From the sequence record OQ420740.1: a DNA stretch of 64,000 nucleotides; one strand, written 5' to 3'. The DNA comes from Escherichia phage B9-1. Of the stretch, positions 1 through 64,000 are shown piece by piece. Made by a program: the position numbers and the translations under genes. The number at the start of each line of letters is the position of its first letter. Positions within the stretch are counted from its first letter, which is position 1. Below the pieces are notes generated by a model. That model was not told the origin of the DNA, made no database searches, and saw nothing but the letters and a program-made list of their open reading frames with translations.

Positions 1-504
1 AATTAGGACAAAGCATCGCTCATCGAAACTACGACCACGAATGCTTTCAACTTCACAGATCTCGATACGACTGTTCTGACCATCTCCCAGCATTGCGGCA
101 AAAGCACCTTTGCCAACACGACGACAAATCGTGTCCATCATGCTTCTGAGATAGGGCCACAGTTTCTGCATTGCGTTTCCAGGTTTAAACCCTGAAGTCT
201 TTCCTGTCTGAACGTAAGGGCGTGCAACAATGATCTTATCAATCTCGTTCTTACGCAAAAGATCACCTGCATATGCGGATGCCATGAATGTCTTACCGGA
301 TCCAAACACACCGTTTACAATAATAATCTTACGCGATCCTAGATAATCAAGATACTTTTGCTGCTTTTTGTTCATTGGTCGGAGAGCTGGAGCTGTGTGC
401 TCTCGTTCGTCAGCAAATTTCTCAGCAGCCTTACGCAGGCGATCAGATTTGCGAGCCTCTCTGGCTTCATCACGCATGCGTTTTGTTTCTTTAGCTCGAC
501 CCAT
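1..504 (-). CDS. phoH: PhoH-like P-loop ATPase (3' end runs off the window start)
   Basis: Minus-strand ORF absent from the ORF track because it has no in-window stop; ATG at 504-502 with AGGAG upstream; Walker A 'GVFGSGKT' and PhoH-type C-terminal block 'IIVARPYVQTGKTSGFKPG...PYLRSMMD...IRGRSF'. Confidence 0.8.
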   Translation of the reverse strand, partial: MGRAKETKRMRDEAREARKSDRLRKAAEKFADEREHTAPALRPMNKKQQKYLDYLGSRKIIIVNGVFGSGKTFMASAYAGDLLRKNEIDKIIVARPYVQTGKTSGFKPGNAMQKLWPYLRSMMDTICRRVGKGAFAAMLGDGQNSRIEICEVESIRGRSFDERCFVLI

Positions 505-542
505 GTTGGGACTCCTTTCAGATTGAGATGTGTCAAGGACTT

Positions 543-893
543 TTACTGCAACAGTTTTTCAATAGCCGCTTCCATGCTGCTTGCAACAGCCTGAACTCGG
601 ATATTCATCTCTTCTTGGCGGATCAGCTCCTTAAGCTCTTTAACGGTGAATTCTTTAGAGAAACCTTCCACCATAATCTTGTGCAAGGCTTCTTGCGTGT
701 CTACTTGCAAGAACTTTTCCAGTTTGTTGGCAGAGGCCTCTAAATCGGCCCGAATACGTGGGTCATCTGTTCGGTTCAGCATTAGGCGTAAGCCATCAAG
801 ATTAGTAGAAATAGCGTCTGCATGTTGAGTAACCAACCGTGGCAAAATGAGATCTACAAACTTACTGGCTAAATCAATACGCTCTTGTGTCAC
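543..893 (-). CDS. hypothetical protein
   Basis: 116-aa ORF from the track, GTG start overlapping the stop of an upstream small ORF (GTGA); no recognisable motif. Confidence 0.4.
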   Translation of the reverse strand: MTQERIDLASKFVDLILPRLVTQHADAISTNLDGLRLMLNRTDDPRIRADLEASANKLEKFLQVDTQEALHKIMVEGFSKEFTVKELKELIRQEEMNIRVQAVASSMEAAIEKLLQ

Positions 894-1003
894 TGTTGCA
901 CCCCCTCTTCATCTTCATGATATTTCTTTTCACGCTTGTGTTTTTTCTTAAGCTCAAGCGCAATCTCTTTCTTGTACGCCTTCTTCAAGGCTTTTTTAGC
1001 CAT
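890..1003 (-). CDS. small lysine-rich protein (37 aa), hypothetical
   Basis: Below the track size cutoff; ATG at 1003-1001 preceded by GGAGGTG; hand translation MAKKALKKAYKKEIALELKKKHKREKKYHEDEEGVQQ; stop overlaps the downstream start. Confidence 0.3.
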   Translation of the reverse strand: MAKKALKKAYKKEIALELKKKHKREKKYHEDEEGVQQ

Positions 1004-1065
1004 TTGGCACCTCCTCTGCTTTCATTACGATAATTATAACCAACTTACCAAAGCTTTGTCAACGA

Positions 1066-1539
1066 TTAGTCAACCTGAACCCAGCCGCCTGCTACCTTTT
1101 TAAACATTCTTTGGTTATCGCTGCCTCGGAATGGTTTCTTTGTTGGTAAATCTTTTACATACTTGCCATCAATGATGATATCAGCCAGCTCAAGAACATC
1201 ACTAGAGATATGCTCAAATGTGAACCCAGTATACACAAGAATAGTTTTCTTGTCACCAAACTTTTCCTTAATTCTCCTCATAAGTTTAATAATACCGGGC
1301 TCATTATACGTAGCCAAAGGCTCTCCACCAAGCAAAGAAATACCGCATATAGATTCATTGTCCAAATCTGACAAAATTCTCTGCAAATCTTCTTCGGTGA
1401 ATTCTCTTCCCTTATCTTTGGACCAAAATGCTTGATTAAAGCAACCAGGACAAGCGTGTGGGCACCCAGATACCCACAAGGCCGTCCTGAGACCTGGCCC
1501 TTCGGTGTAGGATATTTCTGTGTATCCGACAATATTCAT
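1066..1539 (-). CDS. nrdG: anaerobic ribonucleotide reductase activating protein (radical SAM)
   Basis: 157 aa; N-terminal cysteine cluster 'CPHACPGC' and size typical of NrdG; sits immediately downstream of nrdD. Confidence 0.85.
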   Translation of the reverse strand: MNIVGYTEISYTEGPGLRTALWVSGCPHACPGCFNQAFWSKDKGREFTEEDLQRILSDLDNESICGISLLGGEPLATYNEPGIIKLMRRIKEKFGDKKTILVYTGFTFEHISSDVLELADIIIDGKYVKDLPTKKPFRGSDNQRMFKKVAGGWVQVD

Positions 1540-1652
1540 AAGTACTCCGCATCACATTTAGGACAATGCCAAATAAAATCATCCAGTGCCTTGCACCAAC
1601 GAAGATTGCAATGACAACCACACTTGCAAATTTTATAAATACCTGACGACAT
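1536..1652 (-). CDS. small cysteine-rich (zinc-ribbon-like) protein, 38 aa
   Basis: Below the track size cutoff; ATG at 1652-1650 preceded by AGGAGG; hand translation MSSGIYKICKCGCHCNLRWCKALDDFIWHCPKCDAEYL; its TGA overlaps the nrdG ATG (ATGA). Confidence 0.4.
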   Translation of the reverse strand: MSSGIYKICKCGCHCNLRWCKALDDFIWHCPKCDAEYL

Positions 1653-1715
1653 ACTGCACCTCCTAGTTTACTGTGTAACAACAATATGCCACATCCTTGT
1701 GGCTTTTGTCAAGTA

Positions 1716-3839
1716 TCAGCAACCACAGCTTCCGTAGTGCTTAACCCGTTCTATAACTTCCGCTTGCTTACCTTTGTTGTAAGGTCGGGAGTTTGGACTG
1801 GACAGATACCCAGATACACGTCTAATCACACTGATCGTTCCCTCTTCATGGTTTCCGCACTCTGGGCATACAAAGCCTTTAGCTGTTGCACTGAACTCAC
1901 CAGAGAATCCGCACTTAAGACATTTATCCACAGGTTGGTTAATACCAAAATACATAATGTGTTTATACCCGAAATCGACAAGGGATTCCAAAGCATCCAG
2001 GTTGTTTTTCAGGTTAGGTGTTTCTATGTATCCAATGTTACCGCCAGAAGAGATCATAGCAAAACCTTCCTCATACTTCCACTTGTCAAAAGGTGAGCTA
2101 TTGATCCACACGGGCTGGTGGAAACTGTTGGTAAGGTATTCGTGCTCGTGCTTCAACACTTCAGGATATTCACGATCTAGACATGTTGCAGCCTTATAGC
2201 ACAAGCTCTCTGAAGGAGTGCCGTACAAGCTGAATGCCAGACCACTTTCTTTTTTGTACCGATCACAAGCGTCTTTCATGTGCTGAAGGATCCCAAGAGC
2301 TAAGGACTTGTCTCCCTCTCTGCCTAAAATCTGGCAGGTTTCATACACACCAATATATCCAATACTTATGGAAGCATACCCGTCATAGAAGAGTTTATCA
2401 ATACTCTCTTCAGGATCCAGGCGAGCAAGAGCTCCTTCACACCACATGATGGGGTTCTGCCCTGCCTTTGTTCCTTTTAGACGGTTAACCCTTACAAGGT
2501 GAGCCTCGTATGCCAGATCCAAGTACTCGTCAAGAACTGCAAAGAAATCAACACCTTCCGTTTTAGCTTTTGCCGCAATCATTGGTAGGTTAAGGCTAAC
2601 AACACCTAAGTTAAATCTGCCAAGGTATTTCTCCTCTCCTGTTTCCAAGTCATTGTATTTGCTAAGAAAACTCCGGCAACCCATGCTTGTGACATTACCT
2701 TCTGTTGAACCTGTCACTTTTCTATTTAGTGGTACAGATACGAAGTCAGGATAAATCCGCTCTGCAGAGCATTCCAGAGCTAATCGTTTCAAATCATAGT
2801 TAGGATCCCCGGGGTTCATGTTGATACCTTCCTCCAGGAAGAACAGCACCTTAGGGAACACAGGTGTGATACGTTCTTCACCAAGACCCATTTTGTGGAC
2901 TTTCAGGTAGTTTTTGGTAATCATTCTACCAAAGATTGAGGTATCCAGTCCTAAACTTAATGTGATGAATGGGGTTTGCCCGTTGACAGAAGTTAACGTA
3001 TTGATTTGGTATAGCAAAGTTTGCATACTATCAAACACGTCTTTATCCGTCATTTGCATTGCAACAGTCTCAGCATCCGGCAACCAATGTTCCTGACAAA
3101 ATTTAAGATTCTTCTCATAGGTTGCTTCAGCATACTGCGCCAGATAATGATCAATATGGCTCATGGTCTGACCACCATATTGAGCACTAGCTACTGCACT
3201 AGAGATTTGGCTGAGGATTGTTGTTGCAACCCCTATTGACTTCGGCTTACTGACATGGGCGTTGCCAATGTTGAATCCGTTTTCCAGCATATCTGGATAA
3301 TTCACCAAACAGCAGTTTGTTAACGGACTGATCAGATAGTCAAGATCATGCACATGGATGAATCCCTTATGGTGCTCTTCGGAGACACGATCTGGCAGTA
3401 TCTGTGTTGATGCAAGGTGTTTGCTAAGGATACCTGCAAGCAGGTCACGATGAGTATGTACATGATTAGTGGGCTTATTTGCGTTTTCTTTTGTAAATTC
3501 ATCACAAGTTCGATCCAAGAAGCCACTAATATCTGCAAGCAGTTTTCCACCTGCCTCTCTGTTATTATCTCTTGTCTGTCTATACTGGATATATTCTCTG
3601 GCTGCACATTTTAAACCCATATCCATAAGAGCATCTTCAACAAGGATATGGATATTTTTTACAGAGATCGTGCACTGGTCGGTTGGTAGATTGTTGGCAA
3701 CAACTTCATTAACCGCACAAGCGATCCGGTAAGCTTCTTCTTCAGTATGCCCAGACTCAAGTAAGGCGGACTCTGCCGCCTTGATTACCTTAACTCCGTT
3801 ATAGACCTCTTCTCTACCGTCCCGTTTTACAACTTTCAC
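1716..3839 (-). CDS. nrdD: anaerobic ribonucleoside-triphosphate reductase (class III)
   Basis: 707 aa; N-terminal ATP-cone-like region, C-terminal zinc ribbon 'CLKCG...CPECG' and glycyl-radical-type motif 'RRVSGYL'. Confidence 0.9.
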   Translation of the reverse strand: MKVVKRDGREEVYNGVKVIKAAESALLESGHTEEEAYRIACAVNEVVANNLPTDQCTISVKNIHILVEDALMDMGLKCAAREYIQYRQTRDNNREAGGKLLADISGFLDRTCDEFTKENANKPTNHVHTHRDLLAGILSKHLASTQILPDRVSEEHHKGFIHVHDLDYLISPLTNCCLVNYPDMLENGFNIGNAHVSKPKSIGVATTILSQISSAVASAQYGGQTMSHIDHYLAQYAEATYEKNLKFCQEHWLPDAETVAMQMTDKDVFDSMQTLLYQINTLTSVNGQTPFITLSLGLDTSIFGRMITKNYLKVHKMGLGEERITPVFPKVLFFLEEGINMNPGDPNYDLKRLALECSAERIYPDFVSVPLNRKVTGSTEGNVTSMGCRSFLSKYNDLETGEEKYLGRFNLGVVSLNLPMIAAKAKTEGVDFFAVLDEYLDLAYEAHLVRVNRLKGTKAGQNPIMWCEGALARLDPEESIDKLFYDGYASISIGYIGVYETCQILGREGDKSLALGILQHMKDACDRYKKESGLAFSLYGTPSESLCYKAATCLDREYPEVLKHEHEYLTNSFHQPVWINSSPFDKWKYEEGFAMISSGGNIGYIETPNLKNNLDALESLVDFGYKHIMYFGINQPVDKCLKCGFSGEFSATAKGFVCPECGNHEEGTISVIRRVSGYLSSPNSRPYNKGKQAEVIERVKHYGSCGC

Positions 3840-4114
3840 TTTTTCTCTCCAAAACCATTCTTAACAAAAGAGATGAAATCGTCAGCACCACCTATGTGGA
3901 CACTATCAAGGTTGCTTTCCAAGAAGATCTGAGGCAACGTTCTGGGAACAAATGGACTACACTTCTCAATAAGCTCTTCTTTTGTGTATCCTTCACCGAG
4001 CGTCTTGTATACGAAAGGTATACCTTTGCTTGCTGCAAATTCTTTTGCTCTTACACAATGTGGGCAGTTATCCTTACCGTAGATGATAATGAAAAAAGAT
4101 TTTTCACAACTCAT
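3836..4114 (-). CDS. glutaredoxin/thioredoxin-like redoxin
   Basis: 92 aa with active-site 'CPHC' near the N-terminus; stop overlaps nrdD start; lies between nrdB and nrdD. Confidence 0.8.
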   Translation of the reverse strand: MSCEKSFFIIIYGKDNCPHCVRAKEFAASKGIPFVYKTLGEGYTKEELIEKCSPFVPRTLPQIFLESNLDSVHIGGADDFISFVKNGFGEKK

Positions 4115-4117
4115 ATA

Positions 4118-5206
4118 TTAAAACTCCCAAATTTCTTCTTCAGCGTCATTAACAGTTGTGTTGACGCGGTAGTCGGTGTTAGACATTTCCTGGTTAGCCG
4201 TCTGTTGCAGTGAAGGTTTCATCCACACCTGCATAAACGGTAACGGGTCCTTTGTTGGCGGCACAAAGTCTTTGTCGATGTTGTAGTAATCATAAATCGG
4301 TGAGCAGTTATAGTCAACCCATTCTTTAAGTAATGGTGAGTTAAGACCTATAATTGCTCTTCCTTCGCTGAAAATATAGTCACTCCAACCGTACTCCTTG
4401 ATTCGCACTTCGTCAAGAATTTCTTTTAACTCACCCTTAATCTCAAGAAAGCTTTGCTCCCATGCAGGATCATCAAGCAGGATATCGATGATAGCAAAAT
4501 CGCCTTTCGAATGCAGCATTTCATCAAGCATAATTTTTTGAACGAGTTGTGCAACTTGAACAAAAATACCTTGCTCAGCTACTGCGAACGTACATGCAAA
4601 ACTTGCAATAAACTCAATACTTTCTAGAGCTAAAAGTGCAAAAAGTGCTCTAAGGATACATTTCCGTACAACATCTTCTTCAACACTGGAAGGATCCAGT
4701 CGGTATTTTGCACCAATAACCTCAAGCTCTTGCATATATTTGACAATAACTCCAGATCTGCTCAGCACGTTCTGGTTTTCCTGAATCTCTTCTATAATCT
4801 CACGAGCATTAGGAAGGCATTGTCTAACAATCTCTGAGTAAGTTAGTGCATGGAGAACCTCAATCTCAGACTGCTTCATCAACAAGGTGAAAAGTTCACT
4901 ATTGGTGATAAATGGTGAAAACAGACAAATGATAGATCTTGCTGCAACACTGTCTGCCTCCCATTGCCACATAAGTGTCTGCACCATCACATCGTAAGTT
5001 GACTTTGAGCATGTTACGAAATCCGAAATAGACTGTGACAAATCTACTTCGTCCTCTGCCCAATCTTGCTCTTTTTGTTTTTTGTATAGTTCAAACAGCT
5101 GTGGGTACTTTTTGTTAATAGAGTCGTACATCCCCATCTGCTGTCCTAAAAACAGCGGATAATCACCAGTTTTATGAGCAGTGTTCTCAGTATTAAATAC
5201 AGCCAT
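4118..5206 (-). CDS. nrdB: ribonucleotide reductase small (beta) subunit, class Ia
   Basis: 362 aa; NrdB-like blocks 'ASFACTFAV', 'LDEMLHSKG', and T4-NrdB-like N-terminus 'MAVFNTEN'. Confidence 0.9.
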   Translation of the reverse strand: MAVFNTENTAHKTGDYPLFLGQQMGMYDSINKKYPQLFELYKKQKEQDWAEDEVDLSQSISDFVTCSKSTYDVMVQTLMWQWEADSVAARSIICLFSPFITNSELFTLLMKQSEIEVLHALTYSEIVRQCLPNAREIIEEIQENQNVLSRSGVIVKYMQELEVIGAKYRLDPSSVEEDVVRKCILRALFALLALESIEFIASFACTFAVAEQGIFVQVAQLVQKIMLDEMLHSKGDFAIIDILLDDPAWEQSFLEIKGELKEILDEVRIKEYGWSDYIFSEGRAIIGLNSPLLKEWVDYNCSPIYDYYNIDKDFVPPTKDPLPFMQVWMKPSLQQTANQEMSNTDYRVNTTVNDAEEEIWEF

Positions 5207-5223
5207 TATTCTACCTCTAAAAT

Positions 5224-5242
5224 GGGGCCGAAGCCCCTTTTT
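5224..5242 (-). other. GC hairpin between nrdA and nrdB (possible attenuator or processing site)
   Basis: ggggc-cgaa-gcccc stem; on the minus-strand transcript it is followed by only 'auuuu'. Confidence 0.35.
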
Positions 5243-5245
5243 AAA

Positions 5246-7561
5246 TTACAGTGCACAACTTTCGCAATACGGACCTTCAACTGAACTATCTGCAATCAAA
5301 GGATAGTTCTTTCTGGTTTCATCTTCAGCCTGTTTCTTCGCGTGAAGCTCCTCTGTCAAAGAGTCACCAGCACCAACCCGAGAGTTTAAGTAATACCATG
5401 TCTTCATCCCGAATTTAGTAGCACGGATAAGATACCCCAGCTGCTCCTTCATTGAAATTTTACCATCTTTCAACTTGGTGTAATCAATATATAGGTCAGC
5501 ACTGATTGCCTGTCCTGTGAATTTTTGAATCACAGCATACATATCAATCATGTCGTTAGTATCAACGTCCCAAGCCGAGGTATAATACTCTTTCAGTTCA
5601 TCATATTCAGGAACGATAAACAGCACCTGCCCTTGTGGCGACTTTTTAAAGATAATGTGCTCACGGACAGGATAAACCCCGTTAGTGGTGTTTGTTGCCA
5701 GCGAAGAGCTTTCATTAGGCATATATGCTTCAAGAACGCTATTACGTAGCCCACCATTTTCAATGATTTCTTTACGTAACCCTTCCCAATCCTGCTTAAG
5801 AGAAGGATCTTTCACCACACTATCGACCTCTTTGTTATAGGTGTCGATTGGTAACCAACCCTCCGGGTATTTTGTTTTATGCATCCACTCACAGACACCA
5901 CGCTCTTTTGCCAATCGTAAACTTGCCTTATGCAAGCTGTAGCTGTGGAGCTCTGCAAGATCGTGAACAAGCTGTTTACTTTCAGGAGACCCGTAAGCAA
6001 CCTTGTGGCTGGCAATAAAATGTGCAACATTGGTAAGGCCAACCCCGATGGATCTGCGTTTTTTAACAGTGCTCTCCATATTTTCATACGGATATGTCAT
6101 GATTTCCATAACATTGTCAATCATAAGCACAGTGTAGTATGCAACATCCTCATACTCCTCTGGGGTAACCCTTCCAGCTACAAGAGATGACAGGAAGCAC
6201 AATGCAACTTCGCCATCATCAACATCGTACTTGAAGATATTACGCATATCTGAATAGCCTTTTGTCGGGAGGGCTATTTCTGCACACAGGTTACTTGAAT
6301 AGATCACATCTTTAAAAGGTGTATGTCTATTCATCTCATCTGTCCAGTATACGTACAGCCTGCCAACCTCGGTACGCTGCGTGATCAGTTCAACAGCAAG
6401 GTCTCTAGCACGGATCCATGTTTTAGGAATGCTGTCATCTTTAGCAATACGATCAACCTCTGCATCAAACTCCTCCATAGACATGGTGAAGATACCCTCA
6501 TGCAGTTGAGGCGCGTGCTTATAAGAAACAAGCATCCAATCTAAATTCTTAGCCACACGGTTGATAAACGACCTATTAATACCTATAGAGTAGTCCATGG
6601 TGTTGATTCTTTTTGAAGCAACAGTCATAGGGTTTCTCAAACGGATTAGCTCATCAACCTGCGGGTCCAGTGCAAGGAATGATACTGTTGCAGAACCGCC
6701 ACGTGATTGTTGTCTGTTCTCCTTAACCCCAGCATCAATACCTCGATAATATGGAATCTTGCCCATATGTTTAATAGTGTTACCACGAACACCATCGCCT
6801 GCAGATCTTGATGATAAATAGTAGCCAATACCTGCTTGGTTAACCGTCATTGTGTATGCAACTTCACGTGCCACACCAATAGATTTTGCTGTATCGTCAG
6901 CTTTTATTACACAACAAGATGCATACCCTGTCTTGCCTGTGCGTAGACCGTTTAAGTACGGTGTCGGGGCATTGATCTTTAAGTCTGACAGATAAGTGTA
7001 TAATTTTACAACATCGTCAATACGGCGTTCTTTCGGCATATTTTTCATGACAGCCATCGCTATCCCCATAAACATCATCTGTGGAGATTCGAACAGGGTG
7101 TCTTTAAGAGTATCCTTGATCCCGTATTTGTCTCGAAACTGTTTAAGGACTGCATAGCCATAACCAAGGTCTTTACTGTGATCAATAACAGTGTCTAAAG
7201 TGTTTAACTCGGTAAAGCTATAGCCCATATCCTCCCAATACCCTTTATCAACCATGGTATTGTAAAATGATGGTAAGGAAGGGATCTTTGTGAATCCTCC
7301 AAAAGCCTCTTTATAAATCTGACCGATAAGAACACGACCAGCCATACGAGAATGTGCTTCGTCCTTACGGCTAACACAGGAGTCTATAATAGCTTGGTTA
7401 ACTTCTTTGGTTGTGCATCCATCATACAGCCGTTTGTATGCATCAAGTGCAATATGTGACCAATTGCCGTTACCGTCGTCACCGAAAATAGCTGCCTTAT
7501 TTAAACGTTCCGGATCGAATGCCACTTCACATCCGTTGCTTTTAATTACCTTGGTGATCAA
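5246..7561 (-). CDS. nrdA: ribonucleotide reductase large (alpha) subunit, class Ia
   Basis: 771 aa; N-terminal ATP-cone-like region 'VIKSNGCEVAFDPERL', C-terminal cysteine pair 'CESCAL'; adjacent to nrdB. Confidence 0.9.
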   Translation of the reverse strand: MITKVIKSNGCEVAFDPERLNKAAIFGDDGNGNWSHIALDAYKRLYDGCTTKEVNQAIIDSCVSRKDEAHSRMAGRVLIGQIYKEAFGGFTKIPSLPSFYNTMVDKGYWEDMGYSFTELNTLDTVIDHSKDLGYGYAVLKQFRDKYGIKDTLKDTLFESPQMMFMGIAMAVMKNMPKERRIDDVVKLYTYLSDLKINAPTPYLNGLRTGKTGYASCCVIKADDTAKSIGVAREVAYTMTVNQAGIGYYLSSRSAGDGVRGNTIKHMGKIPYYRGIDAGVKENRQQSRGGSATVSFLALDPQVDELIRLRNPMTVASKRINTMDYSIGINRSFINRVAKNLDWMLVSYKHAPQLHEGIFTMSMEEFDAEVDRIAKDDSIPKTWIRARDLAVELITQRTEVGRLYVYWTDEMNRHTPFKDVIYSSNLCAEIALPTKGYSDMRNIFKYDVDDGEVALCFLSSLVAGRVTPEEYEDVAYYTVLMIDNVMEIMTYPYENMESTVKKRRSIGVGLTNVAHFIASHKVAYGSPESKQLVHDLAELHSYSLHKASLRLAKERGVCEWMHKTKYPEGWLPIDTYNKEVDSVVKDPSLKQDWEGLRKEIIENGGLRNSVLEAYMPNESSSLATNTTNGVYPVREHIIFKKSPQGQVLFIVPEYDELKEYYTSAWDVDTNDMIDMYAVIQKFTGQAISADLYIDYTKLKDGKISMKEQLGYLIRATKFGMKTWYYLNSRVGAGDSLTEELHAKKQAEDETRKNYPLIADSSVEGPYCESCAL

Positions 7562-7788
7562 TTTGCTTCCTCCACTTCATCAACGTATTTATCAAGGCAG
7601 GTATCAGTATCTTGTTGGGTAAAGGTATCCTCTTCTACAGAGATATTTATAATTTTACCTGTATACTCGTCATAATAAACATCATCATACATTTTAATAT
7701 CGTTTGTCAGGCCATTGAACCAAAGCCAACCAACATATTCTGCCCGACTTGCAAAACCAAGATCCTTCCACTTGGAGTTATGACTCAT
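7558..7788 (-). CDS. hypothetical protein
   Basis: Track ORF 7558..7866; the internal ATG at 7788 has a better RBS (AAGGTGG), so that start is preferred. Confidence 0.3.
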   Translation of the reverse strand: MSHNSKWKDLGFASRAEYVGWLWFNGLTNDIKMYDDVYYDEYTGKIINISVEEDTFTQQDTDTCLDKYVDEVEEAN

Positions 7789-7798
7789 CTTCACCACC

Positions 7799-8299
7799 TT
7801 AGCTTTCAATACCGAATAATTTTTCCAGGCGATGCAGATCTTCAAAATTGAAAGGTTCATCAACAATATGAATATCTTCAGCCTTTTCAGATTGTTTTGT
7901 ATACTTTCTTACATTAACACGATCTTCTACAGGGATATCATATGGAAGATCTTGAACAAGCATTGTCTCACCGGGTGCTTTATCTACATCTAGAATATCT
8001 ACACCATTATACATTTGTGGGTATCTAAAGTCTGCACGCATGACACCAGCAAATACATCGGCCTTTCGATAATGAGTTGGTTTATTTTTGCATCTAACGT
8101 TTTTTCCACGAAGAACATCAATATTTTTTAAATCAAACCCTACGGCAAAGAGTGCAGCTCGAAGACCGTTTCGTGTGCGAACGTTAAACCCAGGAACGGT
8201 AGATAGGAAATCTAAAGTAACTGAAATAAATGTCTTTTTAGGAATCATAACATCACTCATATCTGTCTCCCTTTCTGGCTCACCAACAAAGTGAGCCAC
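7799..8299 (-). CDS. dUTPase/dCTP-deaminase-superfamily-like protein
   Basis: 166 aa; motif-like blocks 'VRTRNGL', 'GVMRADFRY', 'GETMLVQDL' in the order of dUTPase motifs 2-4; alternative ATG start at 8260. Confidence 0.45.
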   Translation of the reverse strand: MAHFVGEPERETDMSDVMIPKKTFISVTLDFLSTVPGFNVRTRNGLRAALFAVGFDLKNIDVLRGKNVRCKNKPTHYRKADVFAGVMRADFRYPQMYNGVDILDVDKAPGETMLVQDLPYDIPVEDRVNVRKYTKQSEKAEDIHIVDEPFNFEDLHRLEKLFGIES

Positions 8300-8358
8300 T
8301 ATTATAGATTATCTAATGCTATTAGTCAACACAAAAGTTACCTATCGCTGTGATAGGC

Positions 8359-9342
8359 TTACCCTTTCATGAAGTGGTTATTAAGCAACTGCCTGTGCTG
8401 AACCCACCCACAAAAGTTGGCAGACCAGAATTTACCATCACGGTCTTGATGGGTTACACCTTCCTGCCAAACACAACTATCTTGTGTAATTTCACATGAA
8501 GACAGGTAGTAGTTTAAACGTTCCATTGCATTATCGTGATCCATAGGTGTCGCCTGGTGCTCGTAAGGGCTTGCATGAATACGATCCCCACCAATCAATT
8601 TTTTAGCCACACTATCTGCTTTTTCAAACGTGCTGTCAATATTGCGATAAGATACTTGTGCACAGCAGCTCGCACTAATAGATAGAGCTTCTCCAGTATC
8701 GAGAATGCATAGCTTCCCTTCTGTGTCACGCACGGCATAGTTAAACTCACCGTCCAAATAAACGTGCTCTACATATGGGGTGTGCCATTGACCTGGTTTA
8801 AGGGTTTCAGGAGTGCTATTCATAAGAGCATCCCACATACAATTAGCCAGCATCTGAATCGTAGGATCAGCATCGTGCCAGCAACGCAGGTGGAAAAAAT
8901 TATTCCACTCGGTGCTTGTTACAACTGTTTTCATGCGCTGAAACGGCTCCACTAAGCGATTACATACTTGCTTATGGTAACCAGCAAGGGCGAACTTCTC
9001 TGCATGCCACGCGGCGTTTTTTGCAGCTTCTTTCCAAAACTCTTCAGGAGTTAACTCCATGTCGGTATACTCTACACGGATCTTTTGATCGTGTTCCCCA
9101 CCATCTTCCATCCCTCGCTTATTTACACCGAAGCGAACTGGCATTGCCGGATTCTCCACGATCTGCTGCAGCATCTTACCGACAGGAACTGCACGAGAAG
9201 ACATGGCGTTTCGGCTGAACACTCGATGTGTCATAAGCTCTGAATGAATAATTCGAGGATACTCTAGCTCAAAAGTGGTGATACGCTTACCTTTCTCGGA
9301 AATGCTGTCGGCAATAATCTTTGCAGTGCACAGTTTTAGCAT
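8359..9342 (-). CDS. thyX: flavin-dependent thymidylate synthase (ThyX)-like
   Basis: 327 aa; ThyX-like 'HRVFSRNAMSSR' (RHR-x7-S type), 'NFFHLRCWHDADPTIQ', 'HASPYEH'; motif order differs from canonical ThyX. Confidence 0.55.
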   Translation of the reverse strand: MLKLCTAKIIADSISEKGKRITTFELEYPRIIHSELMTHRVFSRNAMSSRAVPVGKMLQQIVENPAMPVRFGVNKRGMEDGGEHDQKIRVEYTDMELTPEEFWKEAAKNAAWHAEKFALAGYHKQVCNRLVEPFQRMKTVVTSTEWNNFFHLRCWHDADPTIQMLANCMWDALMNSTPETLKPGQWHTPYVEHVYLDGEFNYAVRDTEGKLCILDTGEALSISASCCAQVSYRNIDSTFEKADSVAKKLIGGDRIHASPYEHQATPMDHDNAMERLNYYLSSCEITQDSCVWQEGVTHQDRDGKFWSANFCGWVQHRQLLNNHFMKG

Positions 9343-9542
9343 TATTTAGCTCTCCTTGTTTTAATTTTGGAAATTTCGTCTGGGTTTATGTTGGCCTTAA
9401 ATGCAAGGTATCTGTTGAACATATCGGAGCACATATCTTGGGTGATCCTAGAAGCATACACCAGCTTACCACCCAGATCATACACCTCTAGCCAATCACC
9501 GTATCTGACTACAGGATCGCCACCCTTAGAACATCTGCCCAT
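9342..9542 (-). CDS. hypothetical protein
   Basis: 66-aa ORF in an operon-like tight array. Confidence 0.3.
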   Translation of the reverse strand: MGRCSKGGDPVVRYGDWLEVYDLGGKLVYASRITQDMCSDMFNRYLAFKANINPDEISKIKTRRAK

Positions 9543-9543
9543 T

Positions 9544-10137
9544 TCAAATACCTTCTAAAAACTTCCCTATTTTATACCAGCTGTTAGCGGTATAGTCAAC
9601 ACTAACCTTCAACTCCTCGAATTGCTCATAAGGGGTGTCTTTTAAGATTTTAATAACTTCAGGGCGTGAAGCGAATTGGTTCAGGTATTCATGCCTGTCG
9701 TCAATTATAACATCTACAGCCACATTACCTTTGAAATGTGTGGCGTAGAAGCCGTGACCCTGGGTGTGATCGTCCAGATCCATAAAATCGCTGGTCCAAC
9801 GCTTTAAGAACCTTGATTTAGATGCAAGGTGACCTTTCTTGCATACAGAGATGAATGCAAGCTTGTGACCACGAGCCACCAAATCTTTCATAACCTCAAT
9901 AGCCCCCTCTTCAGGCTTAAGAAAGTCGTAGAGGAACGGGTCACTCCAGAAATCAAAAGGCCCTATGATGTTTTCTTTGGGGCGATCAGGCCAATACTTT
10001 GACAGATCGTAATACATCAGTCCGTTAGAAGGTTTAGCAACTGTCTTACTGGCTGGACCATACAAACGCTCCAACCACTCCCACCATGCTGTTCCTGAGT
10101 CTACCAGTGTCAAATCTACATCAATTCCGATTAACAT
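9544..10137 (-). CDS. HAD-superfamily phosphatase (5'-deoxynucleotidase-like)
   Basis: 197 aa; N-terminal HAD motif I 'IGIDVDLTLVD'. Confidence 0.55.
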   Translation of the reverse strand: MLIGIDVDLTLVDSGTAWWEWLERLYGPASKTVAKPSNGLMYYDLSKYWPDRPKENIIGPFDFWSDPFLYDFLKPEEGAIEVMKDLVARGHKLAFISVCKKGHLASKSRFLKRWTSDFMDLDDHTQGHGFYATHFKGNVAVDVIIDDRHEYLNQFASRPEVIKILKDTPYEQFEELKVSVDYTANSWYKIGKFLEGI

Positions 10138-10745
10138 TCTTCTTGGGCCTCTTTAGCATCAATATACTTGCACACAATCTCCGATGCACATTCCCAAGGT
10201 GCACCTTCAGGGTTTACAACATCGAACTCAATTCCTTTTATTCCGTTCTTTTCCAGACTTAGATAGGTTCTGGAATCATTTCCCCAGTCATATCCGGCCC
10301 GGTGAATACGGAACAACAACAGATCTCCACCTGTGCTGTATGCGTACTCGCTAAGGCATGCCAGCTCCTCTTTGAATCCACCATCGGAATAAACAACAAC
10401 CCCTTTACCTTCTGGGAAATCTTTCTCCAGAGAAGCAACACTGGCCTTTCCGAAGGCATCACTGCCGAATACAGGTTTAATCAGGGCCTCGCTACAATGG
10501 ATCATCCACTCACGAGGAGAAACGTGCTTGCCATCGATCATCAAGAACGGGCACGGCTCTTCTTTATAGCGGCGATCATAGAATGCATTCCACAACTGTG
10601 GTGAAATACCTGCTGCCTTAATTGCCACGCTGAATAGCATTTCCTTTACCTCGCGGTGATGCGAGTTTGGAATAGCTTCCAACAAAAGATCTGCGATATG
10701 ATCTTTTCCAGAACTTGGTGGGGCATTAAGAACAATAATATCCAT
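10131..10745 (-). CDS. deoxynucleoside monophosphate kinase-like P-loop protein
   Basis: 204 aa; N-terminal 'LNAPPSSGKDH' resembles the T4 dNMP kinase P-loop 'GVKRSGKDT'. Confidence 0.45.
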   Translation of the reverse strand: MDIIVLNAPPSSGKDHIADLLLEAIPNSHHREVKEMLFSVAIKAAGISPQLWNAFYDRRYKEEPCPFLMIDGKHVSPREWMIHCSEALIKPVFGSDAFGKASVASLEKDFPEGKGVVVYSDGGFKEELACLSEYAYSTGGDLLLFRIHRAGYDWGNDSRTYLSLEKNGIKGIEFDVVNPEGAPWECASEIVCKYIDAKEAQEEC

Positions 10746-10948
10746 TAAAAACCTCCGTGATATTCTTCGACTGCATCAATAATACTTTTACACTTATCTA
10801 CCAGCTCGTTAGCCACTACAGCATCATCTTCCCAAACAGCTTCCTCAATCTGATCAAGCAGTGATCGCATCTTCCCCATCATCTCTGGAACAAAGTCTTC
10901 TGAAAAGCTGTCTGGAATTGTTAACTCTGGTGTCATTGCGGTCTCCAA
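10745..10948 (-). CDS. hypothetical acidic protein
   Basis: 67-aa ORF, start/stop overlap with neighbours. Confidence 0.3.
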   Translation of the reverse strand: METAMTPELTIPDSFSEDFVPEMMGKMRSLLDQIEEAVWEDDAVVANELVDKCKSIIDAVEEYHGGF

Positions 10949-10963
10949 TCATACTGTGCGTTA

Positions 10964-11422
10964 TTAGAAGTTTGTTTTTACACGTCCCTTTTCATCTACT
11001 TCGTTGTTAGCTAAAAGCGTTACAAAGTCTGTAAAACGAACATGAAGAACTCTTTTCTTATCTAGGTATCCTAAAGCCACACCTGAGAAATTTATCATCA
11101 AAGGGGCTAAAGAAGCTCTAGCACTAAAATGCTGCTGCTCCACTCTCCCAACACCCTTAGTATAAGAAGGGTTGAGATTGTAAGTTCTGAATCCAAGTTT
11201 TGTTGGAGCTTTAGAATTAAAAACAACTTTATAACGTTTCTTACTCAGCTTATGTTCCAGAATAAGCATACCCTTTTCACCCCGGATAAGCTGAAAATCT
11301 GTAAAATGCTCTTTTAAGACAAAAGGTAGTGCCAGCCCCATAGCCTGCCCCCTTTGCACGGCTGTCTCACCAAAAGCTTTTGCATCGGTAAGCTCTTTAG
11401 TCAAGTCTATGCTTTTGATCAT
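10964..11422 (-). CDS. hypothetical protein
   Basis: 152-aa ORF from the track; no motif recognised. Confidence 0.3.
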   Translation of the reverse strand: MIKSIDLTKELTDAKAFGETAVQRGQAMGLALPFVLKEHFTDFQLIRGEKGMLILEHKLSKKRYKVVFNSKAPTKLGFRTYNLNPSYTKGVGRVEQQHFSARASLAPLMINFSGVALGYLDKKRVLHVRFTDFVTLLANNEVDEKGRVKTNF

Positions 11423-12203
11423 ACCTGGTCTCCAAAATGTATTGTAGTTCTTTCTTGCCTATACTCTTCATTCCAGCAGTCTTACCTGCTTCTTCTTGAA
11501 AAGAAGAATAGCACTCAACAAACACTCTGTCAACACCATCAACTAAAGATTTTATGAAATATGTTGATTCTTCAGATTTTGGGTCATCATCTCCCAATAC
11601 TTTCCCAGCATTATACCCAACACGTCTTATACAGAAGTCGTAATCGTCCGGTGTGCTAAAAGAAAATAACTTATTCTCCCCGATCTCTACAGGGTCCCTA
11701 TTGCACACCTTTTTCTCCCAAATTTGGAAAACACATGGCACGTCATAAGGTTTGCCGTTAAGTAAAAACGAGTTCTTGGGGCACCTTTCGCTGTAAATAA
11801 GGTGCATCGACATGTCCAGTTTGTTTGCAAAAAATATTTTTTCAAAAGTCCGTGGCAAGATGAAGGCTATAGCTCCACCAGGCTCTAGCAATGATGCACA
11901 GTGGTTAAAGAACTTGCAAGCTAAAGACGAATTTTTGCCGAATGGAGGATTACCTATGAATACATCGGCCTTGGGGTACACCTCTAAGAAGTTTGCCTTA
12001 ATACACGGGGTTGGGCCTTCAAATTCAGGATCTGGTACCAAATCATACGACAGTATCTCTGAAAATAGTTTTGAAAAAGAACCCTTTCCAGCAGAAGGCT
12101 CAACGTATGCACAATTCCCATACTTACCTTTTACTTTACCAACAAGATATTCTGCATACTCGGGGTCTGTGTAATATTTGTCGTTGGACTCTTTCTTGCT
12201 CAA
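11397..12203 (-). CDS. N6-adenine DNA methyltransferase (orphan, gamma-like motif order)
   Basis: Motif I 'YVEPSAGKGSF' followed by motif IV 'GNPPFG'; the frame has no ATG upstream of the motifs, so a TTG start near 12203 is likely; track ORF extends to 12233 through a terminator hairpin. Confidence 0.75.
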   Translation of the reverse strand: MSKKESNDKYYTDPEYAEYLVGKVKGKYGNCAYVEPSAGKGSFSKLFSEILSYDLVPDPEFEGPTPCIKANFLEVYPKADVFIGNPPFGKNSSLACKFFNHCASLLEPGGAIAFILPRTFEKIFFANKLDMSMHLIYSERCPKNSFLLNGKPYDVPCVFQIWEKKVCNRDPVEIGENKLFSFSTPDDYDFCIRRVGYNAGKVLGDDDPKSEESTYFIKSLVDGVDRVFVECYSSFQEEAGKTAGMKSIGKKELQYILETRYDQKHRLD

Positions 12204-12210
12204 AGTGCCT

Positions 12211-12240
12211 CCAAAAGGAAAAGGGAGGCGCAAGCCTCCC
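12211..12240 (-). terminator. rho-independent terminator (minus strand) after the exonuclease gene
   Basis: Minus-strand reading: hairpin gggaggc-ttgc-gcctccc followed by 'ttttccttttgg'. Confidence 0.6.
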
Positions 12241-12248
12241 TCTACTTG

Positions 12249-13232
12249 TTAGATTATCTGAATAAGGGTGTTTTTCATCTCTTCCCTAGTACGGATGTTG
12301 TTACGATCACGAACAACAGATCCACAACTTTCGCAGCGGTATGTTTTAAATGCACTCAGCTGAGTATACGCCAAAGCTTCTTCCTCGTGAAGGTGTTCTC
12401 CACCACAACGTGGGCAACGAACTTTTGACTCCTCATCTTGGTAGTACAATGACATGTTAGGGTGCTGCTTAGCAAACGGACGCGCCAGCAAATACAGGCC
12501 TTCCAGAGACAAGATGTCCCCAACATTATACTCCCGCATCTGTTTAAACGCCTCAAGATCACCATGAACACACTTGATCCACATTTCAAATGTGTGGTCA
12601 ATTAGTTTCTGTCGGGCCAGTTGGAAGTATTTACATGCATACTCTAACGTGTTTGCATTCAAACGGAATGCCTTTTTAATCATCTTGAGGGTGTCAACCT
12701 CTTTGTATGGGCTTGTTGGCGGCAAACCGTGAAATGCAAATCGTTGGTTGGCCCACCCACAGTCAAAACCAGAGTTGTGCGCTACTGCGACATCACATTT
12801 ATCCAGATAATACCACAAATCTTGAATCAGTTCAAGATCGTTGTGGATATCCTCACCCCACATTTTGTAATCAGGAAGAGCACAGTCAACCACGCTAGGG
12901 CTGTCTAACCATTTACCTGCGAAAGTTAGCATATAAGGCATAATTTCAATACCGCAGGTTTGAATGTTGGTCTTATAGTGCCCAAAGAACCAGCCGTTTG
13001 TTGGGGATGTCTCTGTATCATACACCCAAACTTTAGCGCCCTTGTGTTCTTCAAGGAAGCGCTCCGTTGCCTCCCCTACAATCTCTGACATATTCTCTTG
13101 TGCACGTTTAAGCTGTAGCCGGATCCAGCTCTCACGTGACTCACGCCCTAAAAATTCACGAGCAATTTGTCTATTAGTGTATCCCTGTTGCTTTAGTGTT
13201 AAAATTTGCTCAAGAGTTAACTTTGTCATCAT
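12249..13232 (-). CDS. DnaQ-like 3'-5' exonuclease with C-terminal zinc ribbon
   Basis: 327 aa; Exo I 'VYDTETS', Exo II 'HNSGFDCGW', Exo III 'YNVGDI'; C-terminal 'CPRCGG...CESCG'. Confidence 0.6.
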   Translation of the reverse strand: MMTKLTLEQILTLKQQGYTNRQIAREFLGRESRESWIRLQLKRAQENMSEIVGEATERFLEEHKGAKVWVYDTETSPTNGWFFGHYKTNIQTCGIEIMPYMLTFAGKWLDSPSVVDCALPDYKMWGEDIHNDLELIQDLWYYLDKCDVAVAHNSGFDCGWANQRFAFHGLPPTSPYKEVDTLKMIKKAFRLNANTLEYACKYFQLARQKLIDHTFEMWIKCVHGDLEAFKQMREYNVGDILSLEGLYLLARPFAKQHPNMSLYYQDEESKVRCPRCGGEHLHEEEALAYTQLSAFKTYRCESCGSVVRDRNNIRTREEMKNTLIQII

Positions 13233-13244
13233 CGTTAAGATTCC

Positions 13245-13466
13245 TTAGTAAAACTGAAGAATGTCTTTTAAAGCGAAGTCACGGTATTCGCCCTTATCTA
13301 CGTCAAATGCATGCATCAACCACTGCTCTTCTTTATGATACTCTGTAGAGCCAAACCACAAATTAGGCTCAGTAACGCAGCGATCTGCAACAACACCTTT
13401 CCAGTTACGGTATTTCATCCTGATCAGAACTGAATCGCAAGGATTGAATACCTTTTTCGTCCCCAT
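13245..13466 (-). CDS. hypothetical protein
   Basis: 73-aa ORF. Confidence 0.3.
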   Translation of the reverse strand: MGTKKVFNPCDSVLIRMKYRNWKGVVADRCVTEPNLWFGSTEYHKEEQWLMHAFDVDKGEYRDFALKDILQFY

Positions 13467-13884
13467 AGAAATCTCTCTCCTCAGTTTTCTTTATAAACTC
13501 CTGCATGTAGGCCTCAATAGCCTCATGCTTGGTATACTCTGAATTAATGACAAGACCGAGATCTGATTCTGCACGTGCAATAATCGTAGCTTTAGAGCAT
13601 CTCCTCAAGAACTTTGTCATATCATCTCTGTAGTTTTTGTGGAGCGGGAAGTCGCTGTAGTCTTTCTCCAGGTAGTCAGCCATCCGGCGTAACGCCTCTG
13701 ATAAACTGCAATCTGTATACTCGTTACAGTATTTCATCCAGTATTTAAGCACATACCCCTCAAAGGTATTAGTGCATTGGGACAAAACACCCCTGCAACG
13801 ACCAGTCAGATGATCATGATCTAAACAAGGCTTACGAAGTGGTTCGCACAAGATTGGATCAAGACCATCCTGCTCTTCTGACAA
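13405..13884 (-). CDS. recombination endonuclease VII-like (Holliday junction resolvase)
   Basis: 159 aa; diagnostic 'CEPLRKPCLDHDHLTGRCRGVLSQCTN' matches the endonuclease VII zinc/HNH-like core. Confidence 0.7.
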   Translation of the reverse strand: MSEEQDGLDPILCEPLRKPCLDHDHLTGRCRGVLSQCTNTFEGYVLKYWMKYCNEYTDCSLSEALRRMADYLEKDYSDFPLHKNYRDDMTKFLRRCSKATIIARAESDLGLVINSEYTKHEAIEAYMQEFIKKTEERDFYGDEKGIQSLRFSSDQDEIP

Positions 13885-13961
13885 TTCTTTCCGAAAGTCG
13901 GCTATGTCCTTAGAATCTTTTAGCCACCCGCTATGGACGGGGGCTTTGACAGCTTTCTTTC

Positions 13962-14591
13962 TTATTTTACGCTTTGCGATAATCCCTCCAGATGCGCCCT
14001 ACCTATCCAATAAGCATCTGCGAGATCGGCCTTACCTTGTACCAAGTTGATCCCATCCAGGAACCCAGGTTCAGATACTTCGCAGGCCTTAACCATCAAC
14101 TTTTTATCCATCGTAACAGGTTTCTTCACAGTATGCTCTTTACCTGTCCTTTTGTCAAGCTTTTTCTTCTCCTCAAAAGCAAGTTCTTCAGGAAGATGAC
14201 TACGAGCAAACTTTTTGGCAGTTGTTGGTGTCACTGTGTGAACCTTAAACAGGCCGTCATTTTCACAATCTGCTAAAGCATCCCAAAGCATAACTTCAAG
14301 ACCGTAAAACAACCCAGCCAGTTCACGTGTGGCATCTCCTCGCGATCCGAAGGAGAGCCCTTCCATAACCACGGTGTCAACGCCGTGCGTGTGGATATAA
14401 TATCTAACCTGTTTGCAGATCCAGTCAATACGCTCAGCAGCTGTTGCAAAAGAAACCGTCCCTGGTTTCTTCTCTTTTGCAGATGAGCTTTGTGTGCGTA
14501 ACACAACCTTATGAACAGGCCTACCATCGTCCCATACAACACAGGCTGTGTGGGTAAGAGACTGGTCTATAGACAGCAGTCTTTCTCTCAT
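13962..14591 (-). CDS. RuvC-like crossover junction endonuclease
   Basis: 209 aa; N-terminal 'LSIDQSLTHTACVVW', later acidic blocks 'VVMEGLSFG' and 'ADLADAYWIGRAH' in RuvC-like order. Confidence 0.55.
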   Translation of the reverse strand: MRERLLSIDQSLTHTACVVWDDGRPVHKVVLRTQSSSAKEKKPGTVSFATAAERIDWICKQVRYYIHTHGVDTVVMEGLSFGSRGDATRELAGLFYGLEVMLWDALADCENDGLFKVHTVTPTTAKKFARSHLPEELAFEEKKKLDKRTGKEHTVKKPVTMDKKLMVKACEVSEPGFLDGINLVQGKADLADAYWIGRAHLEGLSQSVK

Positions 14592-14914
14592 GCTGTTTCC
14601 TCTTCATCTGGAGAATAAGCTTTGTCTTTGAATAGCACAAGAGAGCAAAGCTTAACGTCTGTTTCCACGCTGGTAAACATGCATAACCGCTCGCCCTCAA
14701 TCAGCTCGCAATCCTCTTTTAAAACAGCAGACCATACACGATCATCTGCGTAATCATCAGTATACAGGATGTATGCAATAGTGTCATCTTCATACAACCG
14801 CCACATACCTGTGGCAACAATAAATGTATTTTTTGTTTTAAGGGTCCCTGTTGTATGATCATCCTCAAAAACAGCTTCCATAATTGCATTATCTACAGAA
14901 TTTTTAGTCATCAA
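14588..14914 (-). CDS. hypothetical protein
   Basis: 108-aa ORF with overlapping start/stop in the array. Confidence 0.3.
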   Translation of the reverse strand: MMTKNSVDNAIMEAVFEDDHTTGTLKTKNTFIVATGMWRLYEDDTIAYILYTDDYADDRVWSAVLKEDCELIEGERLCMFTSVETDVKLCSLVLFKDKAYSPDEEETA

Positions 14915-16050
14915 ATTGCTCCAACATTTCTAAGAACGTTAACAAGTTTTGTTTGATCATTGAATGTTCGCTTCATATACAAACAGTCAAAAATTATACT
15001 CATCCACTGACCTACGGAAATCCTACGGTCGATACCATTGAAATCGGTATACTTAACAGCACCTTTCGGAAACCATTTTTTATACTGATCAATGATTGTT
15101 AACCACATCTCTTTCGGTGTGCTGCACTGGGACAGCAAGGAGAATGCAGATGCATCTCCAAACTTCCCTTTACCAATAAGACCTTGGTAAGGCTTAATAT
15201 TGTCAGCTGAGTCACCACATAGCATTTGATAACCGAAGAACAACATTCCATACCCACCAACATCGCCGTTTGGTTTCATGAATATGTTACCCATACCGTT
15301 ATCAATGAGCATAGGTGTCTCTCTTACAAAATCACCTTTATCGTTCCTCATCGGATCGAATACAAGCCCAGGAAGTGTTCGCTGGTCCTTATCTATAGAG
15401 ATAATAAACTTGTTGAACTTGCCTGTTTTCTGGTAGTGGTTCCAACCTTCAAATTGCTGGATAGCTAACCAGTCGTCAGCTTCAATACCGTTGATCACTT
15501 GAGCGTTATATTGCTTTTGGAGATACTGTCTTGCATCTTCAAGCAACAGTGGTCGAATAGTATTGTTACGGTTGGCTTTATATCGTTCCGGCATGGGAAG
15601 ATCTAGTCTGAAATTACCAGTACCCCCAAGCACTCCTACGCACCGATCTTCAGGAATACCTAGATAGTTAAGGACTGCATTAGCTTTACACTTAATTGTG
15701 TGCAAGCAGTTCTCTACAGGATCGGGGGTTTGGATATCCAAGACATCGAAATCTTCGCGTGTCCACGGAATAAACTCCTTGCCAGCTTTTTTACATGCAG
15801 CTTCACGGTTGGTGTTCTCAGCCTTTAACCAGCCGCCAACTGCGTTCTTCTGCCTCCCCCAAAACTCTGTTCGTGTTTTAAACACCTTCTTACGTCCTGA
15901 GGCTTTATGTGTTACCTCAATTGTCCTTTTTTCACAACTTGCTGCAGCTTGATATGCAACCTGATCGAAGTCATAATAAACTATAGCGTCAGGTTCAAGA
16001 AGATCAGCTAGACAATCTATGGACTCAATAAGCGGATATTCTCTACTCAA
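14911..16050 (-). CDS. FEN-family 5'-3' exonuclease / flap endonuclease
   Basis: 379 aa; 'GIEADDWLA' and 'LCGDSADNIKPYQGL' match FEN and Pol I 5'-exo signature blocks. Confidence 0.65.
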   Translation of the reverse strand: MSREYPLIESIDCLADLLEPDAIVYYDFDQVAYQAAASCEKRTIEVTHKASGRKKVFKTRTEFWGRQKNAVGGWLKAENTNREAACKKAGKEFIPWTREDFDVLDIQTPDPVENCLHTIKCKANAVLNYLGIPEDRCVGVLGGTGNFRLDLPMPERYKANRNNTIRPLLLEDARQYLQKQYNAQVINGIEADDWLAIQQFEGWNHYQKTGKFNKFIISIDKDQRTLPGLVFDPMRNDKGDFVRETPMLIDNGMGNIFMKPNGDVGGYGMLFFGYQMLCGDSADNIKPYQGLIGKGKFGDASAFSLLSQCSTPKEMWLTIIDQYKKWFPKGAVKYTDFNGIDRRISVGQWMSIIFDCLYMKRTFNDQTKLVNVLRNVGAI

Positions 16051-16351
16051 AGACCCTCCTGTTAGTTATTCTGCAAGATGGTTGGATGCTGTAATGGAAT
16101 GCATCATCACTCTCTGCAATAAGCGACTCAACATCCCAATATTTTTCAAAAAGGAACGGATTAGACCCCCAGTGGTGGGTTATTTTCATCAAGGAGTCTG
16201 GTATCAGATAGCCACAGATCTTAATTACATCGCCAGGTTGAATTGTGTTTTCATGAAGGTTGCTTGCCTTCTTCAGGATCATACCTTTATGATTCTCGTT
16301 TGCATACAACTGGACAATATCTTTATCTTCAACAATAAAAATTTTAAGCAT
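16043..16351 (-). CDS. hypothetical protein
   Basis: 102-aa ORF; a minus-strand promoter-like TTGACA-N17-ATATTA lies upstream at about 16374-16403. Confidence 0.3.
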   Translation of the reverse strand: MLKIFIVEDKDIVQLYANENHKGMILKKASNLHENTIQPGDVIKICGYLIPDSLMKITHHWGSNPFLFEKYWDVESLIAESDDAFHYSIQPSCRITNRRVFE

Positions 16352-16410
16352 GTCTAGTTCTCCTAGTTTATAAACATCTGACTGATAATATCAGATTAAT
16401 AGCACTTTTG

Positions 16411-16704
16411 TCAAGACTTTTTAGTCTTTCTTGGAGAGCTTTTTGTTGATCTTTTCCTTTTGTGGTAGATTCCAAGTGCGGCGTTTTCTTGGGCGCACGT
16501 TTTAACAGTTCTCAGACAAGAACTTTCAGCTTTAGGCAGGTTTAACTCCCACCAACCAAGCCAGTAAAGTTCTGATTCAGACAACTGCTCAGATTCAGCC
16601 TTTCGATACAGTGCTTGCATGCCTCTGATAATGTCGTCCAGAGGCGTATCAAATACAAAAGCTGTCTTATCGAATTTCTCTTTTACAGGTTTCTTAGCCA
16701 TCAA
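16411..16704 (-). CDS. hypothetical protein
   Basis: 97-aa ORF with basic C-terminal tail. Confidence 0.3.
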   Translation of the reverse strand: MMAKKPVKEKFDKTAFVFDTPLDDIIRGMQALYRKAESEQLSESELYWLGWWELNLPKAESSCLRTVKTCAQENAALGIYHKRKRSTKSSPRKTKKS

Positions 16705-17158
16705 GGTAACCCTCTATCCACGAAAAGTCAGTCTTCCATTCTGGAACTTTACTAAGCTCACGCCACTCTGCAAAGCAGTCTCGGTAATACGCCTCTGCCA
16801 TACCCTTGGTGATCTTATTCACCTTAGCCAACTGATTAACTGCCTGAGCATACTTTCCACGGATATTTGCTAACCCAGGATGCACCGATGTGTGACAATC
16901 TGGGCACAATGCTATCAGTCCGACAAGCCGGATCACTCCCTCTTCGAAAGTGTAAAGTTCATGACACTCCACCGGATGTTTGCTGCCTTTACCGCCGCAC
17001 ACCTCACAAGTATAGTTGGCTTCTCTGTAGCACTTCTTACGGATCTTATCCCACTCACTCCTCTTCACAGCGTTTCGGAGATTATTATACCAAGCTGTCT
17101 CTGGGATCAGCTGTACAATAAGCCTGCGTTCAGATTTCATTAAACGTCCGTCTTCCAC
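16694..17158 (-). CDS. zinc-finger protein, possibly HNH-like nuclease
   Basis: 154 aa; 'CEVCGGKGSKHPVECHE...CPDCH' cysteine/histidine cluster. Confidence 0.35.
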   Translation of the reverse strand: MEDGRLMKSERRLIVQLIPETAWYNNLRNAVKRSEWDKIRKKCYREANYTCEVCGGKGSKHPVECHELYTFEEGVIRLVGLIALCPDCHTSVHPGLANIRGKYAQAVNQLAKVNKITKGMAEAYYRDCFAEWRELSKVPEWKTDFSWIEGYLDG

Positions 17159-17167
17159 ATAACCCCC

Positions 17168-17374
17168 TCATTCAAAGAAATGGGTACGAGGGCAGGAACC
17201 TGCCTCACCTTGTTTCACAAGCTCATACAGCTCACCCTGACTCGTCTCATAAAGGCAAATACGTTTACCATTGTCCCGATATACATCTACAAGATACGCT
17301 GTTTCACCTGCAAACACGACACCACAGGCAAGGCATGCTGCCATGAACAAAATTGCCAACAGAAAATCTTTCAT
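17168..17374 (-). CDS. small secreted or lipoprotein-like protein
   Basis: 68 aa; hydrophobic N-terminus 'LLAILFMAACLACGVVFA' with cysteines in lipobox-like context; immediately downstream of the endolysin. Confidence 0.35.
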   Translation of the reverse strand: MKDFLLAILFMAACLACGVVFAGETAYLVDVYRDNGKRICLYETSQGELYELVKQGEAGSCPRTHFFE

Positions 17375-17437
17375 GGTTAAACTCTCCTTAACATTTTACT
17401 GGGTAACAATACCACATCCATGTGGTCATGTCAATGA

Positions 17438-17908
17438 TTAATCTAGAACAACACCGCCTGACTTTTTAAACACCTCGATCAACTTTTCGATCTTCTGTTC
17501 GTGCTGACCATACCCTGCACCAGGAAGGCTTGCCCATCGGGATCTGCAAAGATGGATGGCCTTATGAATACGACCTTCATCAATATCATCTAGCGCCTTG
17601 CACTCACGGATCAATTGTAGTGCGATCTTATCCTGACTGGCAGGGCCAAAATCTGGTAATCCTAACTGTTTCATATAGTGTTTAGCAAACTTCTCCAAAA
17701 CTTGGTAGCGCCCCGCAGCAGAGGAGGTAAGTTTAGCATTTAGCTTAACGTACACACCCGGATGCTTGCTGTAATCGCTAAACAGCTTGCCACCGACTAT
17801 GACATCATAGCCCCGATCCTTGGTAGGTTGTCTACCGTTATCTGTACCTTCTGAATATGCGATCATATCCAAGAAAGCTTTTCGTTGAACATTTTTATCA
17901 AGTTTCAT
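17438..17908 (-). CDS. endolysin, lambda R-like lytic transglycosylase
   Basis: 156 aa; near-colinear with lambda R: 'QRKAFLDMIAYSEGTDNGRQ', 'GYDVIVGG', 'AGRYQ', 'WASLPGAGYGQ'. Confidence 0.9.
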   Translation of the reverse strand: MKLDKNVQRKAFLDMIAYSEGTDNGRQPTKDRGYDVIVGGKLFSDYSKHPGVYVKLNAKLTSSAAGRYQVLEKFAKHYMKQLGLPDFGPASQDKIALQLIRECKALDDIDEGRIHKAIHLCRSRWASLPGAGYGQHEQKIEKLIEVFKKSGGVVLD

Positions 17909-18032
17909 TTTTCATACTCTCCAATTTACTCATAACTAACCCGATCAACAACACTGCATAATGTGGTTATGCAGGTGCCAATTGAAAAACCATCATTCAA
18001 TTGGCTACCGTTACCTACTAAACCTTCCTACA

Positions 18033-19316
18033 TCATTCCAGAACCTCCCAAGTGTCCGGGTTAACATTTCGGACGCAGATGCCGACAGGGAATTGGTAGT
18101 TGTTGTCTTCTGTCCTTGCTTGATATTTGAAGGTGACAAACTTGCCGATCATTTCCTGCATCCTGTCATAGCTACGCTCCTCGTGCGTACCTTTCATCTT
18201 CATTTTAACAACGATACCTTCCTTGTCAACACAGATAAGAACACCTTCATCATTCTTATCTTTCTCAACGTCAATAACTTTCACCTCAGCATCGTTGAAC
18301 TTTTTCCATTTCAATGCTTCAGATGTTCGCTGACCGTATTCGTATTTACCACAGAAGTTACGCATGATAGTACCTTCATATCCTTCGGACATGAATACAC
18401 CAACAGATTCTTCGCAATGATCAACTGTGTACGCAAGCTCTGCGTCAACAACCTTGATATGGTCAAGCATCAGAGTGGTAATGGTATCTTCTGCATCCAT
18501 AAGATCCTTGCATCGTCCAGATTCTGTTTCCGGATCCCACCATACCTTGTCACTAGGGATGTCGAAAATATGATACTCTAAGTCATAGCTACAGTACCCT
18601 CCGTAACGCAAATCATCACGAACAGGCTCAACATCAACAGGAATATCTACCTTATTGAAGTTTTTGTATGTTGATAAGCCTGCCTTAATTGCGGCATGAC
18701 GGCGTTTTTTATCTGCCTCGTAGTCTTTATCGATCTCGGCCTGAATCTCTTCCTGTGTGCGCCAACGTTTAGCAAGAGACACTATTTTCTGCAGAGGCAG
18801 ACCATGAATATAGATCTCTCCGTCAAGCTGTTTAATCCCAGTGGTGAAGTGGAAAGAACGAAGTTGCTCCAGAAGCTTTCCTTGAATAGGGTAGGACTTA
18901 TTACCACGGGAAATAAATTTAGGCTCACCGTTTTGGAAAACAACCAGTAGACGAAGGCCATCTAACTTACGCAAGATCCAGCAAGGTAATTTAAGTGCCT
19001 TTCCACGCTTCAGGTAGTCATGCACCAGCATGGGTAAAAGGTCAACACCCTGCTCGCAATCTTCCATATTTTCAACATACCCCAGACGGACTTGTTTTTC
19101 CCACTTACTGATCGCTTCCAGCTCAGCCTGTTGCTCAGCTGTAGTTTCATTGGCACGACCCACGTTCTTAGGTGTGCAGATCGTCTCTTTGTATTGCAGT
19201 TTACCATCAAGCTTGCCAAACTCTACAATAACCTTATCACCATCCGTGAATACTTTCCACTGTTGGTAGCTGCCATCTTTGTTCAGTGCGTACAGTGTTG
19301 TTTTGATCTGATGCAT
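18033..19316 (-). CDS. ATP-dependent DNA ligase
   Basis: 427 aa; adenylation motif I 'RKLDGLRLLVV' (KxDGxR). Confidence 0.75.
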   Translation of the reverse strand: MHQIKTTLYALNKDGSYQQWKVFTDGDKVIVEFGKLDGKLQYKETICTPKNVGRANETTAEQQAELEAISKWEKQVRLGYVENMEDCEQGVDLLPMLVHDYLKRGKALKLPCWILRKLDGLRLLVVFQNGEPKFISRGNKSYPIQGKLLEQLRSFHFTTGIKQLDGEIYIHGLPLQKIVSLAKRWRTQEEIQAEIDKDYEADKKRRHAAIKAGLSTYKNFNKVDIPVDVEPVRDDLRYGGYCSYDLEYHIFDIPSDKVWWDPETESGRCKDLMDAEDTITTLMLDHIKVVDAELAYTVDHCEESVGVFMSEGYEGTIMRNFCGKYEYGQRTSEALKWKKFNDAEVKVIDVEKDKNDEGVLICVDKEGIVVKMKMKGTHEERSYDRMQEMIGKFVTFKYQARTEDNNYQFPVGICVRNVNPDTWEVLE

Positions 19317-19585
19317 TACTCAGCCTCTTCCTTAAAAATTTTAAACATCTCTTCTTTGCTCATTACCAACCAGTCTCCCATAAAGTCAACTAACCAATCC
19401 CCTTGGTACAAGACCAGGTTACCAAACGGCTCGACAAGCTCACACATGCGAAGAATATCTCTGGTCCGAACAGGTGATGGTGCAAACACCCCTGTATCAA
19501 TCCACCGTTGCAGATCAGATACTGATGAAGAGCTTCCGTCAAACTGGTGTGCTTCTACAGGTTTAGCAAGATTAAATAACGGCAT
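19316..19585 (-). CDS. hypothetical protein
   Basis: 89-aa ORF. Confidence 0.3.
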   Translation of the reverse strand: MPLFNLAKPVEAHQFDGSSSSVSDLQRWIDTGVFAPSPVRTRDILRMCELVEPFGNLVLYQGDWLVDFMGDWLVMSKEEMFKIFKEEAE

Positions 19586-19880
19586 TGCAGTCCTCCTTCT
19601 CTAATAGGTCTTTTATCGGGTAAACAAGCAGGTGTGGATCGTAATAATTTATAGTTTTATTCTGCCACACTATGAACTTAATTACAACTAAATTTACCAC
19701 ATCTTTATCTCCATGTAGTCCAACACACAGATTTGTCCATATTTTGTGGTTGAATACTTTGCTGTCGATGTAGATCTTAGTGTCAAACTTATCCTCTATC
19801 CTACCTATAAGTTTAACCAATTCTTTCATCTGATCCCCAAACACAGCATCGTTTTCAAGATCTCTGGAGTGCTTGTACAT
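19572..19880 (-). CDS. hypothetical protein
   Basis: 102-aa ORF. Confidence 0.3.
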   Translation of the reverse strand: MYKHSRDLENDAVFGDQMKELVKLIGRIEDKFDTKIYIDSKVFNHKIWTNLCVGLHGDKDVVNLVVIKFIVWQNKTINYYDPHLLVYPIKDLLEKEDCNAVI

Positions 19881-19944
19881 AACTTTCTACCTCACTTGCA
19901 TACTTTCCGAAACAAGTAAAGCCGGGATCGCCCCGGCTATGTTA

Positions 19945-20658
19945 TTAAATATATTCTGTTACATCCTTGAAGCTTGAAGGCTTCATAATCTTACCTTTAC
20001 TATCAAGAAATATGATAACTTTATTTCCGTTGTAGAATTCTTCTTTAGCAACAAAACCTTCATAGCGACCATCAAAGCGTCGCTCAAGATCTTTAATCTC
20101 CAACTCGATGAGTTGTTCAGCAGGCATATCTGCACTGGCACCGTGTGAATATCGCAGATGGTTGACGCGTGCAAACTTGCTGTCATTAGATTTTAGAACC
20201 TTCCGCATCATCCCGCACACATCACCGCGAAGCTGGAACAGTAAAACCGTTGACAGCTCTGCTAAGCGGTAAGCAGACGCTCTTTGCTTAGAGGTATTTT
20301 TCGCAGCGATCAGTGTATCATAAAATTCACCGATCTTAAACTTAAGACCTCGCGGGTTATCAAACAGGTTTGACCACTTTTCATGGTTATCGTTAACAAG
20401 ATAAGCGGCATAACTTGTGACAACGTGAAGATCGCAAGCCTCTTTTAGGAGATGATCTCCACCATCACCTTTCTCCAACTCTTCCAAAACTTCATTAAAC
20501 TCTTCCTCAATGAAACTAAGCTGGAGTTCGAATGGTGTGTATGATTTTTTCACTTTAGCTGCTACACGGTTCCAATTTTCCACCCAGTTGGCAGACCAAA
20601 GGTAGTTTTCAGGTTGAGACAGTTTTTCCAGGTTGTCGATCAGTTTAGTATTCAGCAT
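19945..20658 (-). CDS. hypothetical protein, weak MazG-like signature
   Basis: 237 aa; acidic helix 'EEEFNEVLEELEK...LLKEACDLHVV' reminiscent of MazG-type NTP pyrophosphohydrolases; weak. Confidence 0.3.
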   Translation of the reverse strand: MLNTKLIDNLEKLSQPENYLWSANWVENWNRVAAKVKKSYTPFELQLSFIEEEFNEVLEELEKGDGGDHLLKEACDLHVVTSYAAYLVNDNHEKWSNLFDNPRGLKFKIGEFYDTLIAAKNTSKQRASAYRLAELSTVLLFQLRGDVCGMMRKVLKSNDSKFARVNHLRYSHGASADMPAEQLIELEIKDLERRFDGRYEGFVAKEEFYNGNKVIIFLDSKGKIMKPSSFKDVTEYI

Positions 20659-20672
20659 TAAAAGGCCTCCGC

Positions 20673-21434
20673 TTACAGTTCCATAAAGTTTTCTACGATG
20701 TCAATAAATGTTTTATCAGAGAAAGCGTCAACCGCCCCGTTAAACCAAACTGGGATGCCGCGATCCTCATACTGGTAAATGTCACTACGTGAAATGCCAT
20801 TCTCCCCTAAATGCTGTGAGTCGTATTTGTTAACGATCAGCAGTTTGGTCCCCTTATTACAGGCAGGGAATAGCTCCCAGTTAAAATTGATAACTGTGTT
20901 GGAGCACCCTACAAGGATAACCATATCATTGCTCGTCAGAGAAGTCAACAGGTCATACATGTCTGTATACTTTGGAGCTACTTCTCCGAAGAACACGACA
21001 TTAGGCTTAACCCAAGTATACTTGCTTGCATCTACCTCAGAGTATCCAATGTCTTTAATGACGTTACTCCCTTCATCATCCTCGTAGACTATTTCTGGCA
21101 AATATCCGTGGACATGTAAAATATCTTCATGTTTTACACCAGCACGCTCCAGCAAATCATCTACATTGGTTGTCAGGTTGATCACGCGACCAGACCAGCG
21201 GGAATACCATTCAGCGATCCGGAGATGTGCAAGGTTAGGATCAACACTGCCCAGAGCTACACGCCGTGCATTGTAAAAGTCATGAACCTTATAATAGTTC
21301 TTGGCAAAGGTGTGGATGTTACACACCTCATCGATGCTGAAATTCTCCCACATTGCAGTGCCACCAGATCGGAAAGTTGGGATACCAGATTCAGCGCTCA
21401 AACCAGCACCGGAGATAATGATCAGTCGTCGCAT
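20673..21434 (-). CDS. SIR2-family NAD-dependent protein (sirtuin-like, no zinc ribbon)
   Basis: 253 aa; 'GAGLSAESGIPTFRSGG', 'TTNVDDLLERAG', 'HVHG', 'VVFFGE' in canonical sirtuin order; CxxC zinc module not evident. Confidence 0.8.
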   Translation of the reverse strand: MRRLIIISGAGLSAESGIPTFRSGGTAMWENFSIDEVCNIHTFAKNYYKVHDFYNARRVALGSVDPNLAHLRIAEWYSRWSGRVINLTTNVDDLLERAGVKHEDILHVHGYLPEIVYEDDEGSNVIKDIGYSEVDASKYTWVKPNVVFFGEVAPKYTDMYDLLTSLTSNDMVILVGCSNTVINFNWELFPACNKGTKLLIVNKYDSQHLGENGISRSDIYQYEDRGIPVWFNGAVDAFSDKTFIDIVENFMEL

Positions 21435-21442
21435 AAGTGTCC

Positions 21443-21793
21443 TCAGTAGATGTTTTGTTTAATCTCTATTCCAAACTTTTTAAACGAGTCAGCAGCAAGC
21501 ATGAATTTACGAGCAGCTGATGGGTTAGAAGTATGCACGAAAATCTTCACGTTGTCAACTACAGGAGGCTTACCAAATACAAATTTTTCCTCCAGCATAG
21601 ATAGGCAATCGTACCCTTCAAATACCTCTCCAAGGTCGTTGTCCATGTGCCACTCAGAAACGCGCCTGTAGAGCTTTCCCTTATCGTTAATAAAATCCAT
21701 AAACTCAGAGGAATTCTTTAGCCAAAGAGCATCTGGGAGCCCATAATTTGACGGATCTCTCAAGTCATCCAGCCACACAATCAACTTCTTCAT
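21443..21793 (-). CDS. hypothetical protein
   Basis: 116-aa ORF between SIR2 and RNA ligase; stop overlaps next start. Confidence 0.3.
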   Translation of the reverse strand: MKKLIVWLDDLRDPSNYGLPDALWLKNSSEFMDFINDKGKLYRRVSEWHMDNDLGEVFEGYDCLSMLEEKFVFGKPPVVDNVKIFVHTSNPSAARKFMLAADSFKKFGIEIKQNIY

Positions 21794-22725
21794 TGCATAT
21801 AGTCCTCGTTGTGGAAATAGCAGTCAAGTATCTCACGGCGTTCCTGCTCCAGGAGGCAATTCCACACATCTTCTGTGTAGTTTCTACGAATGAAGTTTAC
21901 CATGCCGTAAAACTCTTCGTCAACACGTTTAAAGATATCATCATCCCAAATCTTCCAAGCTTTACCCCTCATTACGGCCTTCCGTGCCAAATAGTATGGA
22001 GACTTGATCTTCAGCTGAAGATCATAAGGGTAGTAAGGCTTACGAATCATATACCCTTCACCTCTTGTTTCTGCAGCTAATTCTTTTGCATAGCTGAACG
22101 GAATTTCACGCACAGTGTGAGGACGTTTTGCACCAAGGTATTTGGCAATCCCATCTAAAGCTGCTTCTGGTAGCATTATTCCGGAATCATTATATCTGCA
22201 ACCTATCAAATATGCGCCATGATCTTCCTGAACAATATGCGGATCTGAAGGGTGACAAATTTCAAACATGAATGTCATGTTTTCATGGCCCATAACCTTC
22301 TTGATAAGATCTAAATTACCACATTGCTCCTGGATGGTTTCCTTTGCAAGGTTACAATATGGAGAATCAAGAGACCCGGTTGTTGAAAACAATAGTTCAC
22401 CTTTATGAGATGATACCACACCAAGGAATCCGTTCTTTTTCTCTACCGCCGTCACAAGTTTATTGTCAGGCAGGTTGGTGGAGTTTTCTCCCAAATTAAA
22501 CACTTTTGTGAAGGGCCATGCCACAACATTTCCTTCATTACCGACAACAATGCCTCGGCACTCTAGTAAACGCGGAGACAAATGCCATAAATTGTTGTAG
22601 AATACTTTTCTGGCATATTTGTAGATCTTTAATCCAAGATCTGGGTAATATCTGCTGGTTACAAGACCTTTGTCAACCAGGTCGTCTGCATTAAAATACT
22701 TCATCATACATTCCTCATTTGTCAT
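21790..22725 (-). CDS. RNA ligase (Rnl1-like nucleotidyltransferase)
   Basis: 311 aa; motif I 'EKKNGFLG' (compare T4 Rnl1 'KEDGSL'), motif IV-like 'GEGYMIRK', motif V-like 'LKIK'; a separate KxDG DNA ligase exists at 18033-19316. Confidence 0.55.
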   Translation of the reverse strand: MTNEECMMKYFNADDLVDKGLVTSRYYPDLGLKIYKYARKVFYNNLWHLSPRLLECRGIVVGNEGNVVAWPFTKVFNLGENSTNLPDNKLVTAVEKKNGFLGVVSSHKGELLFSTTGSLDSPYCNLAKETIQEQCGNLDLIKKVMGHENMTFMFEICHPSDPHIVQEDHGAYLIGCRYNDSGIMLPEAALDGIAKYLGAKRPHTVREIPFSYAKELAAETRGEGYMIRKPYYPYDLQLKIKSPYYLARKAVMRGKAWKIWDDDIFKRVDEEFYGMVNFIRRNYTEDVWNCLLEQERREILDCYFHNEDYMQ

Positions 22726-22768
22726 TTTGTCCCTTTATTCTGCCACACAAATAACCTGGTGTCAACAC

Positions 22769-22797
22769 TTGAAATTAACAAAACAGTTAGGTATACT
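22769..22797 (+). promoter_or_regulatory. sigma70-like promoter (TTGAAA-N17-TATACT)
   Basis: -35 at 22769-74, 17-nt spacer, -10 at 22792-97, then RBS GGAGAG and ATG 22826. Confidence 0.5.
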
Positions 22798-22825
22798 ATC
22801 ATTAAAATTAAAACGGAGAGTTACT

Positions 22826-23236
22826 ATGTCTAAAATGCTATATATCGTGCGTGGTCTACCAGGGTCTGGCAAATCAACACTGGCAAATGCGCTATCTTTA
22901 GAAGGTCTGTATCCACATTTTGAGAACGATATGTTCTGGTACGACGATGACGGCAATTACAATTGGGATGCAAGTAAAGTAACACTTGCAGCAAAATGGT
23001 GCAAAGATAACGTAGAAGATATGATGCGTATGGGCTACGACCGTATCGTGGTAAGTAATACGTTTACAAAAGAAAAATATGTGCAAGAATATATTGACAT
23101 GGCGATCAGTCATGGATATAGTTATACCGTAATCGTGGTTGAAAACCGCCATGGTAATAAAAGCATTCATGATGTTCCAGACAGGGTTGTGGATCGTATG
23201 GAACGCCAGCTTAAAAACTGCATTAAACTTAAATGA
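22826..23236 (+). CDS. polynucleotide 5'-kinase-like P-loop protein
   Basis: 136 aa from the RBS-supported ATG; 'GLPGSGKST' (T4 Pnkp 'GCPGSGKST'), 'IVVSNTFT' (T4 'VIISDTNL'), 'VPDRVVDRM'. Confidence 0.7.
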   Translation: MSKMLYIVRGLPGSGKSTLANALSLEGLYPHFENDMFWYDDDGNYNWDASKVTLAAKWCKDNVEDMMRMGYDRIVVSNTFTKEKYVQEYIDMAISHGYSYTVIVVENRHGNKSIHDVPDRVVDRMERQLKNCIKLK

Positions 23237-23243
23237 GGAATGT

Positions 23244-23798
23244 ATGAAATACTTTGTAACAAGCGACACACACTTTCTCCACCAGCGGGTAATGGAGTTC
23301 GACTCATGTCAAAAACACAGATCTCAGTATGATCACAATCTTGACAGTATGAATGCGGGAATCATCACCAAGTGGAACTCTGTTGTGTCACCTGCAGACA
23401 CTGTGTTTCACTTGGGGGATATTGCGTGCACTAATGATAAGAATATCAACAAATTGCTTCCAGATGTTCTAAATATGCTGAACGGACATATTATTCTTGT
23501 TCGTGGTAACCATGACACAAGGACGACTGTCAGAATTATGAAAGAGTTCGGTCATGAGGTTGTAGATTATTACGAGCTTCGCCACAACAAGAATTTGATC
23601 TGTATGAGCCATTACCAGTTTGCAAAGTGGAACAGAAAGCCTCACGGATCAGTCCAACTGTTCGGTCATGCTCACGGAACCACACAGCAGTTGTTTGGCA
23701 GGCAGTTTGATGTCGGTTGGGATGTGTGGGGGAGACTCTTACCATTAGAAGAGGCATACCGTATTGCAATGAGTCTTGCTATTGACAGCGGGGAGTAA
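23244..23798 (+). CDS. calcineurin-like metallophosphoesterase
   Basis: 184 aa from ATG 23244; 'VTSDTHF', 'HLGDI', 'VRGNHD', 'GHAHG' metallophosphatase motifs. Confidence 0.75.
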   Translation: MKYFVTSDTHFLHQRVMEFDSCQKHRSQYDHNLDSMNAGIITKWNSVVSPADTVFHLGDIACTNDKNINKLLPDVLNMLNGHIILVRGNHDTRTTVRIMKEFGHEVVDYYELRHNKNLICMSHYQFAKWNRKPHGSVQLFGHAHGTTQQLFGRQFDVGWDVWGRLLPLEEAYRIAMSLAIDSGE

Positions 23799-23845
23799 TC
23801 CCTGCTATTTTAAAGAAAATTGCCACACAAGGAGAATCAGGAGAT

Positions 23846-24196
23846 ATGAAAGATGGGGATAAGCTGCTATATCTTAAAGTCCCCCTTGAAATACTGTCTA
23901 TGTCAAAAGTTTTGAATGACACAACTGGGGAGGTTGTTGTTCTTGACTTATATGACAAGATCGTATACTGCTACCTGCACAACTGGTACAAGCTTGGAGG
24001 AAATTCACGCTTCACACCCAGCACAAGGAAAATTGCAGCAGATGTTGGGATAAAGAAAACAAAAGCAGCAGCGTGCGTTAAAACTTTAGAATGTGCAGGA
24101 GTGGTTGAAATATCCACACAAGGGAGAGGTAAAAGATGCACATTTTCCAAAGTTTTGCCACCAGAAGAGGTTATTCGAATGTCAACAACTGGTTAG
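23846..24196 (+). CDS. hypothetical protein (possible DNA-binding)
   Basis: 116-aa ORF immediately upstream of the iteron array. Confidence 0.35.
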   Translation: MKDGDKLLYLKVPLEILSMSKVLNDTTGEVVVLDLYDKIVYCYLHNWYKLGGNSRFTPSTRKIAADVGIKKTKAAACVKTLECAGVVEISTQGRGKRCTFSKVLPPEEVIRMSTTG

Positions 24197-24270
24197 ACCA
24201 GTAAAAACTTAAATATCTGTACTATAAGGATTCGTATGTTTTATGTCCACCCCAGAGCAGAGGATAGTAA

Positions 24271-24354
24271 CTGTCCGTGATACGGACACTACTGTCCGTC
24301 ACGCGGACACATCTGCCCGTAATACGGACACTAACTGTCCGTGATACGGACACA
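24271..24354. repeat. four tandem palindromic 19-bp repeats (iteron/operator-like), about 21-bp period
   Basis: 'ctgtccgtgatacggacac' at 24271 and 24336 (identical), variants 'ctgtccgtcacgcggacac' at 24292 and 'ctgcccgtaatacggacac' at 24313; each carries inverted GTCCG/CGGAC half-sites. Confidence 0.7.
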
Positions 24355-24857
24355 TAAAGAATATAACTAAAATAACTAAATAATAAAAAATAAAAGATCT
24401 AGTACTTATGGTACTAAAGTGCATATACTTAACTTATGTAGAATATACTAGATCCTAAGTACCATGTTTTAAATTTATTACTTATTGTTGGTAGTGTCGG
24501 CCCTTCATTGGCACTCGCCTACGAGGGGCGAGATGCCGGGCCTCCATAGTGCACACAATGACAGAAGTGCATACATGCAGGACTGTTAACATGTGTGGTA
24601 GCGAAGCGATAGCGCAGGCCAAAGGCCTAGCACTAATGTGGACCACCGACGAAAGCTTGCCAGCGCCGGAAGGAGTCGGTTGAGAGACTCCCGCGCGAGT
24701 TCTGATAAAGTTTATGTGTGGAAACTGACAAGAAGGCTCCTAAATCGCTACACAGCTATATAAACTATACCAAGTAAGGCAATCGCACCAGTTTGATAGA
24801 AAAGCTCGTTACAAAGCGATACAGTGAGTTTTTCTATAACTTGAAGAGGAGTCTGCT

Positions 24858-25436
24858 ATGAGTTCACGCAAAGATGCCGGTGAAAAGATTGCAAAACGTT
24901 ATCAGAATGAAGAACAGATGGAGAAAACTTTCAAGTGGAAGCCAGGTTTCCAGCGTAATCATTCTAACGCTCGTGATCGTAAGCATCCTGATAAGTGGCT
25001 AACACCGCCAAATGATGGCATGCAGGTTGGTGATGAGAAGGAGCTATCACCTGGAAAAGATGGCAACTACATTCGCACTAAGGACGCTAGTCCAAAGGAT
25101 GACAGCTATCTTGTAGATAAGGTTCTTGATGGTATTGATGTAGATGTTGACACTGCACGAAACCTTTTTCTTGGTTGGTATCGTACAGGGTTTTTCGACA
25201 TCAAGGCCATTCGTCGTGTTTGTGATATTAAAAAGTCTGCATATGATGACGACTCGTTACATCGCACCCTGAGACAATATTCAGAAAGATATGGTCATCC
25301 GGTTATCACTCTTGACGATGTTAACGAAGTGATGTATCATGCAGAGGTTGTTGCAGGCAGATTTGGTGATGCATATCTTGATATCCTTTCTGCAAACGAT
25401 GAGGTAATGTTGAATAAGATTTACTATGAACGTTGA
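24858..25436 (+). CDS. hypothetical protein
   Basis: 192-aa ORF with RBS GAGGAG upstream. Confidence 0.4.
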   Translation: MSSRKDAGEKIAKRYQNEEQMEKTFKWKPGFQRNHSNARDRKHPDKWLTPPNDGMQVGDEKELSPGKDGNYIRTKDASPKDDSYLVDKVLDGIDVDVDTARNLFLGWYRTGFFDIKAIRRVCDIKKSAYDDDSLHRTLRQYSERYGHPVITLDDVNEVMYHAEVVAGRFGDAYLDILSANDEVMLNKIYYER

Positions 25437-25635
25437 GGAGAGCTTGATGAACAATCCGGTAGCAAAGAACTGTAATAAGTTCAACAAGTCTGCAATTCAC
25501 ACCGACAGGAAAAAGAGCTGGTCACCGGACATTGACGAGGAGCTTGAGAATTACTTTGAAGATCTAGTCACCAATGCAGGTGAGGTTGCGATTAAAGAAT
25601 ACGCAGACAGGAAGGATAAGGCCGGAATCTGTTGA
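25426..25635 (+). CDS. hypothetical protein
   Basis: 69-aa ORF. Confidence 0.25.
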   Translation: MNVEESLMNNPVAKNCNKFNKSAIHTDRKKSWSPDIDEELENYFEDLVTNAGEVAIKEYADRKDKAGIC

Positions 25636-25660
25636 CAAAAATAATGTTACCTGATAAGAT
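25632..25660 (+). promoter_or_regulatory. sigma70-like promoter (TTGACA-N17-TAAGAT)
   Basis: Consensus -35, 17-nt spacer, TG two bases upstream of the -10. Confidence 0.5.
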
Positions 25661-25711
25661 CTGCAATATGATGTGATACAATTTTAACTTACGAGGTCTA
25701 CAGGTAATGCT

Positions 25712-25954
25712 ATGTTTAAGGTTAAGCTCGTTTTCCGTTCCATGAATGAGGATTATTTAGAAGATGAAGGTGAATTTCGTGCACTAGATGATGCAATAGA
25801 TTTTGCCAACGACTTAGCTTGTATGAATACTGGTTATGGTTTATGTTGTTGGGATGGTGGTGTTCAGATTGGTGATAGCAAGATCTTCTACTTCTACCCT
25901 GAGCCCGATAACAAACAAATTAAGTATGTTTTATTTATTTGTGCTTTACAATGA
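25712..25954 (+). CDS. hypothetical protein
   Basis: 80-aa ORF with RBS. Confidence 0.3.
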   Translation: MFKVKLVFRSMNEDYLEDEGEFRALDDAIDFANDLACMNTGYGLCCWDGGVQIGDSKIFYFYPEPDNKQIKYVLFICALQ

Positions 25955-26245
25955 GGTTGTTTTCGTGTATCATGATGAATATCCAATTTAAAGATGAGTT
26001 TGATGGCTTTATCTCCGGATGCTTTGAAACAGGGTTCGGAGAAGTCTGAGTTCCCCTTAGAGGGCTTGATAGTGCACCACACTTAAAATGGTAGGGGCAG
26101 CCAGCACATGACGATGTGACCCCAGCCAACCTGTAATAAGGTCGAGCCTGAGAGCGGTAATGGGTATAGCTGGAAAACCCACTCGTTGGGTCTTGTTGGT
26201 CCAGGACGCTGGGCAAGTCGCAGGGAATACCACCCTGCGGCGAAC

Positions 26246-26290
26246 TTGACAATCAGTATTTGCCGTGATAAAATCCACCTATCACGTGAT
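26246..26290 (+). promoter_or_regulatory. sigma70 promoter (TTGACA-N17-TAAAAT) with downstream 10-bp palindrome
   Basis: -35 26246-51, -10 26269-74 with upstream TG; perfect palindrome 'atcacgtgat' at 26281-90 between the -10 and the RBS. Confidence 0.55.
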
Positions 26291-26302
26291 AATGGAGGAA
26301 AC

Positions 26303-26641
26303 ATGGCGGATACAACTAAAAAGCGTCGCCGTAGAGGCAGACCTCTGAAAGAGGAGTCCAACGCCATTCAGCTAGAGAAGAACATTCTTGATATGAAGGA
26401 ATCTTTTATAGCGATGGTTCCAGAAGCTCACAAAGTTTTAAGAGAGCTGATGTTGGACCCGAAAACCAAACAAAATATTCGTCAAAGCATTGCAGAGTAT
26501 GTTCTTGATAAGGCAGACCGAATGCAGGAAGAATATGATGAGATGTTTGGTGAAGAGGAAGAGGTGGTAGTAGAAGAGGCTGAAAAACCAGCACCTTTTA
26601 TGCCATTTACCACAGAAATACAGCCTGTTGGCAATAGTTAA
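26303..26641 (+). CDS. AT-hook-containing small acidic protein
   Basis: 113 aa from the RBS-supported ATG; N-terminal 'KKRRRRGRPLK' (RGRP AT-hook core) and acidic C-terminus. Confidence 0.4.
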   Translation: MADTTKKRRRRGRPLKEESNAIQLEKNILDMKESFIAMVPEAHKVLRELMLDPKTKQNIRQSIAEYVLDKADRMQEEYDEMFGEEEEVVVEEAEKPAPFMPFTTEIQPVGNS

Positions 26642-26650
26642 AATATTTTC

Positions 26651-26679
26651 TTGACAAACTTTGCTTAACAGTGTAATAT
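26651..26679 (+). promoter_or_regulatory. sigma70 promoter for the tRNA cluster (TTGACA-N17-TAATAT)
   Basis: Consensus -35 and near-consensus -10 about 60 bp upstream of the first tRNA. Confidence 0.55.
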
Positions 26680-26737
26680 TGTAAACATGGTCTCCCACCT
26701 TTTCTGGCGGCTCAGGTGTAAAAGAAAGCCACCCAGT

Positions 26738-26812
26738 GCCCTGTTAGCTTAGTGGATAAAGCAGCGGCCTTCTAAGCCGTTGACACTGGTTCGAGTCCAG
26801 TACGGGGTGCCA
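26738..26812 (+). tRNA. tRNA-Arg (anticodon UCU)
   Basis: Hand-folded cloverleaf: acceptor gccctgt/acggggt, D-stem gctt/aagc, anticodon loop CUUCUAA, T-loop TTCGAGT, encoded CCA. Confidence 0.75.
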
Positions 26813-26816
26813 AATT

Positions 26817-26903
26817 GGGGAGTTATCCCGTAGAGGTAGCGGTGTAGACTGTAAATCTATTGTCATTGCGACTCGGGTGGTTCGACTCCACCACTCCCCA
26901 CCA
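26817..26903 (+). tRNA. tRNA-Tyr (anticodon GUA), long variable arm
   Basis: Acceptor ggggagt/actcccc, anticodon loop CUGUAAA, T-arm ggtgg-TTCGACT-ccacc, encoded CCA, 87 nt. Confidence 0.7.
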
Positions 26904-27017
26904 AATTTATATTTTTAAATGCATAAATCATACAGATAATGACATTGATATTTATCGTCGTTTATACTAGTCACTAACTGCTCGAAAATCAGTGTCATTA
27001 TCAGTGTAATTTATAAA

Positions 27018-27108
27018 GGAGGGTAGGGAGCAATGGTGCTCAAGCGGTCTTGAAAACCGTCCCGTTGAGGATGACTCGATGATGGTTCGATTCCATTACT
27101 CTCCGCCA
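27018..27108 (+). tRNA. tRNA-Ser (anticodon UGA), long variable arm
   Basis: Acceptor ggagggt/actctcc, anticodon loop CUUGAAA, T-arm gatgg-TTCGATT-ccatt, encoded CCA, 91 nt. Confidence 0.7.
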
Positions 27109-27206
27109 CATTGTTGACCTTGTAATTAAGCGAAAGCCGGAAGCAGAACCGGATTATCAAATGTTACAGTCGTCATCGCCGACTAGCCACATGGTCAACA
27201 TATTTC

Positions 27207-27305
27207 GCTAGGTAAGCCCTTTGGCAAGGGCGAGGATTTTTAATCCTGAAAATAGACGAGGTAGTCGTTGAATACATAGGTGGTTCGATTCCATCACCTA
27301 GCACC
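27207..27305 (+). tRNA. atypical tRNA-like element (99 nt), identity unresolved
   Basis: Perfect 7-bp acceptor gctaggt/acctagc, D-arm gccc...gggc and T-arm ggtgg-TTCGATT-ccatc, but about 30 extra nt between anticodon region and T-arm; a possible UUU anticodon loop 'tttttaa' is non-canonical. Confidence 0.35.
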
Positions 27306-27309
27306 TTTT

Positions 27310-27385
27310 GCTGATGTAGCACAATTGGCAGTGCAATTGATTTGTAATCAATAGGTTGCAGGTTCAAGTCCTGCCATCAGCACCA
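27310..27385 (+). tRNA. tRNA-Thr (anticodon UGU)
   Basis: Acceptor gctgatg/catcagc, D-stem gcac/gtgc, anticodon loop UUUGUAA, T-loop TTCAAGT, encoded CCA. Confidence 0.75.
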
Positions 27386-27386
27386 T

Positions 27387-27461
27387 GGCCCTGTAGCTGG
27401 AAGGTTCAAGCAAGCGACTCATAATCGCCAGACGGTGGTTCAATTCCACCCAGGGCCACCA
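27387..27461 (+). tRNA. tRNA-Met (anticodon CAU; initiator, elongator or Ile2 type not distinguishable)
   Basis: Acceptor ggccctg/cagggcc, anticodon loop CUCAUAA, T-arm ggtgg-TTCAATT-ccacc, encoded CCA. Confidence 0.7.
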
Positions 27462-27472
27462 AATAATAAATA

Positions 27473-27549
27473 CTCCGCGTAGCTCAGCTTGGTAGAGCGC
27501 CTGATTTGGGATCAGGAGGTCGAGTGTTCGAATCACTCCGTGGAGACCA
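27473..27549 (+). tRNA. tRNA-Pro (anticodon UGG)
   Basis: Acceptor ctccgcg/cgtggag with C1-G72, D-arm gctc-agcttggta-gagc, anticodon loop UUUGGGA, T-loop TTCGAAT, encoded CCA. Confidence 0.75.
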
Positions 27550-27595
27550 CCTTTAGTTATACTTTAAATATATACACACAAAAGGAACCTTTAAA

Positions 27596-27865
27596 ATGTA
27601 TACACTTAAAATTGTAGAACGTGTAAATCCAACCCATACTGTAGATTTTCGTGAAGATTTCAACCCTCTTGCTGTAAATCTTCGAGAGTCGTATCATGAA
27701 CTAAGCTGCGATGCAGTTGTGGTCTTCTTTGAAGACAACTCTGAAGGGGCAGTAGCTTGTGTTGTTGATAGCGAGCAGAAGTTTTATATTTACAGAGATG
27801 TGGATGCTTACTTGATGAATGAGAATGCGGTTACTGTCAGAATCATCCACCGAGTGCCTCGATAA
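27596..27865 (+). CDS. hypothetical protein
   Basis: 89-aa ORF with RBS AAGGAA. Confidence 0.35.
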   Translation: MYTLKIVERVNPTHTVDFREDFNPLAVNLRESYHELSCDAVVVFFEDNSEGAVACVVDSEQKFYIYRDVDAYLMNENAVTVRIIHRVPR

Positions 27866-27971
27866 GTATTAGTCTCCTTTTAGTTAGTTTCGATCTATTT
27901 AGGTTACTCAATTTTAACCCGCCCCGTTAGCTGTATAGCTGCGGGGTTTTTTCGTTTCTGGAGCCTTAAAA

Positions 27972-28370
27972 ATGATTTCAGTTTTAACATTGATGAGTAA
28001 ACACAGAGGGATCATAAAAGGTTTAGTTTTTGCAGCGGCTATAGGCATGGCTTATCTTGGGGCCGTATATTGGTTTAACTCTAAGCTCAATGATGCTTAT
28101 CAAGAAGGTGTGTCAGCAACAGAGTTAAAGTGGGAACGGATCCTTGACCAACAACAAAAGCAGGCCGACAAAATTAAAATGGGCCACGCAGAGGAGGTTA
28201 AAAACCTTGAAAAATCTCTTTCTGATCTACAGGATAAATTAAATATGGCTGAGAAGGCAGGTAAAGAAAAGCAGATTATCTACCTCCAATCTCCTGAAGG
28301 TAAGAAGTCAACACTTCCTGATCAGCTAATAGATATTTATAATGAGAGTATCAATCAGGAGGTTCGATGA
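27972..28370 (+). CDS. i-spanin (Rz-like inner-membrane spanin)
   Basis: 132 aa; single N-terminal TM 'GLVFAAAIGMAYLGAVYWF' then charged coiled-coil-like periplasmic region; stop overlaps the next gene. Confidence 0.5.
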   Translation: MISVLTLMSKHRGIIKGLVFAAAIGMAYLGAVYWFNSKLNDAYQEGVSATELKWERILDQQQKQADKIKMGHAEEVKNLEKSLSDLQDKLNMAEKAGKEKQIIYLQSPEGKKSTLPDQLIDIYNESINQEVR

Positions 28371-28654
28371 GAGTTACTGCACTGGTTGTTTTGTGCTTGT
28401 TATTGTGTGGGTGTGCAACCAGCGTTGAGAGAGAATACAAGATTGACCCTCCGGATGTAGGAAGGTTGATTGTTAAACCTCCCGAGGGTGCTATGAAACC
28501 ACCTGCTAAAGCTATCCCTTTGAAGAAAGGTGCGCCAGATGCGGTGAATTCTGGCATTATGAGGGATAATAACCTGTCTTGTAGTAATGATAGAGCTAAA
28601 TTGATCATTTTGCAAGACTATATAAGAACACTGTTTCCAAAGGAGAGAGGTTAA
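28367..28654 (+). CDS. o-spanin (Rz1-like outer-membrane lipoprotein)
   Basis: 95 aa; signal peptide with lipobox-like 'LLLCGCAT', proline-rich mature region; ATGA overlap with the i-spanin. Confidence 0.55.
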   Translation: MRVTALVVLCLLLCGCATSVEREYKIDPPDVGRLIVKPPEGAMKPPAKAIPLKKGAPDAVNSGIMRDNNLSCSNDRAKLIILQDYIRTLFPKERG

Positions 28655-30201
28655 TGTCTAAGATTTACGGACCGTGTTCTGAAAAGCAGAAGATGATCCT
28701 AGAGAACGATGCAGATATTTTGGTGATCGGAGGTGCAGCTGGGTCTGGCAAGTCGTTCCTCTTGCAGCTAATGCCGCTTAAAATTATTGATGACCCGCAC
28801 AGCTCTGTGGTTATGTTCCGAAGAACAACTCCACAGTTGGAAGGTGAGGGTGGTCTATGGCCTAAAGCAGTAGCTATTTACAGTGATCTGCCTGAAAACA
28901 TTAAACCAAAGTTCAGAGAGAAGGATCATAAGTTTATTTTTCCACGGTTTGATCCGAGCACTGGCAAGTGGGACAGGAGCAAAAAAGGGGCCGTTGTAAA
29001 ATACTGCCACATGGAGTATGTCCAAGATAAGCTTAACCATCAAGGCCTTGAGTACACCATGGTTTGCTTCGATGAAGGCACGCAATTCGACTGGGAGCAG
29101 ATAGACTATTTGATGTCTCGTCTGCGATCTCCGTCAAAGTATCCGTCAAGAATGGTTATCAGTTGTAACCCCGACTCAGAACACATGCTTGCCAAACTGG
29201 TCAGGTGGTGGTTGGACGATGAAGGGTATCCAGATCCGGAGAAATGTGGTAAGAAAAGATATTTTATCCGACGCGACGGTGAATTTATTTGGGGAGACTC
29301 TAAAGAAGAGTTAATAGAGAAATACACCACGGTTAACGGACTGGGTGTGGAGATCAAGCCAAGACCGTTGTCATTCTCGTTTATAGGCGCAACAATTTTC
29401 GATAATCCTGTCTGCTTGAGAGACAACCCAGAATACCTTGCTTTCCTTGAAGGTCTGCCCGAGCTTGAAAAAGCCCAGCTTCTTCATGGCAACTGGTTTG
29501 CCAAACCTGAAGGTGCAAACTATTTCCAAAGATCTTTCCTTCGGGATGCCGATAGAGTACCTCTTGGATCAGTATCTTGCAGGGCATGGGATAAGGCAGG
29601 AACCGAGAGAACTTCCGGTAATAAATTTCCTGACTTTACCGCCAGTGTTAAGGTAAGTAAAGATAGCGACGGCTTTTATTACCTGTCCGGGGATTATTGT
29701 CCTGAGAACGTGGATGACGGTAGGTATTCCACGGGTCTGGAAGGCAAGTTCTGTAAAAAGGCTGGGGAACGAGATGTGATCATCAGGAAACAGGCGCAGT
29801 TTGATGGAGATGATTGCATAATCGTATTTTCTGTGGACCCCGGTCAGGCAGGTAAGAGTGAGTTCTTAACCTCGTCCAGATCCTTGCTCGCCGAAGGGTT
29901 CAGGGTTGAAGAAGATCCAATGCCTTCCAACAAATCTAAGCTGACAAGGTTCTCACCCTTTGCCAATCTTGCCCAACAAGGAATGGTGAGGATTGTAAAA
30001 TCCAGTTTCCATCCTGACACTCTGGAAGCATTTCTAACTGAACTTGAAAAGTTCAACGGGGAAAGATCAACATTTAACAGAAAAGACGACTGGGCCGACT
30101 GTGTAGCTTCTGCGATTAATTTCCTGGAGAAAGAGGAGGTAGCGCTGCCTTGTGTGATTCCATCAATCTCATCACCTTCTATGTTCAAGCGTTTTATCTA
30201 A
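28654..30201 (+). CDS. terL: terminase large subunit
   Basis: 515 aa; Walker A 'VIGGAAGSGKSF' near the N-terminus, size and position before the portal gene. Confidence 0.85.
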   Translation: MSKIYGPCSEKQKMILENDADILVIGGAAGSGKSFLLQLMPLKIIDDPHSSVVMFRRTTPQLEGEGGLWPKAVAIYSDLPENIKPKFREKDHKFIFPRFDPSTGKWDRSKKGAVVKYCHMEYVQDKLNHQGLEYTMVCFDEGTQFDWEQIDYLMSRLRSPSKYPSRMVISCNPDSEHMLAKLVRWWLDDEGYPDPEKCGKKRYFIRRDGEFIWGDSKEELIEKYTTVNGLGVEIKPRPLSFSFIGATIFDNPVCLRDNPEYLAFLEGLPELEKAQLLHGNWFAKPEGANYFQRSFLRDADRVPLGSVSCRAWDKAGTERTSGNKFPDFTASVKVSKDSDGFYYLSGDYCPENVDDGRYSTGLEGKFCKKAGERDVIIRKQAQFDGDDCIIVFSVDPGQAGKSEFLTSSRSLLAEGFRVEEDPMPSNKSKLTRFSPFANLAQQGMVRIVKSSFHPDTLEAFLTELEKFNGERSTFNRKDDWADCVASAINFLEKEEVALPCVIPSISSPSMFKRFI

Positions 30202-30204
30202 GTG

Positions 30205-30233
30205 TTGCCAATCTTAATTAGATGTGGTAGAAT
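30205..30233 (+). promoter_or_regulatory. sigma70-like promoter (TTGCCA-N17-TAGAAT)
   Basis: TG two bases upstream of the -10; upstream of the portal gene. Confidence 0.45.
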
Positions 30234-30303
30234 AGAGTAATCGGAGATACTGGCCCTCTGACACGAGGGCTATTTTGTTATACTGTTTTGAGGGGTAAAG
30301 CTT

Positions 30304-31860
30304 GTGTCCAAAAAGAACCGCAGGAAACACAACGCCACAGCCAAAACTGTGAATAAATCTGGGAACGCAGGCGCACCAACTCATAATGTTCGTATGAGTG
30401 AGATCGGTTCTGGCGCACTTTCCCAAATTATGGCAGAATCACAATCTATGATGGTTGAGGAATTGCGTTGGCCTCAGCTGATTGCCACAGTGGAGACTAT
30501 GAAATGTGATTCCACAGTTGCTACTGCCTTAGATACAAAATATGTTTTCATCACGAAAGCATTCAATGATTTTAAGATCCTTTATAATGTTAAAAGTGAA
30601 GACTCTAAGAAAGCTGCCGAGCTTATAGAGTATTCTTTGCGTAATTTGGCAAATCAACAAACTCTTCGAGATATTGCAAGAAGCGCAGCTACCTTTAACG
30701 AGTATGGTTTTTCACTGTTTGAGAAAGTATACCGCAGAGAGAAAGAAGGTAAATATGCCGGGATGCTTCTTATTGATAAAATTGCATTCCGACCACAGGC
30801 CAGTTTGTCCAGATCAGAGCCGTTTGTCTTTGACAAGAATAGTAGAACACTGACAGGTATTTATCAATCACCTAATGCATTTCTAAACACGCAGAATGCA
30901 CGCTGGGCTGGCCCTCTTGCTGCAATGCCTTCAAAAGGCTTTAATGAGCCTGAAATTTTCATCCCTGCTAAAAAGCTTATGCTCATGACTCTGTCAGGAA
31001 CAGAATCTAACCCTGCAGGTGTGTCACCGATGATAGGTTGCTACAGATCTTTCCGTGAGAAAGTTTTGATTGAAAACCTTGAGGTTGTTGGCTGCTCCAA
31101 AGACCTTGGTGGTGTGCTTGAGCTGAAAATTCCTTCCAATATTTTGAACAAGGCCAGCATTGACCCGAATTCGATGGAAGGGAGAATGGTTGCAGATCTT
31201 ATGTTGGACGCAGCAAACGCCCATAGTGGGGAGCAAAGTTTCTTTATACTTCCGTCTGATAGAGATAAATCTGGTAAAGAGCTTTACTCCATGACCCTGA
31301 AGGGGGTTGATGGTATGGGTAAGCAGTATTCCACTAAAGATTTGATTGATGCCCGTAAGAAGGCGATTCTTGACCGTTTCGGTGCTGGCTTTATTAACCT
31401 CGGTAACGATAACGTCGGATCCTTCTCCCTGTCTGAGTCAAAACAGTCTATCCATGGTCATTTTGTTCAGCGTGATATAGATATTATCACTGAGGCCTTC
31501 AATAAAGATCTTATTCCACAGCTTCTGGCATTGAATGGTATCATCCTTGAAGATGATGATATGCCTAAACTGAAACCTGGCCTGATTGAAGAGGTGGACA
31601 TGGAGAGCTTCTCCAAGTTTGTCCAGAGGATCGGTGCTGTAGGTTACTTGCCAAAAACTCCTGCAGTAATTAATAAGATTCTTGAAGTAGGTGGGTTTGA
31701 TGAAAGATTTGACGAGGACATGGATCAGGAAGAGCTAATGAAGCTCTTGGGTCAGGACATCAGTAGGGCTGGCGATGGAATGGCTGCAGGATCCACTGGC
31801 AACGGCACTTCTAAGATGTCATCAACCAGAGATAATTCCATATCCAACATGGAAAATTAA
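30304..31860 (+). CDS. portal protein (putative)
   Basis: 518 aa directly downstream of terL; call is by size and position. Confidence 0.6.
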   Translation: MSKKNRRKHNATAKTVNKSGNAGAPTHNVRMSEIGSGALSQIMAESQSMMVEELRWPQLIATVETMKCDSTVATALDTKYVFITKAFNDFKILYNVKSEDSKKAAELIEYSLRNLANQQTLRDIARSAATFNEYGFSLFEKVYRREKEGKYAGMLLIDKIAFRPQASLSRSEPFVFDKNSRTLTGIYQSPNAFLNTQNARWAGPLAAMPSKGFNEPEIFIPAKKLMLMTLSGTESNPAGVSPMIGCYRSFREKVLIENLEVVGCSKDLGGVLELKIPSNILNKASIDPNSMEGRMVADLMLDAANAHSGEQSFFILPSDRDKSGKELYSMTLKGVDGMGKQYSTKDLIDARKKAILDRFGAGFINLGNDNVGSFSLSESKQSIHGHFVQRDIDIITEAFNKDLIPQLLALNGIILEDDDMPKLKPGLIEEVDMESFSKFVQRIGAVGYLPKTPAVINKILEVGGFDERFDEDMDQEELMKLLGQDISRAGDGMAAGSTGNGTSKMSSTRDNSISNMEN

Positions 31861-31879
31861 AAATTATCAACACAGGGGG

Positions 31880-31908
31880 TTGCAAAACCTCCTTTGGCGT
31901 GATAAAAT
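31880..31908 (+). promoter_or_regulatory. sigma70-like promoter (TTGCAA-N17-TAAAAT)
   Basis: Shares the 'gcgtgaTAAAAT' extended -10 context with the promoter at 26246. Confidence 0.45.
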
Positions 31909-31927
31909 AATCCACATGGGGAATAAG

Positions 31928-32347
31928 ATGCCACAGGAAGAAATGATTTCCTACGAAATCATCTACGAACCGGACACTAAAGACGCTCACGGTGAGTGGA
32001 TGAGTAAAGACACCATCAAAAAGGCTAAAGATAATTGGGACGCAGCATACGCCGCAGGCCTAGTTTCTGAAAACCTTTTCCACTTGACCTCTACAGATGC
32101 TTTCACTATTGAAAAGACGTGGATTCAAGAAGAGTTTGATGTTGTAGTAATTGGTACTGAGCAGGTCATCAAGGCTGGCTCTTGGGTTGCTAAAGTTAAA
32201 TACAATAATCCTGAATTATGGGAAGCTAAGAAGGCTGGCATTGTTGGTGGCCTAAGCATTCAGGCAACAGGTAATGTTGATGAAGAGACGGGCGAAATTA
32301 CCAATGTAAATTTCGGGATCAGTGTTGTAGAAGAGGGCAATGAATAA
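31928..32347 (+). CDS. head morphogenesis protein (possible prohead protease/accessory)
   Basis: About 139 aa from the RBS-supported ATG 31928 (track ORF starts further upstream inside the portal gene); call is by position only. Confidence 0.3.
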   Translation: MPQEEMISYEIIYEPDTKDAHGEWMSKDTIKKAKDNWDAAYAAGLVSENLFHLTSTDAFTIEKTWIQEEFDVVVIGTEQVIKAGSWVAKVKYNNPELWEAKKAGIVGGLSIQATGNVDEETGEITNVNFGISVVEEGNE

Positions 32348-33324
32348 TGTCTGAAAAAACAATCACTATTAAAGAGAAGGGGATTGCCCTGTGCCATAAG
32401 GCGCAAGGCTATAGCGCTAACAACAGACCTGTATCTCTTTTGATGAAGAGTGATCTTCAGCCTGAGCAGTTAACAGACGATATTGTTAAGGCACTTCGCC
32501 AAGTTACTGTGGAGCTGAGTTTTGAAGAATACCTGCGTCGTTTCTTCGATATGTGGTATGACGATGCCAAAGCACTCGCACACATGCTTGGTTTTGAGAT
32601 TGAAGAGGAGGCTTGGGCTAAAGAGCATCCTGATTGGGAATGGGCGCAAGCTGACGCAGAGTCTTGTATTGCATGGCTGGAAGAGCGTTGTGATAACGTG
32701 ACCATTCATAAAGCTGCAAAAGAAGGCAAGCAGCTTAGTGTGGTAGATCAGTACAGTCTGTTAAAAACACAACAGATTTTTGAACAAGTAACCGCTGATC
32801 TCTTCGATAAAGAAGGGAACCTGATCAAGGCGGTACAGGAACCTGCTGAGGTGGATAAAACTACCGAGGTGGATGATGTTGCAAAATCCGCAAATACCGA
32901 GGAGAATCCGGTGGACGTAACCAAAACTAAAGAGTATCTGGATCTGCTGAAGCAAGTAGAAGAGCTGAAAGCAACCCAGAGTAAAGCTGAAGAAATCATC
33001 AAGGCCCAGATTGAAGTTGAAAAAGCTAAAATGCTGGCTAAGGCTCAAGCTTTAAGCTTTGTTAGTGAAGAAGATCATGCAACACTGGTTGACTTCATGC
33101 TGGAAAAAGCTAACGAACCTATCGTAGCTATGCTAGAGAAAGCTCAAGCCAAAATTAAAGAGCTTGAAGCAGAAGTGCATAAAACTAAAGAAGAGTTTGC
33201 CACCACTGAACATGGTAATGATGGCGAACCTGTTGTGGATGATATTGCAAAATCCGCAGAAGAAGTTCTTGCTGAAAACGTTGCAAAAGCACTTGCTCGT
33301 GCACGTGCAGAATCTGCCAAATAA
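32347..33324 (+). CDS. scaffolding protein (putative)
   Basis: 325 aa, highly charged E/K/A-rich, helical-looking, positioned between portal and capsid genes. Confidence 0.45.
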   Translation: MSEKTITIKEKGIALCHKAQGYSANNRPVSLLMKSDLQPEQLTDDIVKALRQVTVELSFEEYLRRFFDMWYDDAKALAHMLGFEIEEEAWAKEHPDWEWAQADAESCIAWLEERCDNVTIHKAAKEGKQLSVVDQYSLLKTQQIFEQVTADLFDKEGNLIKAVQEPAEVDKTTEVDDVAKSANTEENPVDVTKTKEYLDLLKQVEELKATQSKAEEIIKAQIEVEKAKMLAKAQALSFVSEEDHATLVDFMLEKANEPIVAMLEKAQAKIKELEAEVHKTKEEFATTEHGNDGEPVVDDIAKSAEEVLAENVAKALARARAESAK

Positions 33325-33344
33325 GACATTAACGGGGGAAATAA

Positions 33345-33734
33345 ATGATTACCACTCAATATTCTGATATCGTGCTCGGCAAAGTTGATTCTAGCGATGC
33401 TGGCTACAATTTTAAAGAGATGGAAATTACACTGACAGAGCATCACCACGCTGGCACGGTTGTGACCAAAGATGGTAGCATTGCCAATCAGGACGGTTCA
33501 GACGCTTACGGCGTTCTGGTGGATCGTGCTTTAATTCCAGACTCCTCTGGTAAAGTGCATATCGCTGAACCTCTTGGCACAAAGAAATATAAACTGGTTG
33601 TTGCTGTGCGTGGTGTTACTTTTGCCAAGGATAAATTGCTGGCAACTGGTGGCGCTAAAGCAGCACAGGCTGTGTTAGACAAGCTTGAGGCTCTGGGTAA
33701 CAAGGTTCAAGTCCAGACCCTTGGTGATGAGTAA
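33345..33734 (+). CDS. head decoration/auxiliary capsid protein (putative)
   Basis: 129-aa ORF immediately upstream of the major capsid gene, the position lambda gpD occupies. Confidence 0.35.
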   Translation: MITTQYSDIVLGKVDSSDAGYNFKEMEITLTEHHHAGTVVTKDGSIANQDGSDAYGVLVDRALIPDSSGKVHIAEPLGTKKYKLVVAVRGVTFAKDKLLATGGAKAAQAVLDKLEALGNKVQVQTLGDE

Positions 33735-33781
33735 GCCCTAAATTGTTCGGGAAATATTTAAGTTTTACTTTGGAGAAATAA

Positions 33782-34789
33782 ATGATTACTCGTAAAGATG
33801 AATTTGGCATTGTTGATTTAGGTGCTACTCTGGAACTTGTTCCGCGCCAATTCCGACTGATTACTGGTATGGATCTGTTCGAAACCCGTCTCGGCACCTC
33901 AACGATTGCTCAGATCGAGCGTGTTGATGAAGTTGTAACCGACATTCCGGCACGCCGTCGTGGTGGTGAGCGTAACTACGTCGGTAGTGAACGTGCCCAG
34001 GTTAAAAACCTGAACATCCCGTTCTTCCCTCTGGACAAAGGCATCACTGCCGCAGATGTTCAGAACTTCCGTCGTTACTTCACCCCTGATGCTCCGAAAA
34101 CTGTTCAGGACGTAGTAACCCGCGTTGTTCGCCGTATCCGTGTTTCTCATGAAGCACTGCGTGAGAAAGCACTGTTCCAGGCTATTCTGGGTAAATCCTA
34201 TGCACCTGGTGACACCACCTGTCAGTATGACTACTACACTCTGTGGGGTGTTGAACAGAAATCTGTTGAGATTGACCCTGCAAAAGCAGATCAGGATCCT
34301 ATGGAGGTTCTGGAAGAGGCTCGTCTGCACATCGCGCTGCAAGCTGGTGATAACGCAGCTGGCTATCGCATTGTAGCTCTGTGCTCACCGGAGTTCTTCA
34401 GTGCTATTACCCATCACCCACTGGTAGAACTGGCATACACCTATTACGGCTCTGCTCAGGAACCTCTGCGTCGCCGTCTGGGTGCTGGCGGTCAAGACAG
34501 CGTATACCGCGTGTTTGAACATAAAGGTATCACCTTTATCGAAGATATCTCTGGCAATATTCCTAAGAAAGAAGCTCGCATCCTGCCGATGGGTATTGAT
34601 CAGATGTTCCAGCTGCACTTTGCTCCGGCAGATGATGTTAACGAAGCAAACACCCCTGCACAGGAACTGTACATGTGGTATAAACACTCTGCATACCTGC
34701 GTGAAGAGAAGATTGAATCTGAAACTTCAATGCTGGCAGTTAACACCCGCCCAGAGCTGGTTGTTAAAGCAACTCTGAAAGGTGACTAA
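33782..34789 (+). CDS. major capsid protein (lambda gpE-like)
   Basis: 335 aa (lambda E is 341), strong RBS, followed by a strong intrinsic terminator; call by size/position and loose similarity only. Confidence 0.6.
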   Translation: MITRKDEFGIVDLGATLELVPRQFRLITGMDLFETRLGTSTIAQIERVDEVVTDIPARRRGGERNYVGSERAQVKNLNIPFFPLDKGITAADVQNFRRYFTPDAPKTVQDVVTRVVRRIRVSHEALREKALFQAILGKSYAPGDTTCQYDYYTLWGVEQKSVEIDPAKADQDPMEVLEEARLHIALQAGDNAAGYRIVALCSPEFFSAITHHPLVELAYTYYGSAQEPLRRRLGAGGQDSVYRVFEHKGITFIEDISGNIPKKEARILPMGIDQMFQLHFAPADDVNEANTPAQELYMWYKHSAYLREEKIESETSMLAVNTRPELVVKATLKGD

Positions 34790-34813
34790 TCACTAAGGTG
34801 ATTCATCCCATAT

Positions 34814-34845
34814 GGGGAGGGGGTTCTCCCCTCCCCTTTTTATTT
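34814..34845 (+). terminator. rho-independent terminator after the capsid gene
   Basis: Hairpin ggggaggggg-ttct-cccctcccc followed by 'tttttattt'. Confidence 0.8.
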
Positions 34846-34869
34846 ATTAGGGTTTAACAGGAGTGTCCC

Positions 34870-35724
34870 GTGAAGAGAGCCGTATATCCAGTCGAGTATG
34901 ATCCTCTATTAAGAGTTTTCAACAATCAGTTAAGTTTTTATCAATTTTTAGCACAATACAATCCAGAAATCAATGTTGGTTTATCAGCCCTGCTGCCACC
35001 AACAGAATTCGTTATTGGCAGTGTTCACTATCCGTGCAGAACGATTGTAGACTTCTTCGAGAAGATTGCAAAACACACAGGCCTGCCAATTGATACTGGT
35101 ATCTCAACTATCCGTATGGGTGTTATTCTTCTGTTCTTCACAGAGAACCTTGATGAAAGCACTTTAACACTGCAAAGCGGTGATGTCAATATCACACTCA
35201 CCCCGTCAGTGTTTAAAGAGGTAGATGCCGCTTTCAAAGTTTCAGTGGCAGAAGGTCATCTGTGGGACCCTGAAGGGATGCCCAAAAAAGTGACCATAAA
35301 CGATGAGCAATGCGATGTTGCTTATGCAGAAGATACCCAGACTTTCACCATTGAGTGGCCTAAGAAACGTTCCCAGGTTGTAAATCTTGGGCTGACTTCT
35401 ACAGTGGCCCCAGAACCTGAACCAGAGCCGGAGCCACCTGTAGGCCCTACTGAACCTGGTGGTGGCAGTGAGGAATCACCAGGTCCGACCGCACCGGAGG
35501 GTACGGAAGGTACTGAGCAGGATCCTGAACAGGCACAAGAATCAAGATCTTCTCACGGCGATGTTGATGCCATACTGCAGCAAGCCGCAGCTCTTAACAA
35601 CGAAGATGACAAGAGTGGTTCGAAAGATGCACTCCAAACCTTCGCTAAAGAGCACGGTGTTACCTTAAGTAAGGCAAAAACTTTCCAAAATATGATGAAA
35701 GATTTTGAGGCTGCACTGGCATAA
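34870..35724 (+). CDS. structural protein with Pro/Glu-rich linker
   Basis: 284 aa, GTG start with RBS AGGAGTG; internal 'PEPEPEPEPP...PTEPGGGSEESPGPTAPEGTEGTE' linker. Confidence 0.35.
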   Translation: MKRAVYPVEYDPLLRVFNNQLSFYQFLAQYNPEINVGLSALLPPTEFVIGSVHYPCRTIVDFFEKIAKHTGLPIDTGISTIRMGVILLFFTENLDESTLTLQSGDVNITLTPSVFKEVDAAFKVSVAEGHLWDPEGMPKKVTINDEQCDVAYAEDTQTFTIEWPKKRSQVVNLGLTSTVAPEPEPEPEPPVGPTEPGGGSEESPGPTAPEGTEGTEQDPEQAQESRSSHGDVDAILQQAAALNNEDDKSGSKDALQTFAKEHGVTLSKAKTFQNMMKDFEAALA

Positions 35725-35783
35725 TTTTGTTAAGGCCCCTTCCAAATCAGGAATGGGGCTTTATTTTTACGAGGTATTTTCAA

Positions 35784-36404
35784 ATGGCATGGTATGAAGA
35801 TGAAGAGATTATCCCGTCACCGCCTAACCATGATGGTGTAGTCGATACCCCAGAAGAACCACCAAAAGAAGATCCTGTGCCTCCGGAACCTGATCCAGAC
35901 CAACCTCTTATCGATATTATGAGGTTATTGCTTGGCAATGTTGATGAGGAAACACTCCCTGATGAGGTAATTAAAACATTCCTTGACATGGAGAAGCTGA
36001 AACTAAACTATCCTGCAGACCCCGATAAGCTACCCCTGCTTAAGTACAATGTGCTTGTGCAGCTTGTGCGGTGGCTGATGATGCAGGAAGTTTCCAGCGG
36101 TAATGCAAGTATAACTTCTCGTCTGGAAAAAATAGGTGATGAGACCATAGAGATTCGTGGTGGATCTTCCTACGCTCAGTGGAAAGATTTTCTTGATTGG
36201 TTGCTGGCACACCCAGATTATGTAGACTCTGAGCTAGATGCTTATAGCAGAATGATTATCATCGGTGGTGTTCGTGTAGACGAGGGAATTCGGGTTAAAT
36301 TTAATGAAAACAGTAACGGCCCGTTCGATGTTCAAGGGATTACACCTATCAGTGGTCTAAATAATCAACCTCCTCGCCACCCAAGACGCAAACGCAGTTT
36401 TTAA
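35784..36404 (+). CDS. hypothetical head/neck protein
   Basis: RBS-supported ATG at 35784 within track ORF 35727..36404; acidic N-terminus. Confidence 0.3.
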   Translation: MAWYEDEEIIPSPPNHDGVVDTPEEPPKEDPVPPEPDPDQPLIDIMRLLLGNVDEETLPDEVIKTFLDMEKLKLNYPADPDKLPLLKYNVLVQLVRWLMMQEVSSGNASITSRLEKIGDETIEIRGGSSYAQWKDFLDWLLAHPDYVDSELDAYSRMIIIGGVRVDEGIRVKFNENSNGPFDVQGITPISGLNNQPPRHPRRKRSF

Positions 36405-36410
36405 AAATTG

Positions 36411-36439
36411 TTGCTTTTGATGTATCTTTGTGGTAAAAT
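36411..36439 (+). promoter_or_regulatory. sigma70-like promoter (TTGCTT-N17-TAAAAT)
   Basis: Extended -10 'tggTAAAAT'. Confidence 0.45.
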
Positions 36440-36457
36440 ACATTAGTGAGGAATATA

Positions 36458-36916
36458 ATGCTAAAGGTTAAATGTCAAACAAGGTTCAACCTAAAGCGTT
36501 TAGATCGCTTTTATAAAGACCTTGTGAAACTTGAAAGCAAAACAATAACCTACGGCTTTTATGATGAACCTCACCCGTCAGGCTTAAATATGGCAACATT
36601 GGCAGCTATTCACAACTTCGGTTGGAACGGGCTGCCTGTTCGCAATTTCATGGAGACGGCCTTTGCATTTCACAGCACGCAACTACAGACCTTGACAGAA
36701 AAATTGTTGAGAGCTATGGCTAGAGGATCAAGTGCAGAGGCTGTTCTTAGGCAGATGGGGGACACAGGGGCCAAAGCTATCCAGTTTGTTATTGAGGCTG
36801 GTCAGTTTAGTAACCCTACTGTTAGTGAGCAGTGGGCACAAGAGAAGGGCTTCAACGAGGCTATGCGGCATTACGATGTGCTGCTTGAATCTGCAACCTT
36901 TAAAATTGGACAGTAA
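36458..36916 (+). CDS. head-tail joining protein (putative)
   Basis: ATG 36458 with RBS GTGAGGAA; about 152 aa; call by position. Confidence 0.3.
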   Translation: MLKVKCQTRFNLKRLDRFYKDLVKLESKTITYGFYDEPHPSGLNMATLAAIHNFGWNGLPVRNFMETAFAFHSTQLQTLTEKLLRAMARGSSAEAVLRQMGDTGAKAIQFVIEAGQFSNPTVSEQWAQEKGFNEAMRHYDVLLESATFKIGQ

Positions 36917-36934
36917 AAATAAGGGGGTGGTTGA

Positions 36935-37360
36935 GTGGCAGCAGGTTATAAGCTGATAGGAAAGAACAGGCTAATACCTCGTAAAACATTCAAAGGTCGC
37001 CACAGAGTGTATAACAAAACAGTTGGCAGTCCTTTTGCTAACGAGGGGTTAGAACTTGAGTATGAAGAGTTTGATGTCTTAGAGTGTGTTGTGCAGCCGT
37101 TGACAGGAAGAGCAGCTAAAGATTACTCCTCCCAGATAAATCCTGAGGGTGACAGACAGTACGAGGCTTTTACAGTTTACTCCTCAACCAAGTTGTATAG
37201 TCCAGACGAAGGAACATATGCAATGGCTGATCAAATTCAACTGCCTGACATCCGTGGTGACCTGAAGTGGTTTACCGTTTTAAAATGCGATTCTTATGTC
37301 ACGTCTGGTGGTGGAAGATACAGATTTTTTGTGGTAGAAGAGCCTGAAGGAGAAAACTGA
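36935..37360 (+). CDS. neck/head completion protein (putative)
   Basis: 141-aa ORF in the structural array. Confidence 0.3.
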   Translation: MAAGYKLIGKNRLIPRKTFKGRHRVYNKTVGSPFANEGLELEYEEFDVLECVVQPLTGRAAKDYSSQINPEGDRQYEAFTVYSSTKLYSPDEGTYAMADQIQLPDIRGDLKWFTVLKCDSYVTSGGGRYRFFVVEEPEGEN

Positions 37361-37911
37361 TGGAAGCTTTCGAAAAAGTTTTTTCTGATCTTGAAACAAC
37401 CATCGCTAAGCTTGTCAAGGTTGCCACAGGAAGAACTGTAGTTCTGGCAGAAAGCTCTACCATACCGAAGCCGGAAGGTGAGTTTGTACTTTTGCAAACC
37501 CTGGCGATCAATCCCACCACTTGGGAAGATAATGAGTTTCAAGATGCGGAGGGTAATGCTTACGTCACCCACAGTTACACTGTCACTTATCTGTTAACAG
37601 CTTATCGCGGCAGGGCATATGCTGCACTTAGCAGAGTATTGCAAGCAATAAACCTTCCAATGTTTTATGACAAGTATTTCCCTCTGGGGTCGTGCTTTGC
37701 CTACTCTAACAATTCGACAATTTCACCTCAAAGGGTGCCGTTGAATAAGCAGACGTATGAAAATAGAGCCACCGTAATGCTGACATTTAACGTAAGGTTT
37801 GTTGAGACAGACATTGGGGCTTTTGAGGATCTTCAGGGAATTAAGGCTGAAATAACCACACACTTCCCTTCACCCAATTCTGGTAAAGCGGTTACAGACA
37901 GTGGTCAGTAA
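37360..37911 (+). CDS. neck/tail completion protein (putative)
   Basis: 183-aa ORF, ATGA overlap with the upstream gene. Confidence 0.3.
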   Translation: MEAFEKVFSDLETTIAKLVKVATGRTVVLAESSTIPKPEGEFVLLQTLAINPTTWEDNEFQDAEGNAYVTHSYTVTYLLTAYRGRAYAALSRVLQAINLPMFYDKYFPLGSCFAYSNNSTISPQRVPLNKQTYENRATVMLTFNVRFVETDIGAFEDLQGIKAEITTHFPSPNSGKAVTDSGQ

Positions 37912-37983
37912 TCGTTATAATTGTGTAGTGTAATGATTACACTGCGTGTTTGATATCCGTGCACAGATATTAAGAGGAAACAA

Positions 37984-39360
37984 ATGCCATATTTAGATAA
38001 AGTGGTAGATGTTACAGTTAACCTCGGAACCCAACCTATTGACACTGTAGGTTTCGAAACTCCCCTGTTCATCGCTATCCACAACAACTTTACTGAGCGA
38101 GCTCGCGTATATGCGGAGCTGGATCAGATGGTGGAAGATGGTTTCGCACAAGGCTCTGCAGCGTATGAGTTTGCAGCAAAAGCTTTTGGTGGTGTATTCC
38201 CTCCACAATATGTTATGATCGGCAGACAGGCCAAAGAAAAAACCACTGTAGACTTTAAAGGTATTGCTGCCGCAGCCGATACCGATGTCGTAATGACTAT
38301 TGCAAAAGGTGGCTACAATACCTCTCTGATAGTGCCTATCTCTGGTGGAACAGGTGCAACTCAGATTGCAGAGTCAATGAAGACTAAAATCGAAGCAGAT
38401 GATAATTTGGACGGTATCACTGTAGAGGCTGAAGAAGGTGTTATCACCATCACTGGTAACTGCACTGTTGGTTATCATACTGGTAACTATACAATCAAGA
38501 ATATTGCCAATTCTGAAAAACCTTCTACAGTAGTTGATAAGATCAATGCTGAGCGGGACAATTGGTACTTCCTGTGCCATGAAGACCACACCGACATTGA
38601 AGCATGTGCTAAGTGGGCTCAGGCCAACTACAAGCTGCACGTCTACTCTACTGCAGAAGATGTGACTGGCAAAGATAGTAACATCGCTACCAAACTGAAA
38701 GCTGCACAATATGACAGTGTTGGCATGTACGATCCTCGTGCAGATAAGGACTTCCCGGAGGGTGGTATCATAGGTGCTATGGCATCCAACGATCCGTCCT
38801 ACGGTGACAGCTTGCACTTAAAACAGATGCCAGGTGTGATTGCACCATCTCTGACTTTAACTCAGCGTATGGCTATTTGGGAAAACCACGTTAACTTCTA
38901 CAGAATGATTAACGGTGTTGGCGCTTTCTGGGAAGGTAAGTGTGCTTCAGGTCAGTATGCAGACGCTATTCGTTTTGCACACTGGATCAAGTTCAGATCT
39001 GAAGAATCCATGTTTGGGTACATGCATCGCCGCTCCAATATGGGTTTAAGCATGAAGATGTCTGATGATGATCTTCCGGTTATCAAGTCTGTTCTGATGA
39101 ACAACCCGATCAATACTGGCATTAAGAATGGCGCGATCCTGACAGGTTTTGACGAAGACAACAATGTGTTCTACGACCCGATCATCACAGTTCCTAAACG
39201 TGCAGAGATCCCAACCAATCAGTTGGCTGCTCGTGTTCTGGAAGGTGTGAAAGTAGAACTGGTGTATAACAACGCCCTGCACTTCGTTCGTATCCGGATC
39301 AACGTCCTTCTGGACAAAGTTGGTTCTAAATCCACCAATGCTGTTGCAATGACTGAATAA
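37984..39360 (+). CDS. major tail protein, tail-sheath-sized
   Basis: 458 aa with RBS, followed by a tube-sized gene, chaperone pair and tape measure in the layout typical of contractile tails; no motif confirmation. Confidence 0.4.
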   Translation: MPYLDKVVDVTVNLGTQPIDTVGFETPLFIAIHNNFTERARVYAELDQMVEDGFAQGSAAYEFAAKAFGGVFPPQYVMIGRQAKEKTTVDFKGIAAAADTDVVMTIAKGGYNTSLIVPISGGTGATQIAESMKTKIEADDNLDGITVEAEEGVITITGNCTVGYHTGNYTIKNIANSEKPSTVVDKINAERDNWYFLCHEDHTDIEACAKWAQANYKLHVYSTAEDVTGKDSNIATKLKAAQYDSVGMYDPRADKDFPEGGIIGAMASNDPSYGDSLHLKQMPGVIAPSLTLTQRMAIWENHVNFYRMINGVGAFWEGKCASGQYADAIRFAHWIKFRSEESMFGYMHRRSNMGLSMKMSDDDLPVIKSVLMNNPINTGIKNGAILTGFDEDNNVFYDPIITVPKRAEIPTNQLAARVLEGVKVELVYNNALHFVRIRINVLLDKVGSKSTNAVAMTE

Positions 39361-39370
39361 GGAAGACTAG

Positions 39371-39844
39371 ATGGAAACTCAAATTTTAACTCCTTATGCT
39401 TATGACCCTAAAAAGGTCAAACTGTACCTGATGCAGCAGCGTGTCACTGGCTTCGCTGCTGACACCAAGATCGTTGTTTCAAGAAACGAAGACAACATCT
39501 ACCCTCATGTTGGTGTGGATGGCGAAATGTCTGCGGCCCTGTCTCGTAACCAATCCGGTGTTATGACTGTGTCTTTGCAGAACACTTCTGTATGGAACGC
39601 TTACCTTTCTGACTGGCAGAAACAGGCATCTATTACTGGTCTGGTATTCTTCCCGGTTCTGCTGGAAGGTAGCCAGGGTCCTGGTATTGCTACAATCGGT
39701 TGGATCCAAAAACAGCCTGACCTCACTTACGGAACTGAAGTAGGTCAGCTGGACTGGGATATCGGTATTCTGGATGCATGGCTCAACCGTGACAACATCA
39801 CTGGTGCCCTCACTGGCCTCGCAGGTCTTGCAGGTATTATCTAA
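39371..39844 (+). CDS. tail tube protein (putative)
   Basis: 157 aa directly after the sheath-sized gene and followed by a strong terminator. Confidence 0.35.
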   Translation: METQILTPYAYDPKKVKLYLMQQRVTGFAADTKIVVSRNEDNIYPHVGVDGEMSAALSRNQSGVMTVSLQNTSVWNAYLSDWQKQASITGLVFFPVLLEGSQGPGIATIGWIQKQPDLTYGTEVGQLDWDIGILDAWLNRDNITGALTGLAGLAGII

Positions 39845-39862
39845 GGGCACACTTTAGTATAA

Positions 39863-39890
39863 GCCTCACCTTCGGGTGGGGCTTTTTTGC
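39863..39890 (+). terminator. rho-independent terminator
   Basis: Hairpin gcctcacc-ttcg-ggtggggc followed by 'ttttttgctttt'. Confidence 0.8.
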
Positions 39891-39935
39891 TTTTATGGTT
39901 TTGACAAACTCTTTTGGATTGCTTGAAAGGTTAAA

Positions 39936-39964
39936 TTGACAATGCACCATAATCATGGTAAAAT
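39936..39964 (+). promoter_or_regulatory. sigma70 promoter (TTGACA-N17-TAAAAT)
   Basis: Consensus -35, extended -10 'tggTAAAAT', upstream of the chaperone gene. Confidence 0.55.
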
Positions 39965-40007
39965 ACACAAATATGGTGCACAACATGACTAATAAGGATG
40001 CTATAAA

Positions 40008-40481
40008 ATGGCTATAAACTTTAGACCTACAACAGAGATTGATTTAGCAGGGCACAACTTTGTGATCACCCACTGGGGACCGATGAAAGCAATGAAAAAC
40101 ATGCCTAAAATCGGTAAGATTGTGGCTGTCCCGCTAGGTGCTGTCGGTGGATCTATTCTCTCAGGTGGTCAAAATATGGCAGAGGTCCTTCCTACAGCCT
40201 TGGCTTACCTGTTCCAAGAACTCGATGATAACTCTATTGAAGAGTTATTTAAAATCTTGTTCGAAGATATTACCGTGGATGGTGTGGATAAGCTTAACCC
40301 TGATGTTGTGTTTGCAGGGCATTTGCTGGAGATGATTAAGCTGGCAGGTAAGGTTCTGGAGGTTAACTACGGCTGTTTTTTCACACAAGACGGTTTAGGA
40401 AGCCTTCTGGAGATGTTACAGCAGATGGGTATGATCCAGCAGGTGAACAATCTGGATCAGACTCCGGAAGAGCAGGAATAA
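40008..40481 (+). CDS. tail assembly chaperone (G-like, in-frame product)
   Basis: 157 aa immediately upstream of the tape measure gene; contains a slippery heptamer near its 3' end. Confidence 0.5.
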   Translation: MAINFRPTTEIDLAGHNFVITHWGPMKAMKNMPKIGKIVAVPLGAVGGSILSGGQNMAEVLPTALAYLFQELDDNSIEELFKILFEDITVDGVDKLNPDVVFAGHLLEMIKLAGKVLEVNYGCFFTQDGLGSLLEMLQQMGMIQQVNNLDQTPEEQE

Positions 40482-40741
40482 GCAAGGTTGTTGTGAGGGC
40501 CAGTGAGTGGGCAGCCAAGAACAGTTCACTTAACTGGTTCGACTTTCTTTGGTGCAGGGTGCTCAAGAATTTCAAAGGGGAAAATTTTGAATCGCTAAAT
40601 CTTGCAGATATGGCGTATTTCCTGAAACTCTGTGAGTATCTTGATATCGAAGAATTCCTAGATACCGTCCAAAACAGGGAAATGGAGCGGGAGCAGAAGG
40701 CTGCCGCAGCTGCTGCGAAAGCTAAGCGCAGGAGAGGATAA
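40008..40741 (+). CDS. tail assembly chaperone, predicted -1 frameshift-extended form (GT-like)
   Basis: Slippery heptamer T_TTT_TTC at 40376-40382 in the zero frame; the -1 frame opens at 40367 and runs to 40741. Confidence 0.45.
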
Positions 40742-40746
40742 TCTAA

Positions 40747-40783
40747 GGGCCGGATTCCTTTTCTGGGATCTGGCCCTTTTTAT
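40747..40783 (+). terminator. intrinsic terminator-like hairpin
   Basis: gggccggat...atctggccc stem with one mismatch followed by 'tttttatt'. Confidence 0.5.
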
Positions 40784-40795
40784 TATGAGGAAAGC

Positions 40796-43132
40796 ATGGC
40801 TACAAACAAAATAGTTGCCACAACAGTCAACAAGATTGGCTTTGAGATAGAGAACTCCTCCTACAAAAAAGCTGTAGAGAAAATTCGCAGTATTGGGAGG
40901 GAGTTCAGGAAACTGGGCGAGGATTTTAACTCAGCCAACCCAATGAGTAGATGGCAGGCAGTGGCTGTTAAAACCCAGCAAACAATGCAGCGGGTTGCCA
41001 GGCAGCAATCTCAGGCAAATGCTAAACTGCACAGGGAGAGCGTAACACAAGCCAAGAAAGAGGCTGCAGTAAGGGCTGCAATAGAACGTAGGGAGAACGC
41101 GAGACGTAAACAAGCTGTGGGTAATCTTACCGCTAAAAATCCAGAAATGGCTAGGATGCGTAAGTTCTACCAGCAGCAAGCTAAAGAGGCCAAAAAGGCT
41201 GCCAAATCTGCACCAGTGTCTTACGGCGGGTATAAGGCACCTAAGGCAAGAGTTTTGGCTAATGCCAAATCTTTCAAATATATCCCCGGTAACCCTAACA
41301 TGGGTGGTGTGGCTTCCGACCCTAATCTTGTGAAAGCTCAGACAGCGGCTATGAACCGTTACCATAGGCAGCTAAGAAGGGACAGTAAAGCTGGTATGGA
41401 TAATAGGCTTATGTCGGATCGTGAGGCAAGAAGAACCCACCTCTACAACTCTGCGATAAGACTTTCTGCCAAGTATGGGGCTGGATTCCGTGGAAGCTTG
41501 CCAGGATACTCAGAGTTAGAGTCCAGGTTTGCTCGCGGAGAGATGAAAAAGTCAACCTTTAACGCCCACCTGTCAGCTCTGCAGTCTGGGTTTAAAAGCG
41601 CCACCAGCCAAACGCTTACACTAGGCGATGCCCTGAGAGACTTACGTAGATCTGTTATTAATGCAACAGCTGCGTATACAGCTTTTTCTGGATTTGCTGC
41701 GGTGAACAGATCCGGTCACATGATGGAGGGGGCAAGTGCTGCTCTTACTGCTGTTACTGGAGATCCAAACAAAGCCAACAGTGAAGTTGCGTTTGTCCAG
41801 CAGGAGGCTATGCGTCTTGGTTTTGATCTCAAATCTGGTCTTCAGGGTTATTCTCAGATGGCGGTGAACGCCAAAAATCAGATGACAAACCAAGAGGTCC
41901 ATGAGCTATTCTCTGCATACTCACAGTATGCTGCTGCTTATGGTGCCGATGAGGTAAAATACCAGCGCGGTATTATGGCAATCCAGCAAATGCTTGGTAA
42001 AGGACAGGTAATGTCCGAAGAACTTAAGCAACAACTTGCTGAAGCGTTACCTGGGGCATATGAACCTTTTATCAAGGCCACCAAAGAGGCTTTTGGTCTT
42101 TCTGAACTCTCCATGGATCAGTTCATGGACATGATGAAGAAAGGCGAGGTTAAAACAGCCAAGATCATGAAGTATGTAGCTAAGTACATGAACGAGGCAT
42201 CTGCAGCTGGTTATGAAAGAATGCAGAAGTCTAACGTGCTGGCAGAAAACAGGCTGAAAACCTTCATCGAACTGTCTCGTCAGAAACTGTTCACCCGTTG
42301 GGCTGACGAACTAACAGAGTTCTATTATACACTGATCCGCACTGGTGAGACTTTGCAATTTGTGTGGGATGCCTCTGGTGATTTTGTTAGCGGGTTTGTG
42401 AGAGGTCTTAACTGGGTAGTTGGTGAACTGAACAACACTATAGTCAAGATCCGCATGTTTTTCCTTGAATGGGGGATTAAATGGGGATTCATAACAGCTA
42501 AGACGAAGGAATATTCTGAAGAGCTTCATGACACCTTTAGCTATGCTAAATGGGCAGGGTTTGCTGCTGCCATCATGCTGGTCGTCAACGCACTGACAAA
42601 AGGTTTTGTCATGGCATCCATGCTTGTAAAAACCTTTAAATTCCTTAGTTCTCTAAGAGGTGCAGCTGGAGCAGCAGGTGCAGCCACTGCAGAAGGATCT
42701 GGTGGCGGCGGCGCGGCAGGAAAAGGTGGAGGTGGCCTCAAAACACCTGGTGGTAAAGTTGGCATACTTGGCAAGCTGGGTATTATCGGCACAATATTAA
42801 GTGCCGGAGAGTTATTTAATGACCGTTTCAACCCGCTGAGTGAAAGAAATCAGCAACTGGATACTATCAGCGATATGATTCGCAAAGATATTATATCTGG
42901 AGGTAACGGGTTTGTTGATCCTTTGGACACCTTACCGGGCGGTACTCTTCCGTTGCCGGGTGGCCCTGGTTTTGCTTCTCAATTAAGAACTATGGAAATG
43001 CTCCCTTTAGAGATTAGTGATGGTAAAATCACGATTTCAATAGATGAGGGTGAGTTTAGCAAAATACTTGATGCAAAACTTGAGTGGGAGAACAACAAAG
43101 ATATTAACTTTATGTCAACAGATCTTTGGTAA
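40796..43132 (+). CDS. tail tape measure protein
   Basis: 778 aa; long helical charged N-terminal half, hydrophobic segments, Gly-rich tract 'GAAGAAGAATAEGSGGGGAAGKGGGG'; downstream of the chaperone frameshift pair. Confidence 0.75.
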   Translation: MATNKIVATTVNKIGFEIENSSYKKAVEKIRSIGREFRKLGEDFNSANPMSRWQAVAVKTQQTMQRVARQQSQANAKLHRESVTQAKKEAAVRAAIERRENARRKQAVGNLTAKNPEMARMRKFYQQQAKEAKKAAKSAPVSYGGYKAPKARVLANAKSFKYIPGNPNMGGVASDPNLVKAQTAAMNRYHRQLRRDSKAGMDNRLMSDREARRTHLYNSAIRLSAKYGAGFRGSLPGYSELESRFARGEMKKSTFNAHLSALQSGFKSATSQTLTLGDALRDLRRSVINATAAYTAFSGFAAVNRSGHMMEGASAALTAVTGDPNKANSEVAFVQQEAMRLGFDLKSGLQGYSQMAVNAKNQMTNQEVHELFSAYSQYAAAYGADEVKYQRGIMAIQQMLGKGQVMSEELKQQLAEALPGAYEPFIKATKEAFGLSELSMDQFMDMMKKGEVKTAKIMKYVAKYMNEASAAGYERMQKSNVLAENRLKTFIELSRQKLFTRWADELTEFYYTLIRTGETLQFVWDASGDFVSGFVRGLNWVVGELNNTIVKIRMFFLEWGIKWGFITAKTKEYSEELHDTFSYAKWAGFAAAIMLVVNALTKGFVMASMLVKTFKFLSSLRGAAGAAGAATAEGSGGGGAAGKGGGGLKTPGGKVGILGKLGIIGTILSAGELFNDRFNPLSERNQQLDTISDMIRKDIISGGNGFVDPLDTLPGGTLPLPGGPGFASQLRTMEMLPLEISDGKITISIDEGEFSKILDAKLEWENNKDINFMSTDLW

Positions 43133-43145
43133 CAAACAGCACATA

Positions 43146-43169
43146 GGGGGCTCCGGCCCCCTTTATTTT
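43146..43169 (+). terminator. rho-independent terminator
   Basis: Hairpin gggggc-tccg-gccccc followed by 'tttatttt'. Confidence 0.7.
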
Positions 43170-43176
43170 ATCGGTG

Positions 43177-43205
43177 TTGTAAAAACGGCTATTTTATGAT
43201 ACAAT
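43177..43205 (+). promoter_or_regulatory. sigma70-like promoter (TTGTAA-N17-TACAAT)
   Basis: TG two bases upstream of the -10. Confidence 0.45.
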
Positions 43206-43238
43206 ATCTAGATGGTATCGGAGTGTCCTGGAGAGGTT

Positions 43239-44123
43239 ATGCCAAGCAATATAGTTGATGAAAAAGACCTGTACAAGCCTCAAGAGGTTAAATCTCCAAA
43301 GGCTGAAAAGGCAGAGCAGCAAACTGAAAGCGATGTAAAGTACACTATGTTTGTCAGTGGTCTTAACTACGGTGGTCGTAATACGGAGATGAAGGGTAAA
43401 AACTTTACTAACGATCTTGCCATTATCTTCGATCAGGTTGAGAACTACTCTTTCAAACATTCTGTTGATAAAACTAGTTTTGCAGTGGAAGATAAATCTA
43501 CCCTGTCAGACCACGCTGTAATTAAAGATGGTGTATTTTCTTTTACTGGTAGGGTAAATACATCTCCACATATAATTTATGAGCAAAACTACATTGATAG
43601 AAACACTGACTCTAAAAACCCTGCAGCATCTATGCGACCAGGCACTGCATTGGAGGCTTTGACTGAGATTATCAATAAGCGACAGTTGGTTTCTTTGGTT
43701 ACCGAGGAGAGACTTCTTGAGAACTACATCATAACCAGTCTTTCTGCCAACAAGTCTGTTGGTGAAGGCGCTGCAATGGTGTTTGATGTAGAGCTTACAG
43801 AGTTCCGCACATTCTACTTGAATAAGGTTGTTAATGCAACTGTATACAGCAATCCTAAGAAAGTAGGCAAGACCCAGCAAAAGGGCGCTGTCAACGATTG
43901 TAAGAATGGCAGTAACGTGGGTAACAAAAGGGACACAGGAGCATTTGCAGACACTGCATCCACAAATGCCGCAGAAGAATGGCAGCCATACAAATCTATG
44001 ATGTGGACGGATGAAAACGGTGTTACTCAATCTGCTGCGGATTGGTATTATCAGGAATATGGAAGACCTTCTACCATAGTCCCATCTGAGCAGGGAAACT
44101 ACAACAAAGTTAACGGAAAATAA
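43239..44123 (+). CDS. tail/baseplate protein (putative)
   Basis: RBS-supported ATG 43239 within the track ORF; about 295 aa. Confidence 0.3.
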   Translation: MPSNIVDEKDLYKPQEVKSPKAEKAEQQTESDVKYTMFVSGLNYGGRNTEMKGKNFTNDLAIIFDQVENYSFKHSVDKTSFAVEDKSTLSDHAVIKDGVFSFTGRVNTSPHIIYEQNYIDRNTDSKNPAASMRPGTALEALTEIINKRQLVSLVTEERLLENYIITSLSANKSVGEGAAMVFDVELTEFRTFYLNKVVNATVYSNPKKVGKTQQKGAVNDCKNGSNVGNKRDTGAFADTASTNAAEEWQPYKSMMWTDENGVTQSAADWYYQEYGRPSTIVPSEQGNYNKVNGK

Positions 44124-44134
44124 GGGGGCGTGCA

Positions 44135-44515
44135 ATGGAGCTTAAAGATTGGTGCATAATCACCTTTGTGTGGGACATTGACGGCTTTCCTGATCAAACC
44201 ATGCGTGTTGTTTTAGACAATGAAACGTATGAAATGCGTATGCAATGGAATGAGAGGGATGAGTCTTGGTGGTTATCCCTTGGTCCGGTAGGTGACAGCC
44301 CTTTAGTAATCAGAAAAGTAACAGCTTGTCAAGATATCTTAGACGGACTGCATTACAGAGACGATTTACCGAAAGGTAGATTGATGGCGCTGTCGTTTAA
44401 AGATGATCAATATTGGGGCAGGGTTGGAAGATACAACCTTGGAGCAAGATCCGAGCTACAGCTTGTATACGGCACCCCAGTTGATCTTTACAAGGAACAG
44501 CAAGGGTTAGAATAA
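44135..44515 (+). CDS. tail/baseplate protein (putative)
   Basis: 126-aa ORF, tightly packed. Confidence 0.3.
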   Translation: MELKDWCIITFVWDIDGFPDQTMRVVLDNETYEMRMQWNERDESWWLSLGPVGDSPLVIRKVTACQDILDGLHYRDDLPKGRLMALSFKDDQYWGRVGRYNLGARSELQLVYGTPVDLYKEQQGLE

Positions 44516-45513
44516 TGGCAGAGTACAGACGTAGAACATGGCGATTATTATTTGGTCGTCCTGTAGAGCATGGCGGTAAATCAAAAACCAATATCCCAAA
44601 ATCTGTTGAAAAGAAAGGAGAGAGTGATTCCGGAGTTTATGAGATTAGCTCGGACACTGGTGCTGCCAATATAGAGTTTGACATACAAAAGGACAATACC
44701 AAAGAGCCAAACAAAGGCTATGTGACAGTTTACAACCTGTCTGACGATACAGTTAACTATCTGGATATGCATCAAGCTGATGCTCTTGCAGTTATGTTTG
44801 AGGCTGGCTATGATAATGAGAACCAGTTGATATTCTCAGGAACTGTAGAGTTTGTTGAGGACAGATGGGAAGGTCCGACCAGAAAAACTAAGTTCATCTT
44901 TGGGGATGGCACTGAGAACATCATTAAGTGCCAAAGCACAAGGTCTTATCAGAAAGGTACACCTCTGAACTCTGTGCTTAATGACCTGCTGAAGGATATG
45001 AACTTGCCAAAAGGCAGGGTTGTTGGTTTTGGAAACCAGACTTTACAATACTCTATGGCTTTCTCTGGGAACACTGCAGAGAACCTCCGCAGGTTTGCAA
45101 GGCTGACAAACTCAACATTCAGCGTTCAGGACGGTGCTCTATATTGGACCAAGGTTGGAAAAAGGTTCAAGGACTCTGTATTTGAAATAAGTGCAGAGTC
45201 TGGGATGCACGGATCACCCACACCTAAAAACCCAGAACCTGCTAAAAAACGAAAAGCTAAAGCTGCTGCGAAAGGTGGCACAAGTAAGAAAAAGAAAAAC
45301 CCGAGAGAGGATGTTGGTCTTACTGTAACCACATGTCTTAACGGGGCTATCCTCCCAGAGTCCACCATTTATCTTAAAAGCAGGCAATACACAGGCTTCT
45401 ATAAGGTGATCACAGTCCATCATAAGGGCACCATAGAAGGCGGTGATTACACTACAGAGCTTGGCCTTGGGGAAACAATAGGTGGAGTTGTTGACAAAAC
45501 TGAGGAGGTATAA
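44515..45513 (+). CDS. tail/baseplate protein (putative)
   Basis: 332 aa with a basic stretch 'KKRKAKAAAKGGTSKKKK'. Confidence 0.3.
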   Translation: MAEYRRRTWRLLFGRPVEHGGKSKTNIPKSVEKKGESDSGVYEISSDTGAANIEFDIQKDNTKEPNKGYVTVYNLSDDTVNYLDMHQADALAVMFEAGYDNENQLIFSGTVEFVEDRWEGPTRKTKFIFGDGTENIIKCQSTRSYQKGTPLNSVLNDLLKDMNLPKGRVVGFGNQTLQYSMAFSGNTAENLRRFARLTNSTFSVQDGALYWTKVGKRFKDSVFEISAESGMHGSPTPKNPEPAKKRKAKAAAKGGTSKKKKNPREDVGLTVTTCLNGAILPESTIYLKSRQYTGFYKVITVHHKGTIEGGDYTTELGLGETIGGVVDKTEEV

Positions 45514-46190
45514 TGGCAATAAATAGGAAAGATGCTGCTGTAAGATCCTTTATAGAAAAAATAATGAGGGACTACCACACCAGTATCAGGGCCAGAGTTG
45601 TCAGTGTAGATTACAGTATCCCTTCTGCAGCCGTGCAGCCGATAGCTGAAACCACGTTTGATGACGGAGATGTTGAGAGATACCCTCTTATCTATGATGT
45701 TCCAATCCAGGTGATGTCTGCAAACAGTGGGAAGGCAAGGTTAACACTACCAATTAAGGCTGGGGATGTTGTAGGGTTGCAGTTTTCAGAGAGAAATGAA
45801 AACAATAACGATGATCAACAAACTCACGGCCTATTTCCAGGGTGGGCAATAACCTCTGTTCATTCAGACTCGAATGCTTTGCAGATCGATCCTGATAATG
45901 TAGAGTTATGGAATGATAGGGTTTATTTTAAGCTAACACCCTCTGGTGATTTTGAGCTTCAAACACCTGGTGGGACATTACGGTGCGACAGTAGCGGGGA
46001 GTTTTCTTTCACCAACGGGGCTGCCAATTTACGAGCTGCTGTGGATGGAAATATCAGAATGAATGGTGCCACAATAGACCCATCAGGTAGAATTATAACG
46101 GCTGCTGGTGTGGATTTGGACTCATTCTATGCAGAATATAAAGGTCATACCCACTCTTGCCCTGATGGCGAGACAAGTGGACCGCACTAA
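45513..46190 (+). CDS. baseplate spike/hub-like protein (putative)
   Basis: 225 aa; C-terminal 'HTHSCPDGETSGPH' metal-site-like tip; call by position. Confidence 0.3.
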   Translation: MAINRKDAAVRSFIEKIMRDYHTSIRARVVSVDYSIPSAAVQPIAETTFDDGDVERYPLIYDVPIQVMSANSGKARLTLPIKAGDVVGLQFSERNENNNDDQQTHGLFPGWAITSVHSDSNALQIDPDNVELWNDRVYFKLTPSGDFELQTPGGTLRCDSSGEFSFTNGAANLRAAVDGNIRMNGATIDPSGRIITAAGVDLDSFYAEYKGHTHSCPDGETSGPH

Positions 46191-46202
46191 TAGAGGGCTT
46201 GA

Positions 46203-46919
46203 ATGGCTACGCTTTATAGTGATATATTGATGGACCCACAGACAGGTGATTTGGCGATAGACAAAGGTCTTGAGTTGATAGATTCAAACCAAGTAAGTCT
46301 GCGCCAGCGCCTGTGGATGAGGTTTAATACATGGAAGGGGAGCTGGTACTTTGATGAGTTGTTTGGCTTCCCTTATATGGACTTTCTCAGTAAGAAGGTC
46401 ATGAAGACTGTTCTTGATAACAAGATTATGGAAGTGGCAAGACAAGAGCCAGATGTGCTAAACATCATAAACTTCCAGTCCACTATGGATCGAAGATCGA
46501 GGACATACCAAGCGTTCTTTGAGGTTGTTACCAAGGAGAACGAGATTGTAAGGCTGGCTTTCGTAGGTCTTGATCAGTTTACCTACCCACAGCCTGATGA
46601 CGGGGCAACCTCTCTTTGTGATGATGAAGGTTGGATTAAGTGGGCTAATAAACTGTACTACCTGATCAACTTCAGATTGCCTAGAACTGGAGATGCTACG
46701 TGGTGGAACCAGTATGCTGGTCCTGAGATGGAAAACCCGATCCCTGTAGGTTCTCTGTTGACTCAGGATAAAGATCTGCTGATGACTGATGCAGAACAAA
46801 CCATTAACCGCAATACCTGGACGCTTGCTCCAGATGAGCGCGAATATTCTGGTGTTATTGCTACCTCTAATGATGAGGCTATTGCCAACCAGTCTGGTCG
46901 TGCTATTGATGTTAACTAA
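46203..46919 (+). CDS. baseplate wedge-like protein (gp25/W-like N-terminus, tentative)
   Basis: 238 aa; N-terminal 'LIDSNQVSLRQRLWMRFNTWKGSWYFDELFGFPY' resembles the gpW/gp25 pattern. Confidence 0.3.
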   Translation: MATLYSDILMDPQTGDLAIDKGLELIDSNQVSLRQRLWMRFNTWKGSWYFDELFGFPYMDFLSKKVMKTVLDNKIMEVARQEPDVLNIINFQSTMDRRSRTYQAFFEVVTKENEIVRLAFVGLDQFTYPQPDDGATSLCDDEGWIKWANKLYYLINFRLPRTGDATWWNQYAGPEMENPIPVGSLLTQDKDLLMTDAEQTINRNTWTLAPDEREYSGVIATSNDEAIANQSGRAIDVN

Positions 46920-46928
46920 GGAGAAATC

Positions 46929-47597
46929 ATGGCTGTAGCTTATCCTACAATACCAATCCCAGATCTTGAAGATGCAGAAACAGTCTTGAGTGATGACTTC
47001 TTGGTTGTCAACCAGACTGACGGGACAAGAAAGGCTAAGATTGATGATGTTGTCAATGATCTTAGCATTACTAAAATAGTTTATTTCACAGAGGGCGGTT
47101 ATCTTAAGAGCAAGAAGGATTTTGCTTATGATCCGGAAACTAAGCGCTACTACACATGGAATGGAGATTATCCTAAAATAATCCTCCCGGATTCTACTGT
47201 AGAGGGTGCCGGAGGTGTGTCTGCAAAAGCATGGTCTGTTTTTGGAGAGCTTGCTGCAACTTCTTCAGGTAGGATAGTTGATTACGGCTCTATTGGTGGT
47301 CAACTTGACATGGATCTTGACGTTGCAGACACGTTTAAAGTTCGGCTCACTTCAAACACCACAATCTCTTTTGAAAATCAAACAGAAGGGCTCGACGGAG
47401 TGGCAAGAACTATAACTGTATGCATAACGCAGACCTCGGGTGGTAACAAAGTTTATTGGCCTGACAATGTTAAATGGGCCTACGGAAGAGATCCTATCCT
47501 AACATTTACAGCTGGTGCAACAGACATTTTCAAGTTGGAAACATATGATAATGGACTAACTTGGTACGGGGCACTGATCATCGCAGGAGCTATCTAA
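46929..47597 (+). CDS. tail fiber-related protein sharing an N-terminal domain with the 1479-aa fiber
   Basis: 222 aa; 'LVVNQTDGTRKAKIDDVV...FTEGGYLKSKKDFAYDPE' parallels 'LVVQQPDLTRRVKIGDVV...FKEGGKLNGPMDFAYFEE' in ORF 50232-54671. Confidence 0.4.
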   Translation: MAVAYPTIPIPDLEDAETVLSDDFLVVNQTDGTRKAKIDDVVNDLSITKIVYFTEGGYLKSKKDFAYDPETKRYYTWNGDYPKIILPDSTVEGAGGVSAKAWSVFGELAATSSGRIVDYGSIGGQLDMDLDVADTFKVRLTSNTTISFENQTEGLDGVARTITVCITQTSGGNKVYWPDNVKWAYGRDPILTFTAGATDIFKLETYDNGLTWYGALIIAGAI

Positions 47598-47598
47598 G

Positions 47599-50196
47599 AT
47601 GCGTATTCAACACAACATTGATAACGTATTTCAGATGATCGAGGGGCACAGGAAGTGCCTCGATAACAACACAGGTATTACCAATCTCCCTACACAGAAC
47701 AAACTGGTAAACCAGGATGGACTTATAGCGTCAGGTTGGTCAGGAAGTAAGATAAACAATGATTGGGCAATGCATGAGTCCCAAGCTGTGTTGATTCTGG
47801 GATACATTGAGGCATACAGGGCATCAAAAAGCGATTTTTATCTAGACAGGGCCAAAGAGGCTTGGGAAGCCTACAACAGTCATCTTCTGGGCGTATATGC
47901 AGTAGAAAGTAAAATGCAAAGATTGTCCCACTACCCGTTATCCACAGATGGGGTTCCATCGCATGGTGGGTTTAAAGATGTGGTTGTGTCTTTTAACAAA
48001 GGTAGAGGAAAAATCCCAGCAGGATCCCCGACATGGGGAGAATACTTGGACAAGGCTTTTCAGGCGTATAACGGTGTTTTAGGAAGAAACACTGTAGACT
48101 CTGATGTTTACGGCGGCACAGATGCTAATCCTAATTGGACAACTTCCGGATTAAGTTGGTGGGTTGAGTGGTATATAGCATGGGATGGTAACCGCTATTG
48201 GGCCAACGGTAGCATAGCCGACAGTGGTCATACGTCTGCAGAGTTCGGCACAATCCAACTGCAAGATAAGGGTGTTACAGGCAACCATAAGGTCACCTAT
48301 TGTGTGAGATTGCCTCAAGAGCAGGGAGGATCGGTGATACCTGCTGGATCCCCTGTAATTGTAAATCCTATAAATGTGGTTGCAGACAATCAAGCCCCAG
48401 AGTTAGACGGGGAAGAGATGTGGTGTGACGCTTGCTATCAACTCTATACCTTGACAGGTGAGGAAAAGTATTACACCGCGTTTAAGCAGTCTTACAACAA
48501 GCTGCTTAATTTCAGTGATATAAATGCCTACGACAAACTGTTTAGAAAAACCACGTTAATTAAGGCACCGTTCACGGATGGTACTTGTCTCGTCGCAGGA
48601 ACAGTTCCTGTCATGAGTAGGGACAGTGACGGGTATATCAATTTTAGAATGAACGCTCGCCAGCCTTGCGAAATAATCCAAAAAGGGACTACATACAAAA
48701 TAGGCAGAGATGCTGAAATTGTTATGAATTTCGGAGGGGAAGGGGTTCTGTTCCAGCCACATTTCATCCTTAATGATGGCAACAATAACAAAAAACAGTA
48801 CAGAATAGGTGTCCCTTTCGGAGGAGCAGAGGTAACAGAAACAGTTGCCAAGGTTACTGATTTTGTAGAGGTGGTTGGTAAAGACGGTAACCCATATCTC
48901 TTGCCAAAAGAGGAAAACATTGCCGTAAGCGGTGGCGCTAGTGTTAGTATGCAGTATGATACCGACATTTACAACCACTCTGACAACTTCACCCGTTGCA
49001 ATATAGTAAAAGGCAAAGTAACTTTCAATTTTGGAAGAGAGATTTCTTTAAACTCAGTAACTTATCGATCAGATGATGAGATGGTAAGGGTCAAATTTCT
49101 TGACAAAGACCGTTGGTTATGGTATGCTGATCTATATGCCACTAATGGACAATGGATAACAGAAACTCTTACTCTGGGAGATTTTAAACTAGACCCTACA
49201 CAACCTCATCACACCGAAGAGGAGATTAAACCTTTCTTTGCTAACACCAAAGGGATCACCTCCGTAGATTTCAGTCTGAGCGACAGGCAGATAGGCAATG
49301 GCTTGTTTGATCTGTATTGCGTCAACACACTGCCGCAATTTTATATTGCTGATAGGGATGCTTACCTGATCTGGTTTAGTGTATGGATGGCAAGCAATAC
49401 AGAATCAACCGCTAAGGTTGGCGATTGTTATGTCAGAAACTACAAGCAAGGTGCATACAGGCACACGCCGGGTGTGTTCCCTGCCGGAAAGGTGATAGAT
49501 AAGGAAAATTATCTCTTAGAGGAAAGGCCAAGTTGGCCCTATCCTGGTATGCAATACCCAGCAGTCTACTGCATGGGTGCAGAAAACATAGACCGCCATA
49601 GATTGTCAAATACAATAGGCTTTCTGTATGACTCTCAAGTCTGGTATAACAATACATTTAAGACAGAGGGTCCAGTTGCCTCACGTTATGTATGGCAGAG
49701 AGGTAATGAAGGGTTGACTGGTTGGTGGGAGATGGTAGATAACTCTAAACTCCAGTCAAGATCTTTTGTTGCTGCGTGCCGCACAATATATGAGCTAAAG
49801 AAACATAAAGAGCCTGTTGATGAAAGACTATTCCTGTTCTGCCAGAAATGGGCATGGTTCCTCAACAGATTCCAGTCATCCCATTCAGGAAATTTGCCTA
49901 CAGACTTTAACACCTCTGGTGGATACTCTTATCAAGATAGAGGAGATAGGATGTGGGTGGTAGGTGAATGGCTTGCAGGTTGCTGCTGGCTAGGTCTGTG
50001 CGGGTATTCAGAAACAATACCTCAAATAGATATTGTTGTAGAAGCCTGTATGAAGCTACTGCAAAAGCACCACTTTATTAATGGGGATAATGTTTTAAAT
50101 GGCTGCTGGGCAGTTTCTGATCCGGTAGGCTATCACTCTGGCGAAATCCTTCGCGGTCTTGGCCTTTATGCTCAATACCGTGGATTGTACCTTTAA
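47599..50196 (+). CDS. large tail/baseplate protein (putative)
   Basis: 865-aa ORF between the two fiber-related genes. Confidence 0.35.
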   Translation: MRIQHNIDNVFQMIEGHRKCLDNNTGITNLPTQNKLVNQDGLIASGWSGSKINNDWAMHESQAVLILGYIEAYRASKSDFYLDRAKEAWEAYNSHLLGVYAVESKMQRLSHYPLSTDGVPSHGGFKDVVVSFNKGRGKIPAGSPTWGEYLDKAFQAYNGVLGRNTVDSDVYGGTDANPNWTTSGLSWWVEWYIAWDGNRYWANGSIADSGHTSAEFGTIQLQDKGVTGNHKVTYCVRLPQEQGGSVIPAGSPVIVNPINVVADNQAPELDGEEMWCDACYQLYTLTGEEKYYTAFKQSYNKLLNFSDINAYDKLFRKTTLIKAPFTDGTCLVAGTVPVMSRDSDGYINFRMNARQPCEIIQKGTTYKIGRDAEIVMNFGGEGVLFQPHFILNDGNNNKKQYRIGVPFGGAEVTETVAKVTDFVEVVGKDGNPYLLPKEENIAVSGGASVSMQYDTDIYNHSDNFTRCNIVKGKVTFNFGREISLNSVTYRSDDEMVRVKFLDKDRWLWYADLYATNGQWITETLTLGDFKLDPTQPHHTEEEIKPFFANTKGITSVDFSLSDRQIGNGLFDLYCVNTLPQFYIADRDAYLIWFSVWMASNTESTAKVGDCYVRNYKQGAYRHTPGVFPAGKVIDKENYLLEERPSWPYPGMQYPAVYCMGAENIDRHRLSNTIGFLYDSQVWYNNTFKTEGPVASRYVWQRGNEGLTGWWEMVDNSKLQSRSFVAACRTIYELKKHKEPVDERLFLFCQKWAWFLNRFQSSHSGNLPTDFNTSGGYSYQDRGDRMWVVGEWLAGCCWLGLCGYSETIPQIDIVVEACMKLLQKHHFINGDNVLNGCWAVSDPVGYHSGEILRGLGLYAQYRGLYL

Positions 50197-50231
50197 CATA
50201 GGGGGCTGTTTGCCCCCTTTCAGGAGAAAGA

Positions 50232-53200
50232 ATGGCTGATATTAAAGTTGTCAGAATTGAATCTCTTCCTGCCACTACCGCAGTGACAGAGGATGATTAC
50301 CTGGTTGTTCAACAACCAGACCTGACCCGTCGTGTGAAAATTGGCGATGTTGTCCATGTGGATGGGACTGTTTCTCATGTAATCTCCTTTAAGGAAGGTG
50401 GTAAGTTAAACGGCCCAATGGATTTTGCCTACTTCGAAGAGGAAGATCTATACCTGCGTTGGAAAGGCGAATTTCCACACACTGTTCCTGCACTGTCTTC
50501 ACCATATTCTGATGGTGGGATTACCGATGCTGCATGGATGGTATATACAGACCCGTCCTTAAGGGAGGAGCTGGAGTCTACCATTGGTGCGTCTATGATT
50601 ATGACAGCCGAAGGGCAGTCTGTCCAGGATGTAATGGATGTTACTGTTCAGACAGCCAACGATGCTAAAGCACTTGCACAGCGGGTAGATTTTGGTACAG
50701 TACATACTGTGGGCGATGTTGTTCACCTTGTCAACTTTGTTGGCCCTGCAGTTATTGAAGAGGGACGAACCACTAACTATCCTTCCGTAGCAGCTGGTGA
50801 AAAATTTCTGAATGGTGTGGTATCTCGTCGTGATACTACAACTGTTGATGGTATTTTCCGTGGCGCTACTTCCGGAGCCATGTATACCATTGCAGTAACA
50901 AACGGTGTGGTAACAACAAAAAGAATAGCCCTTCGTGATGAATTTAAACGCCTGGAGGCAAATAATCCAACAAGAACAGTTATCCGTGCTGGGGATGATG
51001 TAAACACAGCAGGGTACTTGCAGCTTGATGCAACAGGCCGTTGGGGTATGTGGAACCAACAGACAGCTTCGTGGCAACCTCTTGCTATAGAGCAGGGCGG
51101 CACAGGAGCTAGAGATGCCGCAGGTGCACGCATTAACCTAGGTGCTTTCTATAAGCAACGTGCAGCCCTTGAGGCAAATTTCAATATCAATAACCTGACT
51201 GGTAATCAGGATGGTGTATACTACCAGCCTATGACTGCTAATGCAACTGAGGCAAATGGTTACCCTGCGGGTTCTGGTGCGGGTCACCTAATTGTTTGGC
51301 AGAACAATGCTAACGGCGGCACAGGCTGTCGTCAGGAATACTACCCATTCTCTAACGTAGATGTTTGGTATTTGAGAACCTATCAGGCCAACACAAACCA
51401 GTGGACTGCATGGCAGCCGATGGTCAGACCTCGTAACGATGAGACCTTTAGATCGCACATCGGTCTTGGGTCTAGGAATTCTCCTACCTTCGGGCACCTT
51501 TACTTATCTCAAAGTTCTGCTGATGTCAAGTCGGCATCTGGCATTGTTAACGGGGACAAGTACAGTGCTGACGGTGTCCTTGAGCATGGGTATAGGATCT
51601 ATTCCGAGGTAAGAAACGACAATAAGGCGTGGTTAACAATCCACCTGCACAAAGGTGCAAAAGGATCTGAAACTCATAGATATTTAGGTTTCCGCGAAGA
51701 CGGCGTATTAGACTGCCCTAAATACATGCAGGTTGGGGATCTTACTGGTCAGCTGACAAACTGGGGACTCGGAGAATGGATCCGTAGTTCAGGAGCAGAA
51801 AGAGGGTTCTGGGGATCCAAGAAAGCCGCCAAGATGGTCATCTGGGATGGCGGGATGGATGAATCCGGTAATGGTACTCTAGAATGGGGTGTTTATAACA
51901 ACCGGAAGGCCAAGTGGGAACCTTTACCTCAAGCCGCAGGTGGTACTGGGGCTACAACTCTAGCAGATGCTCAGAATCTGTTCAAAGTTCCTATAGCAGC
52001 AGGTGTAAAAGACTTCTTAACACTGCCAAGAACCGCAGGAATGGAAGATGGGAAATACTACCCGATCATCGTCAGAACAGATCCGTACTATGCTCCAGCA
52101 ACTGGCACTGATATTACCATAGTTACCAGATCGTCATCTGGAAATGACCCTATGAACTGTGCTACCTTACAGTGTCACTATAGAACTGGAGGATGGACAG
52201 ACAGAGGAGGCTCTTTCTACGGGGTAGTAAATTTCTACCAGAATGAAAAAGCAATTCTTGGGATGGTTGCTCCAACAAGGGGTAAACAAGAGTATGTTGC
52301 TTTCTATGTGGAGGCTCGTGCTTTCCCTGTCAGCATATACGCAAGTAGAAATGTTGTCGAAGTGTTTACCAGAGAGCAAGATTATCAGGTCGGCTCTGTA
52401 ACAAACAATCAGGACGGTGTTAAGTTCGTTTCACCTCTCCAGTCGGCAGACTTGAATCTTGCTATTCTTGGAGATAACAATACAAACACCAGACCTATTG
52501 TTGACTTCAAAGGCACCTCTGGGTTCTACACTGGCGGCGGCACACAGTGGCACTATATAGGCACTGCTGAGCGCTATGCAGTGATGAGCAAAATGAACAT
52601 GCCAAAAGTCGAGCTATGGGCAGACGGTCTTGACTATTTGTGCTACGGCAGTCCTAGAAAGGCGTTATTCTCTAATGCAGGATTCCAGTGTGCATCAGAC
52701 GGGACAGAAGACCTGACTAACGGTACGTTTACCTCTAAATGCGGTAATGGTGCTGGCCTCAAAGGACAGGCAGAGTTCAGATCTACTCCAGAAGCTGGTC
52801 AAGTTATTGTTCGTGATGTTGTAGGTTCTGCTCACAGATTCTACAATTTCAACAAAGATGGTACTTTCTCAGCACCGGGTGGTTTTGTATGTCATACTGG
52901 TGCAGATTGGAACAATCAGTTCGGGAATAATAATCCGTCCAAAATACTGGCTGGCAATGTCAACGGACCTGAAGGTTCAATGGTTGTTGGCGGGTTGTCT
53001 GTGGCATTTTCTGGAAACTATGCTTTCCAGATGGCAGGCCGTTTAGATCAGCTGTACACCCGTTCCATAGAGCAGGGTAACCACAGAGCGTGGAACAAAG
53101 TTATTCAGCACCGTGGTCAAGGGTTGGGTACTAGTGACCTTAACGATTACAAAGCGGATCGCGAAGGTATTTACCATCAAGAGGCAAATGCCAACGCCAC

Positions 53201-54671
53201 AGCGGAAAGACACTATCCACCAGGGCAGCAGATGGCTGGTACGCTGATCGTGCTTAGAAACTCTGCCAACGAGGGTACTGGGTGTGTCCAGATATATAAA
53301 ATGTATCTTGGTGGGACGTGGGAAAGGTATTATAATAACACTGGCAGTGGGATGAACTGGAGCCCTTGGAAGAGAACTAGCTTCCCAGAAAGTACAACTG
53401 CCCCAGTTATGCCAGATCTGTGGCTACCTTTAACCTCTAACCTGAAACCTGTGTTAGGTGAGGGGGAGATGATCTTCTCCAGACCTTCTACCGCAACCTA
53501 TTTCACTAAGCGTGGTGTTATGGCTGTTGCACAAGCAAACCAACCACGTTTCGAAAGAGATGGGCTGCTTATTGAAGGGCAAAGGACAAACCTAATGCTT
53601 AATAGTGAGGACCCAAGTAAGTGGGGGGCAAGTCAACAGATCACTGTTGGTAGCACTGTAACAAACACTAATGGAACAAAAGGTGCAAGATTTACAGTAA
53701 ACACCATATCCGGTGTAGAAACAACAGCGTTAAACCTAGCTACGGTTCCAGCCACCAGGGGTGCCGATGTAACAGGTGCTGAGAAATTCTGTACTGGGTC
53801 TATTATTGCAAGGGGCGGTAAAGCTCACCAAAGACTGCGTGTAAGATTCGACATGTACGACGGGTCCACCACAGTATTTCAAGGTGATGCTTATGTCAAC
53901 CTGTCAACACTTGAAGTTAAAACAACAGGTGTCGCAGCTGGGAGAATTAAAGTAAAAGCTGAGAGATGGCAAACAGCCGGACCTGCTTGGATAAGAGTTG
54001 TTGCTACGTTTGAGGCAGTGGACTCTGACATGAATATTGGGTGCCAGTTCCAGATTGCCCCACCGGATGGTTCTCAACATGCCGTAGGGGATTGGGTTGA
54101 CGTCGCAATACCTCAGTTTGAGTTAGGATCTTGTGAGTCCTCGTTTATCCCTACAGGGTCTTCACCAGTGACTAGGGCAGCAGACCTTTGTAAATTCCCA
54201 ATGACTGATAATTTAGCACCTAGACCGTTCACCATCGCCGCTACGGTGGATGCCAACTGGAGAGGTTGGGGAAAAGCTCCTAACGCAGCTCCTAGAGTTA
54301 TTGATACAGAGGGCCACCAATCAGGTGCTGCATTTATCATGGGATTTGGCTCTGCAGCAAATATTGCAGAAGATGGTTATCCATATTGTGATATTGGCGG
54401 TTCAAACAGACGTGTCTATGAGATGGCTAAAACACGTAAATTGAAAATTGGGTTCAGGATAAAAGATGACGGTAAAACCTGCTCTTTTGCTAACGGATTG
54501 GTGAGTACGGAAACGCAATCTTCTTGGGAATTCCTGGCAGGAGGCGCTCTCATCCGTCTCGGAGGTCAAACGGCGACAGGTGAAAGACATTTGTTTGGTC
54601 ATATTAAAGATGTAAGAGTTTGGAACTCTGCATTGACCGACACCCAGCTTATGATGGAGAGTGTTGAATAA
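50232..54671 (+). CDS. long tail fiber protein
   Basis: 1479 aa; internal duplicated blocks 'NANATEANGYPAGSGAGHLIVWQNNANGGTGC' and 'EANANATAERHYPPGQQMAGTLIVLRNSANEGTGC', and two 'GGTGA' collar-like motifs. Confidence 0.6.
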   Translation: MADIKVVRIESLPATTAVTEDDYLVVQQPDLTRRVKIGDVVHVDGTVSHVISFKEGGKLNGPMDFAYFEEEDLYLRWKGEFPHTVPALSSPYSDGGITDAAWMVYTDPSLREELESTIGASMIMTAEGQSVQDVMDVTVQTANDAKALAQRVDFGTVHTVGDVVHLVNFVGPAVIEEGRTTNYPSVAAGEKFLNGVVSRRDTTTVDGIFRGATSGAMYTIAVTNGVVTTKRIALRDEFKRLEANNPTRTVIRAGDDVNTAGYLQLDATGRWGMWNQQTASWQPLAIEQGGTGARDAAGARINLGAFYKQRAALEANFNINNLTGNQDGVYYQPMTANATEANGYPAGSGAGHLIVWQNNANGGTGCRQEYYPFSNVDVWYLRTYQANTNQWTAWQPMVRPRNDETFRSHIGLGSRNSPTFGHLYLSQSSADVKSASGIVNGDKYSADGVLEHGYRIYSEVRNDNKAWLTIHLHKGAKGSETHRYLGFREDGVLDCPKYMQVGDLTGQLTNWGLGEWIRSSGAERGFWGSKKAAKMVIWDGGMDESGNGTLEWGVYNNRKAKWEPLPQAAGGTGATTLADAQNLFKVPIAAGVKDFLTLPRTAGMEDGKYYPIIVRTDPYYAPATGTDITIVTRSSSGNDPMNCATLQCHYRTGGWTDRGGSFYGVVNFYQNEKAILGMVAPTRGKQEYVAFYVEARAFPVSIYASRNVVEVFTREQDYQVGSVTNNQDGVKFVSPLQSADLNLAILGDNNTNTRPIVDFKGTSGFYTGGGTQWHYIGTAERYAVMSKMNMPKVELWADGLDYLCYGSPRKALFSNAGFQCASDGTEDLTNGTFTSKCGNGAGLKGQAEFRSTPEAGQVIVRDVVGSAHRFYNFNKDGTFSAPGGFVCHTGADWNNQFGNNNPSKILAGNVNGPEGSMVVGGLSVAFSGNYAFQMAGRLDQLYTRSIEQGNHRAWNKVIQHRGQGLGTSDLNDYKADREGIYHQEANANATAERHYPPGQQMAGTLIVLRNSANEGTGCVQIYKMYLGGTWERYYNNTGSGMNWSPWKRTSFPESTTAPVMPDLWLPLTSNLKPVLGEGEMIFSRPSTATYFTKRGVMAVAQANQPRFERDGLLIEGQRTNLMLNSEDPSKWGASQQITVGSTVTNTNGTKGARFTVNTISGVETTALNLATVPATRGADVTGAEKFCTGSIIARGGKAHQRLRVRFDMYDGSTTVFQGDAYVNLSTLEVKTTGVAAGRIKVKAERWQTAGPAWIRVVATFEAVDSDMNIGCQFQIAPPDGSQHAVGDWVDVAIPQFELGSCESSFIPTGSSPVTRAADLCKFPMTDNLAPRPFTIAATVDANWRGWGKAPNAAPRVIDTEGHQSGAAFIMGFGSAANIAEDGYPYCDIGGSNRRVYEMAKTRKLKIGFRIKDDGKTCSFANGLVSTETQSSWEFLAGGALIRLGGQTATGERHLFGHIKDVRVWNSALTDTQLMMESVE

Positions 54672-55003
54672 TGAATACTTTTACCCTTGGGTTTACTGGT
54701 AGGGAGGATTTTAACGGTTTCATGGACGAAATCGGCTTTTACGAGAATGAGGTGTTGCAAAACACCCTTCTTGTAGAGGTTGTCGGGTTCATTTACACAG
54801 AAACTGAAGACACTTATGAGGCCGAGGATGAGTTTGGCAACATGGTTGTCTACCCAGTTTGCGAGAAAAGTAAATTGTTTTATGTCAACGTTCTGGCTCT
54901 GGACGAAGATGCAGAAAATATCATCTCTAAAAGCGGAAAAATTGTAGATCCGATAAGGTTGAACATGTTCGACCCATCAGTATCTACCTTGGAAGCACTT
55001 TAA
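54671..55003 (+). CDS. hypothetical acidic protein (possible fiber assembly factor)
   Basis: 110 aa, ATGA overlap with the fiber gene stop. Confidence 0.3.
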   Translation: MNTFTLGFTGREDFNGFMDEIGFYENEVLQNTLLVEVVGFIYTETEDTYEAEDEFGNMVVYPVCEKSKLFYVNVLALDEDAENIISKSGKIVDPIRLNMFDPSVSTLEAL

Positions 55004-55016
55004 AGTATAAAGTATT

Positions 55017-55045
55017 GCCCTCGCTTCGGCGAGGGCTTTTTGTTT
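55017..55045 (+). terminator. rho-independent terminator
   Basis: Hairpin gccctcgc-ttcg-gcgagggc followed by 'tttttgtttg'. Confidence 0.8.
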
Positions 55046-55048
55046 GTA

Positions 55049-55077
55049 TTGCGTATTAACTTAAAATCTGGTAAAAT
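55049..55077 (+). promoter_or_regulatory. sigma70-like promoter (TTGCGT-N17-TAAAAT)
   Basis: Extended -10 'tggTAAAAT'. Confidence 0.45.
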
Positions 55078-55108
55078 AACTATCATAATTGTTTAACCTG
55101 GAGGCATA

Positions 55109-55699
55109 ATGTTTTTATGGGAAAGACCTAGATATCTTCCAGATATTAGATTGGAGTTGCTGGCAGATATTGTTACGTTTAAAAGCCCGTTTACAGGTAA
55201 GACGCAAAAAGTAACCTATGCCACGCCCAACTGGAAAGGAACTTTGACGGTTTCCAATATAAGTGAGTCCCAGCTATTGGAGCTTAAAAGTTTTGTTGAT
55301 CAGGTTTACAAAGATGGAAACATTTTTCTTATCAAGGCTTATGGTCATTCAGTTACTTCCAATGAGCCAATCGCTCTAGGACCAACTGGTAATGACGATT
55401 TTTTGAAGACGGTTGGTTGGGAACCGAACAGAGATATAGTCAGGGCTGGGGATAAAATATCTGTCAATGATGAGTTGAAAGTTGTGACATCCTCAGTGCG
55501 AAGTGATGGTGTGGGGGCAGCTGTTATAAACATATCACCAAGACTTAGAAAACCTATTGCCGCAGGGGATACTATGAAGATAATAACTCAATCTCCGAAG
55601 GGTAGATTTCATATCAGGGATCTCTATAAGATTAAGCAAAAGGTTGATGCTATGCAGAAAGGTGATAATATAGTTATCAACTTTTTTGAGGATTTCTAA
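55109..55699 (+). CDS. tail tip/baseplate protein (putative)
   Basis: 196-aa ORF. Confidence 0.3.
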   Translation: MFLWERPRYLPDIRLELLADIVTFKSPFTGKTQKVTYATPNWKGTLTVSNISESQLLELKSFVDQVYKDGNIFLIKAYGHSVTSNEPIALGPTGNDDFLKTVGWEPNRDIVRAGDKISVNDELKVVTSSVRSDGVGAAVINISPRLRKPIAAGDTMKIITQSPKGRFHIRDLYKIKQKVDAMQKGDNIVINFFEDF

Positions 55700-56252
55700 G
55701 ATGATAAGAGCGCCATTAGATAATTTATTTCTTGAAAAGCTAGAGCTTGATAGTGTTGAGATCTTAATTGCCGCAAAGCTAGAGCTGCCAACAGGAACTG
55801 TCAGGGTGTGCTCAGGCACTGGTGTTGTGGTGATTGAGGGGCAGCATTTTATAGGGATAGGTGGATCAGCAACATTGACTGCTGTATCTGAGAAAGATGC
55901 CACCAACTTTGGGTCTGTGGTAGCAACATTGAACGGGTTTGATCCCAAGTATGTAGGTGATCTGCTGAAGACGGAGTATTCGGGTTGTCGTGCCACGTTG
56001 TATATCACGGCTATGGAGAATGGTTTACCTGTTACAACCAATGGCTTGTTTGACGGCCTTATAACAGACATGGCTATTCAGACAGGGGAGAATAGTGCTT
56101 TGTCCATATCCATATCTTCCATCTTCAACAGCTGGTTAAGAGGTTTTCCTTATCGATACACAGAGGAGAGCCATAGCTCAAGAAACGATAATGACAGATT
56201 TTTTAAATATGTGGATCAGGTGGCAAGCCGCCCGATCATTTGGGAGGTTTAA
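55686..56252 (+). CDS. tail tip/baseplate protein (putative)
   Basis: 188-aa ORF overlapping its neighbours. Confidence 0.3.
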   Translation: MRISKMIRAPLDNLFLEKLELDSVEILIAAKLELPTGTVRVCSGTGVVVIEGQHFIGIGGSATLTAVSEKDATNFGSVVATLNGFDPKYVGDLLKTEYSGCRATLYITAMENGLPVTTNGLFDGLITDMAIQTGENSALSISISSIFNSWLRGFPYRYTEESHSSRNDNDRFFKYVDQVASRPIIWEV

Positions 56253-56677
56253 TGAGCACACACCCTCGTTTAGTGGACTGGCAAGAAAGATTGTGGAAAG
56301 TGTTTGACGAAGAAGCCACCGTCCCGTTTGAATGGGGATTCCACGATTGCTGCACTTTTGCGGCTAAGTGTGTTGATGCCCAATACGGAACAGATTTTCT
56401 TTCTAACTTTGAAGGAACGTATAAAACAGAGTTGGAAAGCAAAAGATGGTGCATGCTTCGTTTCAAAACCACACATCTGCCTACTATTTTTGATCTCTTT
56501 TTGACTCGACTGGATACTCCTAAACAGGTTCAGCGTGGTGATATTGTTATTTTCGAAGGTCTGAACGGGCTCACCGCTGGTGTGTTCTGGAACAACCAGA
56601 TTTGGGCGAAAGGTGATAAAGGGATCTTTATGTTCGACATGAAAGATTCTATCGTTGTTGATGTCTGGAGGTATTAA
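56240..56677 (+). CDS. tail protein with NlpC/P60-like Cys-His signature (tentative)
   Basis: 145 aa; 'WGFHDCCTFAAKCV' and downstream 'GDIVIFEG' resemble the papain-like fold of lambda gpK-type proteins. Confidence 0.3.
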   Translation: MGGLMSTHPRLVDWQERLWKVFDEEATVPFEWGFHDCCTFAAKCVDAQYGTDFLSNFEGTYKTELESKRWCMLRFKTTHLPTIFDLFLTRLDTPKQVQRGDIVIFEGLNGLTAGVFWNNQIWAKGDKGIFMFDMKDSIVVDVWRY

Positions 56678-59600
56678 TGCCAATTGCAATGATTGATAAC
56701 ATCGTTGCTTCTGCAAGATCTTCGAGCTATGACTGGAACGCATCCAAGGCAGCTCTGGCTGACAGCCTGAACACTGTTACCACCAGAACCCTTGATAAGA
56801 TTTTCGAAGGCAACAAATCTTACAGAAGTCAACAAGATAGACAAAAACTTCTCAGATCTTCTGCTGCACCTTGCTCTGTAGTATATGGGAAGACACGCAC
56901 ATCTGGATTGCTTGCGTTTTTAGAGCAGGACAGGGACAGAACCCTTCATTGTGCTATTGTTCTTGCCAATCATCCCTTGGAAGGTATAGAAGATATACTT
57001 ATCGACGGTAATCCTATTTCCTCGTATGGGGATTTGGTATCGTGGGAGTTGCATAATGACAGGAAAACCTCTGATCCTTTCATGGGCACACACTGCCCTT
57101 CGTGGTCACCAGACATGATAGGTAGAGGGATCAGTTGGCTACGTGCCAGCTTTAAGTTTGACCCTAACAAGTTTCCTTTTGGGTTGCCAAACGTTACACT
57201 CGTCAAGGTTGGTAAAAAATGTTATGATCCTCGTATCAGTAAAGAGGTGTATACCAACAACGCTGCCTTGGTGATTCTGGACTATCTAAGAACGTACCTT
57301 AAATGTCCTGACGAAACCATCAACTGGGAGTCCTTCAAGGAAGCTGCCAACATATGCGACGAGGCTGTAAAAAACGCGGACGGAACCAGTGAGCGCCGTT
57401 ACACCATTAATGGTGAGTTCGACATGGACGAAGCACCAGCAAGTATTATGGCAGAAATGCTGAAGGCTTGTGGTGCAGACCTTAGCTATGTAGCTGGCAA
57501 ATACGGTCTGCTGGTAGGTGCATACTATGGCCCGGCAACAATGACACTGAGTGAGGACTGTGTTTGCGGTGAGGTTAAGATCTATCCTGAAGCCTCCTTC
57601 GACAAAAGATCAAACACAATAACTGGGAGATTCACCAGTCCAACCAAAGGGTATTCTGAAACAGACTTCCCATCGGTGTTCGTACCTGAATGGGTAGAGA
57701 AGGACGGAGAAAGAAAGATAATTGATATAGATTATCGTTTTGTTACCAGTCCTTATCAGGCTCAGCGTGTTTCCGCAATATTCTTAAGACGTGCCAGAGC
57801 TGGCAGGATTATTGAAGTAACCTGCAATATGAGGGGTTTTAAATTTAAGCCTGGGCGTTACGTTACGATGGACCTCCCAAGTATTGGTATAGTGGGCCAA
57901 GAAATGAGGGTTCTTGAATGGGAGTTCACCAAAAAGGGCGGTGTCAAGGTAAAACTCCGTCAAGATGCTAAAGAGTGGAATGATGCCACAGGGCAACTTC
58001 CGGATTCTGGAGATGTGGATATTCCGATATCCCCGTCCGGTGTAGCTCAACCGCAAAACTTCAGATACTCTGTTCTTCAAGCTGGGGAAGTAACTCATGG
58101 TGTTTTGGCTTGGGACAACGTTGGAACTTATGCTCAAAATATTGTGCAGGTAAGAAAGAACGGAGAGATTATTTGGACAGCACAAACAGTCGAGCAGTTT
58201 GTCCGCGTAGAAGGATTGACCAAAGGGTCATACACAGCAACCGTGGTTGCAACATCTTATAAGGGTGGTGTATCTCCAGAAGCCTACTGCGAGTTCAACA
58301 TTCAAGCACCTGAAGCTCCTGTTTCTGTAGAAGTTAAGCAGGGATACTTTGCTATCACCTTGATTCCGCACAGCAGGGACTTAGCAAGTGTAAGCACCCA
58401 GTATGATTTTTGGACATCTGGTATGACAAGGTTGCCGGACACAAGTGATGCAACCGTTACTTCAAAAGCCACCCGTATGGGTGTTGGTTCAACTTGGACA
58501 TCTGAAGGTCTGCAGAACGATAAGATTTATTATTGGTATATTCGAACCACAAACGCTTTTGGTAGTTCTCAGTTTGTAGAATGCGCTGCACGCTGCTACA
58601 CCTCTATTGAAGATTTGATGCCTCAGATAGATGCTGAATTTAAAAAGACAGAAACTTATAAAGAGTTGATGAGCACTTTAGATTCCTCTATCGAGGAGGT
58701 TGAAAATCGTGTCACAGAGCTTAACAAGTACATGGACGGAAGGGTAGATGAGGCATTCCAACAACTTGGAGATAGGATAGGTGCGGTAGTTACAGAGACA
58801 ACTCAGAAGTTTGAGGATGTCAATGGAAATATCACAGCTCTGGATAGGAAACTTGTTGCTGCACAGAACAAGTTCACCAACGATCTGAACACTGAAAGTG
58901 GAAGACTGGCATCCCTGATCGAGACAACCAATAAAGCAACCACTGATCTTCTGAACAAAAAGACAGAGGCTTTAGACGAGAAATTGGTTGCAGCCAAAGG
59001 GGAGTTGGTAGAACAAATAAGTGGTGTGGAGAGCGGATACCTTGCCGGAGATAAAACTCTAGATGGCAAGATCAATACCCAGAGAACGGAACTTGATGCA
59101 AGCATCTTAAGCACCAACCAGGCGACAGTGGATCTTCTCAACAGGACATCTGAAACTCTGGATCAAAAGATCAGTCAGACAAACGCGACGGTATCTAAGA
59201 ACTATACCACCCTTGATGGTAAGATAACTACCGCAAAAACTGATCTCAATACCTTGATTGCCAATACCAACAAGGCCACCACAGATTTGTTGAATCAGAA
59301 AACCTCTGCACTGTCGGAGCAGATAACTTCTGCACGTGGGGAAATTTCTACCAACAAACAGGCGATTAAGGATTTAGATGGGAAGCTGACCTCCACAAAA
59401 ACAGCACTGGACGCTACAATCTCCGATACCAACAAAGCAACCGTGGATCTTATTAACGGCACAGCGTCAGCTATTCGTCAAGAACTTGCTGTTGCTAAGC
59501 AGGAGATCATTGATGATGTCGGTGATGTGTCAGAGCTTAGAGCTGCAGTAGCTACAACATCTAAGGCTGTGACAGACTTAGAGGGCAAAGTAAATGCTCA

Positions 59601-60516
59601 ATGGGGCACAAAAATACAGGTAGACTCCGCAGGGAATAAGTATGTGGCAGGTATCCAGTTAGGCATGGAAGGCTCTGGAGGCCAAGTTCAGTCATATTTC
59701 ATGGTTAGCGCAAACAACTTTGCGGTATACAACCCAGGCAATGGAACAGCAACCCTTGCTTTCGCAATCAAGAACAACCAAGCGTTCTTGAAAGACGCTT
59801 TTATAGAGAACGGCACGATCTCTTCTGCCAAGATCGCGCAAGAAATTTCGTCAAACAACTACGATGGCAATGGGTACCACAAATACGGTTGGTATATTAA
59901 CAAGAACGGGCACGCCCAGTTTATGGATGTGTGGGTGAAAGGTAACATCAACGCTAGTGCAGGTAACTTCACAGGGGCAGTTAACGCCACCAGTGGTACC
60001 TTCCGTGGGGATGTTTATGCCAACAATGGTAGCTTTAGAGGGACCATAGATGCAACAGGAGGTACATTCCGTGGACGTGTAGAAGCTTCCGTTATCCGTG
60101 CTAACCAGTTCGAAGGTGCGATTGTTGCACACAGGACTTACGGAGATTGTGCTCCAGTATATAACTCGCAGCAAAGGGTTTGCCGTTGGAGGTGGAGATA
60201 TGTGGACAACGTGCAAGGCCAAGGTAAAAACGTAACATTCTTCTTTAAACTGAACGGTACACTTGCTAATTCTCAATTAAACGCGTGGATAGCAGGTCAT
60301 CAGCTGCTTGCTGGCAAGAAGTATTTTAATAACAACGATGGCATGTGTGCAGTTGGGATAACAGGTCTAGGTGAACAAACTATAGACATTATTATCGAGA
60401 TTTACACACCCTGGTCAACAGGGAACGTGACAGGAGTTACAATATCTTGTCCTACAGTCGTTGTAAGTCGTTCTAACTCAAGTTTCCAGGGACCTTGGAA
60501 CGAGTCTCACGACTAA
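56677..60516 (+). CDS. tail fiber/host-specificity protein with lambda gpJ-like domains
   Basis: 1279 aa; 'KYVAGIQLGMEGSGGQVQSYFMVSANNFAVYNPGNGT' parallels lambda J '[37 protein letters not shown]'; also 'IYYWYIRTTNAFG' versus J 'YYFYIRSVNTVG'. Confidence 0.65.
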   Translation: MPIAMIDNIVASARSSSYDWNASKAALADSLNTVTTRTLDKIFEGNKSYRSQQDRQKLLRSSAAPCSVVYGKTRTSGLLAFLEQDRDRTLHCAIVLANHPLEGIEDILIDGNPISSYGDLVSWELHNDRKTSDPFMGTHCPSWSPDMIGRGISWLRASFKFDPNKFPFGLPNVTLVKVGKKCYDPRISKEVYTNNAALVILDYLRTYLKCPDETINWESFKEAANICDEAVKNADGTSERRYTINGEFDMDEAPASIMAEMLKACGADLSYVAGKYGLLVGAYYGPATMTLSEDCVCGEVKIYPEASFDKRSNTITGRFTSPTKGYSETDFPSVFVPEWVEKDGERKIIDIDYRFVTSPYQAQRVSAIFLRRARAGRIIEVTCNMRGFKFKPGRYVTMDLPSIGIVGQEMRVLEWEFTKKGGVKVKLRQDAKEWNDATGQLPDSGDVDIPISPSGVAQPQNFRYSVLQAGEVTHGVLAWDNVGTYAQNIVQVRKNGEIIWTAQTVEQFVRVEGLTKGSYTATVVATSYKGGVSPEAYCEFNIQAPEAPVSVEVKQGYFAITLIPHSRDLASVSTQYDFWTSGMTRLPDTSDATVTSKATRMGVGSTWTSEGLQNDKIYYWYIRTTNAFGSSQFVECAARCYTSIEDLMPQIDAEFKKTETYKELMSTLDSSIEEVENRVTELNKYMDGRVDEAFQQLGDRIGAVVTETTQKFEDVNGNITALDRKLVAAQNKFTNDLNTESGRLASLIETTNKATTDLLNKKTEALDEKLVAAKGELVEQISGVESGYLAGDKTLDGKINTQRTELDASILSTNQATVDLLNRTSETLDQKISQTNATVSKNYTTLDGKITTAKTDLNTLIANTNKATTDLLNQKTSALSEQITSARGEISTNKQAIKDLDGKLTSTKTALDATISDTNKATVDLINGTASAIRQELAVAKQEIIDDVGDVSELRAAVATTSKAVTDLEGKVNAQWGTKIQVDSAGNKYVAGIQLGMEGSGGQVQSYFMVSANNFAVYNPGNGTATLAFAIKNNQAFLKDAFIENGTISSAKIAQEISSNNYDGNGYHKYGWYINKNGHAQFMDVWVKGNINASAGNFTGAVNATSGTFRGDVYANNGSFRGTIDATGGTFRGRVEASVIRANQFEGAIVAHRTYGDCAPVYNSQQRVCRWRWRYVDNVQGQGKNVTFFFKLNGTLANSQLNAWIAGHQLLAGKKYFNNNDGMCAVGITGLGEQTIDIIIEIYTPWSTGNVTGVTISCPTVVVSRSNSSFQGPWNESHD

Positions 60517-60525
60517 CCTTTAAAG

Positions 60526-60552
60526 CCCCGCTTCGGCGGGGTTTATTTTTAT
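60526..60552 (+). terminator. rho-independent terminator
   Basis: Hairpin ccccgc-ttcg-gcgggg followed by 'tttatttttat'. Confidence 0.8.
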
Positions 60553-60559
60553 GCTCAGA

Positions 60560-60588
60560 TTGACTATTGTTACAAAATTTGGTAAAAT
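60560..60588 (+). promoter_or_regulatory. sigma70-like promoter (TTGACT-N17-TAAAAT)
   Basis: Extended -10 'tggTAAAAT'. Confidence 0.5.
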
Positions 60589-60621
60589 ACCTTGTAGAGA
60601 TTTTCATACCGGAGGAGTGAC

Positions 60622-62112
60622 GTGGCTAAGTATGGATTGACAGAGGCTGGTTTCGTTATACCAACTCTAAATGACCTAATCGTTGAAACTAAGCAAAGCC
60701 TGATCCGTGCTTTTGGCGAAAACTTCAACGTACAAAGTAACTCCGTTGCAGATAAGCTGACCACTATCTTCAACGAGCGAGAGTATCAACTTATTCTTAT
60801 GGCAGCATCTGTATACGCATCGCAGACGCTGTATGGGGCAGAAGGTATTTACCTTGATGAACTTCTTGGAAGGCAAGGTATTTATCGAAGAGGCCGTTCT
60901 AAATCATCAGGTACTTGCCAGTTGACAATTAACACAACTGTGCCGTACAATATGATTTATGATTCCAAAACCTACACGCTGGACAGTGGCAACTTTGTTC
61001 TTAGCAACGATGTGCAGGTGGCGGGAAATCTTATTGCTCACAGAATAAACGCTCCAGACCTAAGAATTGGGAAATACAACTTTCAAATTACCAACCAGAC
61101 AGATGGAAGTATCAAAACAAAAAGTCTGGTTTTAACAGATAAGGCTCTGGACTCTTCTGATTTGCCAAGCTTTTACGGCGAGATTAAGCAATTCATTGTC
61201 GATAATACAACCCTGCTGAATGATGATTTAATTCAGATAGATATGTTGACAGGGACGTTGTGGATAGGGTACAATTCGAATCTTGATCAAGTTGGACTTA
61301 ATAGCAGGGTAGATTTCAGAGTATCCCCGATTGTAGGGGAAAGAACTATCACCCTAGATGTTATCGCTAACGAGGCTGGTGAGCTGTCAAGAGAGGCAGA
61401 AACCGTGACAACAATGTCACCTACTCCCAGTGGATTTATCAAGCTTACCAACCGAGAAAGATTCAATGAGGGCAGGGATGTTGAGAAAGACTCTGAGTAT
61501 CGCCTAAGAGCTTCCAGCACTAAGCAGTTAACATCTAAAGCTACCCGCCCTGCAATTCTTAGCGCTGTAAGCGAGGTGAAAGGTGTTGAGAAAGTAAGAG
61601 TGTTCTCCAACAACACCGATAAAACGGATGCGAAAGGTATACCACCTTATAAGTTTCAAGTGGTGGTGTTTGGTGGTGCAACAGAGGATATCTGTCAGGC
61701 GCTGTATCAAACCATAGCTTGCACAAACAGAACTTATGGGAATATCTTCTACGATATTACCACATCGGACGGTCAGACTGAAAGGATTTATTACTCCAAG
61801 GCAAATACCTACCGCCTAGATGTAAGAATTACCTACTCAGGTGCTGCGCTTTCCACAACCGAAAAAGATGCCATTGTAGAGGCTCTTTTGCAGGTTGTTA
61901 ACGGACTGGATGTTGCAGATACGTTGTACAATATTCAATTGGTTGGTGCTGCATCGGCTGCTGTGTCAATAGGCAGATTTAACAGACTTGTAATTCAAGT
62001 CAAACCTGTGGGGGCCTCTGATGAAGCTTACACCACAAACGATATTGTTGCAAACATGACTGAGGTGTTTGATCTAGACGAAAGTAATATAACTTTCCAA
62101 CAAACTATTTAA
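60622..62112 (+). CDS. baseplate J-like protein (contractile-tail baseplate wedge family)
   Basis: 496 aa; C-terminal half 'RDVEKDSEYRLRA...AILSAVSEVKGVEKVRV...PPYKFQVVVFGG' follows the baseplate-J pattern. Confidence 0.5.
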   Translation: MAKYGLTEAGFVIPTLNDLIVETKQSLIRAFGENFNVQSNSVADKLTTIFNEREYQLILMAASVYASQTLYGAEGIYLDELLGRQGIYRRGRSKSSGTCQLTINTTVPYNMIYDSKTYTLDSGNFVLSNDVQVAGNLIAHRINAPDLRIGKYNFQITNQTDGSIKTKSLVLTDKALDSSDLPSFYGEIKQFIVDNTTLLNDDLIQIDMLTGTLWIGYNSNLDQVGLNSRVDFRVSPIVGERTITLDVIANEAGELSREAETVTTMSPTPSGFIKLTNRERFNEGRDVEKDSEYRLRASSTKQLTSKATRPAILSAVSEVKGVEKVRVFSNNTDKTDAKGIPPYKFQVVVFGGATEDICQALYQTIACTNRTYGNIFYDITTSDGQTERIYYSKANTYRLDVRITYSGAALSTTEKDAIVEALLQVVNGLDVADTLYNIQLVGAASAAVSIGRFNRLVIQVKPVGASDEAYTTNDIVANMTEVFDLDESNITFQQTI

Positions 62113-62123
62113 GGCGGTGAGAT

Positions 62124-62810
62124 ATGGCAGAGATTAAGTCGGATGTCAACCACATCCACACTCTGCCAGATTTTGTTCAGGGAGGTCTTGATTACCTCCC
62201 TGGGGATTTTCTGGCTGAGAAGGTTAATTTAGTCACATTCTTAACCGTGTACCTTAAAAGGTTGGAGAATGTTGATAAAATGCTGGTAGGCTTGGCTGAA
62301 GGAAGACTGCTTAACAATGCCAGCGGGAGATACCTTGACGAAGTTGGTAATCAACTTGGTATTCTTAGGAATGGTCTTTCAGACGCGGATTTTCGTGCTA
62401 CGCTGATTATTCAGCAGGCAGCATCATCAAGAGGTGGTACTCGCGAAGATGTCATCTCCACCTTACGACAGTTGTTCGGAAGAGATAATTTCGATACGTG
62501 GAAAGGTGACAATTTCAGGTTTGACATAAACATTAGAAAAACTTGCTTTGACATATTGCAGTCTATCGACCAGATCTTAGATATGCTGCCATTGCCTTGT
62601 CATTTGCGTCTTACGGAGTCGCAAGGGCAAGCTTTTGGTTTTGAAGGAGACTCTACAGCTCTCGGCTTCGGATCAGTGTGGGAAGAAAACCAGTTCGGGG
62701 TTGGTGGGCTGGCTACTTTGCTATATGTTCCTGACGTAAGACCTGATTGGGATACCACAACTATTTATTGTGAAAGTATTACAGTAAACGCAACTAGACA
62801 GGAGGGTTAA
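62124..62810 (+). CDS. baseplate/tail protein (P2 gpI-like position)
   Basis: 228-aa ORF immediately after the baseplate J-like gene. Confidence 0.35.
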   Translation: MAEIKSDVNHIHTLPDFVQGGLDYLPGDFLAEKVNLVTFLTVYLKRLENVDKMLVGLAEGRLLNNASGRYLDEVGNQLGILRNGLSDADFRATLIIQQAASSRGGTREDVISTLRQLFGRDNFDTWKGDNFRFDINIRKTCFDILQSIDQILDMLPLPCHLRLTESQGQAFGFEGDSTALGFGSVWEENQFGVGGLATLLYVPDVRPDWDTTTIYCESITVNATRQEG

Positions 62811-64000
62811 TGGCAACAGCTGTTTTTAAACCTTACCGTGATTACTCTACGATGGCTGCACGGTTTCATTACCGCACAGTTCAGGATACTGCAGTTCCGG
62901 GTAGGGATTATGATCATGTTGAGGGTGATGTAACTATCCCGGTTGGGGCAACCAGTATTGAGATCCCTGTAGAAATTGTTGACAAATTGCCAAACAGGTT
63001 GCCAAGAAGCTTCTTTATGGAGTTTTCATCAAACTCCCAAGGGGTTATGATTGGAACACAAAGAGCGAAATGTACAATAGTTTCAGATGAGAATCTTGAC
63101 AGAATATCTTGGGATACCGTTGAGGAGAGAATGTTTCACCCAAGATACTGGGTTACAACCACGCAGCAGACTGAAAGCACCTGTATTGTTGCGGATAATA
63201 ACTGCTGTATTAACCGTTTAGTGTCAAGAACATATGGAGGCATGGCTGGGTGCATTTGGGAAACAGTTGACAAGTATGACCATTTCGGCATTGGATTTGA
63301 TGATCACTACGAGATGAGAAACACCAAGCTTTGGTTCAGAATGTCAATAACCAATGCCAGCAACTTCTCCACCCCTGAAAAGATGATTATGACTGTAGAC
63401 CTTGTTGATGGTACAATCATCTATGTTCCTTTAGCTCAATATGCTGTCAGCATCTCAGAGGATAAGAATGTTGCAGAAATTCATATTGATTTCGAGGACT
63501 GCGTCGGGATGGACCAGAACAACAACATGATGGGTGTTGATCCTCGGCAGGTGAGAAGGATTTTAATACCGCTTATGCCTAAAGATTGGGTAAGTAATAG
63601 CACAGACCCAAGAACGGAAAATGTAGAGTGTGAGCTGCGTCTAGATCTGCTTCAGCCGGACACAGGCTGGAAAATGATGCAACTTAACAATATCCAGGTG
63701 AAAGAGCACGACGTCGGGATCTGCACAGCATATGACGATATGTGGAACGTATCCCCTTTAAGGGTGTTGAGCAATATCAAGCGTCTGGGCTATACCGGAA
63801 CCATAAATCATTATGTTGGTATGAGTCATTATTATGACTACACATGGTCAGGAACCCAATGGTCTATAAACAAAACAGGAGCTCTAAACGCTGCAGCTTA
63901 TAAATGGCATGATGATTTTATGTACAATGCCAAACGACATGACTTCGACGTTATGCAGTCTGTAAGCTTTGAGCTTTATAGCGATGCCTGCCCGTTGGAA
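62810..64000 (+). CDS. tail fiber/baseplate-associated protein (3' end runs off the window)
   Basis: ATG at 62810 overlapping the upstream stop, RBS GGAGGG; frame open to the window end. Confidence 0.35.
   Translation, partial: MATAVFKPYRDYSTMAARFHYRTVQDTAVPGRDYDHVEGDVTIPVGATSIEIPVEIVDKLPNRLPRSFFMEFSSNSQGVMIGTQRAKCTIVSDENLDRISWDTVEERMFHPRYWVTTTQQTESTCIVADNNCCINRLVSRTYGGMAGCIWETVDKYDHFGIGFDDHYEMRNTKLWFRMSITNASNFSTPEKMIMTVDLVDGTIIYVPLAQYAVSISEDKNVAEIHIDFEDCVGMDQNNNMMGVDPRQVRRILIPLMPKDWVSNSTDPRTENVECELRLDLLQPDTGWKMMQLNNIQVKEHDVGICTAYDDMWNVSPLRVLSNIKRLGYTGTINHYVGMSHYYDYTWSGTQWSINKTGALNAAAYKWHDDFMYNAKRHDFDVMQSVSFELYSDACPLE

Follow-up and report, generated by a model that had tools for sequence, protein, structure and literature searches.

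The DNA analysed here is a stretch of 64,000 nucleotides from Escherichia phage B9-1 (sequence record OQ420740.1), referred to below as the window. A segment of 751 nt centred on the locus of interest was 90–99% identical to 118 phage records, all of them Vequintavirus (rV5-like) barring mislabelled entries, with EduardKellenberger the closest (98.8% identity). Judged by this identity, the window belongs to Vequintavirus and represents an rV5-like E. coli myophage. The locus comprises an RNA ligase gene on the minus strand and then, on the plus strand, genes for a polynucleotide-kinase-like ATPase, a metallophosphoesterase and the homologue of rV5 ORF79, followed by an array of iterons, an AT-rich stretch, a GC-rich block and ORF77 (Table 1). 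The genes that neighbour the block are all on the plus strand. In addition to its PHROG match, the ORF79 product has weaker matches to O-like initiators and matches Pfam DUF6945/HTH_36 slightly under the curated cut-offs, and the iteron array is annotated as a tandem repeat in phage Alma. The first-pass annotation had placed the block after a repeat-containing, AT-rich part and before the gene at 24858. A tRNA cluster, GC-rich like the block, lies 2 kb downstream of it. No terminator-like site, defined for an intrinsic terminator as a GC-rich hairpin with a U-run, was predicted on either strand within 23700–25000.

Table 1. Features at the locus, in coordinates of the window. Diversity is that within the genus; divergence is that to the two divergent relatives.
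Feature	Position	Strand	Diversity	Divergence	Description
Promoter-like site	23782–23811				TTGACA-18-TATTTT, before ORF79
rV5 ORF79 homologue	23846–24196	+			small winged-helix 116-aa 'replication initiation protein'; phrog_12838, E=2.5e-80
Iterons	24262–24353				four, 21–22 nt, each with palindrome TGTCCGTGATACGGACA; repeat family D1, spacing 21/21/22 nt
AT-rich stretch	24354–24493		0.03		candidate DNA unwinding element; GC about 0.23
GC-rich block	24494–24703		0.038	0.116	hairpin array
Hairpin 1	24499–24542	+	0.018	0.04–0.06	16 pairs, asymmetric internal loop, bulged A; GGCC/GGCC, C-G, GGCA/UGCC, CUCGCCU/GGGGCGAG
Variable hairpin	24547–24598	+			stems CACACA/UGUGUG, GACAG/CUGUU, UGCA/UGCA; 18-nt indel
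Linker motif, copy 1	24591–24598	+			ATGTGTGG, read from sequence
Middle module	24599–24634	+			GCGAAGC mini-hairpin 24601–24607; AGGCC-AAA-GGCCU hairpin 24616–24628 (MFE, RNAalifold)
Linker motif, related copies	24635–24644; 24714–24721	+			AATGTGGACC at 24635–24644; read from sequence
3' domain	24645–24680	+			helix P-a, ACCGAC 24645–24650 with GUCGGU 24675–24680; 24-nt loop
3' tail	24683–24697	+			AGAGNCUCCCGCGCG; kept in phages and in plasmids including L067 and L068
Spacer	24704–24785		0.10	0.34–0.35	fast-evolving, outside the constrained module; diverged as at third codon positions
5' UTR of ORF77	24786–24857	+	0.019		conserved separately from the block; inverted repeat 24796–24807/24826–24837; Shine-Dalgarno
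ORF77	24858–25436	+	0.11 (third codon positions)	0.32 (third codon positions)	192 aa; phrog_12226, E=2.5e-132; clear codon periodicity
Large terminase gene (TerL)	28654–30201				

The segment 24480–24730 had been singled out in the first-pass annotation as GC-rich, free of plus-strand ORFs of at least 60 aa and self-complementary, and all three observations held up. GC content was 0.56 at 24500–24699, compared with 0.23 at 24350–24499 and 0.37–0.39 at 24700–24899 (150-nt windows). The proposed boundaries proved slightly wide, the conserved core being 24494–24703, which is 56% GC as against 23–32% upstream. The longest overlapping plus-strand ORFs are of 34, 44 and 41 aa, and the longest on the minus strand is of 54 aa. 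The complementary sequences that had been quoted form a single stem-loop of 16 pairs, designated hairpin 1. Compared with dinucleotide shuffles, the minimum free energy of folding for 24480–24730 gave z = −3.23 on the plus strand and −3.00 on the minus strand; z was −3.41 for the core, and ranged from −3.2 to −3.5 across the phage copies and the plasmid copies described below. The GC-rich block is a real, conserved, non-coding stem-loop array. A second copy was absent from the window in searches with nhmmer and a covariance model. The covariance-model scan that had been proposed as a check was performed against Rfam 15, and at the gathering threshold the block matched no family; in the window as a whole only tRNAs passed. 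Relaxing the cut-off to E<10 over 24150–24900 yielded nothing convincing, the best match being rli43 at 23.5 bits, compared with a gathering score of 100, and driven by the AT-rich flank. ARAGORN found no tRNA or tmRNA in the block.

The array can be divided into hairpin modules separated by a short linker motif. Hairpin 1 was 100% paired in 8 distinct variants, compared with 34–51% in slid controls, and the four sites at which it varies among phages are all unpaired. In the variable hairpin 95.9% of cells were paired; the position 24565/24582 is A-U, C-G or U-A and is mismatched in 6 sequences. Covariation for this hairpin is weak, with 13 of 500 shuffles reaching its score. In rV5, Murica, MaxTheCat and A6-1 the hairpin lacks 18 nt located between AGTGCA direct repeats. 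The loop closed by helix P-a, GAAAGCUUGCCAGCGCCGGAAGGA (24651–24674), is the same in phages and plasmids save for G/T at 24669; one metagenome contig, outside the loop alignment, has an A at 24661. The 3' tail AGAGNCUCCCGCGCG could pair with the upstream sequence UGUGUGGGAG through three G-U pairs according to RNAalifold, a pairing for which no covariation support was found in the alignment. RNAalifold applied to the 20 phage sequences only predicted 53 pairs with zero compensatory changes, because the stems do not vary among the phages. Several of the predicted long-range pairs were contradicted, among them an MFE stem AGUGC/GCACU that is broken in the outgroups and a pair U24676–A24687 that is mismatched in most genomes. 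An unrestricted scan for co-varying column pairs was unusable, being swamped by outgroup-specific changes.

We examined the rate at which the block evolves in an alignment of 23–25 copies including that of the window, the others being taken from phages in GenBank, from four more metagenome contigs and from two divergent relatives, one represented by a 137-kb contig (L003/L020/L054) and the other by a Logan assembly (L023). Pattern scans of metagenomes gave 5 true and 30 chance GC-rich matches, the IMG/VR scan gave one true contig and a chance match (L021) that was set aside, and the GTDB genomes gave 0 matches. Divergence of the block from the two relatives was 0.116 as against 0.32–0.35 at neutral-like neighbouring sites (Table 1), which indicates that the block is under purifying selection and evolves approximately threefold more slowly than these sites. 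Conservation and compensatory change had been suggested as checks in the first-pass annotation, and both this constraint and compensatory changes in the stems were found. The constraint does not have the signature of a protein. The 59 distinct substitutions in the block are spread evenly over the codon positions in all six frames, with at most 24 at any position (14/24/21, 22/19/14 and 19/14/24 per codon position), compared with 129 of 207 substitutions at position 3 in ORF77 and 54 of 77 in the other flanking gene. This slow evolution, combined with the lack of codon periodicity, indicates that the block is a constrained non-coding element.

Compensatory changes were apparent in two helices. 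All 6 pairs of P-a are standard in each of the 20 distinct sequences (100%). Plasmid copies read GCUGCC/GGCAGC where the phages have ACCGAC/GUCGGU, so that 3 of the 6 pairs are altered on both sides, and pair 1 forms a series of A-U (12 sequences), G-U (3) and G-C (5). When the partner strand was slid by 1–3 columns only 11–52% was paired, and 0 of 500 shuffles matched the score. In plasmid L062, the four stem differences of hairpin 1 resolve into two compensatory changes from G-C to U-A, at 24511/24536 and 24517/24529, and all 16 pairs remain standard. This amounts to five compensated pairs in two helices, each helix being 100% paired. Paired changes were also read from the sequences between plasmids (UUAAGCU/AGCUUAA versus UUAAGCC/GGCUUAA, and GUGCU/AGCAC versus GUGCC/GGCAC). 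These substitution patterns indicate that the stems of the block are maintained through compensatory changes, the independent events being few since most changes trace to one split between phages and plasmids.

The plasmids in question came to light when complete E. coli genomes and PLSDB were searched by sensitive blastn with the block as query; the hits were circular plasmids of 13.2–13.7 kb and one 39.6-kb head-to-tail trimer. Plasmids of this type occurred in 7 of 5,426 complete E. coli genomes and were never chromosomal. We retrieved nine of them (L062–L070). PHROG matches identify a major capsid protein (PHROG 29) and a tape-measure protein (PHROG 5255) among their products; two others, a baseplate-like protein annotated as a phage baseplate protein and a tail-completion protein, are 52–54% and 48% identical, respectively, to proteins of the window. 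They also encode a Rep protein of 288–303 aa, an HTH protein with weak matches to O-like initiators, and small proteins without an assigned function. A PHROG scan of the 15 annotated L062 proteins recognised no terminase, portal, helicase, primase or polymerase, and 8 of the 15 had no match. By their gene content these 13-kb plasmids look like satellites of rV5-like phages. Our literature searches found no paper describing them, and nothing relevant on a Vequintavirus transcriptome, origin, non-coding RNA or satellite.

The plasmids have a common layout of iterons, three AATAGAT repeats, a G-rich block and then the hairpin module. The AATAGAT repeats and the G-rich block run directly into the module in 7 of the 9; in L062 about 480 nt with a second repeat set are inserted before it, and in L069 the module was not found. 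The iterons number 4–6 and are 19–23 nt long, and the five plasmids checked carry five different sets. Within the module the order is an anchor hairpin, one to four small perfect hairpins, AATGTGGA, the 3' domain and the tail AGAGUCUCCCGCGCG, with (A/C)TGTGTGG(G) linkers parting the hairpin modules in all plasmid copies. The two parts of the block that are best conserved, hairpin 1 (present among the plasmids only in L062) and the 3' domain, are 85–87% identical in DNA sequence to the phage, compared with only about 50% for the shared proteins. Three plasmids (L067, L068 and L070) lack the P-a core, have a different 8-bp hairpin in its place and keep the linkers, together with a homologue of the middle module (AGCGUAGUGCGAUAGCAC); the 3' tail is unchanged in L067 and L068 and has one altered base in L070 (UCUCGCGCGCG). 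The absence of the P-a core from these three indicates that some elements can do without it. The plasmid module is followed by strong sigma-70-like sites for the operon of small ORFs and rep that lies downstream. The 7-mer TGTGTGG/CCACACA occurs in 15–18 copies per 13-kb plasmid, and is roughly tenfold enriched in the plasmids and threefold in the window.

What precedes the block differs among phages as well. The two divergent relatives L023 and L003 have a different rep gene of 143 aa, palindromic iterons that are unrelated to those of the window and number four to six (TCTGATACATATTTGCATCAGAT), and an AT-rich stretch of their own, and thus the rep gene and iterons co-vary as a unit, with the AT-rich stretch swapped along with them. 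Both relatives keep the phosphoesterase gene, the block and ORF77 around the exchanged cassette, and their homology to the window restarts at the 5' edge of hairpin 1, precisely at GTCGGCCC. This breakpoint indicates that the block lies outside the initiator-specific cassette and is a fixed neighbour of it. Distant relatives were few: tblastn with Rep and with ORF77 recovered genus members only, and a search anchored on the phosphoesterase led to other Vequintavirinae and one Stephanstirmvirinae phage, in which the loci are rearranged and the block is absent. In the two phage cassette types and in eight plasmids the block occupies the same position, after iterons and AT-rich repeats (directly so except in L062), whereas its downstream neighbours differ completely between these contexts.

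The region upstream of the block has the components of a lambda-like iteron origin, with an initiator gene (phrog_12838), four iterons where at least three are needed, and an AT-rich region of GC 0.23. We infer from this arrangement that the locus is probably an active replication origin. Skew analysis could not locate the origin in the rV5 paper (PMC3606486). That the block flanks an iteron-type origin, and that it is shared with satellite-like plasmids, had both been overlooked in the first-pass annotation.

Our preferred reading, which we put forward tentatively, is that the block is a hairpin signal which flanks the origin, acts in cis and resembles a single-strand initiation (ssi) site. 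The initiator would open the AT-rich region of the origin; the hairpin array, thereby exposed and folded as a single strand, would then act in cis as a loading or priming signal for helicase-primase. The block begins right after the AT-rich stretch that follows the four iterons and the Rep-like gene, as would be expected of an ssi site. An origin element acting in cis fits best with the constant position of the block and with the selection for both its hairpins and its loop sequences. An ssi-like function would explain why Rep-iteron cassettes are exchanged while the module stays, and also why plasmids without a recognisable helicase, primase or polymerase gene keep a phage-type module beside their own origin. 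We infer, in addition, that the active form would be single-stranded DNA rather than RNA and that its partner would be a primase or a helicase. Features typical of DNA include stems that are almost all Watson-Crick, many 3-nt loops and the GCGAAGC mini-hairpin. Folding energy calculated with and without G-U pairs was tried as a means of strand assignment and showed no difference, the two strands folding equally well in 14 copies (mean difference 0.5 kcal/mol when G-U pairs were allowed and −2.0 kcal/mol when they were not). Against an origin signal, the block lies inside a plus-strand early operon with no predicted terminator and is therefore certainly also present as RNA. Two RNA-like features count against single-stranded DNA as the active form, these being the C(UUCG)G loops of some plasmid modules and the A-U/G-U/G-C series at pair 1 of P-a.

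Signals for ssi or primosome assembly flank the origins of plasmids and phages, examples being ssiA and ssiB of RSF1010 and the G4-type and phiX174-type ssi of F, R6K, R100 and ColE1. Like the block, such signals are non-coding, are 60–200 nt long with several stem-loops in which structure is kept rather than sequence, adjoin the AT-rich or iteron part of an origin and do not depend on the specificity of the initiator. In RSF1010, too, iterons are followed by an AT-rich region and then by hairpin signals, which are there read by a dedicated primase. The block differs in having no sequence similarity to any of these signals: blastn of the block (word 11) against the 72,556 plasmids of PLSDB detected no similarity to a known ssi or pas, its only hits being the 13-kb plasmids and a phage genome that is listed there as a plasmid. 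The lambda origin likewise has four iterons, an AT-rich region and an adjacent GC-rich palindrome in that order; it is, as the present locus would be, transcribed from an upstream early promoter, and the rV5-like initiator weakly matches O-like PHROGs. However, the lambda origin lies inside its initiator gene, whereas here it would lie downstream of that gene, and lambda has one 28-bp palindrome in place of about 210 nt with several hairpins, without sequence homology.

For the sharing of the module between phage and plasmid the nearest parallel is that of P2 and P4. Satellite P4 copies the cos site of P2, so that cos is a cis element common to helper and satellite. In both cases, DNA conservation between a helper-type phage and a small deficient element is highest over a short non-coding stretch. 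The element shared by P4 is, however, a duplex packaging site beside packaging genes, whereas the rV5-like module adjoins the candidate origin, lies a long way from the terminase genes and shows the pattern of evolution of a folded single strand. The closest known systems are origin-flanking hairpin signals and the lambda layout in anatomy, and helper-satellite cis sites such as the P2/P4 cos in logic. To our knowledge, a TGTGTGG-linked array of variable hairpins common to a virulent phage and satellite-like plasmids has no known counterpart. What appears new here is the sharing of the module between a presumed helper and satellite-like plasmids, and the plasmid family itself is apparently undescribed.

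Plasmids that combine the module with genes for capsid and tail suggest that a virulent E. coli myophage serves as helper to satellites, and in such a system the module would be the most likely mediator of hijacking, whether as DNA or as RNA. It may possibly serve as a cis-acting handle by which plasmid satellites tap the replication (or packaging) machinery of rV5-like phages. If so, helper and parasite would carry the same folded 'start here' signal, and initiator-iteron cassettes would be freely exchangeable plug-ins beside a universal hairpin platform. The rV5-like phages are widely isolated and are considered for biocontrol and therapy, and their replication origin is unmapped; the locus provides a modular candidate for it, in which the structured platform is fixed and the Rep-iteron cassette next to it can be exchanged.

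Of the rivals to the ssi-like signal, a non-coding RNA comes close and a packaging site is weaker. The block could possibly be a non-coding RNA or a cis-acting RNA element, cut from or acting within an early transcript that starts at the promoter-like site at 23782–23811 and passes through rep, the iterons and the block. Such an RNA might control or prime replication in the manner of ColE1 RNA II or its antisense RNA, or might be a regulator whose UGUGUGG linkers pair with CCACACA, for example before the rep ribosome-binding site; the plasmids would then make a related RNA. Transcription through the block is consistent with the orientation of its neighbours and with the lack of a terminator-like site; the high GC content of the block within an AT-rich genome, which the tRNA cluster shares, also speaks for an RNA. 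The compensatory stem changes, including the A-U/G-U/G-C series, fit an RNA, and the wobble variants at the ends of P-a and of GACAG/CUGUU are G-U on the plus strand, although G-U pairs are rare inside the stems, the strands fold equally well, and an A-C mismatch of the plus strand in L068 is a G-U pair on the minus strand (read from the sequence). C(UUCG)G loops in the plasmid modules are a further RNA-like feature, yet Rfam gave no match at the gathering score and nothing convincing at E<10. A copy of CCACACA at 23823 lies between the −10 element and the Shine-Dalgarno sequence of rep, and another lies before the unrelated rep of L023. As a general ribosome-binding-site motif targeted by UGUGUGG, CCACACA was rejected, only 1 of its 19 copies in the window being at a real start.

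Framing signals for such a transcript were also examined. In the phage no promoter and terminator frame the block: no plus-strand promoter-like site is found directly upstream of the block in phage or plasmid, and no terminator after it. In L064 the module is bordered on its left by minus-strand terminator-like hairpins, which would fit a transcript running towards the origin, and weak minus-strand promoter-like sites (9/12) lie to the right; no other framing signals were seen in this plasmid. An RNA acting in trans would, moreover, not need constant adjacency to the AT-rich origin region. Both the ColE1 RNA II/RNA I pair and the P4 CI RNA are structured, multi-hairpin, origin-linked non-coding sequences like the block, and the short complementary repeats UGUGUGG/CCACACA recall the seqA/B/C logic of the P4 CI RNA; the rV5-like block differs from these RNAs in the missing promoter and terminator in the phage and in having neither an Rfam match nor a strand bias in folding.

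It is unlikely that the block is the pac site of a headful phage, copied by satellites for packaging by the helper terminase. Vequintaviruses are reported to be circularly permuted, headful (pac-type) packagers (PMC8407724; PMC13211470), which would accord with a pac site, as would the absence of a recognised terminase from the plasmids, several of whose small proteins could nevertheless be a small terminase. The block is the sole DNA-level similarity to the window found in 5 of the 9 plasmids, other short matches between plasmids and window being in coding DNA or missing from L067; L067, L068 and L070 keep only short motifs. A small-terminase ring could bind the repeats of TGTGTGG, which are 30–45 nt apart. 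The location argues otherwise, as the block is neither in nor next to a small-terminase gene or the packaging operon. It is about 3.3 kb upstream of that operon, whose start was set by the BASEL linearisation rule (PMC8594841), and 4 kb from the large terminase gene, with early genes and the tRNA cluster in between. Stem-preserving compensatory changes would be unexpected in a site read by protein as duplex DNA, and the only records that end at the block do so at arbitrary assembly breaks.

Less probable still is a long structured 5' leader controlling the translation or stability of ORF77. Block and ORF77 do share a strand, the block being the upstream one of the two and no terminator intervening, and the proximal UTR (24786–24857) is conserved and has a hairpin; a neutral-like spacer of about 80 nt, however, parts the block from this UTR. 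In the plasmids the block occurs without ORF77 and is separated from the genes downstream by promoter-like sites. A homologue of ORF77 with 50% identity is found in a compact operon, with a 60-nt upstream gap and without the block, indicating that the block is not tied to ORF77. The first-pass annotation had offered a small non-coding RNA, a structured leader or a protein-binding DNA structure; from these options the idea of a non-coding, structured and functional element is borne out by the constraint, the lack of periodicity and the compensatory changes, and the leader is weakened.

Very improbable, finally, is a protein-coding block with at least one small product, for instance rV5 ORF78 (56 aa) or the ORFs of 31–44 aa in BASEL and CPT records: ORFs are annotated there in several GenBank records and the lengths of the indels (18 nt and 3 nt) are divisible by three, but third-position bias is lacking, the synonymous shares are 13/59, 13/55 and 22/57, the best frame has four consensus stops, the stems co-vary at the nucleotide level, and neither Pfam nor PHROGs assigned any small ORF of the block to a family. 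The ORF78 frame is stopped by TAG at codon 3 in the window, is shifted in P203 and Alma, and is crossed by frameshifting indels in several genomes. The small ORFs that some records annotate in the block, rV5 ORF78 among them, therefore look spurious and are probably not genes.

The nine E. coli plasmids that were fetched (L062-L070: NZ_CP020521.1, NZ_CP043822.1, NZ_CP178698.1, NZ_CP035869.1, CP148565.1, CP134895.1, NZ_JBUCKS010000006.1, NZ_AP045055.1 and NZ_CP074841.1) belong to one family of circular molecules with a unit of 13.2–13.7 kb, NZ_CP043822.1 being a trimer of units arranged head-to-tail. The family was found in 7 of 5,426 complete E. coli genomes. These plasmids encode capsid, tape-measure, baseplate-like and tail-completion proteins as well as an O-like Rep, and carry iterons of their own; no terminase, portal or replisome genes were recognisable in them. 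Their tail proteins are 48–54% identical to proteins of the window. The plasmids look like hitherto undescribed satellites of rV5-like phages.

The 7-mer TGTGTGG/CCACACA is enriched in the plasmids, with 15–18 copies per 13-kb molecule, and occurs 19 times in the window, where about 6 copies are expected. One window copy (23823–23829) sits downstream of the rep gene's –10 element and ahead of its SD; a copy also precedes the unrelated rep gene of L023, a divergent relative. A short match between phage and plasmid was also observed, 35 nt at 86% identity, pairing window 35540–35574 with L062 2594–2628; the phage side is apparently coding, and the plasmid side is non-coding and lies upstream of the capsid operon. 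This match was not found in plasmid L067. In the plasmids, T-rich tails come after the anchor hairpin and the C/G-rich hairpin at the module's left edge when the – strand is read; this terminator-like arrangement, mapped in L064, would fit a transcript heading towards the origin.

In L023 (1307–2125) and a second divergent relative, L003 (about 1300–2130), a single cassette made up of rep, the iterons and the AT-rich stretch has been exchanged, the breakpoint falling at hairpin 1's edge. Because the cassette was replaced as a unit and both of its flanks, the phosphoesterase gene and the hairpin module, were retained, the exchange is a swap of replication specificity.

Coordinates of the tRNA, terminator-like and ORF77 leader features
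Feature	Location	Strand	Basis
99-nt tRNA, four-base anticodon (atcc)	window 27207–27305		ARAGORN; Rfam tRNA, 35.5 bits
Terminator-like hairpins	L064 643–665 and 728–756	–	
5' UTR of ORF77, highly conserved	window 24786–24857		
12-bp inverted repeat in ORF77 5' UTR	window 24796–24807 / 24826–24837		

The loop of the inverted repeat ahead of ORF77 contains GCUCGUUACAA, a boxA-like sequence. A second conserved block, GC-rich and ORF-poor, lies between ORF75 and the ORF74 promoter (25955–26302). It is 90.5% identical in the divergent relatives, compared with about 83–84% for ORF77 DNA, and folds with z = –2.5; it had no match in Rfam and does not recur in the 13-kb plasmids.

The tRNA is called tRNA-Lys in one BASEL record and is missing from the rV5 and FV3 annotations. 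Two ORFs (27972–28654) immediately 5' of the large terminase gene match PHROGs named 'Rz-like spanin'; since the BASEL authors' records begin at the operon in which the small terminase lies (PMC8594841), one of these ORFs may encode that subunit. Eighteen GenBank records (MG0656xx) titled 'Campylobacter phage' are 93–95% identical to the E. coli Vequintavirus locus of the window, probably reflecting contamination or mislabelling.

Follow-up and report, generated by a model that had tools for sequence, protein, structure and literature searches.

In the tRNA region of bacteriophage T4, eight tRNAs are found together with two stable RNAs, rnaC and rnaD, and with the homing endonuclease segB. For rV5, Kropinski et al. 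(2013; PMC3606486) published six tRNAs, a codon argument for them and a promoter, 'PtRNA' (an entry of their Table S4); in that paper the Ser tRNA was detected by ARAGORN only, the tRNA with anticodon CAU was listed as a 'seemingly unwarranted' Met tRNA, and the seventh gene discussed below is absent from the text. The window analysed here, a 64,000-nucleotide stretch of Escherichia phage B9-1 (OQ420740.1), is from a Vequintavirus (rV5-like phage) and is 99.7% identical to sequenced isolates; the GenBank records of Vequintavirus genomes at this level of identity contain tRNA annotations. In rV5 and other members of the genus (e.g. MZ501061, MN850595) the cluster lies at the same locus with 98-99.7% identity and the same six tRNAs, the differences from our account being that the CAU tRNA is Met in the rV5 paper and that the seventh gene is unmentioned or inconsistently named. 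Because the 2013 paper and the GenBank annotation already cover the tRNAs, the promoter and the codon argument, the six-tRNA cluster as first noted contains nothing new.

Our reading, to which we give a probability of roughly three in four, is that an rV5-like phage here encodes seven tRNA-type genes, rather than six, in one polycistronic operon. Host RNA polymerase would transcribe the operon from a consensus sigma-70 promoter, and the host tRNA-processing machinery would cut the individual tRNAs from the transcript, as the spacers of 1-11 nt and the encoded CCA ends suggest. A core consisting of Arg-UCU, Thr-UGU and a CAU tRNA-Ile2, together with Pro-UGG, would provide more decoders for the codons AGA/AGG, AUA, ACA and CCU, which are 3-12 times more frequent in the phage than in E. 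coli. The accessory members would be Tyr-GUA, Ser-UGA and the seventh gene, which are deleted in some relatives and poorly explained by codon demand. The seventh gene most likely specifies an atypical Lys-type tRNA or a mimic of tRNA-Lys, which might be useful if host tRNA-Lys were attacked.

Like that of T4, the cluster is compact and predicted to be co-transcribed, and the two share five anticodons (Arg-UCU, Ile-CAU, Thr-UGU, Ser-UGA and Pro-UGG). Both include extra genes for tRNA-like RNAs, and both kinds of cluster are invaded by homing endonucleases, on the rV5-like side in phage VB-EcoM-WM, where tRNA-Pro is interrupted by an HNH endonuclease gene. Identity between corresponding tRNAs ranges from 65% to 85%, with 74% for tRNA-Ser (UGA) and the maximum for tRNA-Pro (UGG). 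The cluster described here has Tyr where T4 has Gly, Leu and Gln, and encodes CCA in all six canonical genes, whereas several T4 tRNAs lack it. No homology was detected between the seventh gene and the T4 species 1 and 2 RNAs (rnaC, rnaD): a covariance model of its family matches neither, and reaches only ~24 bits, on T4 tRNA-Thr and tRNA-Leu.

ARAGORN, run on the window, returns the same six tRNAs that had been folded by hand in an earlier note on this DNA, with identical coordinates and anticodons, all on the + strand and each a cloverleaf with a 7-nt anticodon loop; the encoded CCA ends claimed for them are present in 6 of 6. Against the Rfam tRNA model (RF00005, gathering threshold 29 bits), high scores are obtained by tRNA-Arg (UCU; 26738..26812; 67.8 bits), tRNA-Thr (UGU; 27310..27385; 77.1 bits), the CAU tRNA (27387..27461; 60.0 bits) and tRNA-Pro (UGG; 27473..27549; 66.4 bits). 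The two genes with a long extra arm score lower: tRNA-Tyr (GUA, A73; 26817..26903) is marginal at 29.9 bits, and tRNA-Ser (UGA, G73; 27018..27108) falls below the threshold and obtains 41.5 bits on the tRNA-Sec model (RF01852, threshold 47 bits), long-arm tRNAs generally scoring low on the tRNA model. Within the genus, tRNA-Arg and the CAU tRNA are invariant (0% of columns vary) and tRNA-Thr varies in 7.9% of columns. The count of six was too low: a further tRNA-type gene, on the + strand at 27207..27305, occupies a region that had been taken for a gap. With this gene included, the gaps between the seven genes are, in order, 4, 114, 98, 4, 1 and 11 nt.

The promoter proposed upstream of the tRNAs, TTGACA-N17-TAATAT, is found at 26651..26679 (+) with 10 of 12 matches to consensus; its hexamers are invariant across seven distinct Vequintavirus sequences, and -35 and -10 elements conserved at a spacing of 17 +/- 1 mark it as a putative sigma-70-type promoter. 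Alternatively, the site may be read as an extended -10 promoter, TGTAATATT. Nearby there are several consensus sigma-70-like sites (11 found versus 5.9 +/- 2.6 expected), and therefore such a promoter is not unique to the cluster. The leader 5' of the first tRNA (26681..26737, +), which is presumably transcribed, varies in 3.5% of columns within the genus and has no significant fold (z +0.87). The two long internal spacers, both on the + strand, were considered as further RNA genes: the Tyr-Ser spacer (26904..27017) contains an inverted repeat of ~15 bp and an internal promoter-like site (26939-26968) and folds with z -4.6, and the spacer between Ser and the seventh gene (27109..27206) is closed by GUUGACC/GGUCAAC and folds with z -2.6. 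Although their folds beat shuffled sequences, we treat them as spacers because they diverge by 17-20% within the genus (17.5% and 20.4% of columns, respectively), and the second is probably plain spacer. Beside the cluster, at 26303-26641, is encoded a small conserved protein (phrog_3330) that has no Pfam family and for which AlphaFold predicts three helices of generic arrangement (pLDDT 68).

The CAU tRNA had been called Met in the earlier note, as in the rV5 paper, a call that is probably wrong: the gene is most likely tRNA-Ile2, which would read AUA after lysidine modification of C34. Its best match in E. coli, at 81.6% identity over the full length, is annotated as tRNA-Ile, and the anticodon stem-loop AGCGA-CUCAUAA-UCGCC is identical to that of this counterpart; with its anticodon in a CU-CAU-AA loop, the gene is closer to host ileX/ileY than to tRNA-Met. 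The TilS enzyme of E. coli reportedly distinguishes tRNA-Ile2 from tRNA-Met by the pairs C4:G69 and C5:G68, both of which are present in the acceptor stem of the phage gene (GGCCCUG/CAGGGCC). The phage over-uses AUA 4.75-fold relative to E. coli and AUG only 0.91-fold, the same kind of gene in T4 is tRNA-Ile, and the BASEL GenBank records label the gene tRNA-Ile with codon ATA. That it encodes an elongator (or initiator) tRNA-Met is the call of ARAGORN and of several GenBank records, made from the anticodon alone, and we judge it unlikely. The Ile2 reading removes the puzzle of the unwarranted Met tRNA in rV5-like phages, and with it the core set of Arg, Ile2 and Thr corresponds, in textbook fashion, to the codons in which the phage departs most from its host.

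Codon usage was compared between 58 mechanically chosen phage ORFs and 42 E. coli K-12 genes; the G+C content of the phage is 44%. The codons most over-used by the phage, ranking first to fourth of 61, are AGA (12.3-fold), AGG (10.8-fold), AUA (4.75-fold) and ACA (4.3-fold), and these match the three tRNAs (Arg, Ile2 and Thr) that are retained in every relative and that are exactly the set left in V18 and O157 typing phage 4. A rank-sum test on the six cognate codons gives p of about 8e-4. Over-use is smaller for the codons of Ser (UCA 2.1-fold, UCU 2.2-fold), Pro (CCU 2.9-fold, CCA 1.3-fold) and Tyr (UAC/UAU 1.5-1.6-fold). Thus, the suggestion that the cluster supplies decoders for codons rare in the host holds best for Arg-UCU, Thr-UGU and CAU read as Ile2, less well for Ser-UGA and Pro-UGG, and poorly for Tyr (1.5-fold). 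That the tRNA set fits the codon usage is a correlation, not proof; codon usage accounts for the core and weakly for Ser, but not for Tyr or the Lys-like gene. For the latter, codon demand is no explanation because AAA is not over-used (1.14-fold). Both tRNA-Tyr and the seventh gene have been lost from V18 and O157 typing phage 4, where the latter is evidently dispensable, through a deletion that fused the two.

The seventh gene is reported by ARAGORN as 'tRNA-???' and scores 35.5 bits on the Rfam tRNA model, above the threshold of 29. It has the four helices and the elbow pair of a tRNA (the acceptor stem is of 7 bp, D and T arms are present, and the discriminator is A73) and departs from the canonical structure in several ways: the anticodon loop UU-UUU-AA is carried on a stem with only four Watson-Crick pairs, beside which an invariant G..G takes the place of a fifth; A8 and U14 replace U8 and A14; the extra-arm region is 30 nt long, with conserved junctions GAAAAUA and GAAUACAUA; and the 3' end, A-CC-U, encodes CCA incompletely. 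In GenBank records the gene is named Lys, OTHER, Stop(tta) or pseudo, or is omitted. A permissive Rfam scan of 26600-27650 yields tRNA-clan matches and weak chance matches only (YrlA at 25 bits, where the threshold is 69, and various miRNA and plastid models), so that another described RNA family is not indicated.

Homologs of the seventh gene, mostly unannotated, were found across the Vequintavirinae, and an alignment of 24 distinct sequences, drawn from five named genera and from metagenomic relatives, shows that the structure is maintained: all 480 base-pair cells tested are paired, compared with 34-47% in slid controls; double, compensatory changes occur in 10 of 20 pairs and in every helix; and the 19:56 elbow pair covaries, being G:C in 16 sequences and U:A in eight. 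All seven acceptor pairs and all four anticodon-stem pairs are present in 25 of 25 versions. A covariance model of the family gives 107 bits on the gene in the window and 26 or less on ordinary tRNAs. Within the genus, 5.1% of columns vary, a tRNA-like rate compared with 17-20% for the internal spacers, and every stem substitution preserves pairing; the predicted fold (z -3.7) is better than those of all 200 shuffled sequences. We thus regard the seventh gene as a strongly constrained tRNA-shaped RNA of the whole subfamily that annotation pipelines either miss or name in four ways. Literature searches on the tRNAs of Vequintavirus, rV5 and Hena1, and on decoys resembling tRNAs, returned no description of it. 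Among 185,579 GTDB species genomes there is no exact match to the conserved 3' motif AATACATAGGNGGTTNGATTCC, and the matches of this motif in IMG/VR and metagenomes are on phage contigs of 120-152 kb or fragments of these, which argues against a bacterial origin or prophage copies. An earlier search pattern, CTTTGGCAAGGNCGAGG, mostly matched unrelated coding DNA and required filtering by hand.

The anticodon and the discriminator base differ between genera: UUU with A73 in Vequintavirus; UAU in Avunavirus; UCC or GCC with U73 in 10 of 12 distinct sequences from Seunavirus, Mydovirus and metagenomic relatives, and UCA or UCAA in the other two; and UCA-A-A with U73 and an encoded CCA in all Henunavirus-type homologs, which in Erwinia phages are annotated tRNA-sup(tca). 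Loop lengths are 7 nt in this phage, 8/6 nt for Seunavirus and Mydovirus, and 5 nt elsewhere in the family, and some sister-genus homologs have A33; loops of 6 or 8 nt and A33 cast doubt on whether the family decodes at all. Homologs in other genera receive no tRNA call and at best sub-threshold scores on the tRNA-Sec model. Like tRNA-Sec and other long-arm tRNAs, the gene has a long extra arm, its D arm can be folded as 6 bp with a 4-nt loop, and its anticodon stem abuts the D stem; it differs in its acceptor/T geometry (7/5 rather than 8/5), in A73 or U73 in place of G73, and in the anticodon, which is UUU in the window, UCA being found in the Henunavirus-type homologs. The best tRNA-Sec score in the family is 43.3 bits (homolog L096) against the threshold of 47, and neither the family nor the window copy is assigned to tRNA-Sec. 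Long-arm tRNAs of unusual geometry, termed allo-tRNAs, are said to occur elsewhere.

LysRS recognises an identity set made up of UUU as anticodon, U33, A37 and the discriminator A73, and the seventh gene has these features in its loop, U32 U33 U34 U35 U36 A37 A38, and its A73. Eleven of the 17 positions of its anticodon arm, 33-40 among them, are identical to E. coli tRNA-Lys (sequence from PMC11464382). In other respects the gene is unlike known tRNA-Lys genes: it has the 30-nt extra-arm region in place of the short variable loop of a class I body, its homologs carry other anticodons, and the family model separates it from all ordinary tRNAs. A variant tRNA-Lys (UUU) of phage T5 neutralises PARIS (Burman et al. 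2024, PMC11464382; PMC12409363). Both it and the seventh gene are phage Lys(UUU)-type genes with an anticodon stem unlike the host's around the AriB cut site, and C41 of the seventh gene is the same base as in the T5 'Mut2'. The T5 tRNA is otherwise ordinary, has been shown to be stable and rescues infection, whereas the seventh gene keeps U39 and combines a long extra arm with an anticodon stem of 4 bp.

Tentatively, we propose that the seventh gene represents an unrecognised phage tRNA family with one unusual, strongly conserved body, in which each exchange of the anticodon between genera went along with one of the discriminator, and that in this phage it may be a chargeable, nuclease-resistant surrogate or decoy for tRNA-Lys (UUU) that would sustain translation under PrrC-, PARIS- or Schlafen-type cleavage and complement the Rnl1/kinase cassette described below. 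If an identity-switching chargeable tRNA or a tRNA-Lys decoy is indeed encoded, it bears on how phages escape tRNA-cleaving immunity. We are somewhat more doubtful that the RNA is a mimic with no role in decoding, whether a decoy or sponge for nucleases or other enzymes or a stable RNA like T4 species 1. The anticodon arm is non-canonical in every genus, with its 4-bp stem and loops of 7, 8/6 or 5 nt; conservation in the family is strongest in the body and at the two junction motifs rather than in the loop; ARAGORN makes no call on homologs outside Vequintavirus; the T4 cluster, too, has tRNA-like stable RNAs; and the AriB paper raises the possibility that overexpressed viral tRNAs inhibit AriB by competition. 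Covariation by genus of the anticodon and the discriminator (UCC/GCC-U73, UCA-U73 and UUU-A73, pairs that we take to fit the identity sets for Gly, opal/Cys-like and Lys, respectively) would be unexpected in a pure mimic; the canonical U33 and A37 of the loop here also speak against one.

The labels 'pseudo' or 'OTHER' in some GenBank records, the incomplete CCA, the absence of the gene from V18 and O157 typing phage 4, and the 3' end ACA of the Av-05 homolog might suggest that the gene is a tRNA pseudogene in decay or that its cloverleaf arose by chance. Such an origin is improbable and is largely refuted by the covariation, which extends to every helix and to a tertiary pair with no unpaired cell, as well as by a tRNA-like rate of variation while the flanking spacers diverge, by stem changes within the genus that are all neutral for pairing, and by the result with shuffled sequences. 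The remaining alternative, an attenuator formed by the D-arm hairpin and the U-run (27216-27240) that would lessen read-through into Thr-Ile2-Pro, derives from a terminator scan that flags the G+C-rich GCCCTTTGGCAAGGGC followed by GAGGATTTTT. It is very improbable: the scan finds four sites where 2.3 are expected, the U-run is the Lys-like loop and occurs only in Vequintavirus, the homologs being without it, and the three best-conserved core tRNAs are situated downstream.

The RNA repair cassette with which the cluster had been associated does exist, as judged by Pfam and PHROG, and T4 likewise pairs its tRNA cluster with repair by Rnl1 and Pnkp. It encodes a T4 Rnl1-family RNA ligase (21790..22725, -; RNA_lig_T4_1, PF09511, 55.7 bits; PHROG 562, E = 2.7e-66); a P-loop kinase of the polynucleotide-kinase-like AAA_33 family (22670..23236, +, with its true start probably near 22830; Pfam 39.3 bits; PHROG 505 'polynucleotide kinase', E = 9e-10); a calcineurin-like metallophosphoesterase (23139..23798, +, with its true start probably near 23240; Metallophos_2, 27.5 bits versus a cutoff of 27; PHROG 547 'phosphoesterase', E = 5e-52); and, adjoining the ligase, a cyclic-phosphate-processing receiver domain (cREC_REC; 21443..21793, -; PF20274, 53.3 bits versus a cutoff of 27), the link of which to the tRNA cluster we only infer. 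In a sequence search of the PDB the metallophosphoesterase matches 1xm7 (E = 4.5e-11), and no match was obtained for the ligase or the kinase. Of T4-type healing and sealing, the cassette has the Rnl1-family ligase, and the putative 5'-kinase and 2',3'-phosphate-removing activities would reside in domains on separate ORFs; the phosphoesterase is calcineurin-like, whereas the phosphatase of T4 Pnkp has a different fold.

It is possible that the cluster serves mainly in counter-defence, phage copies replacing host tRNAs cut by anticodon-arm nucleases and acting jointly with this cassette ~3 kb upstream, which would be compatible with codon supply. Published systems cleave or deplete the counterparts of most cluster members: PARIS AriB cleaves Lys-UUU, Thr-UGU and Asn; Retron-Eco7 PtuAB depletes Tyr, and a phage tRNA-Tyr rescues infection; Ec1ApeA cleaves Pro, Thr, Met and Ser; and a bacterial Schlafen cleaves Lys, Met and Ile-CAU. 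The anticodons thus overlap with nuclease targets, but this is weak evidence that discriminates little because so many tRNAs are now known targets. In favour of counter-defence, codon usage does not explain Tyr and the Lys-like gene; against it, the near-perfect match of the core tRNAs to over-used codons is not predicted by this reading, and Vequintavirus is reported to be sensitive to Ec2ApeA. The anticodon arm of the phage tRNA-Thr, AUUGA-UUUGUAA-UCAAU, keeps the AriB-cleaved motif U36AAUC|A41 (PMC12409363), and there is no sign of AriB escape in this tRNA because both the host-like motif and U16 are kept. In E. coli tRNA-Lys, a change of A41 to C 'substantially inhibits' AriB, and C is the base at position 41 of the seventh gene. 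This Lys-like gene, overlooked in the earlier note, is the best anti-nuclease candidate of the cluster, and the split between core and accessory genes could be tested as a sharing of tasks, with codon supply on one side and possible counter-defence on the other.

Run on the whole window, ARAGORN finds seven genes, all on the plus strand, between 26738 and 27549: tRNA-Arg-UCU (26738-26812), tRNA-Tyr-GUA (26817-26903), tRNA-Ser-UGA (27018-27108), a seventh gene reported as 'tRNA-???' (27207-27305), tRNA-Thr-UGU (27310-27385), a tRNA with anticodon CAU (27387-27461) and tRNA-Pro-UGG (27473-27549), separated in that order by 4, 114, 98, 4, 1 and 11 nt. The six tRNAs folded by hand in an earlier note are returned with identical coordinates and anticodons, all six have the proposed encoded CCA at the 3' end, and the proposed TTGACA-N17-TAATAT promoter lies at 26651-26679; the six-tRNA cluster is real, far beyond chance, and the member at 27207-27305 had been overlooked. 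The Rfam tRNA model scores the Thr, Arg, Pro and CAU genes strongly (60-77 bits), the seventh gene at 35.5 bits and tRNA-Tyr marginally (29.9 bits versus a threshold of 29). tRNA-Ser is unreported by this model and reaches just 41.5 bits with the tRNA-Sec model; its cloverleaf, with a long arm and G73, is normal, and it shares 74% identity with T4 tRNA-Ser.

The six-tRNA finding is already known from the literature and GenBank, because the genome paper of phage rV5 (PMC3606486, 2013) reports the tRNAs, the codon argument and the promoter. That paper counts 'six tRNAs', comprising a tRNAscan set (Arg AGA, Tyr TAC, Thr ACA, Met ATG, Pro CCA) and a tRNA-Ser added by ARAGORN; makes the codon-usage argument; terms the Met tRNA 'seemingly unwarranted'; gives the same exact promoter as 'PtRNA' in Table S4 (TTGACAAACTTTGCTTAACAGTGTAatAT); and includes the RNA ligase and the AAA_33 ATPase in Table S3. 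The tRNA region is 99.7% identical to that of Escherichia phages ECP32 and EduardKellenberger, and the 113 phage records that match 80% or more of it come from Vequintavirus (rV5-like) myoviruses of about 136 kb. The window's Vequintavirus region also shares 96-97% identity with 18 'Campylobacter phage' records (GenBank MG065644-MG065682), most with C. jejuni as host; these host labels look doubtful.

Within the cluster, the leader from promoter to tRNA-Arg (26681-26737) has 3.5% variable columns versus 17-20% in the internal spacers, and no significant structure is predicted for it. The Tyr-Ser spacer (26904-27017) contains an inverted repeat of ~15 bp (GATAATGACATTGAT ... ATCAGTGTCATTATC; RNA fold z -4.6), in which an A-to-G change in one relative keeps pairing as G:U, and which encloses a promoter-like ATGACA-18-TATACT at 26939-26968.

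The seventh gene reads GCUAGGU-AA-GCCC-UUUGGCAA-GGGC-G-AGGA-UUUUUAA-UCCU-G-AAAAUA-[GACGA GGUAG UCGUU]-GAAUACAUA-GGUGG-UUCGAUU-CCAUC-ACCUAGC-A-CC|U, and its cloverleaf fold beats 200 of 200 shuffles (z -3.7). GenBank records name it tRNA-Lys (AAA), tRNA-OTHER, tRNA-Stop(tta), 'tRNA-???(atcc)' or pseudo, and some omit it. An alignment of 24 distinct family sequences (20 pairs, 480 cells tested) has standard pairs in 480/480 cells and both-sided changes in 10 of the 20 pairs, whereas sliding the 3' partners by 1-3 columns as a control reduces pairing to 34-47%; the tertiary elbow pair is G19:C56 in 16 sequences and U19:A56 in 8. In all 25 versions of the gene the acceptor stem is fully paired (7/7) and the anticodon stem is 4 bp long, between invariant G..G. 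Under a family covariance model, members score 107-116 bits and ordinary long-arm tRNAs no more than 26; the model finds neither a second copy in the window nor a match on T4 rnaC or rnaD. Within Vequintavirus, variable columns make up 5.1% of the gene, 17.5-20.4% of the neighbouring spacers and 0-9.9% of the six tRNAs, and the gene's stem substitutions keep pairing. Covariation, pairing-preserving changes and tRNA-like variation make a pseudogene very unlikely; by these sequence patterns, the seventh gene is most probably a functional, structurally constrained RNA. Positions 27216-27240, flagged as terminator-like, consist of its D-arm hairpin (GCCCTTTGGCAAGGGC) followed by a U-rich loop (GAGGATTTTT), a signal that is probably incidental because its homologs have no U-run.

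BLAST and motif scans gathered homologs of the seventh gene from Avunavirus (Av-05), Seunavirus (PVP-SE1, SSE121, 4MG, NINP13076, FENT2 and others), Mydovirus (KB57, DP, Ro1), Henunavirus (Erwinia phages Hena1 and pEp_SNUABM_01, annotated tRNA-sup(tca)) and metagenomic relatives; its conserved 3' motif has zero exact matches in 185,579 bacterial and archaeal species genomes. Beyond Vequintavirus and Henunavirus, records hardly ever annotate the gene and ARAGORN makes no call, and no description was found in the literature on Vequintavirus, rV5 or Hena1 tRNAs or on tRNA-like decoys. As far as searched, it thus belongs to a conserved, inconsistently annotated and apparently undescribed family of atypical phage tRNA-like genes, and is the one part of the cluster finding that deserves follow-up.

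Non-canonical anticodon loops seem common in Mydovirus and Seunavirus tRNA clusters: directly upstream of the homolog in KB57 (L068 1419-1493) and DP (L070 1419-1493) lies a tRNA with the 6-nt anticodon loop ACGAUA, for which ARAGORN reports a 2-base anticodon, and in the PVP-SE1 counterpart (L075 2410-2485) the loop is AAGAUUC, which lacks both U33 and a purine at position 37. Two metagenomic relatives (L096 2791-2865, L087 7862-7934) encode a CUA-anticodon tRNA of amber-suppressor type, labelled 'Pyl' by ARAGORN, alongside a seventh-gene homolog with a UCA loop.

The CAU tRNA, previously assigned to Met, is probably tRNA-Ile2 instead. Its best matches in 5,412 E. coli genomes (81.6% identity, full length) are annotated tRNA-Ile, and an alignment with one of these shows an identical anticodon stem-loop (AGCGA-CUCAUAA-UCGCC) and the acceptor stem as GGCCCUx/xAGGGCC. 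It possesses C4:G69 and C5:G68, the pairs by which E. coli TilS selects tRNA-Ile2 over tRNA-Met. BASEL-collection records give it as tRNA-Ile, codon ATA, and the T4 equivalent is annotated tRNA-Ile.

Codon usage was compared between 58 non-overlapping window ORFs of at least 100 aa (17,261 codons) and 42 annotated E. coli K-12 genes. The highest phage/host ratios among 61 codons are those of AGA (12.3x), AGG (10.8x), AUA (4.75x) and ACA (4.3x), ranked 1 to 4; the others are CCU 2.9x, UCU 2.2x, UCA 2.1x, UAC and UAU 1.5-1.6x, CCA 1.3x, AAA 1.14x and AUG 0.91x. Ranks sum to 63 for the six cognate codons (p about 8e-4) and to 8 for those of Arg, Ile2 and Thr, a post-hoc grouping of three (p about 8.5e-5). 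Phage V18 keeps exactly the Arg, Thr and CAU tRNAs, and O157 typing phage 4 keeps these plus Pro; in both (L006 1171-1243 and L007, respectively) a deletion spanning window ~26895 to ~27263-27278 fuses Tyr (5' part) with the seventh gene (3' part), with loss of Tyr, Ser and the seventh gene, and leaves a chimera with mismatched acceptor halves and just 35 bits on the family covariance model. Codon ranks and gene retention therefore define a core set (Arg, Thr, CAU/Ile2), for which the codon-supply explanation of the earlier note holds, and an accessory set (Tyr, Ser, seventh gene), which it explains weakly or not at all.

Across the seventh-gene family the body and the junction motifs GAAAAUA and GAAUACAUA are conserved, and the anticodon loop is genus-specific: UU-UUU-AA in Vequintavirus (A73, CC-U); UU-UAU-AA in Avunavirus (U73 or C73, ACA); (C/U)A-UCA-AA in Henunavirus and relatives (U73, CCA); and mostly C-CA-UCC-A-G or C-CA-GCC-A-G in Seunavirus, Mydovirus and their metagenomic relatives (U73, CCA; G1:C72, C2:G71). 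The loop of the last type counts 8 nt, or 6 nt with C:G as a closing pair; among its 12 distinct sequences, 2 have a UCA or UCAA loop instead, and its 3' end is CAA in one unverified record. By the established identity rules of E. coli, UUU with A73 makes up the LysRS set, and UCC or GCC with U73, G1:C72 and C2:G71 comes close to that of GlyRS; UCA-A-A is a canonical UGA-reading loop except for A33. Because anticodon and discriminator change together, the family may be a chargeable scaffold that switches identity, as these comparisons suggest. Several features speak against such a scaffold: the anticodon stem lacks one Watson-Crick pair, 6- and 8-nt loops do not normally decode, positions 8 and 14 carry A8/U14, the inverse of U8/A14, and the CCA is incomplete in the window copy; the host is able to add CCA, by T4 precedents, and annotated T4 tRNA genes include ones without it. 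Of the 17 positions in the anticodon arm of the window copy, 11 are the same as in E. coli tRNA-Lys, 33-40 among them (tRNA-Lys sequence: PMC11464382); it reads U36AAUC|C41 where host tRNA-Lys has A41. AAA is not over-used by the phage. The most economical reading is therefore that the window's seventh gene would act as a tRNA-Lys surrogate or decoy. [quoted passage not shown] A candidate counter-defence link of the cluster is plausible, and weakened by this host-like tRNA-Thr.

As in T4, enzymes to heal and seal cleaved tRNA are plausibly encoded near the cluster, at a distance of about 3 kb: a T4 Rnl1-family ligase (21790-22725, minus strand; PF09511, 55.7 bits; PHROG 562, E = 2.7e-66) and, divergent from it on the plus strand, a P-loop AAA_33 polynucleotide-kinase-like ORF and a calcineurin-like phosphoesterase ORF. 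Their connection to the tRNA cluster would be by analogy only. The minus-strand surroundings (19945-21793) are unusual for a phage RNA-repair module: a cyclic-phosphate-processing receiver-domain (cREC_REC) ORF (21443-21793) abuts the ligase, and before it come a Sir2-family ORF (20673-21434) and another ORF (19945-20658), Sir2-like per relatives' annotation and without a Pfam match.

Directly upstream of the tRNA promoter, the window encodes a 112-aa protein (26303-26641, plus strand; phrog_3330, without Pfam family) in which the motif GRPLKEESNAIQLEKN is invariant, the tail acidic and a C-terminal PFTTEI conserved; its AlphaFold model has three helices (pLDDT 68), and in Seunavirus and Mydovirus (PVP-SE1 gp081, FENT2) its gene is located within the tRNA cluster. 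In phage VB-EcoM-WM, a 353-bp insert (L100 1099-1451) coding for a 113-aa HNH endonuclease takes the place of 7 nt in the anticodon-stem region of tRNA-Pro (window 27498-27504), and this phage is therefore without an intact tRNA-Pro. Phage YP-6 has an insert of the same size according to the BLAST table; T4 segB, in the T4 tRNA cluster, parallels the VB-EcoM-WM insert.

What the first reader, a model, noticed from the sequence alone, without database searches (positions are those of the whole stretch)
27113..27305. Atypical 99-nt tRNA-like element and a preceding hairpin-closed 88-bp spacer inside the tRNA cluster
27207-27305 has a perfect 7-bp acceptor stem, a standard D-arm and a canonical T-arm with discriminator and CC, but about 30 extra nucleotides between the anticodon region and the T-arm, and its best anticodon stem-loop (tttttaa, possible UUU) is non-canonical. 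It could be a tRNA with an unusually long extra arm, a tRNA carrying a small insertion, or a tRNA-like decoy. Immediately upstream, 27113-27200 is closed by an 8-bp inverted repeat (tgttgacc...ggtcaaca) and contains an internal ccgg...ccgg hairpin, unlike ordinary tRNA spacers.
Basis: seen in the sequence. Interest (0 to 1): 0.45.

Follow-up and report, generated by a model that had tools for sequence, protein, structure and literature searches.

The report
Oversized tRNA-like gene and structured spacer
In the tRNA cluster of this rV5-like E. coli phage there is a real, conserved but structurally abnormal tRNA-family gene (Lys-type loop, 31-nt extra region), preceded by a separate conserved folded element that also occurs, unannotated, in phage lambda and P1/P7; neither has a known function.

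Summary
Both observations are real. The window is an rV5-like Vequintavirus. 27207-27305 is the only ARAGORN call in the window without an assignable anticodon, and it passes the Rfam tRNA threshold (35.5 vs 29 bits). It belongs to a discrete family found once per genome across Vequintavirinae (29 distinct sequences). All 580 acceptor, D, T and upper anticodon-stem cells pair, and 10 of 20 pairs show compensatory changes, including the tertiary G19:C56 to U19:A56 swap. So it is a selected L-shaped RNA, not a pseudogene or a recent insertion. Non-canonical features are A8/U14, a 4-bp anticodon stem, and a 31-40-nt variable region made of two conserved linkers around a covarying hairpin. Here the loop is UUUUUAA with A73, the E. 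coli Lys identity set. Most other genera have UCC/GCC, U73, G1-C72 and C2-G71, the Gly set. My best guess, inferred and not shown, is a chargeable, structurally disguised tRNA-Lys surrogate or decoy. The spacer is a separate ~65-nt conserved core closed by a stem that differs in sequence but stays paired. It is shared with lambda's Q-S leader, P1/P7 plasmids and a Salmonella phage, and it came in together with tRNA-Ser. Its function is unknown.

The parts
26651..26679 (+). sigma-70-like promoter (TTGACA-17-TAATAT) upstream of the tRNA cluster; context for co-transcription
   Evidence: 10 of 12 consensus matches. No convincing intrinsic terminator lies between it and 27549; the one '+' terminator-like hit inside the cluster is the element's own D arm.
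27018..27108 (+). tRNA-Ser(UGA), inherited as one block with the spacer core
   Evidence: It is ~90% identical to an unannotated tRNA-Ser(tga) of phage P7 (L006:591-677), which is followed by the same core.
27109..27206 (+). spacer: stem-closed structured module between tRNA-Ser and the tRNA-like gene
27112..27119 (+). 5' arm of the closing stem (TGTTGACC)
   Evidence: The closing stem is >=7 bp in 84 of 85 distinct homologues with at least 7 unrelated stem sequences; mean 9.7 bp vs 5.05 for shuffled 3' flanks.
27124..27187 (+). conserved core AATTAAGCG...CTAGC, 85-88% identical to lambda 44866-44934 and P7 72367-72434
27137..27152 (+). core hairpin 1: CCGG-AAGCAGAA-CCGG (invariant)
   Evidence: 15 of 15 sequences identical in all four pairs, so it gives no covariation evidence
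27168..27184 (+). core hairpin 2: AGTCG-TCATCGC-CGACT
   Evidence: pair G-C in lambda/P7 becomes U-A in the rV5 type (4 sequences changed on both sides)
27193..27200 (+). 3' arm of the closing stem (GGTCAACA)
27207..27305 (+). non-canonical tRNA-family gene (99 nt including the encoded CC)
   Evidence: 106 bits with family model R1
27207..27213 (+). acceptor stem 5' strand; pairs with 27296-27302
   Evidence: 7 pairs, 100% paired in 29 sequences, 4 with changes on both sides
27214..27215 (+). positions 8-9 (AA). A8 is invariant in the family, where canonical tRNAs have U8; the partner position 14 (27220) is invariant U instead of A.
27216..27231 (+). D arm GCCC-TTTGGCAA-GGGC with G18 G19
   Evidence: 3 of 4 stem pairs covary. 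D-loop G19 (27224) covaries with T-loop C56 (27286): G:C in 20 sequences, U:A in 9.
27233..27247 (+). anticodon-like arm AGGA-TTTTTAA-TCCT (4-bp stem, 7-nt loop; TTT at 27239-27241), 15 nt instead of the canonical 17
   Evidence: pairs 1-4 are paired in 29 of 29 sequences (pair 4 occurs as U-A, C-G and A-U); the fifth possible pair is formed in 21 of 29
27248..27278 (+). 31-nt variable region: linker GAAAATA, hairpin GACGA-GGTAG-TCGTT (27255-27269), linker GAATACATA
   Evidence: the linkers are conserved in all 29 sequences (GAAAA and AATACATA invariant); the hairpin is replaced by unrelated pairing sequences in other genera; region length is 31-40 nt
27279..27295 (+). T arm GGTGG-TTCGATT-CCATC
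27296..27305 (+). acceptor 3' strand ACCTAGC, discriminator A (27303), CC (27304-27305); the final A of CCA is not encoded
   Evidence: the discriminator is A only in the rV5 type and U in 23 of 24 other sequences (C in one), 22 of which also encode CCA

Best explanation
SHOWN: 27207-27305 is a genuine gene for a non-canonical, L-shaped tRNA-family RNA. It is the Vequintavirus member of a discrete family that occurs once per genome throughout Vequintavirinae. The acceptor, D and T arms and the D-loop/T-loop elbow contact are under purifying selection. The RNA departs from tRNA rules in four conserved ways: A8/U14 instead of U8/A14; an invariant G.G at the 26/44 position; an anticodon arm 1-2 nt short (4-bp stem); and a 31-40-nt variable region built from two conserved single-stranded linkers around a covarying hairpin. 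INFERRED: it is transcribed with the six ordinary tRNAs from the promoter at 26651 and released by RNase P and 3' trimming plus CCA completion. INFERRED, the committed mechanism: it is aminoacylated. In this phage the loop is a textbook U32-U33-UUU-A37-A38 and the discriminator is A73, which is the full bacterial Lys identity set. In most other genera the triplet is UCC or GCC with U73, G1-C72 and C2-G71, which is the Gly set. rV5-type phages carry no ordinary tRNA-Lys. Host tRNA-Lys(UUU) is the preferred target of several E. coli immune nucleases that cut its anticodon arm (PrrC, PARIS AriB, a Schlafen nuclease). I therefore think the RNA most likely acts as a structurally disguised tRNA-Lys(UUU) surrogate, or failing that a decoy, during infection. 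The spacer 27109-27206 is a separate thing. It is a ~65-nt conserved core with two hairpins, closed by a stem whose sequence is free but whose pairing is kept. The lineage acquired it together with tRNA-Ser(UGA). It is probably liberated as a small structured RNA when the flanking tRNAs are processed. Its function is unknown.
For: The gene is real and selected: ARAGORN call; Rfam tRNA 35.5 bits vs 29; fold z = -3.66. Among 29 distinct homologues from phage genomes and metagenomes, 580 of 580 cells pair, 10 of 20 pairs change on both sides, and slid controls pair only 34-47%. The tertiary 19:56 pair switches G:C to U:A in 9 sequences. It is a discrete family: model R1 gives 102-118 bits to one locus per genome and at most 32 bits to any intact ordinary tRNA (34 bits to the V18 deletion chimera). 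The 22-nt family pattern has 0 matches in 185,579 bacterial and archaeal genomes. The extra region is ancestral: the linkers are conserved and the hairpins are unrelated in sequence yet all pair. Identity signals: TTT with A73 in all 5 rV5-type sequences; TCC/GCC/TCA with U73, G1-C72 (all but one) and C2-G71 in the other genera; identity sets from PMC9976931 Table 1. rV5-type phages have only Arg, Tyr, Ser, Thr, Met/Ile2 and Pro besides this gene. tRNA-Lys(UUU) and Thr(UGU) are the main PARIS targets (PMC12409363), and tRNA-Lys is the top Schlafen target (PMC13056530); here the UUU gene sits directly next to tRNA-Thr(UGU). Spacer.
Against: No expression, processing or charging data exist for any family member. 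A 4-bp anticodon stem and a 31-nt variable region are unprecedented for a working bacterial elongator tRNA, and the arm can also fold as 6 bp with a UUU triloop. In the other genera the loop is 8 nt, or has A or C at position 33, which argues against ordinary decoding there. Those phages already carry canonical tRNA-Gly(UCC) and tRNA-Lys(UUU), so the ancestral role was probably not codon supply. The Av-05 type has UAU with discriminator U or C, which fits no identity set. V18 and JES2013 deleted the gene and are viable phages. A depositor's tRNAscan-SE run flagged 'isotype prediction inconsistent'. The link to defence nucleases is an argument from context only.
Confidence: 0.45

Rival explanations
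1. Non-decoding tRNA-like RNA. It keeps the 'top half' and elbow so that it is processed, given CCA and perhaps charged. It never reads codons. It acts as a sponge or decoy for tRNA-binding host factors (anticodon nucleases, acceptor-end toxins such as TacT, which recognises U73 plus G71), or as an amino-acid donor for a non-ribosomal reaction.
For: The anticodon-like loops vary in length (7 or 8 nt) and lack U33 in most genera. Relatives already have canonical Gly and Lys tRNAs. The invariant linkers, and in one subgroup a conserved 14-nt extra-arm loop AGAACTAACAGTAC, look like a binding surface. The U73 plus G71 signature is the one read by TacT (PMC9976931). T4 offers a precedent of stable tRNA-like RNAs of unknown role in a tRNA cluster.
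Against: In the rV5 type the loop is a perfect 7-nt Lys loop with the matching discriminator, which a pure decoy would not obviously need, unless it mimics tRNA-Lys for a nuclease. No partner protein has been identified.
Confidence: 0.3
2. Structural 'punctuation' only, or a nearly neutral relic. The cloverleaf is kept because RNase P and 3' processing of the polycistronic tRNA transcript need it, and the mature product has no role.
For: The gene is dispensable in V18 and JES2013. It always sits inside tRNA operons.
Against: Processing alone does not explain conservation of the linkers, the extra hairpin, the D/T tertiary pair, the 4-bp anticodon stem with three compensatory pair types, and the discriminator across genera infecting eight host genera. 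Neighbouring tRNAs are processed without such a neighbour in other phages.
Confidence: 0.1
3. Recoding tRNA. The long arm makes it a substrate of an anticodon-blind class II synthetase (LeuRS or SerRS), so it would insert Leu or Ser at Lys codons, like allo-tRNAs.
For: It has a long variable arm, and A73 is the E. coli Leu discriminator (PMC9976931).
Against: U14 replaces A14, and the core tertiary pattern differs from tRNA-Leu (my own knowledge of Leu identity). Ser needs G73 and G2-C71, while the family has C2-G71, which is listed as an anti-determinant against SerRS. The acceptor/T configuration is 7/5, not the 8/4 or 9/3 of allo-tRNAs (abstract of PMC5389517, listed).
Confidence: 0.03
4. 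For the spacer only: a DNA-level element (MITE-like repeat, recombination or protein-binding site) and not an RNA.
For: It sits in four unrelated phage backgrounds, and recombinants exist with one flank of each type (L214/L223). It is flanked by a recurring motif GTGCTCTTTCCGTTGTG that lies upstream in lambda but downstream in P7 and ST1UNAM.
Against: Mobile-element terminal repeats are conserved while interiors drift. Here the interior is nearly invariant and the terminal repeat is replaced by at least 7 unrelated but complementary sequences, with G-U pairs tolerated, which is the signature of RNA-level pairing. In three of four contexts it is co-oriented with the tRNA or late transcription.
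Confidence: 0.15

Closest known systems
Canonical class II (long-variable-arm) bacterial tRNAs: Ser, Leu, Tyr
   Same: 7/5 acceptor/T configuration, D arm with G18 G19, T loop TTCGATT, G19:C56 elbow pair, an extra base-paired arm between the anticodon and T arms, and a location in a tRNA operon.
   Different: The variable region is 31-40 nt with 7- and 9-nt single-stranded linkers. The window's own Ser and Tyr tRNAs are 91 and 87 nt in total, against 99 nt here despite a shorter anticodon arm. Other differences are A8/U14, a 4-bp anticodon stem, and non-class-II anticodons. The family model separates it from intact ordinary tRNAs by about 70 bits.
E. coli tRNA-Lys(UUU) and the nuclease-resistant T5 tRNA-Lys (PARIS escape; PMC11464382, PMC12409363)
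   Same: Loop U-U-U-U-U-A-A (host: C-U-U-U-U-A-A, from my own knowledge of the E. coli sequence), an A-U pair closing the stem, and discriminator A73. It is phage-encoded and lies next to tRNA-Thr(UGU), the second PARIS target.
   Different: T5 tRNA-Lys is a normal 76-nt cloverleaf with two point changes near the cleavage site. This RNA has a different body, a shorter stem and a huge variable region. Resistance, charging and decoding are all untested.
Phage T4 stable RNAs rnaC (species 1) and rnaD (species 2)
   Same: Stable-RNA genes of unknown function embedded in a phage tRNA cluster. rnaC has a T arm CCGGG-TTCGAAT-CCCGG and an acceptor-like closing helix with large internal expansions.
   Different: No similarity is detectable: model R1 finds only T4 tRNA-Leu and tRNA-Thr in that region. 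rnaC and rnaD are 139 and 119 nt and lack a full cloverleaf.
allo-tRNAs and tRNA-Sec-like tRNAs (PMC5389517, PMC7609411)
   Same: Long variable arm combined with unexpected anticodons (UCA in the Henunavirus members, annotated 'tRNA-sup(tca)'). Found partly in phages and metagenomes.
   Different: Those have 8/4, 9/3 or 8/5 acceptor/T arms and longer (6-bp) anticodon stems. This family is 7/5 with a shorter stem. In the Rfam clan competition, tRNA and not tRNA-Sec wins for this locus.

Membership tests
tRNA (Rfam RF00005) | Covariance-model score at or above the curated gathering threshold | tested here: met
   35.5 bits vs 29, E = 1.5e-5, full-length model match 1-71
tRNA (canonical cloverleaf / L-shape) | 7-bp acceptor stem, 4-bp D stem, 5-bp T stem with 7-nt T loop, and the G19:C56 tertiary pair | tested here: met
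   All pairs form in 29 of 29 sequences; 10 of 20 pairs covary, including 19:56
tRNA (canonical cloverleaf / L-shape) | U8 and A14 (reverse-Hoogsteen pair) | tested here: not met
   A8 and U14 are invariant in all 29 members. The canonical phage tRNAs printed from the same clusters have U8.
tRNA (canonical cloverleaf / L-shape) | 5-bp anticodon stem together with a 7-nt loop carrying U33 and a purine at 37 | tested here: not met
   The arm is 15 nt, not 17: 4 bp with loop UUUUUAA (U33 and A37 present), or 5 bp with a 5-nt loop
tRNA (canonical cloverleaf / L-shape) | Variable region of 4-5 nt (class I) or a compact base-paired arm (class II) | tested here: not met
   31 nt here and 38-40 nt in other genera, of which 16 nt are unpaired linkers
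tRNA (functional definition) | Aminoacylation and codon reading on the ribosome | not testable with these tools
   No expression or charging data were found
Bacterial tRNA-Lys identity | U34, U35, U36 and discriminator A73 (PMC9976931 Table 1) | tested here: met
   TTT at 27239-27241 and A at 27303, found together in all 5 rV5-type sequences
Bacterial tRNA-Lys identity | Whole-body isotype model agrees with the anticodon | tested here: inconclusive
   I could not run tRNAscan-SE. The LL12 record notes 'isotype prediction via tRNAscan-SE inconsistent'. Other records say tRNA-OTHER, tRNA-TERM, or leave it unannotated.
tRNA pseudogene / decaying copy | Accumulation of unpaired positions and indels without compensation | tested here: not met
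   100% of cells are paired, and 77 cells carry double-sided changes vs 21 in shuffles
allo-tRNA / tRNA-Sec | 12-13-bp acceptor branch arranged 8/4, 9/3 or 8/5; 6-bp anticodon stem | tested here: not met
   7/5 arrangement and a 4-bp anticodon stem
T4 rnaC / rnaD stable RNAs | Sequence and structure homology | tested here: not met
   No R1 match at E <= 1 on L303:2909-3172
Any Rfam 15 family (spacer core) | Covariance-model match | tested here: not met
   No hit at E <= 10 on window 27109-27206, nor on the lambda, P7, prophage or ST1UNAM copies at E <= 1. The STnc100 hit lies downstream of the core in P7 and is below threshold.
MITE-like mobile repeat (spacer) | Conserved terminal inverted repeats | tested here: not met
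   At least 7 unrelated closing-stem sequences surround one conserved core

The most novel reading that the evidence does not exclude
Vequintavirinae carry a previously undescribed class of chargeable tRNA-like RNA. Its acceptor end and loop triplet are retuned lineage by lineage: a Gly-type signature in most genera, a Lys-type signature in rV5-like phages. Its re-engineered anticodon arm and giant variable region make it invisible to, or a trap for, host tRNA-targeting immune nucleases and toxins. In rV5-type phages it would be the functional tRNA-Lys(UUU) that keeps translation going when PARIS, PrrC or Schlafen-type systems destroy the host's. Separately, the spacer would be a conserved small structured RNA that phage lambda also makes from its late leader.
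Probability: 0.2. Interest if true: 0.8.

Novelty: new variant of a known kind. Interest (0 to 1): 0.55.

Why it matters
Phage tRNAs have recently been recast as counter-defence tools, but the known cases are ordinary cloverleaves with point changes. A family that keeps a perfect tRNA 'top half' while rebuilding the anticodon arm and the variable region would extend what a working or mimicking tRNA can look like. It has held these features across phages of eight host genera, and in two lineages it carries matching identity signals. It also gives a concrete candidate to test against tRNA-Lys-targeting systems, using phages already in the BASEL collection. In practical terms, public annotation of this gene is inconsistent: tRNA-Lys, tRNA-OTHER, tRNA-TERM, 'tRNA-sup', a hypothetical protein, or nothing. 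The spacer result points to an unannotated, structurally constrained element in the late leader of lambda, one of the best-studied genomes.

Tried and rejected
1. Recent-insertion or intron idea: rejected, because the extra region and its conserved linkers are in every family member.
2. Pseudogene: rejected by covariation.
3. tRNA-Sec or allo-tRNA: rejected on arm geometry.
4. Homology to T4 rnaC/rnaD: tested with model R1, no hit.
5. Origin from a particular canonical tRNA: no clear parent. The best R1 scores on ordinary tRNAs are 24-32 bits, spread over Ser, Tyr, Thr, Lys and Leu.
6. A bacterial chromosomal source: 0 pattern matches in genome contigs.
7. Spacer as the anti-sRNA AgvB or another prophage sRNA: no Rfam hit on the core. 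The Pas sRNA paper places Pas genes next to the holin genes of Stx phages but gives no sequences, so identity with Pas sRNAs could not be tested. It seems unlikely, because that paper found Pas genes in only 43 phage genomes and its text does not mention lambda.
8. Spacer as a coding sequence: a 1-nt indel between the lambda and rV5 copies breaks both candidate frames (sequence inspection).
9. Spacer as a degenerate tRNA: ARAGORN finds nothing there in any context.
10. The 18-nt core pattern scan of genome contigs returned mostly chance matches (122 of 260 matches over all held loci lacked the rest of the core), so that scan was largely wasted.
11. Literature searches found no description of either element. 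The rV5 genome paper lists six tRNAs and omits this gene.
Full report
**Where we are.** The 981 bases around the finding are 99.7% identical to Escherichia phages ECP32 and EduardKellenberger and 98% identical to Murica and FFH2, which are rV5-like myoviruses of the genus Vequintavirus. ARAGORN finds seven genes on the + strand between 26738 and 27549. In order they are Arg(tct), Tyr(gta), Ser(tga), the 99-nt call at 27207-27305 with no assignable anticodon, Thr(tgt), Met/Ile2(cat) and Pro(tgg). A strong sigma-70-like promoter (TTGACA-17-TAATAT) lies at 26651-26679. No convincing terminator lies inside the cluster, so the spacer and the odd gene should be on the same transcript as the ordinary tRNAs (this is an inference).

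- The acceptor stem has 7 perfect pairs.
- The D arm is GCCC-TTTGGCAA-GGGC and the T arm is GGTGG-TTCGATT-CCATC. The discriminator is A and is followed by CC.
- 31 nt separate the anticodon stem from the T stem.
- Rfam's tRNA model scores 35.5 bits, above its threshold of 29. It aligns the loop as UUUUUAA, deletes one stem position and inserts about 28 nt before the T arm.
- The minimum-energy fold is the cloverleaf plus an extra hairpin, with z = -3.66.
- The spacer's 8-bp inverted repeat is real. Its 5' arm starts at 27112, not 27113.
- The CCGG hairpin is present, along with a second hairpin at 27168-27184. The fold z is -2.56.

**How others have labelled it.** Many records leave it unannotated. 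The rV5 genome paper lists six tRNAs and omits it (PMC3606486).

**A family, not an accident.**
- BLAST with the element, and then with its Seunavirus homologue, found copies in Avunavirus, Seunavirus, Mydovirus, Henunavirus and unclassified relatives. Their hosts are Escherichia, Salmonella, Cronobacter, Klebsiella, Proteus, Erwinia, Enterobacter and Raoultella.
- Pattern scans added viral and metagenomic contigs. They found nothing in 185,579 bacterial and archaeal genomes.
- This gave 29 distinct sequences.
- On their alignment I scored the acceptor, D and T helices, the upper anticodon helix and the tertiary 19:56 contact. All 580 cells form standard pairs. Ten of 20 pairs change on both sides, and 77 cells are compensatory against 21 in shuffles. 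Sliding the partners drops pairing to 34-47%.
- The D loop reads GG where the T loop reads TTCGATT (20 sequences) and GT where it reads TTAGATT (9 sequences). This is a G19:C56 to U19:A56 swap, which is hard to explain unless the RNA folds into the tRNA L-shape.
- A covariance model of the family scores 102-118 bits on exactly one locus per genome and at most 32 bits on any intact ordinary tRNA.
- The gene is therefore not a pseudogene, and the family is discrete.

**What is abnormal, and conserved.**
1. A8 and U14 are invariant, where tRNAs have U8 and A14.
2. An invariant G precedes the anticodon helix and another follows it.
3. The anticodon arm is 15 or 16 nt instead of 17.
   - Four pairs always form, and the fourth occurs as A-U, U-A or C-G.
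   - A fifth pair forms in 21 of 29 sequences.
   - The arm is thus either 4 bp with a 7-8-nt loop, or 5 bp with a 5-6-nt loop.
4. The variable region is 31 nt in rV5 and Av-05 types and 38-40 nt elsewhere.
   - It is always a linker beginning GAAAA, then a hairpin, then a linker ending AATACATA.
   - The hairpin sequence is replaced wholesale between genera yet still pairs. Examples are GACGA/TCGTT, GACGG/CCGTT, TCCCCC/GGGGGA, GCTCTC/GAGAGT and GCC/GGC versus GTC/GAC.
   - One subgroup keeps a 14-nt loop, AGAACTAACAGTAC.

**The loop and the discriminator.** I read the loop as NN-[NNN]-A-R.
- The triplet is TTT in all rV5-type sequences and TAT in the Av-05 type.
- It is TCA in Henunavirus and several metagenomic lineages.
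- It is TCC or GCC in most Seunavirus, Mydovirus and Klebsiella-phage members.
- The discriminator is A only with TTT. It is U in 23 of the other 24 sequences, nearly always together with G1-C72 and C2-G71.
- According to the identity compilation (PMC9976931, Table 1), bacterial Lys identity is A73 plus U34 U35 U36. Bacterial Gly identity is U73, G1-C72, C2-G71, G3-C70, C35 and C36.
- In two lineages, then, the acceptor end and the loop triplet agree on one amino acid. This is my main reason for thinking that charging matters.
- Against ordinary decoding: the 8-nt loops, A or C at position 33 in most genera, and the short stem. The relatives also already encode canonical tRNA-Gly(UCC) and tRNA-Lys(UUU).
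- rV5-type phages have no other Lys tRNA. Their loop is a textbook U32 U33 UUU A37 A38.

**Mechanism, with its status.**
- Shown: a selected L-shaped tRNA-family RNA with a rebuilt anticodon arm and variable region.
- Inferred: co-transcription, RNase P and 3' processing, and CCA completion. Only CC is encoded here.
- Inferred and committed: charging with Lys, and use as a surrogate or decoy for tRNA-Lys(UUU).
- Context for this choice:
  - Host tRNA-Lys(UUU) is cut in its anticodon arm by PARIS AriB between positions 40 and 41, with Thr(UGU) as the next-best target (PMC12409363).
  - It is also cut by a bacterial Schlafen nuclease at 30/31 (PMC13056530).
  - PrrC cuts it too (named in the same papers).
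  - T5 escapes PARIS with its own variant tRNAs.
  - In this window the UUU gene lies directly upstream of tRNA-Thr(UGU).
- None of this has been tested for this RNA. V18 and JES2013 have lost the gene through deletions that fuse the 5' part of tRNA-Tyr to the 3' part of the element across the shared T-arm sequence, so it is dispensable in the laboratory.
- I put 0.45 on the surrogate model, 0.3 on a non-decoding tRNA-like role, about 0.1 on processing punctuation or a relic, and little on recoding.

**The spacer is a second, unrelated finding.**
- Its core (27124-27187) is 85-88% identical to lambda 44866-44934, which lies between tR'/orf-64 and S in the late leader. It is equally similar to P7 72367-72434.
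- It occurs in 426 of 5,426 complete E. coli genomes: 332 chromosomal places (the five examined lie in lambdoid prophages between Q and the holin gene) and 121 plasmid places (the listed hits are ~90-120-kb plasmids, which I read as P1/P7-like). It also occurs in one Salmonella siphovirus. It is never annotated.
- In P7 it follows an unannotated tRNA-Ser(tga) that is about 90% identical to the window's tRNA-Ser. The Ser-plus-core block therefore moved as a unit.
- Among 85 distinct instances the core is nearly invariant. It is closed by a stem of at least 7 bp in 84 of them, with a mean of 9.7 bp against 5.05 bp for shuffled flanks.
- That stem has at least seven unrelated sequences:
  - GTTGTGCTG/CAGCACAAC
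  - GTTGTGGTG/CACCACA
  - a 15-bp P7 stem
  - TGTTGACC/GGTCAACA (this window)
  - GAGGATCAT/GTGATCCTT
  - GTGGATCATG/CATGATTCGC
  - a 14-bp stem in ST1UNAM
- RNAalifold predicts the closing helix, an invariant CCGG hairpin and a second hairpin with a G-C to U-A change.
- No Rfam family matches it. It does not look coding, and no tRNA finder calls it.
- A conserved interior with free-sequence but complementary ends is the opposite of a transposon-like repeat and fits RNA-level selection.
- In this phage, tRNA processing on both sides would release it as a stem-closed RNA of about 98 nt (an inference). I cannot say what it does.

**Comparison with known things.**
- The gene meets Rfam's tRNA threshold and most cloverleaf criteria. 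It fails three defining features: U8/A14, the 5-bp stem with a 7-nt anticodon loop, and a normal variable region. I therefore file it as a new variant of the tRNA kind and not as a plain tRNA-Lys.
- It is not tRNA-Sec or an allo-tRNA, because its arms are 7/5 and its anticodon stem is short.
- The nearest functional precedent for 'odd stable RNA inside a phage tRNA cluster' is T4 rnaC/rnaD. rnaC also has a T arm and an acceptor-like helix, but the family model does not detect it.
- I found no paper describing either element.

**Verdict.** Both observations are confirmed, and both features are under selection. The function is open, but several sharp tests are available.

Noticed in passing
L019:331-405 and L020:331-405 (Proteus phage Mydo, Klebsiella phage DP); L016:329-405 (Cronobacter phage EspYZU14); L008:819-894 (Salmonella phage NINP13076): The tRNA immediately upstream of the element in other genera also has an irregular anticodon loop on an otherwise normal cloverleaf: 6 nt ACGATA (ARAGORN 'anticodon ga'), 8 nt ('agat'), or 7 nt ACGATTC with C33 and U37. 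Odd anticodon loops may be a recurring theme in these phages.
   Followed up: partly
L009:~871-943 (phage V18) and L010:~837-928 (phage JES2013): Both phages carry a chimera of the 5' part of tRNA-Tyr and the 3' part of the element. These are deletions through the shared GGTGGTTCGAyTCCA T-arm sequence that removed Tyr, Ser, the spacer and the element.
   Followed up: yes
L006:591-677 (phage P7, record positions 72257-72343): An unannotated tRNA-Ser(tga), about 90% identical to the window's tRNA-Ser (27018-27108). The same spacer core follows it.
   Followed up: yes
L005:701-769 (lambda 44866-44934) and flanks: Lambda's late leader has two adjacent stem-closed modules. The motif GTGCTCTTTCCGTTGTG(C/G)TGAA lies upstream of the core in lambda but downstream of it in P7 and ST1UNAM. 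In P7 it begins a degenerate second copy of the core.
   Followed up: partly
L006:787-902 (P7): A sub-threshold Rfam match to the sRNA STnc100 (43 bits, gathering 47; model positions 31-147) lies immediately downstream of the spacer core.
   Followed up: no
L214 and L223 (IMG/VR prophage contigs): These are recombinant copies of the spacer core with a P7-type 5' flank and a lambda-type 3' flank. They are the only instances in which the closing stem is lost.
   Followed up: no
L031:5994-6079 (-); L056:2791-2865 and L042:7862-7934 (+): A tRNA-Lys(UUU)-like gene with a ~10-nt insertion before the anticodon arm (ARAGORN 'ggca'), and tRNA genes with a CUA (amber-reading) anticodon, in relatives of the subfamily.
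   Followed up: no
L004:~1130-1600 (phage VB-EcoM-WM; phage YP-6 shows the same ~346-bp length difference): A ~346-bp insertion with a 113-aa ORF where this window has tRNA-Pro; no tRNA-Pro is annotated in VB-EcoM-WM.
   Followed up: no
window 27387-27461: The tRNA with anticodon CAT is annotated as Met in most records but as tRNA-Ile (codon ATA) in the BASEL phage records. Whether it is a lysidine-type Ile2 tRNA was not examined.
   Followed up: no
window 26904-27017: The 114-nt AT-rich spacer between tRNA-Tyr and tRNA-Ser contains a second promoter-like site (ATGACA-18-TATACT at 26939-26968). The Ser, spacer and element block may therefore also have its own promoter.
   Followed up: no
phage records MG0656xx, labelled 'Campylobacter phage': About 19 records named Campylobacter phage are ~98% identical to this E. 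coli rV5-like cluster. This suggests mislabelled or contaminant genomes.
   Followed up: no
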